Below are positions 1 through 32,000 of a stretch of 32,000 nt of DNA, piece by piece. Numbering within the stretch: position 1 is the stretch's first letter; each line of letters begins with the position of its first letter. Location: the NCBI GenBank assembly GCA_041657425.1, contig JBBABY010000003.1:106952-138951 (forward strand). Reading direction: 5' to 3'. Both the position numbers and the translations under genes were made by a program. This DNA is from an archaeon (GTDB lineage: Archaea; Iainarchaeota; Iainarchaeia; Iainarchaeales; CSSED10-239). The notes under the pieces were generated by a model. That model saw only the letters and a list, made by a program, of their open reading frames with translations, had not been told where the DNA came from and searched no databases.

Positions 1-1
1 A

Positions 2-94
2 TTGCCGCAATGCTTTGGAACGCATAACGAAAAATCAAAAGAATGTTTTGAATGCTGTATTTGTGAATCGTGTTATAATTTGAAGGAGAAATAA
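2..94 (+). CDS. 3' end of a Cys-rich small protein (partial, enters from the window edge)
   Basis: Frame 2 is open from the edge to TAA at 92-94 and reads ...CFGTHNEKSKECFECCICESCYNLKEK. The stop lies 1 nt before the next ATG, and a GGAG ribosome-binding site for that gene lies inside it. Confidence 0.35.
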   Translation: MPQCFGTHNEKSKECFECCICESCYNLKEK

Positions 95-95
95 A

Positions 96-389
96 ATGGC
101 AACCCGTGAAGAAGAAATGGCAAAACTTCGTGACCGTTACGCACGACTACAAAAAGGTGATACACCTGTAGAAAAACCAAAACCACGAGAAGAATCACCA
201 ATTATAAAAACAAAGGTAAAAAAACCACGCTTAAATTTAAAACCATATTTATTCCTTATTGAAAACGACATCAGGAAATTATTCCGACTTCCACAGAAAG
301 AATGGAAGGTTGGCGGGTTGAAGTTTGAAACAATAGATAAACCATTAAATCTCGAATGGTTGGAAAAGAAAGGGGGGAAACTTTTCTAA
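96..389 (+). CDS. hypothetical lysine-rich protein, 97 aa
   Basis: ORF track; ATG preceded by GAAGGAG; no recognisable motif. Confidence 0.5.
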   Translation: MATREEEMAKLRDRYARLQKGDTPVEKPKPREESPIIKTKVKKPRLNLKPYLFLIENDIRKLFRLPQKEWKVGGLKFETIDKPLNLEWLEKKGGKLF

Positions 390-646
390 TCTTCAGTTTC
401 CATTTCTTGAATGAAAGGTTCTTCTTGCGGATAATTATCCATTTTTTCCGGGTCTATTTCAGAAAGGTTTTCCAGATTTCTCAATTCTGTTTTGTCATTA
501 GAATATTTTTCAAGTATATTATTTGCGCGTTCTATTAATTCTTGGCGTAATTCTTCCCATAATTTTAATGCGGTATTTTTGAAAATACAAATGTATCGTG
601 TGTTTGTTTCTTCACAATCTTTAGTTCCAACCAAATAAACTTTCAT
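386..646 (-). CDS. hypothetical acidic protein, 86 aa
   Basis: ORF track; 4-nt overlap with the upstream ORF 643-873 suggests translational coupling. Confidence 0.5.
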   Translation of the reverse strand: MKVYLVGTKDCEETNTRYICIFKNTALKLWEELRQELIERANNILEKYSNDKTELRNLENLSEIDPEKMDNYPQEEPFIQEMETED

Positions 647-873
647 GCTAACTCCATTGAAAGCGCGCGCCGAAATTCTTGCTTCCTTATTTTCCTTTGA
701 TGTTTCTGATCTAGTTCCGGGTTTTTACAAGATCCACAATGCCCCATACAGAGCGCGCGGTATGGATGGAATGCAAAACCATACTTATGAACGGCACGGT
801 CGAAAAGTCCTAATGTATAACGATGTGCTTTTTTAATGATGCGGTTGTAGATACGAAGTGTTCTTGACATCAA
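643..873 (-). CDS. hypothetical basic Cys/His-containing protein, 76 aa
   Basis: ORF track; contains HCGSC and many R/K residues; coupled to ORF 386-646. Confidence 0.45.
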   Translation of the reverse strand: MMSRTLRIYNRIIKKAHRYTLGLFDRAVHKYGFAFHPYRALCMGHCGSCKNPELDQKHQRKIRKQEFRRALSMELA

Positions 874-916
874 AATAGTATATGTGTCAAAACTATTTAA
901 TTATTTCTAAAAAAGA

Positions 917-1312
917 TTATTTGCAGTTTCCTGCAATCCTATCTAACTCTCTACGCTTTGCTGCTATATCGTGGCATTGCGCTTCGATTTCTTTTGCGGC
1001 TTTGCAGATTGCGAGTTGGTCTGCTTCGGGGGTGGTTTTGATAATAGTTGTTCCCACATCAGATCCCGGATATACTTCATAGGCAGGTAAATATGTAATT
1101 AAATCAAATGTGAGTGATATCCACGCGCAACATGAAGCACTCATTGCAATGCCCCAAATAGACTTACCATTTACCCATAGACATTCACAAAGAAAAGAAC
1201 AGAATACCGCCAATGCGAAAACAATTATATTGACAAGATTTGCTTTATCATAAGTTGTTTCTCTTACCCAAATCCCAATGCCATCTACATTTCTAATAAA
1301 AGATTTTGCCAT
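917..1312 (-). CDS. hypothetical membrane protein, 131 aa
   Basis: ORF track; two hydrophobic segments (IIVFALAVFCSFLC and AMSASCCAWISLTF). Confidence 0.5.
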   Translation of the reverse strand: MAKSFIRNVDGIGIWVRETTYDKANLVNIIVFALAVFCSFLCECLWVNGKSIWGIAMSASCCAWISLTFDLITYLPAYEVYPGSDVGTTIIKTTPEADQLAICKAAKEIEAQCHDIAAKRRELDRIAGNCK

Positions 1313-1324
1313 TTTTTAACTCCG

Positions 1325-1560
1325 GTTGCTCTGCAACCAAAATAGATATATGCGTTTATAATATATAAAACCAGTGGTGTAAATCAAATCGAAAAACGAT
1401 TATTAATAGTAATTATTTTTCGTAGAAATAGATAGCGAACCTCGTTCGTCAACTGCTTACAAATTTCTTCGTAAGCTTGTAACTATGTCAGAGACACGCT
1501 ACATTTGGCTGGTTGACAGGCAGCCTACTCAAAACAGATATACCATCTTGAGCTATATTA
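1325..1560 (-). ncRNA. predicted TnpB guide RNA (omega/reRNA) scaffold region; extent is a guess
   Basis: In characterised TnpB systems the guide RNA overlaps the 3' end of tnpB and the right end of the element. This region holds stacked hairpins at 1455-1476 (GCTTAC/GTAAGC), 1436-1448 (CGAAC/GTTCG) and 1324-1338. Confidence 0.3.
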
Positions 1561-2591
1561 CGAGAAGCATTGAGATCAGCATGAAGTTCAAATCCACATT
1601 TACAGCATTTAAAAGAGGAACCATTACGATTGCCTTTATAGACATGCCCGCAAATTGAACATTTTTGAGAAGTATAACGAGCATCAATAAATATAACCCT
1701 CTTGCCAAGATTTTCGGCTTTATACCGGATAAACTGTTCAAGTTCAAAGAACGACCAATTGTTCAATTTTCGATTAAAAATTTTCCCGCGTCGTTTTTGT
1801 ACCCGAATTTTAGTAAGGTCTTCAAGAGCGAATACTGTATATTGGGTTTGTATAATTTGCTTCGAGATACAGTGATTAACATCAGTCACAAACCGTCTTT
1901 CTCGACCGGAAAGTTTCTTTAACTTTCTTTTAGCAGATCGAGTGCCTTTAGACTGTAATTGAGCTCGGAGATATGCGTACTGCGACCGCGTATTCTTCAC
2001 TGCCCGGGAATTAAAAAATGTGTTGTCGGAACAGACCGCAATGTTAATAATGCCTCTATCGATTCCAAGAACCATTTGATCGGGAATGATTTTGGGAGTA
2101 TTCGTTTCAATCTGACAATGCAAATAAAACATATTGCCAGTCTTACGAAGAGACAGTGTAGATGATTTAATTTTCCACGTTAAATATGGTATATAATACT
2201 TCGGAACTATAAATTCAACTTTTACTCTACCGTTTGAAGTAGCAATAGTTGCGTAACCAGATTCCAAACAAACCCTAATAACCTGCGAATTATATAACAT
2301 TGCCGAATGTTCTTTACGAATCGGTTTATATCGACACTTTACCGATTTCAAAGATGCGCAAGCAACATCTCTTGCACACTGAACCAACGAAGAGGGAAAA
2401 TTGGGTATCAATTCCCGAATTTTATAATAAGTTGATTTATGGCAATCTATCTTATTAGCAGTATGATTATCAAACCCCCAAGTTGAACAAATATTAAATG
2501 CGGTTGTATAATCTCTCATTGTTTTAAAAAGAGATATCTTCGCATCAGAAGAAACATTTAGTTTCAACTTGATTGTTCTAATCATATTCAT
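1488..2591 (-). CDS. tnpB: TnpB (OrfB) RNA-guided nuclease, IS200/IS605 family, 367 aa
   Basis: RuvC-like motifs LGIDRGI, FALEDL and HADLNASRNIA, with a zinc ribbon CSICGH...FKCCKCGF between them. Length is typical of the family. Confidence 0.9.
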   Translation of the reverse strand: MNMIRTIKLKLNVSSDAKISLFKTMRDYTTAFNICSTWGFDNHTANKIDCHKSTYYKIRELIPNFPSSLVQCARDVACASLKSVKCRYKPIRKEHSAMLYNSQVIRVCLESGYATIATSNGRVKVEFIVPKYYIPYLTWKIKSSTLSLRKTGNMFYLHCQIETNTPKIIPDQMVLGIDRGIINIAVCSDNTFFNSRAVKNTRSQYAYLRAQLQSKGTRSAKRKLKKLSGRERRFVTDVNHCISKQIIQTQYTVFALEDLTKIRVQKRRGKIFNRKLNNWSFFELEQFIRYKAENLGKRVIFIDARYTSQKCSICGHVYKGNRNGSSFKCCKCGFELHADLNASRNIAQDGISVLSRLPVNQPNVACL

Positions 2592-2765
2592 ATATTAATA
2601 CTAATAGTATATATAACTTTCTATTATTGATTTTGATAAAGATTTACCCATTCCGATCCATCTGGTAAAATGAGAATATTTCTAGAAACCGAATTGCTAT
2701 AGTTGGTAGGGTCAACCTCCATATATCTTCTTGATCCTATAGGGTCTCCGGTAATAGACCCAACC

Positions 2766-2785
2766 GGAATTAATAATTTAATTCC
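2766..2785. repeat. perfect 8-bp stem / 4-nt loop hairpin, candidate IS left-end hairpin
   Basis: ggaattaa-taat-ttaattcc read directly from the sequence, about 175 nt upstream of the tnpB start. Confidence 0.45.
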
Positions 2786-2802
2786 ATTAGATATCATTTT
2801 AA

Positions 2803-2882
2803 TGCAACGGGTTGGATTCGAACCAACAATGTAAGTCAAATGGCATGCCTCACTTACGTTTTCCCAGTTAAACTACTGTTGC
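2803..2882 (-). tRNA. tRNA-like gene A: canonical acceptor, D and T arms but a 15-nt anticodon loop; anticodon undetermined
   Basis: Reverse complement reads GCAACAG-TA-GTTT-AACTGGGA-AAAC-G-TAAGT-[GAGGCATGCCATTTG]-ACTTA-CATT-GTTGG-TTCGAAT-CCAAC-CCGTTGC-A. There is one A.C mismatch in the acceptor stem. No 7-nt register of the loop has U33. Confidence 0.5.
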
Positions 2883-2961
2883 TTTTAATATGTTCCCTTT
2901 CCACGCTTATGAGGAACAACGGGTCTGGTTCCCAAAGGAATCTTCCGCGTGCCAGACCCGA

Positions 2962-3046
2962 TGACCGGGGTGGGATTTGAACCCACGTATCAGCAACCTA
3001 TTAGGTGATTGCCTGCGATGGCCTTTCACCGCTTTGCCACCCTGCC
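2962..3046 (-). tRNA. tRNA-like gene B: good acceptor and T arm and a class-II-like D loop, but an aberrant anticodon region; anticodon undetermined
   Basis: Reverse complement reads GGCAGGG-T-GGC-AAAGCGGTGAAAG-GCC-ATCGCA-GGCAA-[TCACCTAATAGG]-TTGCT-GATAC-GTGGG-TTCAAAT-CCCAC-CCCGGTC-A. A TATA-like ATTTATTC lies about 22-29 nt upstream. Confidence 0.45.
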
Positions 3047-3166
3047 AAATATGTATAGGATGTTTAAGAATAAATACTTTTTGATTTAAATTGACTCGTC
3101 AATGGGTATATCCTATGAAAGATGTGTCCCAATAAAGGGTATATCCCATTTGACATTTGATAATAT

Positions 3167-3283
3167 AAGGATAATGAGGATTTGAACCTCATTCGCAGGA
3201 CATTACCCTACTAACCACGGTGCTCACCGAATCAGTCTAATGTTGGCTAAAGGTGGTCTTTCAACAACTAGCAACCTATCCTT
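3167..3283 (-). tRNA. tRNA-like gene C: class-II shape (long variable arm) with a 27-nt insertion; the loop reads CUUUAG.., anticodon UUA in the canonical register
   Basis: Reverse complement reads AAGGATA-GG-TTGC-TAGTTGTT-GAAA-G-ACCAC-CTTTAG[27 nt]C-GTGGT-(variable arm GTAGGG-TAATG-TCCTGC)-ATGAGG-TTCAAAT-CCTCAT-TATCCTT. Confidence 0.45.
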
Positions 3284-3308
3284 ACGCCTTTGTGTACACG
3301 CAGGCGCA

Positions 3309-3428
3309 AACCAGAGATGAGATTTGAACTCATTATTCAATTTCTCGCGCGAGATTGGGTCTCTTGTGGAACTTGGCATCCCGTTCTCGCGGTGCGAGTT
3401 GACAACACATCTTTTGTGTTTCTCTGGT
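3309..3428 (-). tRNA. tRNA-like gene D with a bulge-helix-bulge-like intron of about 50 nt; anticodon tentative (CGC or GCA depending on register)
   Basis: Reverse complement reads ACCAGAG-AA-ACACA-AAAGA-TGTGT-TG-TCAA-CTCGC-[ACC]-GCGAGA-(30 nt)-TCTCGC-GCGAG-[AAA]-TTGA-ATA-ATGAG-TTCAAAT-CTCAT-CTCTGGT-T. Confidence 0.4.
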
Positions 3429-3648
3429 AATAATTAATCCGGATTTTGGTTCTTGGCTCCGGTCGCCTCAACCACCTTGTTACTGCCCCGATTGGTGTAA
3501 TCCCGCACGGGGGGGTGCGCGGTGATTAACGTGATAGCACATTAACTCACGTAGCATTGTTATTTTGGTTGCTTCTACCTCAATTACGCTTGACGTTCGT
3601 AATCTACGACCATACTTCCACAGTGATATCACTTCCGTGGTTTCTGGA
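3429..3648 (-). ncRNA. GC-rich structured spacer between tRNA-Gln and tRNA-like D; candidate unclassified ncRNA
   Basis: Several hairpins were read directly: CCACAGTGAT/ATCACT..GTGG, ATTACG/CGTAAT, CGCAC-C6-GTGCG and CCGGA/TCCGG. There is no ORF, and GC is well above the local background. Confidence 0.3.
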
Positions 3649-3719
3649 TAGGGCTAGGGTGAGTCGAACACCCGCCGCCGGCTCCAAAGGCCGGCATTAA
3701 TCCGCTAAACTGTAGCCCT
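3649..3719 (-). tRNA. tRNA-Gln (anticodon UUG)
   Basis: Reverse complement reads AGGGCTA...CCGGC-CTTTGGA-GCCGG-CGGC-GGGTG-TTCGACT-CACCC-TAGCCCT-A. The acceptor stem is a perfect 7 bp starting with A1-U72, which is an archaeal tRNA-Gln trait. The D arm is poorly paired. A TATA-like AAATAATA is centred near -25. Confidence 0.7.
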
Positions 3720-3799
3720 TCTCGTTTGTCAAGAGAATGTATTATTTGCCCTTGTGTGTTTCCATTCTCTTGACATATCCATATACGCTCGCTAAATAT

Positions 3800-4003
3800 T
3801 TATACCTTTTCATCCAACGGACAATCTTCCGGAAACTCTCTTTCTACCAAGTCGCAAAAAATGTCAACATTATTATCAACGTCAAAAATCTTTTTATTTA
3901 ACACCGAACACCAACACTTCTCCTCGTCGTCGTAGTTGTGGTAGAAGTTTCTGCATAATGAATTACAGTGTGCAATTTCATACGAGACGATTTTGGTTTT
4001 CAT
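3800..4003 (-). CDS. hypothetical Cys-rich protein, 67 aa
   Basis: ORF track; contains HCNSLC, CWC and DCP motifs. Confidence 0.45.
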   Translation of the reverse strand: MKTKIVSYEIAHCNSLCRNFYHNYDDEEKCWCSVLNKKIFDVDNNVDIFCDLVEREFPEDCPLDEKV

Positions 4004-4248
4004 TTAAATCAAATCCAACAGTGATTGAATAAACATAAAAATTAAAAAGAAATCTTATTTTTTCTTGTTTAAGTAGCAACACTTTCCCACATAATAACAC
4101 CTTTAATTCCATCTTCGATTGGTTTAATTACTCGTTTCGTCATACATGATGTCACCTCTAATTTCTTTCCGTTTCTTCGTCTTCAATATTCAATTCATCT
4201 TCTTCGATCAACACTTTCCATCCAAGACTCCGAATTTTAACAAACATC

Positions 4249-4695
4249 TTAAACAACCCCTTTCATTATTCTTTCTGCTTTCATAATATTTATATCTTTC
4301 TCAATCTTTTCATTCAACTTCTCCGCCATCGCATACAACTCTTCTTCTGTATATCCTTCCGGTGCAACACTCAAAGCATTATACGCTGTAGGTTCTACTT
4401 TCCTTTTCCACAGATTTTGATCATTTACTATTGTTCCGTCAATAATTGGGATCTCATATTCTATCCAATATCCTGTTATCATTGTGAATATTAATTCGCC
4501 GTCGATTTTAGTTATCTCGCGGTGATGGTCGCAGGTCGTGTAAGTAACAATACTACTTTTTCTACAATCCGATGGAACTTTATCACCCGGCTGATATGTA
4601 TTCATCATACACGCCAAATCTTTTGTTTGGAAAGTGTTAATGATACTATTACCACAGATTGGGCAACCAACGTCTAATTCTATATAATCATACAT
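4249..4695 (-). CDS. hypothetical protein with an N-terminal CxxC zinc-ribbon-like motif (start placed at the internal Met, 148 aa)
   Basis: The ORF track gives 4249-4752. The ATG at 4695 is preceded by AAAGGTGAT and follows the stop of the upstream small ORF by 7 nt. Motifs CPICGN and CDHH are present. Confidence 0.55.
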   Translation of the reverse strand: MYDYIELDVGCPICGNSIINTFQTKDLACMMNTYQPGDKVPSDCRKSSIVTYTTCDHHREITKIDGELIFTMITGYWIEYEIPIIDGTIVNDQNLWKRKVEPTAYNALSVAPEGYTEEELYAMAEKLNEKIEKDINIMKAERIMKGVV

Positions 4696-4702
4696 CCCAA
4701 TT

Positions 4703-4873
4703 TTAATCACCTTTAATTTCTCTCGTATATCCACAGTATCCACACGATTCAACTATACCATCAGTATATAAATCACTATGGAGACCGAGTTTCTTTTCAC
4801 AGTTTGGGCACGAATGACCTTCGATATACCATGTATCTGCAATCGGTATTGAGAACGGAAATGTGGATTTCAT
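4703..4873 (-). CDS. small zinc-ribbon protein, 56 aa (below the ORF-track cutoff)
   Basis: Hand translation: MKSTFPFSIPIADTWYIEGHSCPNCEKKLGLHSDLYTDGIVESCGYCGYTREIKGD, with CxxC...CxxC. Confidence 0.4.
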   Translation of the reverse strand: MKSTFPFSIPIADTWYIEGHSCPNCEKKLGLHSDLYTDGIVESCGYCGYTREIKGD

Positions 4874-4876
4874 AGA

Positions 4877-4949
4877 TAGGCTCGGTCAGGATCGAACTGA
4901 CACCCTTTGCCTTATAAGAACAACGCACCACCGATTGTGCTACGAGCCT
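4877..4949 (-). tRNA. tRNA-Ile (anticodon UAU)
   Basis: Reverse complement reads AGGCTCG-TA-GCAC-AATCGGTG-GTGC-G-TTGTT-CTTATAA-GGCAA-AGGGT-GTCAG-TTCGATC-CTGAC-CGAGCCT-A. This is a clean cloverleaf. A TATA-like TTTAAATATT lies at about -25 to -34. Confidence 0.8.
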
Positions 4950-4977
4950 TCTATAATCTTATATGCTCCCAAAATAT

Positions 4978-6732
4978 TTAAATCTTATCAATAAACCTCC
5001 TCAACCACAGTTCCGTACAAACAGTCCTCCACAAAATCCACGAATACTCAATCTCACCTGAAACAAATTCATCATAACACTTTTTGACCTCCTGCCAATC
5101 CCAGTATTTTCTACTTCTAAAACTTTCCGATGTTATAACCCCTTGCACAAATTCCTGCAACTCGTTCTTCATCCACATTTCTTCCGGTGTAACAAACCCC
5201 ATCTTATCTTTCCGTGTTCGGATAGATTCAGGTATAATCCCTCTTACAGAATTCCGTAATGAAAACTTTGAAACACCATTTCTAATTTTTTCGCCTAATG
5301 GTAATCTGGTAACATATTCAATCAAATCTATATCAAGATACGGCACTCTCGCTTCAATGGAAAACACCATAGAATTGCGATCTTCATAATGTAATAACGC
5401 CGGGAGATTTGTAGATATCAACTCCCGTTCCAATACACAACTCAACGGTGGTTTATACCGATCCTCGTACATAGGAATCTCACCCAAGCACTTTCTATAT
5501 CGTTTCCTAGCATATGTCTCCATTATTGAATTAAAAATAAAATCGTGATGCCGTCTTATAAATCCCACAGACTCTTTTGCCGCTGCCCAGAGATGCAACG
5601 ATTTAATTAATCCTTTAATATATGCCACCTGATAACCAAGATATCCAGCAAATAATTCATCCGCCCCTTGTCCATCTAAAAGAACTTTTACTTTATCTTT
5701 CGCACTTCTCATAACACAATACTGTGCATAGATTGACAGAGAACCAAACGGTTCGTCCTGAATATAAATTAAATCATCAATATCTTTTATCAATCGCTGT
5801 GATGTCGGTTCAACGAAATCGCAATCGACCTTTTTATCTTTTATAACTTCATTTATATATTTACTTTCGTCAAACTTTTCGTTTCCAAACACTGCCGAAA
5901 ATGTTTTTTGATTTTCCGTGTCAATCATAGAAACAATGACAGAAGAATCGATCCCACCAGATAAACACGACCCAACCGGAACGTCGCTTCGAAGATGAAG
6001 CCTAACGGCACTATTAATCAAACCCCTCAATTTTTTGTAATTACATTCGCCAGAAATATTTTCATTTATCGTGGGAATCCAATAATGATATTTAGATATC
6101 CCATATTTAGAAACAGTTAAAGCAAAACCCGGTTCAATTTGATATACTCCATCAAACATCGTTTCTTCACAATAATCTTGCATCCCCCACGCAAGGAACA
6201 TATTTACCGTTTTGTCATTCGGATTAAAATATTTGGGTAACGCTTTTATTTCCGAAGCAAAGAAAAATGAATCTCCGACCCTTGTATAATAAAATGGTTT
6301 TATTCCAAACCTATCGCGCGCGCAGAATAACTCTTGCCTTTTTGAATCCCAGAGCGCGAACGCCCACATGCCGTTAAATCGATTTACACATGCACTACCC
6401 CATTCTTCGTAGGCATGAATTATAACCTCTGTATCCGAACCGGATTTAAACACATATCCCTTTTTTATTAATTCTTCGCGCAATTCAATGTAATTATAAA
6501 TCTCTCCATTAAAAGTAATAATAAGAGAACCATCTTCATTTGACATCGGCTGCGCGCCATCTTCGGTTAAATCTATAATGGCGAGACGACGGTGAACTAA
6601 TCCAACATTGCCATTTAAATATATTCCATTTCCATCCGGGCCTCTGTGTGCAAGTTTTTGCGACATTGTGAATAAAATGTCTTTATTGGGAGTCTTACCA
6701 TCTATACAATATTGACCTGCAATGCCGCACAT
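4978..6732 (-). CDS. asparagine synthase (glutamine-hydrolysing)-like amidotransferase, 584 aa
   Basis: N-terminal MCGIAG (class-II glutamine amidotransferase Cys2), a PP-loop-like SGGIDSS, and typical length. It is the last gene of the sugar operon. Confidence 0.9.
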   Translation of the reverse strand: MCGIAGQYCIDGKTPNKDILFTMSQKLAHRGPDGNGIYLNGNVGLVHRRLAIIDLTEDGAQPMSNEDGSLIITFNGEIYNYIELREELIKKGYVFKSGSDTEVIIHAYEEWGSACVNRFNGMWAFALWDSKRQELFCARDRFGIKPFYYTRVGDSFFFASEIKALPKYFNPNDKTVNMFLAWGMQDYCEETMFDGVYQIEPGFALTVSKYGISKYHYWIPTINENISGECNYKKLRGLINSAVRLHLRSDVPVGSCLSGGIDSSVIVSMIDTENQKTFSAVFGNEKFDESKYINEVIKDKKVDCDFVEPTSQRLIKDIDDLIYIQDEPFGSLSIYAQYCVMRSAKDKVKVLLDGQGADELFAGYLGYQVAYIKGLIKSLHLWAAAKESVGFIRRHHDFIFNSIMETYARKRYRKCLGEIPMYEDRYKPPLSCVLERELISTNLPALLHYEDRNSMVFSIEARVPYLDIDLIEYVTRLPLGEKIRNGVSKFSLRNSVRGIIPESIRTRKDKMGFVTPEEMWMKNELQEFVQGVITSESFRSRKYWDWQEVKKCYDEFVSGEIEYSWILWRTVCTELWLRRFIDKI

Positions 6733-8112
6733 CTAAAACTCCTTTATTGGGTGGTCATTCTTGTCTCCGCGCCCAACGCCTTTATAAATAAAACCTTTAT
6801 TAATAAATGTATCTGGATCGATTACATTTCTGCCATCGACTATCACAACTTTATTCCCCGGTATGTTTTCTGGCGTTAAATTTTTATACATGTTATGCCC
6901 AGTCATTATTGCAACAGCATCTATATTTTTAAGGGCGCGATTTATATCACGTTCAATAGTTGCATTATAATGTGATGCGACATATGGATCATGAATAACG
7001 ACTTCCCCTCCTGATTGAACAATCAAATCCCTATATTTTCCCGACGGGGTATTTCTATCATCATCAGAATTTGCAATAAATGCCCAACCAAGAATAGCAA
7101 TTTTTGAACCATGAATTTCTTTATCAACGCGTTTCAAACCATCAACAGCCAAATTAAAAATATGATCCGGCATAAAATCATTTAAATGTCTTGCGGAAAC
7201 AAATAGTGACTCCACACCTTCTGGATAATCCAGCCCCCCGCTTAATTTAACACCGCGTTCCAAATGGTAAGTATCTTTTGTAAGACAATGCCCACCAACC
7301 CCCGCACCCGGCATCAGGATTTCACGCGAAACCCCTTCTCCTTTTAATGAGTTTATCCCATTCCGCACATCATAAATATTTATTCCCATTGCTTCGCAAT
7401 ATAACGCCAATTGATTAGCAGCCGCGATTTGTAAATCCCTAAAAGTGTTCTCTGCGGTTTTTGTAACTTCTGCTGCTGTTGCACTCATTTTTATTAGTTT
7501 GCCTTTAGTAAGAAGTAGTGTATACAAATCCACGGCGCGGTTCGTACTCGCTTCATTAATGCCCCCAACAATACGATCATACTCCCGAATATTTTTTATG
7601 AGCCGTCCTACCATAACCCGCTCTGGGGCATGTGCCAGATAAAAATCTTTGCCCACGACCAACCCCGATTCTGTTTCAAGAATGTCTTTGACTATTCCCA
7701 CAGTTGTCCCCGGGGTAACAGTTGACTCCAACACCACCAAAGTTTCCGGTTTTATATTTTTTCCAACTTCTTTAACACCATCAAACAATGCAGAAAAATC
7801 TGGGATCAAATCATCTTTGTTTTTAAAAGGAGTTTGAATTGAAATTGTGACTGCATCGCATTCTCGAATTTTACTAAAATCGGATGTACATAAAAATTTC
7901 TTATCGTGAACAACGCGTCGTATTAGTTCCGATAACCCCGGTTCATCACCCTTCAAAGGGTTCCGACCATCGTTTAACATTTCGATTTTATAACCAGAAT
8001 TTTTTGAATTGCGCTGAAATCCATACACCTTTTTATAATATGGAGAGTCGGCAAACAACATTGCAGCAGGAATGCCCACGTAACCCATACCCACAACACC
8101 AATGGTCTCCAT
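6733..8112 (-). CDS. UDP-N-acetyl-hexosamine 6-dehydrogenase (WecC/WbpA-like)
   Basis: METIGVVGMGYVGIP Rossmann N-terminus and a catalytic-Cys context GGHCLTKD. The ORF track starts at TTG 8115; the ATG at 8112 overlaps the upstream TGA as TGATG. Confidence 0.9.
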   Translation of the reverse strand: METIGVVGMGYVGIPAAMLFADSPYYKKVYGFQRNSKNSGYKIEMLNDGRNPLKGDEPGLSELIRRVVHDKKFLCTSDFSKIRECDAVTISIQTPFKNKDDLIPDFSALFDGVKEVGKNIKPETLVVLESTVTPGTTVGIVKDILETESGLVVGKDFYLAHAPERVMVGRLIKNIREYDRIVGGINEASTNRAVDLYTLLLTKGKLIKMSATAAEVTKTAENTFRDLQIAAANQLALYCEAMGINIYDVRNGINSLKGEGVSREILMPGAGVGGHCLTKDTYHLERGVKLSGGLDYPEGVESLFVSARHLNDFMPDHIFNLAVDGLKRVDKEIHGSKIAILGWAFIANSDDDRNTPSGKYRDLIVQSGGEVVIHDPYVASHYNATIERDINRALKNIDAVAIMTGHNMYKNLTPENIPGNKVVIVDGRNVIDPDTFINKGFIYKGVGRGDKNDHPIKEF

Positions 8113-9023
8113 CAATTTAACCCCGACTCTATTTTATGCGCGATATTAAGATTTCTCAATCCCTGCTCCAATGTTACTGGGAAAGACATTTTTGTTTCAA
8201 CGCAATTAAGAAATGTAGATAATTCCTCTTTAAGAGGTTCTAACTTTGGAACCATAACTTTTTCAACTATTCCTTCCCTTGTGTATTTATTATTATTCAT
8301 ATTATATCGTTCGGGCTTACTATAAATAGTAATCTCCTGTGTCATATAATCACCTTCGATTGTATAATCTTCCTGTTCAATGTATATACTTCGAATCTTC
8401 TTTGACGCTTTTCTGCTTGCAGATAAATAAACTGTTGTTTTATCAAAATCTAATAGCGCGCCACAAATATCATTGCTCCCAGAACTGTAAATATATTCTG
8501 TCGGTTTCCAGTCCAATAAATTATACACAACATCAATATCATGAATCATAAGATCCAAAACCACAGATCCAGTAACACGCGCGGATGCCGGGTTATGACG
8601 TTTAGATTCAATGTATATTGGTGAATCAATTATCTTTTTTATTTCTTTAACAATCGGGTTGAACCTTTCAATTTGCCCGACCCCACAAATCAACCCAGAA
8701 GGAGTCATTTCTATTAATTGTTTGGCGTCTAAAACAGATTCGCAGGCTGGCTTTTCGATCAGCAGGGGTATATTAGATTCGATTACTTTCTTTGCCACCT
8801 CATAATGATACTGCGTTGGAACACAAATACTGACTGCATCAACTTTTTCTAAAAGATTATCTATCGATGCGCAATATATTCCGTTATTTTTCGTCGCCAC
8901 TTCTTTTGCAACACTTTCATTTATATCAGTCACAAATAAATTATCCACATTTTTTAATTCCGAATAAACACGAGCATGATTCTTCCCCATCATACCCACA
9001 CCAATAACACCAACATTAAGCAT
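8112..9023 (-). CDS. Gfo/Idh/MocA-family NAD-dependent oxidoreductase (WbpB-like)
   Basis: N-terminal VGVIGVGMMGKNHARVY Rossmann motif and an EKP motif (LLIEKP). It sits between the dehydrogenase and the aminotransferase. Confidence 0.85.
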   Translation of the reverse strand: MLNVGVIGVGMMGKNHARVYSELKNVDNLFVTDINESVAKEVATKNNGIYCASIDNLLEKVDAVSICVPTQYHYEVAKKVIESNIPLLIEKPACESVLDAKQLIEMTPSGLICGVGQIERFNPIVKEIKKIIDSPIYIESKRHNPASARVTGSVVLDLMIHDIDVVYNLLDWKPTEYIYSSGSNDICGALLDFDKTTVYLSASRKASKKIRSIYIEQEDYTIEGDYMTQEITIYSKPERYNMNNNKYTREGIVEKVMVPKLEPLKEELSTFLNCVETKMSFPVTLEQGLRNLNIAHKIESGLN

Positions 9024-10095
9024 TTTCTACAACCCCATTTATTGTATCACAAACATATTTTAAATCGTCCGTTGTCAACGAAGGATGAACCGGTATACTC
9101 AATATCTCACCACTTATTTTTTCCGCAACCGGACATTCAACATTCATATTTTTATACATTGGTTGTTTATTGATCGAAATGGGATAATGAATCGCCGTAT
9201 CAATACCCTTTTGTTTTAATATGTTAATAATTTCACTTCTTGTAATCGGGCAATCATCAGTTATCCGTATAACATACTGATGAAAAACGTGTTTACAATA
9301 ATCACGACGCTTCGGTAATATTACCCCGTGCGCTTTCAAATGTTCATCGTAATAATTTGCATTACAAATCCGTCGCGCGTTAAATAAATTCAACTTCTCC
9401 AATTGTGCAATACCTATCGAAGCAGCAATATCGGTCATACGATAATTATAACCGAGTGAAGTGTGAAGATACTTCTCACTCTGCCCATGATTAATGAAAC
9501 GACGAACATTATTATTTATTTCGATTAAATTTGTCGTAACCATCCCACCTTCCCCGGTTGTCATATTTTTTGTTGCATAAAAACTAAAACAACCAGCCTG
9601 ACCGAAACCGCCAACCGGTTTGCCGTGATAGGTTGAACCATGCGCTTGCGCTGCATCTTCAATCAAGGAAATACCAAAATTTAAAATTCTTTTAATATCA
9701 AACGGTTGCCCGAATAAATGGACACCAATGATTGCCTTCGTAGAATCCGAAATCAAATTTTCTACATTCGCCAGATCGATTGTAAAATAATCTGATTCGA
9801 TATCTGCGAATACCGGAGTTGCGCCGCACATCGAAACTGCACTTGCTGTTGCAATAAAAGAAAATGCGGGGACTATAACTTCATCACCCTTTCCAATACC
9901 TATCGAAGATAACGCAGCATGAAGTGCAGCCGTGCCACTGTTTACAGCCACGGAATATTTTACACCACAGTAATCGGAATACTTCTCTTCAAATTCTTTT
10001 ACTTTCTTCCCCTGCGCAAGGTTGCCCGATTTTAAGACATTCAATGCCGCTTCTGTTTCTTCATCACCAATAATTGGATGTGCCATACGTATCAT
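9016..10095 (-). CDS. DegT/DnrJ/EryC1-family PLP-dependent sugar aminotransferase (WbpE-like)
   Basis: Family-typical stretches GKKVKEFEEKY, NSGTAALH and FSFYATKNMTTGEGGM (PLP lysine context). It overlaps the upstream gene by 4 nt (ATGA). Confidence 0.9.
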   Translation of the reverse strand: MIRMAHPIIGDEETEAALNVLKSGNLAQGKKVKEFEEKYSDYCGVKYSVAVNSGTAALHAALSSIGIGKGDEVIVPAFSFIATASAVSMCGATPVFADIESDYFTIDLANVENLISDSTKAIIGVHLFGQPFDIKRILNFGISLIEDAAQAHGSTYHGKPVGGFGQAGCFSFYATKNMTTGEGGMVTTNLIEINNNVRRFINHGQSEKYLHTSLGYNYRMTDIAASIGIAQLEKLNLFNARRICNANYYDEHLKAHGVILPKRRDYCKHVFHQYVIRITDDCPITRSEIINILKQKGIDTAIHYPISINKQPMYKNMNVECPVAEKISGEILSIPVHPSLTTDDLKYVCDTINGVVENA

Positions 10096-10568
10096 TTCAT
10101 CACCATCGGCTTATCAACTATTCTCGCAGGATAACCGATTGCCATTTTACCTGCTGGAACATTCTTTGTCACAAGCGAACCCGCTGCTACAAAACACCCC
10201 TTCCCCAATTTTACACCCGGAAGAATAATCGCGCACGCTCCAATGACCACACCGTCCATGATTGACGGACCACCCAAATATTTGGAGGGGGGGTATTTAT
10301 CGTTCGTCATTGTCACACATGGCCCGATAAATACATTATCACCAATAGCGGTTTTTGTTGGAATAAAAACCATGCTTTGAATATTGATATCATTACCAAG
10401 ATAACAATTTCCTTCAATAATACTTGAAGAACCAACTTTAACATTATTTCCGATAGTTGTATGTTCCCGTATCAAAACGTTATGACCAGTAACAAAATTA
10501 TCTCCAATCTTTACATCATCATATATTATAGCCCCGGATCTAATAAGTGAATTTTCTCCAATAATCAT
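10092..10568 (-). CDS. left-handed beta-helix (hexapeptide-repeat) sugar N-acetyltransferase (WbpD-like)
   Basis: Repeated [LIV]-G-x4 hexapeptide pattern throughout; 158 aa; 4-nt overlaps on both sides. Confidence 0.85.
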   Translation of the reverse strand: MIIGENSLIRSGAIIYDDVKIGDNFVTGHNVLIREHTTIGNNVKVGSSSIIEGNCYLGNDINIQSMVFIPTKTAIGDNVFIGPCVTMTNDKYPPSKYLGGPSIMDGVVIGACAIILPGVKLGKGCFVAAGSLVTKNVPAGKMAIGYPARIVDKPMVMK

Positions 10569-11677
10569 AATGTTACTTCCTTTATCAATTTCTCAAAATC
10601 TTTCGCCCTGTTTTTCCAATCAAAGTTTTCTATATTATTTAAAACTTTTGGTTTGTTATTTTCTATATATTTAATCTTTTCAACATATTCTCCTATATTT
10701 TTATAAACAAACAAATTATCTGTTCCCATTGCAATCATATCGGGGATTGGCGTTGTGATAATTGGTTTCCCACATGCGGTATATTCAAAAAATTTATTTG
10801 GTAACGCAATGTTTCTCCACTGTGGAGGTATAGGGGGGATAGCACAAACATCCATCATAGAAATATAATGTGGCAATTCATTGTAAGGTTTCAACCCGGT
10901 AAAAATAACATTATCAAATAAATTTAAATTATTAACTAAAGATTTTAATTCCTTCCCATATTCAGTAAATAATGAATCCCCGACAATGAGCAATTTCATA
11001 TTAGGATTATATTTAAGCAATTTGGGCATAGCCTTAATTATTTCATCAAGACCATACCAACGTTCAACACTCCCTACAAACCCGATGACGAAATCATTAT
11101 CATTTGTTTTTGGCATCGGTTTAAAAATGGAGGTATCCACTCCGTTTGTAATAAGTTCCGATTCGAATCCCAGCGCATTTAACTTTTTAACCAGTGAGGG
11201 GGAAACCGTGACAATTTTATTACTACGTTCAAGATTATATTTTGTAATGTCCAGAACCGACATGCGCACGACTTCCTTGAGAATATTATTTTTTATATAC
11301 ATTGCCGCGCTGTCCGGGAACCAATCTTTTAAATCAAAAACCACGGGAACCTTATATTTGTTGGCCGCGCAGATCACTGCTGTGCCCGCGAGAATGTTTG
11401 CTACAACCACGGCATCATAATGTTCGTGATGTAGTATTGCATCAAATTTATAAAAATGATATGGCGCGTTTAATGTGTAATGCAAAAATGGGGACTTGAT
11501 ATTAAACATTGTAACTTCTTCAGGAATAAGAAGGGTCGCGCGGTCGTTGTTATTACTTACGTGAAAATGCGCGACGTGTATTTCATGACGTGTTGCCAGT
11601 TCTTCAAAAATATAATGATGACGGCTTGGAACTGGATGGTGAATGTAATCTTGAGAAGAAACGAGAAGAATTTTCAT
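10565..11677 (-). CDS. GT-B fold glycosyltransferase (GT4 / group 1-like)
   Basis: C-terminal nucleotide-sugar binding region ...PNKFFEYTACGKPIITT... and typical length of 370 aa. It is the first gene of the operon. Confidence 0.8.
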   Translation of the reverse strand: MKILLVSSQDYIHHPVPSRHHYIFEELATRHEIHVAHFHVSNNNDRATLLIPEEVTMFNIKSPFLHYTLNAPYHFYKFDAILHHEHYDAVVVANILAGTAVICAANKYKVPVVFDLKDWFPDSAAMYIKNNILKEVVRMSVLDITKYNLERSNKIVTVSPSLVKKLNALGFESELITNGVDTSIFKPMPKTNDNDFVIGFVGSVERWYGLDEIIKAMPKLLKYNPNMKLLIVGDSLFTEYGKELKSLVNNLNLFDNVIFTGLKPYNELPHYISMMDVCAIPPIPPQWRNIALPNKFFEYTACGKPIITTPIPDMIAMGTDNLFVYKNIGEYVEKIKYIENNKPKVLNNIENFDWKNRAKDFEKLIKEVTL

Positions 11678-11723
11678 ATCTATATACGTATTGGTTGTGA
11701 TGAGTTATATATGTTTCGATTAG

Positions 11724-11800
11724 TGGGCCAGATCGGATTTGAACCGATGAAATCTCCCGGTTATGAGCCGGGCGCTCTAACCGGACTGAGCTACAGGCCC
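11724..11800 (-). tRNA. tRNA with anticodon CAU (elongator Met, or Ile2 if C34 is modified)
   Basis: Reverse complement reads GGGCCTG-TA-GCTC-AGTCCGGTTA-GAGC-G-CCCGG-CTCATAA-CCGGG-AGATTTC-ATCGG-TTCAAAT-CCGAT-CTGGCCC-A. There is one U.U mismatch in the acceptor stem and a 7-nt variable region. Confidence 0.8.
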
Positions 11801-11857
11801 GAAAAATATATTCTGGCCAAAACGAGAGTCTTTGTACACTCCATTGTTTTAACCAAA

Positions 11858-11914
11858 AGCAACCAGCGGGTGTTGAACCCGCAACGATCTGCCACGAGGG
11901 GTTATCTTGGTTGC
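11858..11914 (-). other. tRNA-like minihelix (acceptor stem plus T arm only, about 56 nt)
   Basis: Reverse complement reads GCAACCA-(25 nt)-GCGGG-TTCAACA-CCCGC-TGGTTGC-T. The acceptor stem is a perfect 7 bp and the T arm is present, but there is no room for both a D arm and an anticodon arm. Confidence 0.3.
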
Positions 11915-11919
11915 ATTTT

Positions 11920-11948
11920 GACCGGCGCATTATTTTATTGCGCCGGTC
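11920..11948. repeat. perfect 10-bp GC-rich hairpin (GACCGGCGCA / TGCGCCGGTC), followed by TTTT on the + strand
   Basis: Read directly from the sequence; no convincing + strand gene lies upstream of it. Confidence 0.5.
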
Positions 11949-12218
11949 TTTTACACAAACTATTTTCACAAATGTCAATATTAGACGATTGTTTTATGGC
12001 GGTTGTTGGTAAGTATCCGCCAAACTTATTCCTGTGCGGAAAGCAAAGCATGAGAGATGATTAGTCGGACTTCTGTACATTAGCTCAAAAGTTCTAACCA
12101 TAAGAATGTTGGAGGTTTCGAAAATTCGCTGACCTCACATTCGTATTGATTTTGTAACTCTTGGCTATACTATTGTATGACTTATAAGTATTTAAAACTT
12201 ATTCTTCACCGTATTTTT

Positions 12219-12246
12219 AATTAGTCTAATCCAAATTAGACTAATT
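12219..12246. promoter_or_regulatory. perfect 12-bp inverted repeat (AATTAGTCTAAT-ccaa-ATTAGACTAATT), candidate operator
   Basis: Read directly from the sequence; lies about 75 nt upstream of the small basic ORF at 12321. Confidence 0.35.
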
Positions 12247-12320
12247 CAAAGTATACTAAATGAATAGAAAGGTTTAAATATGATAATGTCATTATAATAA
12301 AATAATAAAGGTGAAACATC

Positions 12321-12503
12321 TTGACGACAAAAGGCAAAAATATAAAGGTTGAAAGAATAAATACAAGAGCATTCAACAAAACCGGGAAGATAGGTAAATC
12401 ACAATTAGTTTCTATTCAAAAAAGAAGCAAACACGGTTTTGGAGGAAGGTCGGGGCATTTAACAAAAACTATAAGAGGATCTCGCCGCGCAACACGAAGA
12501 TAA
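12321..12503 (+). CDS. small, very basic protein, 60 aa, TTG start
   Basis: ORF track; the TTG is preceded by AAAGGTGAAA at proper spacing. The protein is rich in K/R/G (..GFGGRSGHLTKTIRGSRRATRR). No family was recognised. Confidence 0.4.
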   Translation: MTTKGKNIKVERINTRAFNKTGKIGKSQLVSIQKRSKHGFGGRSGHLTKTIRGSRRATRR

Positions 12504-12572
12504 CCACCAATCTGTTTTATAAATTTCCAGACGAAACTATTTTATACTACATCTTAATAACCTTTATATATC

Positions 12573-13679
12573 ATGCGTCCATCTCTTTCTATAATCATCC
12601 CCACTTACAACGAAGAAGAAAACATTCAAAACACAATACAAAAAATTTCTCATACTCTTCGTCTCACCACTATAACTTTTGAAATAATCGTTGTCGATGA
12701 TTCTTCCACGGATAAGACACAACTTATTGTTACCGATCTTATCATTAGGAAGTATCCCGTGGTTTTAATAACGCGCACAAAAGATCCGGGACTTTCCCAA
12801 TCTGTTATTGCCGGAATAAATAAAGCGCGCGGAAACGTGGTGGTAGTGACGGACGCAGATTTATCGCACTCAATAGAAATTATTCCTGCAATGTTCAATG
12901 AAATAAAAAACAATAATGTAGATATCGCAATTGGGTCAAGATATATGCCAAATGGTGGTATCAAAGACTGGCCTTTAAAACGTCGTGTTATTTCTTTCGG
13001 GGCAACATTCCTCGGTCGCCTCCTTTTCCCGAAAATTACCGATCCAATTTCCGGATTCTTCGGAGCAAAAAAGGATTTAATAATGCACACACCTTCATTA
13101 AACCCACGGTGTGGATATAAAATCTTATTGGAGATTCTTTCAAAATGCCATTGGACTATAGTGAAAGAATTACCGTATGTTTTCACAAACAGAAAAGTGG
13201 GTGAAAGCAAATTAAAGAAATCCACAATTATTCAATTCGCAAAACAATTTATTGATAATGCATTGTTCCCCGGACGTGGAAGAGAAGAATTAAGAAAGAT
13301 GGTAAAATTTGGGATCGTTGGTCTTATCGGAGTGGCAACAAATATGATTTGTTTGTCCGTGTTCAAAGAAGTTTTTAATACGCCTTTGGTTTTTGCAAGT
13401 TTCCTAGCGATAGAAATAAGTATTATAACAAATTTTTTAATGAATGATAATTTTACATTTAAAGGAGCAAAATGCCAAAAATCATTCCTTCACAGAATGT
13501 TTAGTTATAATTCAATCTGTATTGGATCAATGATAATAAATGTTACTGTTTTGGTGGCACTAACATTCGTAGGAATAAACTATTTAATAGGAAATGCTAT
13601 AGGAATAGTAATCGGATATATTTGGAATTTTTTGATGAATAGAAGAATAACTTGGGTGGAAAATTCACCCAAGTTTTAA
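12573..13679 (+). CDS. polyprenyl/dolichyl-phosphate glycosyltransferase (GT2, Dpm1-like) fused to a C-terminal GtrA-like membrane domain
   Basis: GT2 motifs IIIPTYNEEENI, VVDDSSTD and TDADLSH. The C-terminal part has about four hydrophobic helices ending in NFLMNRRITW, which is GtrA-like. Confidence 0.85.
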   Translation: MRPSLSIIIPTYNEEENIQNTIQKISHTLRLTTITFEIIVVDDSSTDKTQLIVTDLIIRKYPVVLITRTKDPGLSQSVIAGINKARGNVVVVTDADLSHSIEIIPAMFNEIKNNNVDIAIGSRYMPNGGIKDWPLKRRVISFGATFLGRLLFPKITDPISGFFGAKKDLIMHTPSLNPRCGYKILLEILSKCHWTIVKELPYVFTNRKVGESKLKKSTIIQFAKQFIDNALFPGRGREELRKMVKFGIVGLIGVATNMICLSVFKEVFNTPLVFASFLAIEISIITNFLMNDNFTFKGAKCQKSFLHRMFSYNSICIGSMIINVTVLVALTFVGINYLIGNAIGIVIGYIWNFLMNRRITWVENSPKF

Positions 13680-13839
13680 TTCCTTACCAAAACCGACCCA
13701 ACCGTAACATACCTTGCCCGGCATTGCCGCACCAAAACAAACCTTACCCAACCAAACCCGTTTCAACAACGGTATATAATAATAAACTTTAATAATATTT
13801 ATATCTTTTGGTAATAAAAAAGTTAATAATAATTAATTT

Positions 13840-14304
13840 TTAATTTTCATCCGCTTTCGTAACTCCATGCCCAGCAAAGTTTATCTGCGTTTTGTAGTTC
13901 GCATTAACTTGTGCAATAGCATATTCATTCCCGGCTGCTTGTTCATTTAAGAATGTTAATGCATATATACCGGGTTTAAAAAATGCATCATACTTTCCAT
14001 TGGCATCTAGTTCAATGGTTTTATTTTCTCCAACCGGGTTATATAGATTAAGATTATCTTTTTGAATAAGAGCGTTCATTGTTCCCAGATTATATTTTTC
14101 ATCTTTCAGAACAACTTCTTGAATAATAACATCTTTAGTTATTAGTGTATGCCCACACATTGCTTGGATGTATAGAGAGCCGGTTCCATCTCCGTTATTA
14201 ATGACAACAGGAGCATATTTATTTGGATCGGGCATTGCGCCGACCGAACATACTAACGCACTTATAACAACAAGTGTTGCGATTAATATAATTTTAACGC
14301 GCAT
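13840..14304 (-). CDS. secreted protein with a signal peptide, Ig/carboxypeptidase-regulatory-like beta domain
   Basis: N-terminal hydrophobic signal MRVKIILIATLVVISALVCSVGA and a beta-rich remainder (PGIYALTF). Confidence 0.55.
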   Translation of the reverse strand: MRVKIILIATLVVISALVCSVGAMPDPNKYAPVVINNGDGTGSLYIQAMCGHTLITKDVIIQEVVLKDEKYNLGTMNALIQKDNLNLYNPVGENKTIELDANGKYDAFFKPGIYALTFLNEQAAGNEYAIAQVNANYKTQINFAGHGVTKADEN

Positions 14305-14369
14305 AAAAATGTATAGTGTGTTATAGTAGTTAAAGGTTTCTATTACAAAAATGTTGATAAATTATAAAT

Positions 14370-15113
14370 TTATACAAACGATTGAATTATTTGATACCCT
14401 TGACTTACTTCTCCACTGGGAGAATTTGCATTATAAATTATCATAGTAACATACCCCATTTTCGAATCAGATACTATGATATACGCAGATACATGTGTAT
14501 TATCCTTCGAAGAATCAAAAGACATCGACCGCGCGGGGTTTCCATTTATTTTGTAATATGTTGGATCAAATTGAACATTTGTATATCCATCTTTCTCATA
14601 AGAATCAATTAGCGAATTTTCGTCAAGTTCGTCATCGGTAATATATCCCTTATCTAATATGGAAATAAATTGAGAAGATCCAAATATCATTGTACTTATA
14701 TCCACACCTTCTCCTGCTACTATTGTAGATTTTGATGGCGAAATAATATAAATCGCATCTGTTAATTGAAGGTTAGATGTTGACCCATCGGAAGTAGCAG
14801 ACTTCATTTGTGAACCGCTTATGGTTTTTACAGTCCACGAATTTGGATAAAAAAGATGTTTATCACTCCCGGGTATAATTACTTCGCTTGTTCCACGCGA
14901 CGAATATCCAGAAACAGATTTTATTATAGGAGCAGGGGTGGGCACCGTGGGTATTGTAGTTGGATATGAATATAGTAGAGCAGGTTGCCCGATTTCTTTA
15001 ACAGTTACTACAGTTGGTGTAGGAGTATTATTTATACATCCAGCAATACAGATAGCACTAACAAGCAATGCTATAAAAATCATAATGTATTTTGACTTCA
15101 TATAAATTCCCAC
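14370..15113 (-). CDS. secreted or lipobox-like surface protein, 247 aa
   Basis: Signal sequence followed by IAGC, then a Thr/Pro-rich linker (TPTPTVVTV...PTTIPTVPTPAP). Confidence 0.55.
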   Translation of the reverse strand: MGIYMKSKYIMIFIALLVSAICIAGCINNTPTPTVVTVKEIGQPALLYSYPTTIPTVPTPAPIIKSVSGYSSRGTSEVIIPGSDKHLFYPNSWTVKTISGSQMKSATSDGSTSNLQLTDAIYIISPSKSTIVAGEGVDISTMIFGSSQFISILDKGYITDDELDENSLIDSYEKDGYTNVQFDPTYYKINGNPARSMSFDSSKDNTHVSAYIIVSDSKMGYVTMIIYNANSPSGEVSQGYQIIQSFV

Positions 15114-15163
15114 TTTTTATATAAACTCATAATTACTTATACTTTTCGGTTGAAGGTTAAATT

Positions 15164-15385
15164 TTATAGTTTCAACCAAATCCCAGATCTAATAAATCTA
15201 ACGACTTCTCGGTTTTCTTTTAAAAGATTAGTTACGCGCGCTGAATTCAAAGAATAATTCTTATTGAGTTTTGAAAGTTCCATGACCAAGTGATTTGTTT
15301 CGATTTCTTTCCCACTAGTTATTTTATTTAAAAATAATTTTAACCGTTGGCGGAGAGTATCGTTTCCTTTTGTTTTATGATTCAT
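15164..15385 (-). CDS. hypothetical small protein, 73 aa (possibly winged-helix-like)
   Basis: ORF track only; no firm motif. Confidence 0.4.
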   Translation of the reverse strand: MNHKTKGNDTLRQRLKLFLNKITSGKEIETNHLVMELSKLNKNYSLNSARVTNLLKENREVVRFIRSGIWLKL

Positions 15386-15476
15386 CTTATCATATACGTT
15401 TTGAAAGATGATAAAGGTTTTGGTTGGGCGGATTGGAAACCCAATTTACAATTTGTCCTAAAAAATCACCAACAAA

Positions 15477-15641
15477 TTATTTATGACCGCACCCAAGTAA
15501 TTCCAATAACCACGACATTCCAAAGTGACCGATCCAACTAGGAAAATGATCTTTAAACTTATTCACAATGTAAATAGTTAAACCTAATGCCACGCCTTTT
15601 GCAGCAATTATCAACAACGAATTATCCACGACCGCGCGCAT
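15477..15641 (-). CDS. possible small membrane protein, 54 aa (below the ORF-track cutoff)
   Basis: Hand translation: MRAVVDNSLLIIAAKGVALGLTIYIVNKFKDHFPSWIGHFGMSWLLELLGCGHK. Confidence 0.25.
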   Translation of the reverse strand: MRAVVDNSLLIIAAKGVALGLTIYIVNKFKDHFPSWIGHFGMSWLLELLGCGHK

Positions 15642-15755
15642 TATAGGGTTTCCTTCAAACCCAATTCCGGTTGAAAGGCAAATCTCTGGGTTGTGGCAAT
15701 GTCTAGTGCAAAGACTAGAGCGAGTAGGATGCCTAGGGTGAAGTCGGTGGGGTTT

Positions 15756-16130
15756 TTAATAATTAATCCCAACAATCTTTCCCTTCTGCACGTTTGGATA
15801 ACTTGCATATTGCACATTATACGTTTTGTTTATCTGCATTTTAGCCCAGTCGTCTTCATTCTGCACTATATACAAGTCCCCTTTATCATCGATAATTTTT
15901 GGTGGGTCTGTGTAAGTACATTTCATACCTGCTGCTTTGCCGCCACCACATTGTTCTTGATACGAATGGACAGAATATTTTTCTACGATGGTTATATTCA
16001 TTGGTGCTGTGGATGTTGGTGTTGATTGATACATAATTGCGTATGCACCAATCGCTCCACCAATCAATAACACCAGTATTACTAATATTGTTTCGTTTCC
16101 GGATGGCATATTAATTACTCCTCTATACAA
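15756..16130 (-). CDS. membrane-anchored hypothetical protein, 124 aa
   Basis: One N-terminal transmembrane segment (ILVILVLLIGGAIGAYAI); overlaps the upstream ORF 16115-16501. Confidence 0.5.
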   Translation of the reverse strand: MYRGVINMPSGNETILVILVLLIGGAIGAYAIMYQSTPTSTAPMNITIVEKYSVHSYQEQCGGGKAAGMKCTYTDPPKIIDDKGDLYIVQNEDDWAKMQINKTYNVQYASYPNVQKGKIVGINY

Positions 16131-16501
16131 GTATAATTAAAAACCGTGGTTCCAAATCCCCCCAATGCACTATTGGGTTCGCAATCCATCTTACCAACAC
16201 TTTTATTTTCTACAATAACATAAAATCCACCGGTCAACCCGTATCCAATATATGCATCGGGGACAATAGATACAATATGTTTCTCTGGATGATCTGCAAG
16301 ATATTGCGACATACTTGCACCTGCTTCTAGATAATTACATCCAATTTGTGGCGTATATCCAAACGCTTTATGAAAATACAATACCCCATTTCCATAATTT
16401 GTGTATGAAGAATCACACGCGGATACAACTCCACAAAACAGTAGCACTGCTATCAATACCAAAACAACTTTCCAAATCTTCATAATAGTATATTGTCGCA
16501 A
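16115..16501 (-). CDS. secreted hypothetical protein, 128 aa
   Basis: Signal peptide KVVLVLIAVLLFCGVVSAC. Confidence 0.5.
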   Translation of the reverse strand: MRQYTIMKIWKVVLVLIAVLLFCGVVSACDSSYTNYGNGVLYFHKAFGYTPQIGCNYLEAGASMSQYLADHPEKHIVSIVPDAYIGYGLTGGFYVIVENKSVGKMDCEPNSALGGFGTTVFNYTCIEE

Positions 16502-16534
16502 ACCTATAAATACTTTCCGAACACATACTAAATA

Positions 16535-18067
16535 ATGGCGTTTACGATTTTCGAGAAGTTGTTATATTTTATAATGTTTCCAATAGTGGCAGTTGGTTCT
16601 ATACTTTCGCCTCTTACTAATGACGTTCGGATTTTTTACGGAATTGAGGAATTAGGGATAAAATACCTATCATTCCCACAAAATGTTTACGGCGGTTTTT
16701 GGGAAATAAAACCGGTTGGGAATCACATATGTGAATTTCTCATTGCGTTGTTTACTAATATCTTTGTCCCATTCTCAAATCACGCCTTACAGGAACCGAT
16801 AATTAAATGTGTTGCGGTCGCTTTAGTTATTTTTGCATCGTGGTTATTTTCAAAAAATATATTAAAGGTAAAATACTCGTTCCTCCTCTGCTTCTTCGGA
16901 ATGTTCTGCGCGCTCAATTTAAATATTTTACAGGCTGAATTTTTAGCAATTATTTTCGCAATGATTTCATGCGCGCTCTTCGTGGAGAAGAGTAATCTTT
17001 GGCACTATATCGCCGGCGCACTTTTAATTTGGGTATTGTTGGTTAAAGGCACAACGGGGTGCCTTATAGTTTCCGCCGTGTGTATCGTATTGATTTTTAA
17101 TAAACATATAGATTTGATTCGTGGTGTGATTGGTTTCATATTAATGGGTTTGGCATTCCTCGCGGCAGATATTTTTGTATGGCCACAAATTATCCCTGAC
17201 ATTCTCATGGCTCCAATTTTAAGTCACGTGGGTGAATATGATTGGATAGGGCAAATCGGAGTAACCGGTATTGCAACAGTAATCTCGATGAGTATATATA
17301 TTCCCTGTATTGGCATCGGAATTATATACAGTGGCGTGTGGTTAAAAAATCATATTCGCGATCCGCGCGCAAAATGGTTTGTAATTTCATTTTTAGCCCC
17401 GTTATTTGTGGTTTTTTATCAAAGCGAGAGTTTTGCGTACCAGTATTACGTTTTTCTTCTCCCTGCCATCGTCGGTATTGTGCTTTACGAGATAGACACA
17501 CCAAGGGAAAGAGGGATAACTAAAAAAATTAAGCGCGAAAATGTTGTATCCGCATCAATCCTCGTTCTATTCGCAATGTGGTGCATTCTTTATAGTCCAC
17601 AACCAATCTGGGGTCTAGAACAAAATTACGGCGTTCAGGAGTTGAAGATGAACAATTATTTCAATGAAAATGCAAATGCAATTGAAATAAAGTTTAATTT
17701 ATCTAAAGAAAATACACTTTTGTATCTCGATACGGGATCGGCTCCGTACTATTTTTCTACGAATAGTAGTTGCCGCTACGTCGCACCATTAGTTATACAG
17801 AGAATGAATCCAAACCGAACAATTGTAAGTACGTTGCCGGCATACAAAGAAGAATATATGTGTATTATGAACTATTCTAATAGATATATCCTCGCAGATG
17901 GACCTTTGGGGAAAGCGGATGGTTGGTTTGGATTAGATTCCATCGAGAAGAAAAATATTGTAAAAAGGGTAAATGACGAATATACAGAAGTTTTTTCCGG
18001 AGCATGGAGTCTGTACGAACGTAAAAATGAGAGTGAGATATTAAATCTCACTCGATCCATACAGTAG
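16535..18067 (+). CDS. polytopic membrane protein with a C-terminal soluble domain; GT-C-like glycosyltransferase or glycan polymerase candidate
   Basis: At least 10 hydrophobic helices over about 340 aa, then a soluble tail of about 170 aa. No WWDYG motif, so it is not a canonical AglB. The function is inferred from architecture and neighbourhood only. Confidence 0.6.
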   Translation: MAFTIFEKLLYFIMFPIVAVGSILSPLTNDVRIFYGIEELGIKYLSFPQNVYGGFWEIKPVGNHICEFLIALFTNIFVPFSNHALQEPIIKCVAVALVIFASWLFSKNILKVKYSFLLCFFGMFCALNLNILQAEFLAIIFAMISCALFVEKSNLWHYIAGALLIWVLLVKGTTGCLIVSAVCIVLIFNKHIDLIRGVIGFILMGLAFLAADIFVWPQIIPDILMAPILSHVGEYDWIGQIGVTGIATVISMSIYIPCIGIGIIYSGVWLKNHIRDPRAKWFVISFLAPLFVVFYQSESFAYQYYVFLLPAIVGIVLYEIDTPRERGITKKIKRENVVSASILVLFAMWCILYSPQPIWGLEQNYGVQELKMNNYFNENANAIEIKFNLSKENTLLYLDTGSAPYYFSTNSSCRYVAPLVIQRMNPNRTIVSTLPAYKEEYMCIMNYSNRYILADGPLGKADGWFGLDSIEKKNIVKRVNDEYTEVFSGAWSLYERKNESEILNLTRSIQ

Positions 18068-18250
18068 AAAACATTACAATACGCCAGATAACATTACATC
18101 ACAAAACAATACAGAACATGACAACACATCACATCACATTGCATTACAAAATCACTTTATCAAAGTGTGTTACAATATTGTAATTGATAGTATATAAATG
18201 TTTCTATATAAAAATAACAAAAAATATCTAAAATCCCATTTATTCCGTTT

Positions 18251-18871
18251 CTAAAACGCAGCAGGATTGAAGGTCGCATTTGTTACAACCACGCTAACAT
18301 TCTTATCCGGCGCAAATAAACTTTTATCATATTTCACATCGGGGTAAATTCCATTCCAGTATGCCTTTACAAAACTATTAAAGTCGGCTCCATTCACCAC
18401 GTTCAACCCCCACGTATCATTGTAGTAAGACGCGGCTGCAACGACCTCTGTAATGTTAATTCCACTAATATTCCTAACCACCGTCAGATTTTTCATGAAG
18501 ATCGCCGTCCAAGAATCATCCCCCCACATTTCGCATTCATCACTCGTCCGGTTCCTATAAACGCACGACGAATTTTGCCACACTTTAGCAGTATATCCCA
18601 TACCCACGGGTGTAGTTGTTGGTTTGACCCAATAATAGTAGTCGTAACAATAATCCGGATACACCGAGTCTGATCGGTTGAAGCACGCGCCCATATCATT
18701 CGTGGGTGCAGGGCCCGGTATTTCGGTTGGTGTATCTGTAATGGTCACGTATGTCTGTGTGACCGCAACCGGAGTAGGCACATTTTCTACTACGGTTGGT
18801 TGAACGGAGGTGCAACCGGCGGCGAAAATCGTGATTACTAAAATTGTTATATATAAAGTTTTTGGTAACAT
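18251..18871 (-). CDS. lipobox-like surface protein rich in N-X-S/T sequons
   Basis: Signal plus FAAGC, a Thr/Pro/Val linker, and eight N-X-S/T sequons in 206 aa (NSS, NRT, NLT, NIS, NIT, NDT, NVS, NAT). Confidence 0.6.
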   Translation of the reverse strand: MLPKTLYITILVITIFAAGCTSVQPTVVENVPTPVAVTQTYVTITDTPTEIPGPAPTNDMGACFNRSDSVYPDYCYDYYYWVKPTTTPVGMGYTAKVWQNSSCVYRNRTSDECEMWGDDSWTAIFMKNLTVVRNISGINITEVVAAASYYNDTWGLNVVNGADFNSFVKAYWNGIYPDVKYDKSLFAPDKNVSVVVTNATFNPAAF

Positions 18872-19052
18872 TCTCTGTTAATTCTATTTTATAGTATTTA
18901 AAAGTTTCGTGCACTCCAAACATTATAATGCACGATTTTATCTATTTTCGTGCACTTGATAAGAGCATCACACGGATATGAACCGCGAGATGCCCAATTT
19001 TATTGCGAACTCCACCGCAGGTTTCATGTGTATGCGGAACACAAGATGAAGG

Positions 19053-19125
19053 AGTTCGCAGGGGGAGTTGAACCCCCAACCTTCGGATTGCAATCCCGAC
19101 GCACTACCAATTGTGCTATGCGAAC
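19053..19125 (-). tRNA. tRNA, anticodon UGC by loop position (nominally Ala, but lacks G3:U70)
   Basis: Reverse complement reads GTTCGCA-TA-GCAC-AATTGGTA-GTGC-G-TCGGG-ATTGCAA-TCCGA-AGGTT-GGGGG-TTCAACT-CCCCC-TGCGAAC-T. A TATA-like TTTAAAAA is centred near -24. Flanking bases extend the acceptor helix to 10 bp. Confidence 0.7.
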
Positions 19126-19172
19126 TCCAACACATACATTATTGTTTTTAAAGTATATATACTTTTCCAACA

Positions 19173-19445
19173 TTACATTATTTTTAAAAGTTGCTCCTCA
19201 ATAAACTCCTTCATGTGTGGTCTCAAACAACCCGAACAATCCTTCAACCCGTTATTCAGAATAACATAATCGCCACCACACTCATATTCTTCGTATAGCG
19301 GACAAAAACAAAAGAAACAATTTAAATCGCCTTCCACGTTGTGACACTTATGGCAGATGGAATCTGGCTCTTTAAATAGATTATTGGTCGCGCGGATTAT
19401 ACGTCCGATGTGGTAGCGTTTATATTTGTCTAGCATTATTATCAC
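19173..19445 (-). CDS. cysteine-rich small-domain protein, 90 aa
   Basis: CHKCH..x..CFFCFCPLYEEYECGG...CSGCLRPH resembles the archaeal cysteine-rich small (zf-like) domain as I recall it. Confidence 0.5.
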   Translation of the reverse strand: MIIMLDKYKRYHIGRIIRATNNLFKEPDSICHKCHNVEGDLNCFFCFCPLYEEYECGGDYVILNNGLKDCSGCLRPHMKEFIEEQLLKIM

Positions 19446-19508
19446 TAATATATTCTTCTGATTATCACACTGTGGTGATAACCCAACTATTAGATATTAT
19501 CTTACAGT

Positions 19509-19718
19509 TCAAAGATCTCTCCTAACCTTTCCGTCATGTAAAAACCTTTCTTGCGAATCTAAACAACAATATAAAAATGCCTCTACCCTTTTATTAGATT
19601 CTAAATATTCAAAACCATTCTCTTGACATCTATGAAAGCAATCATTTAAAGTATGTCGCTTCTTTGTAATTGGGCAGTCAAATGCTATCTGTTGATTCCA
19701 ATAATCCGCACGAGTCAT
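19509..19718 (-). CDS. hypothetical protein, about 69 aa from the internal Met
   Basis: The ORF track gives 19509-19736. The ATG at 19718 forms an ATGA overlap with the stop of the upstream nucleotidase gene. Confidence 0.45.
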   Translation of the reverse strand: MTRADYWNQQIAFDCPITKKRHTLNDCFHRCQENGFEYLESNKRVEAFLYCCLDSQERFLHDGKVRRDL

Positions 19719-20263
19719 TCTATCCAACCCCCACACTTCCCAATCTCCGTCAATGTAGACAATAACACCCCGTCTTTACATCCAACATTCCACGGACGAA
19801 TCAATCCGTAACCAACAATGCCTGCATTTTTCGCCGCCGTTAGTGTCATAGGGCAATCATCAATAACCACATCGAAAACATCTTTGTCAAACATTTTAGT
19901 TTTATCGTTTGAACATTTAACTTCATCATATGACAAATGGTTAATATCTAACCATTCTTTTAGAATGCCACAGTGGTGCGGTCGCCTATGAGATACAATT
20001 ACCACTTTATAATACATCATCAAATCTCTCAAAAATACGCGCGCATCTTCAAATGGCTCGTATTCCAATTGATGTGAATGCACATTGTTGAAATACTCGT
20101 GCGCTACTTTGCTGGTCATGTACTCGGGATAAAAATAATCCCAAATATTCCATTCTGTGGGTGGTGAAATATTAATTCCATCCTTTATAAACATTTCGTA
20201 TAATGGCGTGGCGAAATCGAAGAGGGTGTTGTCAACATCTACCATAGCACAATATTTTCTCAT
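19715..20263 (-). CDS. HAD-superfamily 5'(3')-deoxyribonucleotidase-like protein (NT5C-like)
   Basis: N-terminal DxDxT motif (MVDVDNTLFDF); size and the C-terminal DD (VVIDDCP) fit the NT5C-type HAD fold. Confidence 0.7.
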   Translation of the reverse strand: MRKYCAMVDVDNTLFDFATPLYEMFIKDGINISPPTEWNIWDYFYPEYMTSKVAHEYFNNVHSHQLEYEPFEDARVFLRDLMMYYKVVIVSHRRPHHCGILKEWLDINHLSYDEVKCSNDKTKMFDKDVFDVVIDDCPMTLTAAKNAGIVGYGLIRPWNVGCKDGVLLSTLTEIGKCGGWIE

Positions 20264-20430
20264 GGCAATATTATATGCGTTTTAACTTTAAATACCTTTC
20301 CTTCTAACCGAAAAGTTTATTAATAAGAACAAACTATCTTTTCATGGAGTGGGTCGGCACTCCTAAAACAAACCGAGGTTAGAAGAAAACCATACCACAC
20401 AACAAATCTCCACAATCGATACAATAGGCG

Positions 20431-20448
20431 GGCAGCGTCCCGCCAACT
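20431..20448 (-). terminator. GC-rich hairpin (GGCGGG-N6-CCCGCC) just downstream of the Cys-rich gene
   Basis: Read directly from the sequence; flanked by T/A-rich runs. A terminator role is inferred. Confidence 0.3.
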
Positions 20449-20461
20449 TTTAGTTTTTATT

Positions 20462-21169
20462 TCATTCTTTACATCCTATGCAATATGCAGAACCGAGTTG
20501 TTCTTCACACATTTTGCACTGCTCTTCAGAATCCATCATATTAGAATTTTGAAGTAATTCTATAGTTTTATAAATCCTACCTTCCAGCGTGTCCGAAACC
20601 CCTTTAATATAAAATCCGCAATCGGCACGATTTTTCATATCACTTAATGCCTTCTCATAACCACAGTGGGTAGATATTATTTCGTGTTTATTTATAATAT
20701 TGGCAAATTTAAAACAATCGCTTTTTGCACCGCATTCGTCTTCACATGGGCAGTCATGAATATTTCCTAAACACGATCTATTAAACGGATTTGCTTCTTT
20801 TTGTATTTCTTTTATGTGATCATTTTCTATTTCTTGATTAAACAAGAACGATTCGGTGCGCGCATCGCGTAATACTTTAAAAGCACAATCTGGACAAACC
20901 CAACCGTCAGATTCGTTTGTTTCCCAATCAAGATGTGTATAAAGTTCTTTACTTTTCTTTCCACACGTGTCACACTCGCACTTACCATCAAATTTGCATT
21001 TAACATATCCGGCGTCAGTTAAACGTATTTCGTTAGCAATACTGTCGAATGTTGGACATTTATTCCTTTCCTCTTCTCTCGCCTTTCTAATAGCATCTTC
21101 ATATTCAACTTGTGAATATCTCGGTCTATTACGATCTGCTTTTCGAATATCCGATAATGCGTCACTCAT
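20462..21169 (-). CDS. hypothetical multi-Cys (zinc-finger-like) protein, 235 aa
   Basis: ORF track; many CxxC/CxC clusters (KCECDTCGKK, VCPDC, DCPCEDECG, CKMCEE, CIGCKE). Confidence 0.55.
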   Translation of the reverse strand: MSDALSDIRKADRNRPRYSQVEYEDAIRKAREEERNKCPTFDSIANEIRLTDAGYVKCKFDGKCECDTCGKKSKELYTHLDWETNESDGWVCPDCAFKVLRDARTESFLFNQEIENDHIKEIQKEANPFNRSCLGNIHDCPCEDECGAKSDCFKFANIINKHEIISTHCGYEKALSDMKNRADCGFYIKGVSDTLEGRIYKTIELLQNSNMMDSEEQCKMCEEQLGSAYCIGCKE

Positions 21170-21306
21170 TTTTTCACCGGCCCATTAAAATCAGTTTCTG
21201 ATTTCCACGCGGTTTCGTCAACTTTGATAACACCATTGATTCTACTTCTTTCTGATATTGGTTGATTATAAACGTAATAATTTTCAAGTTCGTTGATCGT
21301 TATCAT
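21166..21306 (-). CDS. possible small ORF, 46 aa (below the cutoff), ATGA-coupled to the next gene
   Basis: Hand translation: MITINELENYYVYNQPISERSRINGVIKVDETAWKSETDFNGPVKK. Confidence 0.3.
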   Translation of the reverse strand: MITINELENYYVYNQPISERSRINGVIKVDETAWKSETDFNGPVKK

Positions 21307-21309
21307 AGT

Positions 21310-21519
21310 TTATTCCTCTCCTCCTAACTCTGCAAACAAACAATCAATATCCGACCAATCTACAACAGCGTGTTTGCACCCACTTTCGAAATCTTGATAT
21401 GACATTCCTTCTAAACGATCATATACTTCTTTTAAAGTTTTTAATCGTTCAATTCGTCGGATGTGATTTTCTATCGAAGCGTCCATCTGTTTTAAATCAT
21501 CTGCGTCTTTTGGAGTCAT
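21310..21519 (-). CDS. hypothetical protein, 69 aa
   Basis: ORF track; 4-nt overlap with the upstream ORF. Confidence 0.45.
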   Translation of the reverse strand: MTPKDADDLKQMDASIENHIRRIERLKTLKEVYDRLEGMSYQDFESGCKHAVVDWSDIDCLFAELGGEE

Positions 21520-21785
21520 TCCCTCACCCCAGCCAACGCAATATAATTCTCCCCATCATACTTAATCACAAACATACCTGCCTTTCCACCCATAGGCATT
21601 TCGATATCGGATAACGAAAGTAACTCTACTTCTCCAGAAGTTTCCGCGCATACCTTTTCTAATGTCTCGCACAAGAGTTCAAGATTGAACTTTCCAATGC
21701 GCGTGAACTTTTTGCCAGCGTATTTTTCAACACCTTCGATGTATGCGGAGTCTACTATTCCATATGGAGCATTTGGGCAGGTCAT
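21516..21785 (-). CDS. hypothetical protein, 89 aa
   Basis: ORF track; in an operon chain. Confidence 0.45.
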   Translation of the reverse strand: MTCPNAPYGIVDSAYIEGVEKYAGKKFTRIGKFNLELLCETLEKVCAETSGEVELLSLSDIEMPMGGKAGMFVIKYDGENYIALAGVRE

Positions 21786-21786
21786 T

Positions 21787-22614
21787 TCATATCACACTTA
21801 TATTATCCCCATTACTACTTATAACTATCGTCCCACCCAAATCCGTTCTATACACTTTCACCTTTTCCAACCGCGCCAGTGTTTGTTTCGTCGGGTGTCC
21901 GTATTTATTATTCGCTCCAACTTCAATCACCGCATATCTTGGCACGATGGCATTTAAAAATTGCACACTACTCGCCGTTGAACTTCCGTGATGCCCAACC
22001 TTCAAAACATCCGCGCCTAATTCATCGCCACTCGTCACAAGTTTAGTTTCAATCGGGTATCCGGCATCTCCCATTAATAAGAATGTATTTCTACCATACG
22101 TGATTTGTAAAACCACGCTCTGTTCATTCAAATCTTCGGAATCAACATATCCTTTACTGCTCAAAACTTTCACAGACACGTTTGGGTCTAAAACAATAGA
22201 ATCTCCATGACGAACAATCACGTGGTTGGGAATTTTAGTCATCAACGAAGTATAAGTTTTTTCTGTGGAAGTTGATCCGCCATCAATGTATTCAGACGTT
22301 GGAACATTCGTGATAATGTATTCCATACCACCAATATGATCCACATGCGGATGGGTTGCAACCACTGCGTCTAGGTGTGTTACACCAATCTTCTTTAGAT
22401 ACGCAAGTTCCGACACTTCGGAATCCGTTGTGCCTGCATCCACGAGCATTGTTTCACCATTGGGAAATCGGACAAGTTCTGAATCTCCTTGACCAACATC
22501 GATGAAGTGAACAGCAAGATTACCGTTGTTATTTATGGGCGCAGGCACGGTTTGGGTGCAACCGACAATGAGAAGGAATAAAATGCATAGAATAAATGCG
22601 TATTGGAATTTCAT
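21787..22614 (-). CDS. secreted or lipobox MBL-fold hydrolase of the ComEC C-terminal-domain type
   Basis: Signal plus IVGC, then VHFIDVGQGDS and the HxHxDH motif (THPHVDHIGG), and later VGHHGS. This pattern is typical of the ComEC/Rec2 metallo-beta-lactamase domain. Confidence 0.8.
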   Translation of the reverse strand: MKFQYAFILCILFLLIVGCTQTVPAPINNNGNLAVHFIDVGQGDSELVRFPNGETMLVDAGTTDSEVSELAYLKKIGVTHLDAVVATHPHVDHIGGMEYIITNVPTSEYIDGGSTSTEKTYTSLMTKIPNHVIVRHGDSIVLDPNVSVKVLSSKGYVDSEDLNEQSVVLQITYGRNTFLLMGDAGYPIETKLVTSGDELGADVLKVGHHGSSTASSVQFLNAIVPRYAVIEVGANNKYGHPTKQTLARLEKVKVYRTDLGGTIVISSNGDNISVI

Positions 22615-22874
22615 GCATGATACCCAAACACGAGATTGTGATCTTTACCGAAATCATATGTCTTTACGGAGCAGCAACCAAATACTGGTTCTTCTAACCA
22701 ATTAATCCATACATCCGAGTAACACGGTGGAACCAATGCAATCCAATCAAGGTCATCTCTTGCAATGTGTTCTTTTTCCATCCAACTCTTAATGGGGTCT
22801 GGAAGGTTGGCATAGTTCCAGACGCAGATGTAGTGGATTGTGTGTAGTTTTTCGACCATATTACCACTCCTCAA
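22611..22874 (-). CDS. hypothetical protein, 87 aa
   Basis: ORF track; 4-nt overlaps on both sides. Confidence 0.45.
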   Translation of the reverse strand: MRSGNMVEKLHTIHYICVWNYANLPDPIKSWMEKEHIARDDLDWIALVPPCYSDVWINWLEEPVFGCCSVKTYDFGKDHNLVFGYHA

Positions 22875-23062
22875 TAATTTTTAAGTTCTGGGTAAGCATC
22901 AATAAATCGTTCAAGTTCACCTTTTACTGCTGCAATTGTCACGAATTGTGTTGGGGTGATAGATTCTTTCTGCATCATATTGCTGAGACCTTTAATTCTC
23001 TCGTTAATATCTTCCTTTAATTCGTTAAGCACTTTTTGTGCATTTTCAACACTATCTTCCAT
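22871..23062 (-). CDS. hypothetical helical protein, 63 aa
   Basis: ORF track; first ORF of the leftward accessory operon. Confidence 0.4.
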   Translation of the reverse strand: MEDSVENAQKVLNELKEDINERIKGLSNMMQKESITPTQFVTIAAVKGELERFIDAYPELKNY

Positions 23063-23311
23063 ACCAAACTATACGCATTCAAACATTATATAGTTTTCCC
23101 ACACAAGCAAAACCATTTTCGACACCCACAACAAAATCAACATAGAGCCGCAATACCTGCGTAAGATTTCTCGGTTCTATTGTTTTGTGAGTAAGTGTTC
23201 ATGGTTTTGAAAATTGATAGGGAAACCGCGCTTTCCATTGGCAACAACGCGCGTATTAAAAAATTTATTTAACCATCATTTCCGATGGAAAACGAGTATA
23301 CGTATTACCAA

Positions 23312-23365
23312 GTTCACAAAACGCACAAAGCTCACATAACGCACAAAATTCACAAAGTTCACAGA
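23312..23365. repeat. six tandem degenerate 9-bp units (nnyCACAnA)
   Basis: gttcacaaa acgcacaaa gctcacata acgcacaaa attcacaaa gttcacaga, read directly from the sequence. Confidence 0.65.
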
Positions 23366-23425
23366 CCCTATCTATTATAGAAGTAACTACGACGTTAAAA
23401 AATAGGGTATGATAACTACGTACTC

Positions 23426-23461
23426 TTTGTGAACTTTGTGAACTTTGTGAACTTTGTGAAC
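23426..23461. repeat. four perfect tandem 9-bp units TTTGTGAAC, inverted relative to the 23312-23365 array
   Basis: tttgtgaac x4, read directly; this is the reverse complement of the unit GTTCACAAA. Confidence 0.75.
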
Positions 23462-23464
23462 TTG

Positions 23465-23640
23465 CTATTTAATAGAAATGATTAATAAATATGAAAAGTT
23501 AAATAAAATATATTTACAATATATTATAATAATTAATCATGTTAAATCAAATTTATTTATAATGATTGAACATGTAGTTTAATAAGTTAATTAAAAATAA
23601 TTAAGTAAAACAAAAGTTATTAAGTTAATTATATTTATTT
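23465..23640. other. extremely AT-rich tract (candidate DNA unwinding element) between the iterons and the replicase gene
   Basis: About 175 bp with very few G/C; contains two copies of TAAGTTAATTA. Confidence 0.4.
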
Positions 23641-23644
23641 AACA

Positions 23645-26002
23645 CTAATCATTTAAGATAACAAATGTTGTTGGTTTATCGCTACCAGTCTTTTTATTCT
23701 CATACATCTTTATTTCTCCAGATTCTACCATAGTATTCAATGCAGTATTAAGGTCTTTGCTGTTAAGATGCGTCTTCTTTAAAAGTTTGGTTCTTTCCAC
23801 GGAACCCCCAAATCCAATTATAGCCTTTCTTACAATCACTTGGTGGTTTTTCATATCCGAATTATTGCATAGATCGTATACATACATCATACGTGGTATA
23901 AGATAATCGTTTACTATCTTTATTGCCATCATTGCGTGTTTATGGGGAATTGTTAGCACTATTGGTTGATATATTTCACCGGGTTCAAGTTTTTTTAACC
24001 TTTCCGGTATATTTTTTCTTTGGAATTCTTTATCGACCATAGTAAGGATCACTGCAATTTTATACGCATGTATAAACCCTCTTGAAATTGATGTTCTATA
24101 TGATTCGTCTTCAACACCAAGTTTTCCAAGCGTTGAGTTAAGTTTCCAATCTTCTATTTCGTTGCATACCCCAAATATAATACCATCATCTGGATATATT
24201 TCAAGTTTTGTTCTTAACCCAACAATCTCTTTAAACACATTGTTGGTAATCTTCTTATCGCTTTCAGATACATTTTCGTTCTTCCTCGGTGTTCCACCCT
24301 GACCATAAAACCACATTAATCGTGGGAAAAATCCGGATGAAAACAACCGTGCGCTTGCGACAGTTTCAATATCTTTATTCGTTGTATTGAATAATATAGA
24401 CATAAATGGTGTTGGGCATTCCCATTTATATTTCTCCCCGTTTTTTCCGCGTTTTGAAAGCGTTCTTTCAATTGCAGTGCAATCATATAAACTGCATAAT
24501 GTTCCAAGAACATGTGCATTCCAATTACCAGCATCTTCAAAAAATCCAGCGCAATCATCGTAATACCAAAGGGAATTATATGTTTCATCCAATCCTTGAA
24601 TAAGTGCGGGTTCGCTTATTGTCCCACGGAGAAGATTGGTTGATTGTAATTTATTTAAGTTTTCTTCATGGATGATTGCTTGGGAAAATGAATCGATGGC
24701 CATATTACATGCTACGGACTTTCCACTAATTGTTGTATGACCGACCACCATTGCAAATACATTAGTATAAATTTTTGTCATCCCTACTTGTATAAGAACT
24801 CTTCTTTTTATAGCCATTGATGCAATTGAAAGCAATGCCGCAAAGTGAAATTCGTGCAAAGAATATGACACTCGTTTACCTAATTCTATATATTCTTTAA
24901 ATAACCCTTCGTCAATTTCGGGAAAATTTGGAAGTTTACATCTGTCATTTGCAGCTTTTATTTCCATGTCGATTGTGTTACCAACAATTGGTGGATTGTT
25001 TGTAGTTGTGGTTTTAGTAGGGGGTTTTTGATTTATAATATTATTTATAGATCTTTCATCTATTATTTCTACATTTAAGTTTGGTGAATATTTTTCGTCT
25101 AGTTCTTTAAGTTCCTTTTCAAAACCATTGTCACGTAACCATTCAACAACTTCTTTAAATTGATCATCTGTTAATTTATTACAATCTTCTTCTGGAACAC
25201 CACAATGTGCATACGCTATCCAAGATATCGGGTCGCCACCAACGTCGTGACGATAACAATGAAAGACATTCTTATTCGAATTTATAGCAAAATTCATTTT
25301 TGTAGTGGAACCATGTATTGGATGCGTGCCTTGTATATCTCCATTTGCGCGCCTTTCGATTTTACCGGTTGGCATAGCGAAATTTTCTATTCGCAAATTT
25401 AGTTTATTCGTCAACGGGTTTTGTGCAATGTTTTTTGTTTTGACTGGTATTTCTTCTTTGATTTTTAATTTGAATTTGTCGAGCAATTCAGATTGAATAT
25501 CTTTCCAAGATATAGAAATCAAAGAAGCATTCGGGTCTTTATATTTATATTTTCTTTCGGTATCTGGATGAATGCTTCCAGCGCCAACTGTATAAAATGG
25601 CGATTCGCTGCCCCTTATATCCCCGAGTTGTATTTTTGGGTTATTTGGATCATTTATTAATATTTTATCTTTTGGGGAGTCGGGGCAATCGAAAAACAAA
25701 TGTCTTCCGATAACTCCACTTCTCCCAGTAATCACAGTAAGTGTTTTTTTCCAATGTCCCCCGATTGTCGAATATAATTCTTCGGTATCACAATCAATTA
25801 CTATCGTATTGTTGATTGGGATTATACCATAATTTTTTCCCGAAGATACATGATCTATGATTTCTGTATCATTCGGGAAGAAGCTATTTTCGACACTCCA
25901 AGTATCTTGGTCGGGAATTTTGGATTTCTGTTTTAACTTAATGAGTTTAACTCTGTTTTCAAGCGCGCGCGGAATGAACAATGTGTTTTCCAAAGATATC
26001 AC
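23645..26002 (-). CDS. replicase: N-terminal primase-polymerase (prim-pol) domain, degenerate zinc-binding segment, C-terminal P-loop NTPase/helicase-like domain; GTG start
   Basis: Prim-pol-like motifs VIDCD (DxD), GRSGVIGRHLFF and GAGSIHP; FHCYRHDVGGDPISWI resembles a primase zinc-finger region; Walker A is GHTTISGKS. Length is 785 aa. Confidence 0.8.
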   Translation of the reverse strand: MISLENTLFIPRALENRVKLIKLKQKSKIPDQDTWSVENSFFPNDTEIIDHVSSGKNYGIIPINNTIVIDCDTEELYSTIGGHWKKTLTVITGRSGVIGRHLFFDCPDSPKDKILINDPNNPKIQLGDIRGSESPFYTVGAGSIHPDTERKYKYKDPNASLISISWKDIQSELLDKFKLKIKEEIPVKTKNIAQNPLTNKLNLRIENFAMPTGKIERRANGDIQGTHPIHGSTTKMNFAINSNKNVFHCYRHDVGGDPISWIAYAHCGVPEEDCNKLTDDQFKEVVEWLRDNGFEKELKELDEKYSPNLNVEIIDERSINNIINQKPPTKTTTTNNPPIVGNTIDMEIKAANDRCKLPNFPEIDEGLFKEYIELGKRVSYSLHEFHFAALLSIASMAIKRRVLIQVGMTKIYTNVFAMVVGHTTISGKSVACNMAIDSFSQAIIHEENLNKLQSTNLLRGTISEPALIQGLDETYNSLWYYDDCAGFFEDAGNWNAHVLGTLCSLYDCTAIERTLSKRGKNGEKYKWECPTPFMSILFNTTNKDIETVASARLFSSGFFPRLMWFYGQGGTPRKNENVSESDKKITNNVFKEIVGLRTKLEIYPDDGIIFGVCNEIEDWKLNSTLGKLGVEDESYRTSISRGFIHAYKIAVILTMVDKEFQRKNIPERLKKLEPGEIYQPIVLTIPHKHAMMAIKIVNDYLIPRMMYVYDLCNNSDMKNHQVIVRKAIIGFGGSVERTKLLKKTHLNSKDLNTALNTMVESGEIKMYENKKTGSDKPTTFVILND

Positions 26003-26178
26003 TCACCGGGTTTCTTTTCTAAGTAGTCGGAGAGGCGTTTCACTGTTTCATATCCAACATTACCCGCCTGATTATTTGCTATTCTCCAAACCGTTGGTAT
26101 TGCAAGTCCTGTTCTTCTACTGACTTCGCTTAAGTTCCGGTCTTGTAAAATAGTAACAATTTCTTCCAGTGTCAACAT
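25999..26178 (-). CDS. small helix-turn-helix DNA-binding protein, 59 aa (not in the ORF track)
   Basis: Hand translation: MLTLEEIVTILQDRNLSEVSRRTGLAIPTVWRIANNQAGNVGYETVKRLSDYLEKKPGE. Its TGA overlaps the replicase GTG start as GTGA. Confidence 0.6.
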   Translation of the reverse strand: MLTLEEIVTILQDRNLSEVSRRTGLAIPTVWRIANNQAGNVGYETVKRLSDYLEKKPGE

Positions 26179-26271
26179 GTAAACAATGTAGGTGCTTCTA
26201 GTATTTAATTGTATCCATTTGATAAAAATTGTTTAGATAAGTATAAATAGTATGAGAACTTACATATATGC

Positions 26272-26853
26272 ATGACTGAAATAAAGCCAATACAAACCAA
26301 GTATAAAGGATGCAATTTTAGGTCAAGATTAGAAGCCCGATATGCTGTCTACTTTGATGTTCTTGGTATAAAATGGGAATATGAAATCGAAGGTTATGAT
26401 ATTAATGGAAAATGGTATTTGCCGGATTTTTGGTTACCAGAAATTAAAGTTTTTGTTGAGATCAAACCCGATAGCGATAAAGGAAGTGGTTTATATAGTG
26501 AGTTTTCTAGCAAAATAAACAATGCGATTGTGTTGATGCGTGGATCGCCTTGGAATTATATTGGTTGGTTTTATGGGTGGGACTCTTGTGATAGCGGCGG
26601 TGGTTCATATGATGACGAATGTATATTTGGAGTAGATGGGGATTGGGTGGGATTACAAGTTAGAACGGGAAGAGAAGATAGAATTGTATTTGTTTCTGAA
26701 TGGGATACAAACTCAAATGTTGTTTCACTATATCATCCGGACGACGAACAGTGGGAATACTTTAAACAAGACACATTTGAAGTGTTAACTAAAGATGCCG
26801 CATACAAAGCCCGTTCTGCGCGTTTTGAACATGGTGAATCCGGAGCAACATAG
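26272..26853 (+). CDS. PD-(D/E)XK-fold nuclease-like protein (phage-common family)
   Basis: YKGCNFRSRLEARYAVYFDVLGIKWEYE...YLPDFWLP...VFVEIKP gives a PD...E-x-K arrangement. The C-terminus ends AYKARSARFEHGESG. Confidence 0.55.
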   Translation: MTEIKPIQTKYKGCNFRSRLEARYAVYFDVLGIKWEYEIEGYDINGKWYLPDFWLPEIKVFVEIKPDSDKGSGLYSEFSSKINNAIVLMRGSPWNYIGWFYGWDSCDSGGGSYDDECIFGVDGDWVGLQVRTGREDRIVFVSEWDTNSNVVSLYHPDDEQWEYFKQDTFEVLTKDAAYKARSARFEHGESGAT

Positions 26854-26896
26854 AAAATTATATCTACGATGGACGCATATAGTGTTGTGATTAAAA

Positions 26897-27817
26897 ATGA
26901 CTACAACTTCAAAGAACTGCCAACTTAACAAAGCAAAGAAAGATAAGCAGGATGAGTTTTACACACAAATGTCCGATATAGAAAAGGAATTAAAACATTA
27001 TAAAGAATATTTCAAAGGGAAGACCGTTTTCTGCAATTGTGATGATCCGAGAGAAAGTAACTTCACGGGTTATTTTTGTTTAAAGTTTAAATATCTTGGG
27101 TTGAAGAAATTAATATCGACACATTATGATTCATTGAAACCCACATATAAACTAGAATACGACGGCGTGGACTTTAAAGAAACAAATTTGGAAGAAAACG
27201 GTGATTTTAGAAGCCCGCAATGTATCGAGTTATTGAAAGAATCCGATATTGTTGTTACCAACCCACCATTTTCTTTATTCCGTGAATATGTAGCGCAGTT
27301 GATGGAATATGAAAAGAGGTTTTTGATTATTGGGAGTTTGAATGCTATTACTTATAAAGAAATTTTCCCCCTGCTTAAAGAGAATAAAATATGGGTTGGG
27401 TATAATAATGGATATAAAGAATATATAGTGCCTAATTATTATGAATTAAATAGTAATGGATGTAGAGAAGAAAATGGGATTAAATATCGTGGTATGGGTA
27501 ATACTTATTGGTTTACAAATCTCGAAATAAAGAAGAGATGCGAAGAATTGATTCTTTATAAAAAATATAATGATGTAGAGTATCCCGAATATGACAATTA
27601 TGATGCTATTAATGTGAATAAGATTAAAGATATACCAATAGATTATTTTGGCGAGTTCGGTGTTCCAATTACATTTATTGATAAATATAACCCAGATCAG
27701 TTTGAGATTATTGGATGTATGACAACCACAAAGATTGATGAATTTAATTATGGGTATCCATATATAAATGGAAAAAAAGTTTATGCTCGCATCGTTATAA
27801 AAAGAAAGGTGAAGTAG
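26897..27817 (+). CDS. N6-adenine DNA methyltransferase (EcoRI-methylase-like family as I recall it)
   Basis: Catalytic motif IV NPPF in DIVVTNPPFSLFREY, with upstream DEFYT and FCNCDDP segments. Length is 306 aa. Confidence 0.8.
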   Translation: MTTTSKNCQLNKAKKDKQDEFYTQMSDIEKELKHYKEYFKGKTVFCNCDDPRESNFTGYFCLKFKYLGLKKLISTHYDSLKPTYKLEYDGVDFKETNLEENGDFRSPQCIELLKESDIVVTNPPFSLFREYVAQLMEYEKRFLIIGSLNAITYKEIFPLLKENKIWVGYNNGYKEYIVPNYYELNSNGCREENGIKYRGMGNTYWFTNLEIKKRCEELILYKKYNDVEYPEYDNYDAINVNKIKDIPIDYFGEFGVPITFIDKYNPDQFEIIGCMTTTKIDEFNYGYPYINGKKVYARIVIKRKVK

Positions 27818-28921
27818 ATGAAAATAATACTAAAAGAAATACCTATTAAAGAAATATCAGAAGGATATGTGGATGATGTTGAAAATGGGGCATTTGGATA
27901 TAATGGTAAACTAAATATTCGCCCACCATTTCAAAGAGAATTTGTTTATAATGTTAATCAAAGAAACGAAGTTATTAAAACAATTGTTAAAGGGTTCCCA
28001 TTAAATATTATGTATTGGGTAGTTAATAATAATGGCACATATGAATTGCTTGATGGTCAGCAAAGAACAGTGAGTATTTGCCAATATATTAATGGTGATT
28101 TTTCAGTAGATTGTATGTTTTTTCACAATCTCACAGATGTGGAAAAGGAACAAATATTAAATTATAAATTGATGATTTATATTTGTCAAGGCAATGATAA
28201 GGAGAAGTTAGATTGGTTTAAAATTATAAATATAGCAGGTATCAAACTCACTGATCAAGAATTGCGGAATGCCACTTATACGGGAGAGTGGCTTTCTGAC
28301 GCTAAAAAATATTTTTCAAAAAATATGTGCCCTGCTCACGATATTGCAAGTAAATATTTGGTGGGTTCGTCTATAAGACAAGATTATTTGGAAACCGCTA
28401 TAAAATGGATTTCTGAAAGAGACGGTATTGGGATAGAAGACTATATGTCAATCCACCAGCATGATACTAATGCCAATGAAATGTGGTTATATTTCCAAGG
28501 GGTTATTAATTGGGTGAAAGCAATATTTTCAAATTATAGAAAAGAAATGAAAGGGTTAGAATGGGGTATATTCTATAATAAATATAAGGATTTTAAATAC
28601 ACCCCCTCTATTATGGAAGATCGCATCAAAGAACTTATGGATGACGATGAAGTGGGAAATAAAAAAGGTATTTATAAATTCCTGTTGAGTGGAGAAAAAG
28701 ATCAGTCGTCTTTAAACTTACGAACCTTTGATGAAAAAATCACAACAAAAGTATATGAAAGACAAAAAGGTATATGCCCTATATGTGATCCCTCTAAACA
28801 TTATGAGTTTGAAGAGATGGAAGCGGATCATATTGTTCCGTGGGTAAAAGGTGGAAAATCGGTAGAAGATAATTGTCAGATGCTTTGTATGCACCATAAT
28901 AGAACGAAGTCGGGGAAATGA
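27818..28921 (+). CDS. DUF262 (ParB/Srx-like NTPase) domain fused to a C-terminal HNH nuclease
   Basis: DUF262 signatures FQREFVY and LLDGQQRT; the C-terminal HNH is EADHIVPWVKGGKSVEDNCQMLCMHHNRTK. Its start codon directly abuts the methyltransferase stop (TAGATG). Confidence 0.85.
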   Translation: MKIILKEIPIKEISEGYVDDVENGAFGYNGKLNIRPPFQREFVYNVNQRNEVIKTIVKGFPLNIMYWVVNNNGTYELLDGQQRTVSICQYINGDFSVDCMFFHNLTDVEKEQILNYKLMIYICQGNDKEKLDWFKIINIAGIKLTDQELRNATYTGEWLSDAKKYFSKNMCPAHDIASKYLVGSSIRQDYLETAIKWISERDGIGIEDYMSIHQHDTNANEMWLYFQGVINWVKAIFSNYRKEMKGLEWGIFYNKYKDFKYTPSIMEDRIKELMDDDEVGNKKGIYKFLLSGEKDQSSLNLRTFDEKITTKVYERQKGICPICDPSKHYEFEEMEADHIVPWVKGGKSVEDNCQMLCMHHNRTKSGK

Positions 28922-28922
28922 T

Positions 28923-29330
28923 ATGAAAACTATATATCCAATAAACGCGTATAACACTATTATGAAAACAAAATTCTTGATAATCCTTCTCCTCCTTCTA
29001 TGCATTACTCCTGTAATGGGAGATGAATCAAAAGTGCAGAATTCAATACAGCCCGCTTCGTCAGAAAAATGGTATATCGGGGGAAGCAATGACAGCTGGA
29101 CTTGGACCGACATTGGTTTAAACTCCACGGATGGGCGATCCCACCTCTCAATGTGCCCCACACAAGACCAGATCGTTTTAAACGCTCTGACTAAACAAAA
29201 TGATTTATTAGAAGAGTTGGTTAAAGCGCAGTGGGTTGAGACGTGCTACGTGCCATTTGATAACAATAATATTGGCAATCGCCCCGCGTGGCTATCAGAA
29301 TGCGTGAACGCAGGTTATCCGGTGGGCTGA
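28923..29330 (+). CDS. secreted hypothetical protein, 135 aa
   Basis: Signal-like FLIILLLLLCITPVMG; starts 1 nt after the preceding stop. Confidence 0.5.
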   Translation: MKTIYPINAYNTIMKTKFLIILLLLLCITPVMGDESKVQNSIQPASSEKWYIGGSNDSWTWTDIGLNSTDGRSHLSMCPTQDQIVLNALTKQNDLLEELVKAQWVETCYVPFDNNNIGNRPAWLSECVNAGYPVG

Positions 29331-29337
29331 ATTAATT

Positions 29338-29523
29338 ATGAATGGAGATACAAAAGATACAATTAATCTTGTAATAAAATTTGCGTCGGTTAGAGAATTA
29401 AGAAGTTCTCTTGTGGTAAATTCTCAAGATGATCAAATTACTGGGATTAATATAAGATTCACAGAATCCATCAAATTATCAGATTTCCCGAGCATTCAAA
29501 AAATTGTGGATAATAAAATATGA
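29338..29523 (+). CDS. hypothetical protein, 61 aa
   Basis: ORF track only. Confidence 0.35.
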   Translation: MNGDTKDTINLVIKFASVRELRSSLVVNSQDDQITGINIRFTESIKLSDFPSIQKIVDNKI

Positions 29524-29702
29524 TTAAAGAAGAAAAGGAAACGGTAACATTTGCAGATGTTTTTAGTAAGACCGACATTATAACTATTTTGATTACCACG
29601 TTTTTACTTATTTTTGTGTTTGGTTTTTTAGTTCCACGTGTTTTTCAATTTGGTCAATATTTAACTATGGTTTCAAATAGTTATGGTGGACTTGGTTTTT
29701 AA
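29520..29702 (+). CDS. small membrane protein, 60 aa
   Basis: One transmembrane segment (IITILITTFLLIFVFGFLV); ATGA overlap with the previous ORF. Confidence 0.4.
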   Translation: MIKEEKETVTFADVFSKTDIITILITTFLLIFVFGFLVPRVFQFGQYLTMVSNSYGGLGF

Positions 29703-29817
29703 TCTTCCAACCATAACTATTTATACTAACGCGTCCTACATAGATACGCGATTTGGGCATATGCTGCCCCGACCGTAACATGAAACGACAAACGAACAAA
29801 ACGAAAGGAGATCTATT

Positions 29818-30602
29818 GTGATTGATTTAAACAAAATTTCAAAGAAGAACGCTCCTAAAATCCCATTGGTTGTTATCTATGGACCTGAAGGAATTGGCAA
29901 ATCTACTTTCGGGTCTATGGCAAAAGACTCCATTTTAATTCTTACTGAAGATGGATTGGGAGACATTGACGCCACTGCGATCCCACAGGATGAAAATGGC
30001 AAACCCCGCGCAGCGCGTTCCTATGAAGAGGTGATGGATTTATTCAGATCCTTGCCACGACCGATCATGATTACAAGACCGTGGTTATAGATACGCTCGA
30101 TTGGTTCCAACCCCTTGTATGGAAGGCTACGTGCAAACGTCTCAACGCAAAGTCTATCGAAGACCCGGGTTACGGGCGCGGTTATGTTGAATGCATGACT
30201 GAGTGGCAGGATTTTCTTGATGCCTTGACATATCTGCGCGATACAAAGGGAATGATGGTTATTCTGGTTGCGCATTCTGCCGTGGTCAAGATTGAAGATC
30301 CCCTGTGTTCCGCATACGACAAGAACACGCTCAAACTCCAGAAACTTGCGGCTGCTAAAATTGTTGAATGGGGCGACGTGGTGGGGTTCTGTTCGCTCAC
30401 AACTCTGACTCGTAGTGAAAAAGCAGGTTTTGACAAGACCAGAAATATTGCCGTGTCAACAGGACAGCGCGTCTTGCATGTTGCTCCAACAGCAGGCTAT
30501 GTAGCAAAGAAACGTTACCGTAATATGCCCGATGAAATGCCACTGGATTACACGGAATTTGAGAAGTATATTCCGGGTGGAAGTGTAAAGAAAGAGGAAT
30601 GA
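29818..30602 (+). pseudogene. Sak4-like (AAA_24 / RecA-fold) recombination ATPase split by a 1-nt frameshift near 30050-30060
   Basis: ORF 29818-30090 carries Walker A (VIYGPEGIGKST). Frame 3 is open from 30027 and reads ..ATTDHDYKTVVIDTLDWF.. (Walker B-like) into ORF 30081-30602. The GTG start has AAAGGAG upstream. Confidence 0.7.
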
Positions 30603-30817
30603 TCGTGGGATTTAAGGAAGATGTAGAAAAACACATGGAAAAGGAATATCCAGAGTTGCATCCTCCCAAAAAGGAATATCCGAAGAAAAAGAAATTTGTG
30701 ATTCATATACCGGAACAAACGATATATGATGAATTTGATAGTTTGGAAGATGCTATATCATATGCAGATGACGAGTATTGCGGATATGATGAAATAACAG
30801 AAATAAAAGGAGACTGA
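30599..30817 (+). CDS. hypothetical acidic protein, 72 aa
   Basis: ORF track; ATGA overlap with the ATPase gene. Confidence 0.45.
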   Translation: MIVGFKEDVEKHMEKEYPELHPPKKEYPKKKKFVIHIPEQTIYDEFDSLEDAISYADDEYCGYDEITEIKGD

Positions 30818-30823
30818 TATAAA

Positions 30824-31327
30824 ATGACTGAATTAAACTTTGATAGCAACGTCGTAGATCCGATGGGAAAATTCACCCCAATCCCCGTAGACGATTATTT
30901 GGCAATTATTGTTGATAGCGAAATGAAAGATACCAAGAAAGGCGACGGAAAGTATCTGTTGCTGACCTATGAGGTAGCAGAAGGAGACTTCAAGGGACGG
31001 AAAATTTTCGACACACTCAATCTTGTTAACACGAATACACAGACTGTTGAAATAGCACAGCGCGCGCTTTCCGCTGTTTGTCGTGCAACTGGTGTTTTAC
31101 ATCCGAAGGACAGCGCGGAACTTCATGGAAAGCCGCTGGTAATCAGCGTGGGCATTCGCGCCGGTTCAAACGGGTTTGAAGATCGAAATGTGATTAAAGG
31201 TTATTCCCGCACCGATGGAAAAGAACTTAAGGACATTACGGATGCGACTGCGCCGGTAAAGGGTGCTGCGCCGGTTGTTGGTGGTACTGGCGGGGCTAAG
31301 GCAAAGAAGCCGTGGGAAAGGAAATAA
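30824..31327 (+). CDS. DUF669-like phage protein (putative ssDNA-binding partner of Sak4)
   Basis: Layout ..FTPIPVDDYLAIIVDSEMKDTKKGDGKYLLLTYEVAEGDFKGRKIFDTLNL.. with a Gly/Ala/Lys-rich tail matches my recollection of DUF669. Its position next to a Sak4-like ATPase also fits. Confidence 0.6.
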   Translation: MTELNFDSNVVDPMGKFTPIPVDDYLAIIVDSEMKDTKKGDGKYLLLTYEVAEGDFKGRKIFDTLNLVNTNTQTVEIAQRALSAVCRATGVLHPKDSAELHGKPLVISVGIRAGSNGFEDRNVIKGYSRTDGKELKDITDATAPVKGAAPVVGGTGGAKAKKPWERK

Positions 31328-31378
31328 ATTAACCTCTTTTTTCGGTTCGTTCCGTGGAGAGGTGTTTAGGAGTTTTAA

Positions 31379-31642
31379 ATGATTGAAATTGTTATTCCGT
31401 TGTCGATGATACCCCGCCCAATATTAATTGGTTTAATATTGGGTGTAATAGGTATAATTTGTATTTTGATTTCGTGGAAAATTTTTGATTCTAAAGATAT
31501 TATATTTTTGTTATTTGGGGTAGTGTTATGTTGTATAGGGATTCTTACTTCCGCCGTGTATATGATTAATATTGTGTTGTTAGCGATGCCGCCAATTACT
31601 CCTCCAAACATAACATTCTCAATATTTTTTAAGGTGACGTAA
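31379..31642 (+). CDS. small membrane protein, 87 aa
   Basis: Three hydrophobic segments; same strand as the operon. Preferred over the antisense 31375-31785 ORF. Confidence 0.45.
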   Translation: MIEIVIPLSMIPRPILIGLILGVIGIICILISWKIFDSKDIIFLLFGVVLCCIGILTSAVYMINIVLLAMPPITPPNITFSIFFKVT

Positions 31643-31643
31643 A

Positions 31644-32000
31644 ATGGCCGAACTACCAATCCAACATCAACCAACGGTTGATAAAATTTATAAATATTAT
31701 GTGGATAAAAATATTGAATGGCGAAGACCGCATCTCGGAGCCTCTTTGATCGGTGAGGACTGTCAAAGAAAGTTATGGTATTCATTTAGACACTGCTCTT
31801 CTCCCAATTTCATTGGTAGAATGCAGAGGCTTTTTGCCACGGGGAAAATCGAAGAAGAACGTATTATAAATGATTTGAGAAATATTGGCGTCTGCGTATA
31901 CGACCGTGATCCATCTTCCGGAAAACAATTATCTTGTTTTGACGAGGATTGCCCACACCACAGTGGGAGTGTAGATGGTAACGCCAAAGGGGTTGAAGAG
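31644..32000 (+). CDS. phage-type PD-(D/E)XK (Cas4/RecB-like) exonuclease, N-terminal part (runs off the window; not in the ORF track)
   Basis: Hand translation is open for all 119 codons: MAELPIQHQPTVDKFYKYYVDKNIEWRRPHLGASLIGEDCQRKLWYSFRHC...HHSGSVDGNAKGVEE. The ATG is preceded by AAGGTGA. Confidence 0.5.
   Translation, partial: MAELPIQHQPTVDKIYKYYVDKNIEWRRPHLGASLIGEDCQRKLWYSFRHCSSPNFIGRMQRLFATGKIEEERIINDLRNIGVCVYDRDPSSGKQLSCFDEDCPHHSGSVDGNAKGVEE

Follow-up and report, generated by a model that had tools for sequence, protein, structure and literature searches.

Organization of the RNA island

The DNA analysed here (32,000 nt; hereafter the window) carries, on the minus strand of positions 2803–3719, five co-oriented tRNA-shaped modules: tRNA-Gln and four elements designated D, C, B and A. 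When a module was defined as a 5-bp T stem with a TTCRANN loop and closure by a 7-bp acceptor stem, five were found on the minus strand of 2750–3780 and none on the plus strand, and 2000 dinucleotide shuffles contained 0.001 on average; the five same-direction tRNA-shaped genes of the initial annotation are thus borne out. Its description of the island as GC-rich is also correct (42–47.5% GC in 2801–3600 versus 30–38% for the majority of the remaining 400-nt bins in the window), and the A1–U72 start and AU-rich acceptor stem that it ascribed to several elements are found in tRNA-Gln, C and D. The 79-nt interval separating B from A is itself a conserved RNA, and so is the 220-nt segment regarded as a spacer.

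Two archaeal-type promoters, described below, would give rise to two multi-RNA transcripts. Unit 1 would comprise a leader hairpin, tRNA-Gln, the 220-nt segment (S), D, a small hairpin and, as its final element, C; unit 2 would comprise B, a two-hairpin module (H1–H2) and A. The island belongs to a noncoding RNA cassette that changes rapidly, and its gene content is different in each relative examined. Relatives are denoted by L numbers; two to three distinct sequences were available for each of B, C and D, whereas A had none.

In Rfam searches S, H1–H2, C and D corresponded to no known RNA class. Against the Rfam tRNA model (RF00005, gathering threshold 29 bits), tRNA-Gln (53.6 bits) and A (45.9 bits) scored above the threshold and B (27.5 bits) below it, while C and D gave no match at a cutoff of E ≤ 10 with 1.3 kb of sequence searched. 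The intron search of ARAGORN called A as tRNA-Asn(att) and C as tRNA-Stop(tta), neither of which holds up (see below). Automated annotation of such loci calls for caution, as tRNA finders overlook B, C and D and mislabel A (as Asn or undetermined) and C (as a suppressor).

Promoter 1, leader, tRNA-Gln and segment S

A BRE/TATA-like box read from the sequence (AAAAGGTATAAATATTT, 3794–3810, minus strand; promoter 1) lies upstream of tRNA-Gln, in agreement with the TATA box previously assigned to this gene, and the same motif is also present upstream of the first tRNA in L090, L096, L088 and L113. Between this box and tRNA-Gln, a 12-bp inverted repeat forms a 5′ leader hairpin, GUCAAGAGAAUG ... 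CAUUCUCUUGAC (3728–3774, minus strand), the arms of which are kept in the same four relatives. tRNA-Gln(UUG) (3649–3719, minus strand), called by ARAGORN, is an ordinary intronless tRNA starting with A1–U72; its orthologues in relatives are either intronless or contain a bulge–helix–bulge intron of 36 or 86 nt. The following segment S (3429–3648, minus strand) is partly conserved: its 5′ 124 nt have nhmmer matches in L105 (E = 1e-12) and L091 (1e-10), and its 3′ 123 nt share 87% identity with L113; the fold z-score of S is only −1.2.

Element D contains a canonical archaeal intron

Element D spans 3428–3309 on the minus strand. Exon 1 (3393–3428) provides the acceptor strand ACCAGAG, the D arm ACAC/GUGU, an anticodon-stem strand and the loop nucleotides CUCGCA, and exon 2 (3309–3341) provides A38, UUGA, a variable region of 2–3 nt, the T arm AUGAG–UUCAAAU–CUCAU, the acceptor strand CUCUGGU and the discriminator U. 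The two exons are separated by a 51-nt intron (3342–3392), which bulge–helix–bulge analysis identified by a strict hBHBh′ motif, with a central helix CUCG/CGAG, the 3-nt bulges CAC and AAA, an outer helix of 4 bp and an inner helix of 7 bp. Among A–D, this arrangement (a 4-bp helix between two 3-nt bulges, flanking helices and restoration of a tRNA upon removal) was found in D alone, using a finder that had been validated on the introns of tRNA-Met and tRNA-Gln from relatives, and the motif of D was found in 0 of 1000 shuffles. The counterpart of D in L113 (6668–6786) is 95% identical, whereas the adjacent ORF DNA reaches 81% and the D–C spacer 72%; the central helix there is still 4 bp (CUCG/CGGG).

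The intron lies at position 37/38, so that spliced D has a 7-nt loop, CUCGCAA, with the anticodon CGC and with C32, U33, A37 and A38. D had been listed among the non-canonical elements with an anticodon loop of about 58 nt; although 58 nt are indeed enclosed, they consist of a 7-nt loop plus a 51-nt canonical intron, and with a standard loop after splicing the non-canonical assignment falls. Spliced D nevertheless departs from a canonical tRNA in its 4-bp anticodon stem (G27·A43), its 2–3-nt variable region and its lack of G18G19; ARAGORN made no call on it, and no C/D boxes were found in its intron. tRNA-Ala is marked by G3:U70 in the acceptor stem, and D has C3–G70 at this position despite its Ala anticodon. 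A tRNA(UGC) elsewhere in the window (19125–19053) has U3–A70.

With its full hBHBh′ motif at the canonical site, D resembles archaeal tRNA genes with introns at position 37/38, and the Met, Gln and Lys tRNAs of the same lineage have introns comparable to that of D; unlike the usual intron-containing tRNA genes of archaea, D is probably virus-encoded. D is directly flanked by S and by a conserved hairpin, and thus abuts RNA elements on both sides.

The D–C hairpin and element C

Between D and C lies a small palindromic hairpin, CGCCU...AGGCG (3284–3307, minus strand), which is kept with altered sequence in L113 (CGCCC/GGGCG) and in L090 (CGCCUUUGUG/CACAAGGGCG). Element C (3166–3283, minus strand) is a tRNA-like RNA with an 8-bp acceptor stem, a type-II-like D region with a D arm of the tRNA-Ser/Leu type, a T arm and, adjoining the latter, a long hairpin resembling a variable arm. 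The 34 nt previously noted within its central stem were confirmed, enclosed by ACCAC/GUGGU, and the central domain folds into three hairpins with the conserved loops AACAUUA, GAGC and UAAUG. Homologues of C are present in L113 (6811–6929) and L090 (7440–7579); the identity to L113 is 94%, against the 81% of the adjacent ORF DNA and the 72% of the D–C spacer. In the covariation analysis 97.6% of pair cells were paired, compared with at most 58% in slid controls, and double-sided changes affected five pairs, of which four of the five helices contained at least one each.

No strict or relaxed bulge–helix–bulge motif yields a tRNA from C. The tRNA-Stop(tta) called by ARAGORN would require a 27-nt intron that has no such motif, and the putative loop varies among relatives, from CUUUAGC in C to CAUCCAGC in L113 and GCCAAUU in L090. 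Other bulge–helix–bulge candidates (GCCA/UGGU among them) were rejected, as their outer helix is not conserved in L113, and a long-range helix proposed by RNAalifold was set aside in favour of the local GAGC hairpin, which is better supported by a C–G to U–A change. The sole conserved 7-nt loop of C, AACAUUA, has A33 and U37 and lies within the branched domain. Scans of IMG/VR with patterns specific for B and C gave no match.

Promoter 2 and element B

A second TATA-like box (3068–3077, minus strand; promoter 2) lies about 27 nt upstream of B and is part of a motif, (ATAGAAA)-TTATTTAAAC-...-CATATACATATT, that recurs directly upstream of B, H1 or a tRNA-like element in L086, L090, L091, L096, L106 and L113. 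Element B (2962–3046, minus strand) is a tRNA-like RNA with a D arm of the tRNA-Ser/Leu type and a long 'anticodon' arm. The reading of this arm as a 12-nt loop with 6 extra nt before the stem is valid; an equivalent reading is a 6–7-bp stem with an 8-nt loop, resting on a 4-bp extension (AUCG/UGAU) that has a 3-nt bulge.

B is 100% identical to L096 (7282–7366), compared with 76% for ORF DNA and 73% for the promoter, a degree of conservation that suggests a function of its own. The identity to L090 is 81%, with compensatory changes in the acceptor stem (A4·G69 to G·U and G·U to G–C) and in the T stem (G–C to A–U), while the central hairpin has another sequence there and a 4-nt loop instead of 8 nt. 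As in C, no strict or relaxed bulge–helix–bulge motif in B yields a tRNA.

The H1–H2 module and its downstream RNA

Immediately after B lies H1–H2 (2885–2960, minus strand), a conserved two-hairpin small RNA module recognized with nhmmer, which found matches at 12 loci, and with RNAalifold, which predicted 23 pairs from nine sequences, eight of them with compensatory changes. In six genomes H1 starts 2–3 nt past the discriminator of the preceding element, which may be B, tRNA-Glu, tRNA-Gln or a tRNA-like element, and in L086 it starts straight behind the motif of promoter 2. B would therefore not be needed to define the 5′ end of H1, since B itself lies directly behind the promoter and L086 has H1 from the promoter with no tRNA-like element.

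In relatives, H1–H2 runs on into an RNA of about 300 nt that contains the Rfam motif DUF3800-X, whereas the window retains only positions 2–77 of 374. The core of the downstream RNA, UCCGUGGUUAAAG, begins just past the discriminator of three different upstream elements, and the ∼300-nt RNA has a covarying closing helix and a T-arm-like hairpin at its end. DUF3800-X (RF02984, gathering score 38.2 bits) has no match in the window; downstream of H1–H2 in eight relatives it scores 47–61 bits. The DUF3800-X RNA was reportedly described by Weinberg and coworkers in 2017 and is said to be an orphan Rfam motif; compared with RF02984 as defined, DUF3800-X in these genomes is merely the 3′ part of the ∼300-nt RNA.

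Element A, the GCAAC family and the tnpB insertion sequence

Element A (2803–2882, minus strand) has intact D and T arms, in accordance with the canonical D arm reported for it, and an acceptor stem in which six of seven pairs are kept, with one A·C mismatch. Its central stem of 5–6 bp encloses 15 nt, GAGGCAUGCCAUUUG, in place of a 7-nt loop, and inspection by hand confirmed that no register of this loop has U33. As for B and C, no strict or relaxed bulge–helix–bulge motif yields a tRNA, and the tRNA-Asn(att) with a 10-nt intron called by ARAGORN has G33 and no such motif. The loop resembles a local duplication (GGCAU GCCAU). No antisense target of it above chance was found in the window.

The search of relatives for conservation and compensatory changes, successful for B, C and D, revealed no homologue of A at the sequence level. 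The acceptor stem of A does belong to a family, GCAAC../..GUUGC, that is common to L113, L091, L105, L106 and L093, and in which the acceptor, D and T arms are kept while the central arm varies: L113 has a 5-bp stem with a 4-nt loop, L105 and L106 have a stem of 4 bp and a loop of 7 nt, L093 has a true tRNA-Glu loop and L091 a branched insert of about 40 nt. The D stems of the family covary (GUUU/AAAC, GAUC/GAUC and GCUC/GAGC).

Next to A, as previously reported, lies a tnpB element. The insertion sequence (1313–2776, minus strand) adjoins the RNA array and is not part of it; it contains tnpB at 2591–1488 (Pfam OrfB_IS605 and a Cas12f1-like TNB) and ends in 16-nt inverted repeats (2776–2761 and 1328–1313). 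Synteny with relatives resumes at about 1368, and a single genomic context was found for the exact TnpB protein. A lies at a rearrangement breakpoint beside the insertion sequence, where the downstream RNA and the tRNA-Pro of the relatives are absent. The guide RNA of tnpB elements derives from the 3′ end of the element. A was rejected as a cargo or guide RNA of the insertion sequence, as it ends 27 nt outside the inverted repeat, 5′ of tnpB.

Nature of the replicon

The ∼139-kb replicon is most likely a large virus of an uncultured archaeal host, an assignment based on two relatives in IMG/VR and on a phage-like replication module. The bin carries the NCBI label 'archaeon', and no capsid or terminase gene was seen. 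A cellular (DPANN-type) origin, considered for the pilin and prepilin-peptidase genes and a tRNA-Ile(UAU), appears less likely and is ranked below the viral origin because of the replication module and the IMG/VR membership. A scan of IMG/VR with a protein alignment gave two contigs and a single-protein scan for related loci gave none, while a scan of genome contigs with the neighbouring asparagine synthase gave bacterial matches alone, of at most 42% identity and with no synteny. An MBL-fold ORF at 21787–22614 was considered as a viral RNase Z and rejected, being ComEC/Rec2-like (114 bits, versus 18 bits for RNase Z). A PDB sequence search with a conserved 510-aa ORF found nothing, and no tRNA-repair or tRNA-binding gene was found near the island.

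Discussion

In a decoding tRNA the anticodon loop has 7 nt, including U33 and a purine at position 37, and its 5-bp stem stacks on the D stem. All of these features are present in tRNA-Gln and, apart from the 4-bp stem, in spliced D, whereas A, B and C lack this combination and instead have the fold of t-elements: an acceptor stem and a T arm without decoding capacity. The interleaving of the tRNA-shaped modules with conserved small RNAs points to a role in processing, and we consider it about as probable as not (roughly 50%) that the island consists of two noncoding RNA operons in which these modules serve as cut sites for host enzymes. The modules keep the part that would be seen by RNase P, tRNase Z and possibly the CCA-adding enzyme of the host, namely a 7-bp acceptor stem stacked on the T arm together with the D/T elbow, and cuts at their 5′ and 3′ ends would split the precursor and thereby set the ends of the neighbouring small RNAs. 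The intron of D would be removed by the host splicing endonuclease at the bulge–helix–bulge, leaving a minimal tRNA and probably a circular intron, while A, B and C, having no usable anticodon loop, would not decode. This reading builds on what is seen at the locus, namely the structures, the bulge–helix–bulge motif, the conservation, the covariation and the conserved junctions; transcription of the two units, the cleavages and a function of the released RNAs are inferred. It leaves some observations over: the constant loops of C on covarying stems exceed the needs of a mere cleavage signal, B is not needed for the release of H1, and neither C, the last element of unit 1, nor A, which has no downstream RNA, needs to free a neighbour.

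Some of these observations favour a possible but clearly less probable reading, in which A, B and C are stand-alone, trans-acting tRNA mimics that might sequester or mislead host factors recognizing the acceptor/T-arm half, or carry amino acids. Their targets could be tRNA-targeting defence nucleases or modification, export or charging enzymes, or they could be aminoacylated by synthetases that act independently of the anticodon. The full conservation of B, although H1 release can do without it, and the retention of the three loops of C would be explained in this way, and the D arms of B and C are of the tRNA-Ser/Leu type, with a variable-arm-like hairpin in C; charging by the Ser and Leu synthetases does not depend on the anticodon. 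The replicon also looks viral, and viruses with tRNA-related counter-defence genes are known. On the other hand, neither B nor the family of A has a conserved central loop (4, 7, 8 or 15 nt), which argues against a loop-specific target such as an anticodon nuclease, and the neighbourhood offers neither a tRNA-repair or tRNA-binding gene nor, given the ComEC-like MBL-fold ORF, an RNase Z. The suggestion of the initial annotation that these RNAs are decoys or nuclease-resistant variants directed against anticodon-loop nucleases gained nothing in support, and variants with no usable anticodon loop cannot rescue decoding. Its broader notion of mobile-element-borne, non-decoding RNAs holds in broad terms for A, B and C, given the virus-like replicon, but they are not carried by the tnpB insertion sequence. 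More speculative still is the idea of a lineage of large archaeal viruses with diversifying anticodon-less mimics (A, B, C and the GCAAC family) acting in trans on the host tRNA machinery, which might be sponges or decoys for defence systems recognizing the acceptor and T arm, or carriers charged by anticodon-independent synthetases; their role would then go beyond that of cleavage signals.

It is rather unlikely that the odd members, A above all, are decaying tRNA genes in a fast-turnover viral array and functionless now. The variable gene content of the island is in keeping with decay, as are the A·C mismatch of A, its lack of a sequence homologue, its duplication-like loop and its place at the breakpoint beside the insertion sequence, where the downstream RNA and tRNA-Pro are missing. 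For B, C and D a pseudogene origin, as had been proposed, is rejected because they are the best-conserved DNA of the locus (94–100% versus 72–81% in the flanks, coding DNA included) and show compensatory substitutions, and the splicing motif of D is perfect; for A it could still apply, against which stand its retained D and T arms, its six acceptor pairs and its Rfam score. We consider it improbable that A, B and C are decoding tRNAs restored by unconventional splicing or editing, for instance by a relaxed-specificity endonuclease. In its favour, introns are common in the tRNAs of the lineage, and CAU occurs in the conserved 7-nt loop of the first hairpin of C and twice in the loop of A. Of the short or non-canonical introns suspected earlier, only that of D was borne out, and it is canonical. 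No cloverleaf emerged from A, B or C with strict or relaxed bulge–helix–bulge rules, however; A has no U33 in any deletion register, the loop of B differs in length and sequence between relatives, and the candidate loop of C has A33 and U37 in a branched domain. As the remaining introns of the lineage are of the standard type, they give no hint of a relaxed enzyme.

The use of tRNA-shaped modules as processing signals has precedents. t-Elements are known in plant mitochondrial mRNAs. In Haloferax volcanii, t-elements upstream of 5S rRNA are cut by RNase P and tRNase Z (PMC4326828). As in these systems, non-decoding tRNA-shaped modules abut another RNA here, with conserved junctions. Unlike them, the island strings together several different tRNA-like elements on a genome that is probably viral, these are swapped freely with true tRNAs in one slot, and B and C at least are conserved beyond the needs of a cleavage signal, the cleavage itself being a prediction. 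The arrangement of B followed by H1–H2 is formally identical to that of the TMERs of murine gammaherpesvirus 68 (MHV68), in which tRNA-like and pre-miRNA units are separated by tRNase Z (PMC4838037); the MHV68 system is eukaryotic, with internal Pol III promoters and Dicer, whereas the island has external archaeal TATA promoters and an archaeal host. Clustered tRNA genes are also found on large tailed-virus genomes such as that of the haloarchaeal virus HGTV-1, with 36 tRNAs (PMC8651126), a type of arrangement shared by the present system, in which most anticodons have U34. Most members of the island, however, are not canonical tRNAs and are interleaved with structured RNAs.

If the processing reading is true, a group of uncultured archaeal viruses of about 110–140 kb from peat, wetland and digester metagenomes builds multi-RNA operons that are punctuated by tRNAs and tRNA-derived elements and that borrow the RNase P, tRNase Z and splicing endonuclease of the host. 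The principle of t-elements and TMERs would then reach archaeal viruses, and the island and its relatives would form a natural variant series showing which parts of a tRNA are required for processing alone. It would also give a context for DUF3800-X, which in the relatives forms the 3′ portion of a longer RNA whose end is tRNA-like.

Organization of the array

Reading of the minus strand of 2500–4000 bore out the proposed layout of tRNA-Gln, D, C, B and A. tRNA-Gln(UUG) (3719–3649) and A (2882–2803, called as an 'undetermined tRNA') were both identified on this strand by ARAGORN and scored 53.6 and 45.9 bits, respectively, against Rfam, the alignment of A placing 15 nt where a 7-nt anticodon loop would stand; tnpB (2591–1488) is the next feature after A. 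A sensitive Rfam search of 2600–3900 recovered B (3046–2962, minus strand) at 27.5 bits, just below the gathering score of the tRNA model (29), and gave no match for C and D. A scan for modules consisting of a 5-bp T stem, a TTCRANN loop and a 7-nt strand pairing with a 7-mer 62–130 nt upstream found exactly five on the minus strand of 2750–3780 and zero on the plus strand, with a mean of 0.001 in 2000 dinucleotide shuffles. The island is indeed GC-rich, at 42–47.5%, most of the remaining 400-nt bins in the window having 30–38%.

Related loci and the nature of the replicon

The window belongs to a metagenomic contig of 138,947 nt, found repeatedly across several samples. The asparagine synthase adjoining the array has no close relatives, and a genome scan with it was uninformative. 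The small ORF at 4249–4743 has 41 homologues (42–100% identity) on syntenic contigs, and ten further metagenome loci were retrieved by a DNA pattern from a conserved RNA of the relatives' loci (related loci are designated by L numbers).

We think that the replicon is a large archaeal virus or virus-like element, because two IMG/VR viral contigs have both the RNA pattern and a homologue of ORF 4249–4743, a module for replication and recombination typical of phages (AAA_24, DUF669, SNF2 helicase, VRR_NUC and many tiny ORFs) lies to the right of the window end (L112 94–9450, contig beyond 32000), the window encodes a PrimPol-helicase, a resolvase-like nuclease, a methyltransferase and an HNH/GmrSD protein, inspection of about 60 kb revealed no cellular housekeeping genes, six related contigs span 110–139 kb and most tRNAs have U34. 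No capsid or terminase gene was seen, and the NCBI label of the bin is 'archaeon'. The TATA-type promoters and bulge-helix-bulge tRNA introns indicate that the host is archaeal. The flank opposite the replication module encodes a 1900-aa protein that combines PKD repeats with a Gly_rich_2 domain (L115 962–6664). HNH_3 homing-endonuclease-like ORFs occur inside the RNA island of some relatives (L086 6873–7379; L093 6893–7795), consistent with rapid turnover of the island. In L088 a 458-aa Cas12f/TnpB-like ORF is immediately followed by three copies of a direct repeat of about 37 nt (…AAACAAGAGAGATATCTGATAGATGTTGTA…; 8440–8620), set apart by spacers of about 30 nt. The same arrangement is found in L098 and L104 and may represent a small CRISPR-like array on the viral genome.

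Elements B and C

The copy of B in L096 is 100% identical and that in L090 81%; against L096, the neighbouring ORF DNA, the promoter and H1–H2 (the two-hairpin RNA between B and A) show 76, 73 and 86% identity, respectively. In L090, the A4·G69 mismatch of the acceptor is repaired to G·U, G2·U71 becomes G–C, one T-stem pair changes from G–C to A–U and the central hairpin has another sequence with a loop of 4 nt rather than 8 nt; the D arm (UGGCAAAGCGGUGAAAGGCC), of the tRNA-Ser/Leu type, is nearly invariant. A 16-nt direct repeat upstream of the promoter of B (3101–3116 and 3134–3149; ATGGGATATACCCTTT and ATAGGATATACCCATT on the minus strand) may be a binding site for a regulator.

C shares 94% identity with its counterpart in L113, compared with 81% for ORF DNA, and has a homologue in L090 too. 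The 34 nt enclosed by its ACCAC/GUGGU stem form one hairpin with loop AACAUUA and another with loop GAGC; on the 3' side come a further hairpin (loop UAAUG) and then the T arm. When the three sequences are compared, pairing is kept in 97.6% of pair cells, and sliding the partners gives at most 58%; both sides are changed in five pairs distributed over four of the five helices. With three sequences, such covariation is supportive of the fold and is not proof. The 'UUA anticodon loop' given by ARAGORN for C was rejected, the loop sequence differing in both relatives. A bulge-helix-bulge finder, validated on intron-containing tRNA-Met and tRNA-Gln of relatives, gave no motif in B or C that holds up under comparison with relatives. 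Both are thus conserved, tRNA-like RNAs with a defined structure, almost certainly without a role in decoding.

Intron of D

D contains one strict bulge-helix-bulge motif, with central helix CUCG/CGAG, 3-nt bulges CAC and AAA, an outer helix of 4 bp and an inner helix of 7 bp, a motif of a kind that arose in none of 1000 shuffles of the region. The 58 nt described in the initial annotation as part of a non-canonical anticodon region are therefore 7 + 51 nt, the latter an ordinary archaeal intron (3392–3342, minus strand), the predicted removal of which joins …CUCGCA to A… and yields the loop C32-U33-CGC-A37-A38. In the closest relative, L113, the copy of D is 95% identical and the central helix carries a single change, U–A to U·G. 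Spliced D is an unusual RNA, having a 4-bp anticodon stem, a 2–3-nt variable region, C3–G70 and a D loop without GG, and it receives no ARAGORN call. As GCG makes up 27% of the alanine codons in ORFs of the window, its predicted CGC anticodon could be helpful to decoding.

Element A and its family

A has no homologue at the sequence level in any relative and is located at a breakpoint. Relatives run from H1–H2 into a conserved long RNA and then tRNA-Pro; the genome of the window lacks both the full long RNA and tRNA-Pro at this site, keeping only positions 2–77 of 374 of the long RNA (2960–2885), followed by A and the tnpB IS. A 16-nt inverted repeat (2776–2761 and 1328–1313) probably bounds the IS and leaves A outside; the exact TnpB protein was found in a single genomic context.

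On the basis of its acceptor (GCAACAG/CCGUUGC) and the UAG after it, A was assigned to a family whose members in five relatives adjoin H1–H2 or the long RNA. The family retains the acceptor, D and T arms, with covarying D stems (GUUU/AAAC, GAUC/GAUC and GCUC/GAGC), and its central arm takes the form of a true tRNA-Glu(UUC) loop in L093, a 4-bp stem with loop AUGUACA or AUUUACA in L105 and L106, a 5-bp stem with the 4-nt loop AAAU in L113, a branched insert of about 40 nt in L091 and a 5–6-bp stem with a 15-nt loop in A. A fits the family pattern of constraint on the top half of the tRNA combined with a freely varying anticodon arm. Of the elements, A alone could also be a recently crippled one, as its A·C mismatch and a loop resembling a local duplication (GGCAU-GCCAU) would suggest.

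Intervening RNAs and conserved junctions

H1–H2 (2960–2885) is present in 12 loci and folds as two hairpins, with compensatory changes in eight of its 23 pairs. The segment between tRNA-Gln and D (3648–3429) is conserved in part, and the small D–C hairpin keeps its pairing with a changed sequence. A 12-bp leader hairpin (3728–3774, minus strand) between the TATA box of the promoter upstream of tRNA-Gln and this tRNA is kept in all relatives whose island starts with a tRNA. H1 starts 2–3 nt past the discriminator of the preceding element, be it B (window and L090), tRNA-Glu (L093), tRNA-Gln (L103) or a tRNA-like element (L105 and L113), and in L086 it stands directly behind the same conserved promoter. 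Likewise, the long-RNA core (UCCGUGGUUAAAG) starts just past the discriminator of three different upstream elements (L088, L091 and L106). These junctions would be the expected tRNase Z cut sites, and their conservation is the most telling result of the analysis.

The long RNA, about 300–370 nt, conserved and structured, lies 3' of H1–H2 in all relatives (L096 7367–7740, L113 7140–7520 and L090 7708–8071; also L086, L088, L091, L093 and L095). It includes the Rfam motif DUF3800-X (47–61 bits) with a K-turn-like GAUGA/UGA element, and finishes with a T-arm-like hairpin whose closing helix covaries (ACCGGC/GCCGGU, ACCAGC/GCUGGU and ACCAUC/GGUGGU), so that it too has a tRNA-like end.

Other unusual tRNAs and tRNA-like elements

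The CAU-anticodon tRNAs of L113 (6397–6482) and L091 (7348–7430) have a variable arm of 12–15 nt and a total of 83–86 nt, a type-II tRNA with a Met/Ile2 anticodon being unusual; that of L113 has C33 (loop CCCAUAA) and a T arm identical to that of A. The well-formed tRNA at 19053–19125 (minus strand) has anticodon UGC yet U3–A70, and thus lacks the G3:U70 alanine identity pair; its discriminator is U73 and its D arm is much like the one in tRNA-Ile(UAU) (4877–4949). A further T-arm element (11858–11941, minus strand; GCGGG-UUCAACA-CCCGC, closure GCAAUAA/UGGUUGC), called by neither ARAGORN nor Rfam, shares the conserved core GCAACCAAGAYAACCC with its homologue in L093 (5605–5685) and lies just 5' of tRNA-Met in both genomes. 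The orthologous tRNA-Gln is intronless in the window (3649–3719), and has a 36-nt bulge-helix-bulge intron in L093 (6707–6816) and an 86-nt insert in L113 (5964–6126), differences that reveal intron gain or loss among close relatives.

Discussion

The most economical reading is that the array comprises two polycistronic ncRNA units, each driven by its own promoter, which would be cut apart by host tRNA-processing enzymes with the tRNA-shaped modules as cleavage signals, D additionally using the splicing endonuclease. The same principle operates in Haloferax, in which t-elements work as tRNA-shaped cleavage signals for these enzymes (PMC4326828), and MHV68 parts its tRNA-like elements from the neighbouring pre-miRNA hairpins in the manner proposed here (PMC4838037). 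The weak points of the cleavage-signal reading are B, which is promoter-proximal and unnecessary for freeing H1, yet perfectly conserved, and C, which has conserved loops without a downstream partner; an independent tRNA-mimic function of such elements is therefore a serious rival. The earlier suggestion of decoys or nuclease-resistant substitutes directed against anticodon nucleases has little plausibility for A, B and C, since their loops lack both conservation and resemblance to tRNA loops, and the elements would be unable to restore decoding.

Precedents exist for tRNA-like processing elements, for bulge-helix-bulge introns and for viral clusters of tRNA genes. Three features appear to be new: their co-occurrence on an archaeal viral genome, a slot in which true tRNAs and anticodon-less derivatives replace one another freely, and the connection to the orphan DUF3800-X motif.

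Follow-up and report, generated by a model that had tools for sequence, protein, structure and literature searches.

What do the three consecutive genes at 26272-28921 of a 32,000-nucleotide stretch of archaeal DNA (the window) make together, and do all three belong together? The first-pass annotation had taken them, a PD-(D/E)XK nuclease, an adenine methyltransferase and a DUF262-HNH protein, as a candidate three-gene defence or exclusion module, and for the last two genes it had considered three roles: a restriction-modification (R-M) pair in which the DUF262-HNH protein restricts and the methyltransferase protects self, a type IV enzyme beside an orphan methyltransferase, and a replication or partition accessory of the ParB/Srx-like type. 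We propose, with a probability of about 0.8 as judged from sequence comparison, that 26897-28921 is a two-gene R-M cassette of the Type II kind, methyltransferase (M) first and restriction enzyme (R) second, which is carried as exchangeable cargo of a virus-like element, and that gene 1 is separate from it.

Organization of the locus

The first-pass annotation had read three open reading frames here, with characteristic motifs and a TAG stop abutting an ATG start, and all of these were recovered at their positions (Table 1). The methyltransferase and the nuclease are separate adjacent genes on one strand. Their junction reads AGGTGAAGTAG followed directly by ATG, with the stop codon at 27815-27817 and the start codon at 27818-27820. 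The 3' end of the methyltransferase gene contains an AGGTGA Shine-Dalgarno motif (27807-27812). A scan of 25900-30000 for promoters and terminators gave counts no different from those in shuffled sequence.

Table 1. Features of the locus, in positions of the window
Feature	Position	Strand	Size or residues	Basis
Gene 1	26272-26853	+	193 aa	ORF; PD-(D/E)XK nuclease
EcoRI-family N6-adenine DNA methyltransferase	26897-27817	+	306 aa	Pfam PF13651, PADLOC MTase_II
DUF262-HNH restriction endonuclease (predicted)	27818-28921	+	367 aa	PADLOC REase_II
Putative translational-coupling junction	27807-27820	+		sequence reading
DUF262 / ParB-Srx-like domain of nuclease	27917-28279	+	aa 34-154	Pfam PF03235 (GmrSD_N)
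HNH domain of nuclease	28775-28912	+	aa 320-365	Pfam PF01844
Cargo slot	26864-29192	no strand		no homology to sister elements (blastn)

The methyltransferase and nuclease families

The second gene had been described as an NPPF-motif adenine methyltransferase and this description holds, because its product matches the Pfam family EcoRI_methylase PF13651 (E=1.6e-121) and has NPPF at residues 122-125; across 77 members of the family, conservation of NCDD and NPPF is 97% or more. It also matches the PADLOC model MTase_II PDLC03297 over its full length (E=5.6e-117). Its identity to M.EcoRI, whose gene is annotated beside that of R.EcoRI, is 49.8% by tblastn and 54% by alignment. The methyltransferases of the cassettes surveyed below are 46-58% identical to M.EcoRI, and M.EcoRI nests inside their tree. 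A sequence search of solved structures returned no match to the methyltransferase.

The third gene codes for a DUF262 protein with a C-terminal HNH nuclease, as had been read from its DGQQR motif. Pfam finds PF03235 in the N-terminal part (E=5.6e-18) and PF01844 at the C-terminus (E=4e-9), and the HNH family PF14279 matches as well; these two HNH families were the only matches at the C-terminus and DUF1524 gave none in the Pfam search, which bears out the earlier view that the effector is a classical HNH, unlike the DUF1524 of GmrSD, BrxU and SspE. In the PADLOC screen that the first-pass annotation had suggested, both proteins matched Type II models over their full length, "Type II" being PADLOC's own label for these models, and for the nuclease residues 1-367 align with positions 1-372 of the 372 positions of REase_II PDLC03418 (E=1.1e-132). 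None of the DGQQR and HNH residues is missing on alignment. Invariant in the family are QREF (39-42) and DGQQR (79-83) and, in the HNH domain, C320, C323, D337-H338, N352, C357 and N361, the HNH motif being A-D-H-I-x-P-W with CxxC zinc ligands. The nuclease has at least 8000 homologs, all of the best 120 have both domains, and homologs at 59-85% identity are strongly conserved. Since both families have thousands of full-length homologs, the features of this locus are far beyond chance.

An AlphaFold model of the nuclease (pLDDT 80) gave BrxU (7p9k) as the best Foldseek match; the CTPase domains of ParB and Noc and HNH nucleases came next. A profile search of the PDB found the Gme HNH nuclease 4h9d (E=5e-6) and McrA 6ghc; in the sequence search of solved structures the nuclease was matched via its HNH domain only, and no structure with the DUF262-HNH architecture was found. 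NCBIfam has no specific model for the methyltransferase or the nuclease, and for the latter it gave only weak HNH-domain matches to Cas9d and IscB models, far below the cut-offs. The DUF262 domain is predicted to bind nucleotide. The nucleotide pocket with its invariant DGQQR raises doubt whether the criterion of no NTP requirement, by which Type II enzymes are defined, would apply to this enzyme.

Linkage and spread of the pair

Tight linkage of the methyltransferase to the DUF262-HNH gene had been noted at this one locus, and a survey of gene neighbourhoods extends it to the family. Eighty genome loci, one species each, were compared; they come from Clostridia, Treponema, CPR bacteria, Bacteroidota, Alphaproteobacteria, Chloroflexi and archaea. 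In 76 of them the gene immediately upstream of the nuclease, on the same strand, codes for an EcoRI-family methyltransferase. Of the four exceptions, two have less than 500 nt of sequence before the nuclease and two run into the contig end after inserted genes. Among viral loci the same arrangement was found in 79 of 83, and one more has the methyltransferase downstream. The two genes thus co-occur rather than occurring apart, the methyltransferase being linked to the nuclease in 155 of 163 loci taken together. Most of the unlinked loci are truncated where the contig ends. On plasmids, too, the two genes are neighbours, for example on Macrococcoides canis pMiCAN82a and pRGI00069, and homologs occur in bacteria and archaea as well as on plasmids and on more than 200 viral contigs. 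Cultured carriers include Treponema berlinense ATCC BAA-909, M. canis Epi0082 (with pMiCAN82a), Sharpea azabuensis and Catenisphaera adipataccumulans. The methyltransferase and the nuclease are a conserved and widespread two-gene M-R cassette that is mobile between unrelated genomes.

The near-constant linkage to a methyltransferase implies cutting that is blocked by modification and not dependent on it. From gene linkage we infer that the nuclease cuts unmethylated DNA and that methylation blocks the cleavage.

The cassette as cargo and the identity of gene 1

When the window was compared by blastn with two sister elements, L090 and L091, homology stopped at 26863-26879, which is just past the stop codon of gene 1, and returned at 29193-29223. 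The slot so delimited contains the methyltransferase-nuclease cassette and the diverged 5' part of the small gene downstream. In L090 and in a third element, L092, the same slot is occupied by a 116-aa SprT-like gene in place of the cassette. The sister elements therefore have a backbone in common with the window and lack the cassette, and we conclude that the early replication operon of this virus-like element carries the cassette as exchangeable cargo. Its position in a variable cargo slot of an early operon fits a role in excluding competitors. A search for flanking repeats around the cassette gave only AT-rich chance matches, and the primase of the element had no match in GenBank phages. 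Scans for tRNAs and Rfam families gave nothing diagnostic of the host.

Gene 1 has the motifs RSRLEA, PDF and EIK, and none of the residues E21, D52, E63 and K65 varies among 41 homologs; its C-terminal SARFEHGE tail is conserved also. Foldseek with its AlphaFold model (pLDDT 88.8) gave weak matches, but all of them are PD-(D/E)XK nucleases, those of the Cas4 and Bax1 types first with E of about 0.008, and the fold that had been assigned to gene 1 is upheld by these matches and the invariant residues. Over its full length it matches PHROG 21138. Phage families named "Holliday junction resolvase" match its N-terminal domain, PHROG 9019 among them over 60 residues only (E=1.8e-9), and a PDB sequence search gave a weak match to T7 endonuclease I 1m0d (E=0.19). 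Gene 1 belongs, as a PD-(D/E)XK nuclease, to the viral backbone for DNA replication and recombination; it adjoins the cassette and is not part of it.

Recognition site

The site of the cassette is probably GAATTC or another site with an AATT core because the methyltransferase is 50-54% identical to M.EcoRI and M.EcoRI nests in the tree of the cassette methyltransferases. The loci that carry the cassette, 813 kb in all, and the window were examined for the observed/expected ratio of all 4- and 6-bp palindromes, and no site was singled out by depletion; GAATTC, at 0.64, is unremarkable among many sites that are generally avoided. In the probable same cassette of Prevotella intermedia, which is described below, no GAATTC methylation was detected and the system was scored inactive (PMC5608340). 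The reason is either silence of that copy or an error in the site prediction. M.CjeNI, which may or may not be one of the EcoRI-family methyltransferases, was first reported to recognize GAATTC and SMRT sequencing gave RAATTY. It is a case in which site prediction by homology failed.

Comparison with known systems

Among the closest known systems is the EcoRI R-M system. Its methyltransferase is of the same family and 50-54% identical over the full length, and both systems have two co-oriented genes in a Type II arrangement on mobile DNA. The nucleases, on the other hand, are unrelated, R.EcoRI being a 277-aa PD-(D/E)XK enzyme and the present one a 367-aa protein with DUF262 and HNH domains. 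The gene order differs too: at the EcoRI plasmid locus an 834-nt gene for the "type-2 restriction enzyme EcoRI" lies upstream of the methyltransferase (R before M), whereas the present cassette has M before R.

A counterpart of the whole cassette is the putative Type II system Pin25611FORF1345P, a REBASE entry from P. intermedia ATCC 25611F with the predicted site GAATTC, in which an EcoRI-like methyltransferase that is 51% identical to M.EcoRI is followed directly by an R gene of 1104 nt, on a strain-variable locus of 2.6 kb (PMC5608340). That R gene has the same length as the present nuclease gene. It is probable that this is the same cassette as the one described here, the identity of the R family being judged from length and arrangement, but it is chromosomal in a Bacteroidota host and the present one is virus-borne. 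The architecture of a DUF262-HNH nuclease with a methyltransferase is therefore already catalogued, in the PADLOC Type II models and likely in this putative REBASE entry.

The overlapping genes gp07 and gp08 of Flavobacterium phage vB_FspS_laban6-1, which code for PF13651 and DUF262 proteins, have the same two-gene arrangement. In this cultured phage genome the pair is a moron on the opposite strand, and its nuclease, annotated only as "DUF262 domain-containing protein", is about 38% identical to the present one. An "HNH endonuclease R-M" system of Paracoccus was considered and was not counted as a match because membership in the same family is not shown.

With GmrSD, BrxU and SspE the nuclease has in common an N-terminal ParB/Srx-like DUF262 domain with an invariant DGQQR and a C-terminal His-Me-finger nuclease. 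The C-terminal domain of those enzymes is, however, DUF1524 with an EHxxP motif and not the classical zinc HNH of PF01844, and they are about 560-770 aa long compared to 367 aa here. In having a ββα-metal HNH domain stabilized by cysteine-bound zinc the nuclease resembles KpnI, Hpy99I, PacI, MboII, SphI and NlaIII, which are R components of Type II pairs and are often stabilized in this way (PMC4081073). None of the HNH subfamilies encountered in a 2008 survey (PMC2441816) or in the 2014 review (PMC4081073) is described with a ParB/Srx-like DUF262 domain. The full-text literature and the main reviews that were searched contained no biochemical study of a DUF262-HNH enzyme with a partner methyltransferase.

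Proposed mechanism and alternative explanations

If 26897-28921 is an R-M cassette, the methyltransferase would place N6-methyladenine on its short site and so mark the DNA of the element as self, and the DNA of the host too if the element is resident. Translation of the nuclease would be coupled to the end of the methyltransferase gene. Unmarked DNA would be cleaved by the zinc-stabilized HNH site at the C-terminus of the nuclease, while the DUF262 domain with its intact DGQQR pocket would probably bind nucleotide and gate or activate the cleavage as in BrxU, GmrSD and SspE, and the helical middle region would probably read the DNA sequence. The element would likely profit by keeping out competing phages and plasmids; other possible benefits are the breakdown of host DNA that is unmethylated and stabilization by a post-segregational effect.

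That all three genes make one defence or exclusion system could be argued from their consecutive, co-oriented placement downstream of a divergent promoter region and from the intact nuclease active site of gene 1. However, homologs of gene 1 are absent from all 80 genome loci and all 83 viral loci that carry the pair, and the sister elements, which lack the pair, have gene 1 (88% identity) beside the same primase and HTH genes. The stop of DNA homology to these elements immediately after gene 1 puts the boundary between gene 1 and the pair. Unrelated phages commonly carry the nuclease domain of gene 1, and the annotation there is Holliday junction resolvase or endonuclease I. A three-component system is thus very improbable and the three-gene module of the first-pass annotation has to be reduced to two. 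The pair could also be a ParB-like accessory for partition or replication, but this was rejected because the HNH nuclease site is intact and invariant and linkage to the methyltransferase is near-obligate.

There remain two explanations that accept the pair and differ on what it does. The nuclease may be a type IV enzyme like GmrSD or BrxU, and the methyltransferase an independent anti-restriction methylase by which the element escapes host R-M systems. Orphan methyltransferases are frequent in phages, and BrxU is the best fold match of the nuclease. Moreover, the experimentally studied DUF262 nucleases, GmrSD, BrxU and SspE, are all modification-dependent or modification-sensing (PMC12707154, PMC4619093). 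It is nevertheless difficult to reconcile an independent methylase with the finding that the same methyltransferase family lies directly upstream and on the same strand at 155 of 163 loci in unrelated hosts and viruses, since type IV enzymes are as a rule solitary and act without a cognate methyltransferase. If the nuclease depended on m6A, its translational coupling to an m6A methyltransferase would, in addition, lead it to destroy its own carrier. The C-terminus is a zinc HNH and not DUF1524, and the PADLOC type IV model matches the nuclease marginally (E=0.0067) compared to 1e-132 for the Type II model. We therefore regard a type IV enzyme with an orphan methyltransferase as quite unlikely, and the R-M pair, which has near-constant co-occurrence and invariant DGQQR and HNH residues in its favour, is preferred. 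The other explanation is that this is a true R-M pair but one that is silent or decaying here, a selfish module that hitch-hikes without active restriction. The P. intermedia cassette without detectable GAATTC methylation would be a precedent, and a frameshifted Sak4-like gene 1.1 kb downstream of the present cassette suggests that the element, in the present copy, may have lost part of its function. On the other hand, both ORFs are full length with all invariant catalytic residues intact, both proteins recur at 100% identity in several independent assemblies, and conservation over thousands of homologs (59-85% identity) implies that the family is under purifying selection. A silent pair is unlikely for these reasons, and an R-M cassette with both genes intact is the most likely explanation.

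Conclusions

As an annotation the result is ordinary, because this is one more copy of a very common and horizontally mobile R-M cassette that defence finders already call. The interest lies in the nuclease family, which has at least 8000 homologs and yet no enzymology in the literature searched. With a protective methylase as its obligate partner, such a family would use the DUF262 sensor the other way round, and perhaps it is a nucleotide-gated "Type II" enzyme. Since M.EcoRI lies inside the same methyltransferase clade, these systems are a clean natural example of a methylase lineage that swaps unrelated nucleases. We suggest tentatively, at less than even odds, that DUF262-HNH enzymes form a large class that is blocked by methylation and gated by nucleotide through the ParB/Srx-like domain, with a methyltransferase lineage shared with EcoRI and possibly a GAATTC or AATT-core site. 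If this is the case, one methylase would have two interchangeable partners without homology to each other, a nucleotide-dependent HNH enzyme and the PD-(D/E)XK enzyme R.EcoRI, Type II would be less sharply separated from the NTP-dependent types, and the DUF262 module would work here by a logic opposite to that of GmrSD, BrxU and SspE, attacking DNA that is unmodified.

The methyltransferase and nuclease pair

Three consecutive rightward ORFs of the window, namely, gene 1, the methyltransferase, and the nuclease, had been grouped in the first-pass annotation as a candidate module, and their coordinates are exactly as it gave them. The motifs that it named are all present (RSRLEA, PDF, and EIK in gene 1, NPPF in the methyltransferase, and DGQQR in the nuclease). 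We put at about 0.8 the probability that the last two genes are an R-M cassette of the Type II kind, carried as cargo by a virus-like element, in which an EcoRI-family m6A methyltransferase is followed by a translationally coupled DUF262-HNH endonuclease. The junction reads AAAGGTGAAGTAG followed by ATGAAA, and because the methyltransferase stop (27815-27817) lies directly against the nuclease start at 27818 and an AGGTGA Shine-Dalgarno motif (27807-27812) lies within the methyltransferase gene, translational coupling of the two is suggested.

Features of the cassette and of the surrounding element
Feature	Position	Strand	Details
Gene 1	26272-26853	+	ORF, 193 aa
Methyltransferase	26897-27817	+	ORF, 306 aa; Pfam EcoRI_methylase PF13651, E=1.6e-121
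DUF262-HNH nuclease	27818-28921	+	ORF, 367 aa
GmrSD_N/DUF262 domain	nuclease residues 34-154		Pfam, E=5.6e-18
Classical HNH domain	nuclease residues 320-365		Pfam, E=4e-9
Prim-Pol/DUF3987 primase	23645-26002	-	
Small HTH regulator	25999-26178	-	
Sak4-like AAA_24 ATPase	29818-30090 and 30081-30602		two ORFs; split gene in the window
DUF669 single-strand DNA-binding protein			surrounding module
SNF2 helicase, VRR-NUC nuclease			parent contig, further downstream
TnpB/IS605 OrfB-family protein	1488-2591	-	Cas12f1-like TNB and OrfB_IS605 domains; adjoins two tRNA genes
Metallo-beta-lactamase-fold protein	21787-22614	-	precomputed Pfam match Anti-Pycsar_Apyc1; strong PHROG 14556 match
Five tRNA genes	2803-2882, 3649-3719, 4877-4949, 11723-11800, 19051-19125	-	interspersed with sugar-biosynthesis genes and small unknown ORFs

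The nuclease joins a DUF262 module to a classical Zn-HNH domain in place of DUF1524, for which a Pfam search of the protein gave no match. The best PDB match of its AlphaFold model (pLDDT 80) is BrxU, a GmrSD-family type IV enzyme (E=1.9e-4), followed by the CTP-binding N-terminal domains of ParB and Noc and then by sulfiredoxin; the C-terminus of the model matches the HNH domains of Gme and Cas9, and the match to SspE is weak. When the sequence was compared to solved structures only the HNH domain matched (4h9d and McrA 6ghc). Thus, the architecture first proposed from the sequence is borne out by Pfam, fold, and sequence matches. The DUF262 nucleotide-pocket motifs Q39-R40-E41-F42 and D79-G80-Q81-Q82-R83 are invariant in two alignments, of 22 and 38 family members, as are C320, C323, D337-H338, N352, C357, and N361, which make up the HNH active site and zinc ligands. 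Among 77 methyltransferases, M.EcoRI included, NCDD (47-50) and NPPF (122-125) are at least 97% conserved, and so the catalytic residues of neither protein are missing.

Linkage of the two genes

A scan of one genome per species gave 334 nuclease relatives, and linkage was scored in the best 80 loci (59-66% identical), which come from Clostridia, Treponema, Bifidobacteriaceae, CPR bacteria, Bacteroidota, Alphaproteobacteria, Chloroflexi, Methanosarcinales, and Iainarchaeia. By tblastn, 76 of these loci have an EcoRI-family methyltransferase immediately upstream and in the same orientation. Two of the four exceptions have less than 500 nt of sequence upstream of the nuclease, one has just 1 kb, occupied by a zeta-toxin-like gene, and the other has AbiJ and RhuM genes as far as the contig end. 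In IMG/VR, 217 viral contigs encode a nuclease relative; in the best 80 together with three GenBank phage loci, the methyltransferase is directly upstream in 79/83, and in the other four it is downstream (one), lacks upstream sequence to be found in (two), or is absent within 1.6 kb (one). In the cultured Flavobacterium phage vB_FspS_laban6-1 the PF13651 and DUF262 genes overlap and are inserted on the strand opposite to their neighbours, and plasmids of Macrococcoides, Mammaliicoccus, Aeromonas, Gordonia, Variovorax, Enterococcus, and others likewise have the two genes side by side. Co-occurrence, on which the first-pass reading depended, therefore holds, and a pairing so nearly obligate, kept in hosts that are unrelated, is the hallmark of a restriction enzyme and its protective methylase.

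In a few cassette loci a small ORF without a Pfam match separates the methyltransferase from the nuclease, namely, in Treponema berlinense ATCC BAA-909 (L019:5498-6004, 168 aa) and at two other loci (L040:1431-1835, 134 aa; L055:4697-5434, 245 aa); this ORF may encode a controller protein or be a gene inserted there. In a Falkowbacteria genome (L078:155-2266), AbiJ-like and RhuM-family genes precede the nuclease homolog in the place of the methyltransferase and the context is, therefore, defence-island-like.

Kinship with EcoRI and catalogued relatives

The methyltransferase of the window is 49.8% identical by tblastn, and 54% by alignment, to M.EcoRI, taken as the gene annotated beside 'type-2 restriction enzyme EcoRI' on an E. 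coli plasmid. Identity of M.EcoRI to 76 cassette methyltransferases is 46-58%, these are 43-98% identical among themselves, and M.EcoRI is nested inside them in a neighbour-joining tree, which points to one methyltransferase lineage with two alternative partners, the PD-(D/E)XK R.EcoRI or a DUF262-HNH nuclease. Because of this common lineage GAATTC, or a related site with an AATT core, is our best guess for the recognition site, and only a guess; a test for depleted palindromes in 813 kb of DNA carrying the cassette singled out no site. We take M.CjeNI to be EcoRI-like. The site of this Campylobacter jejuni enzyme was first reported as GAATTC and then, by SMRT sequencing, as RAATTY (PMC3526280).

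This kind of cassette is already known and catalogued. The PADLOC-DB Type II restriction enzyme model PDLC03418 matches the nuclease over its full length (positions 1-372 of 372) and the Type II methyltransferase model PDLC03297 matches the methyltransferase (E=5.6e-117), so a standard defence-finder run would call the pair a Type II R-M system. In the methylome of Prevotella intermedia ATCC 25611F, the REBASE putative Type II system Pin25611FORF1345P has a methyltransferase with 51% identity to M.EcoRI and, immediately after it, an R gene of 1104 nt, and its predicted site is GAATTC; it is on a 2.6 kb locus that another strain lacks. GAATTC methylation was not detected there, and the authors scored the system inactive (PMC5608340). 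The R gene has the length of the window nuclease gene, whereas that of R.EcoRI is 834 nt, and from arrangement and length we infer that this is the same cassette. That the copy in the window is likewise silent is unlikely.

Gene 1 and the alternative readings

Gene 1 is not part of the R-M module. No Pfam model covers the gene 1 family, which numbers about 3800 proteins; the PD-(D/E)XK core (E21, D52, E63, and K65) is invariant in 41 sequences, and the confident model (pLDDT 88.8) has a distant likeness to Cas4- and Bax1-type nucleases. Many unrelated phages also have the N-terminal domain of gene 1, annotated there as Holliday junction resolvase or endonuclease I. After a long helix the protein ends in a strongly conserved tail, A-R-S-A-R-F-E-H-G-E (SARFEHGE; 26821-26850), with R184, F185, and E186 invariant in the 41 sequences, that might serve to dock a partner protein. 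No Shine-Dalgarno motif precedes gene 1; in the divergent intergenic region (26179-26271) between it and the HTH/primase genes, a TATA-like AAGTATAAATAG lies about 25 nt before the gene 1 ATG, much as in an archaeal leaderless promoter.

A three-gene system that includes gene 1 is hardly credible, and only the methyltransferase and nuclease pair survives from it. Gene 1 is absent from all 163 related cassette loci, and two sister elements (L090 and L092) with the backbone of the window (primase, HTH, gene 1, AAA_24, and DUF669) keep it at 88% identity and have a 116-aa SprT-like gene in the slot of the pair. DNA homology to them runs up to 26863, ten bases beyond the gene 1 stop, and resumes at 29193. 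A type IV enzyme beside an orphan methylase is very improbable because the PADLOC type IV model matches the nuclease at E=0.0067 as against E=1.1e-132 for Type II, and because the obligate methyltransferase partner favours cleavage that is blocked by modification.

The surrounding element

Since the sister elements lack the pair and homology is interrupted from 26863 to 29193, the R-M pair is inserted cargo, about 2.3 kb long, that occupies a variable slot in the early operon; its insertion is marked by no flanking repeats. Just downstream lies the gene for a small protein (28923-29330, with the true start probably at 28962) whose N-terminus has a stretch like a signal peptide (MKTKFLIILLLLLCITPVMG). 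Homology of this downstream gene to the 122-aa gene of the sister elements is confined to the 3' part, from 29193, which places the cargo boundary inside or just before the downstream gene. The genes around the cassette are a virus-type replication and recombination module. Compared to two other assemblies of the element (L001 and L003), where the Sak4-like gene is intact (261 aa), the window has a 1-nt deletion at 30041 (G missing), either a strain frameshift or an assembly error.

The left half of the window has sugar-biosynthesis genes, TnpB, and scattered tRNAs, one with an 8-nt anticodon loop (anticodon 'gcat') and another being tRNA-Ile(TAT). The protein at 21787-22614 is a candidate for a phage nuclease directed against the cyclic-nucleotide signals of defence systems, which it would degrade. 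Two independent assemblies recovered the parent contig at 138,947 and 138,951 bp, and because of these near-equal sizes and the scattered tRNAs the whole contig may be one large virus or plasmid and not a chromosome with a provirus.

Implications

The cassette would most likely serve the exclusion of competing DNA. The DUF262 nucleases that have been studied are all stimulated by NTP, and they either act on modified DNA or sense it (PMC12707154, PMC4619093, PMC11322646), whereas for the window nuclease an obligate methyltransferase partner points the other way, to cleavage that modification blocks. That the DGQQR pocket is invariant suggests a continued part for nucleotide binding. In full-text literature searches no DUF262-HNH enzyme paired with a methyltransferase turned up as the subject of a biochemical study, and this very large family has apparently never been characterised. 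It may place a nucleotide-gated ParB-like module in a methylation-blocked enzyme whose methylase lineage is common to EcoRI.
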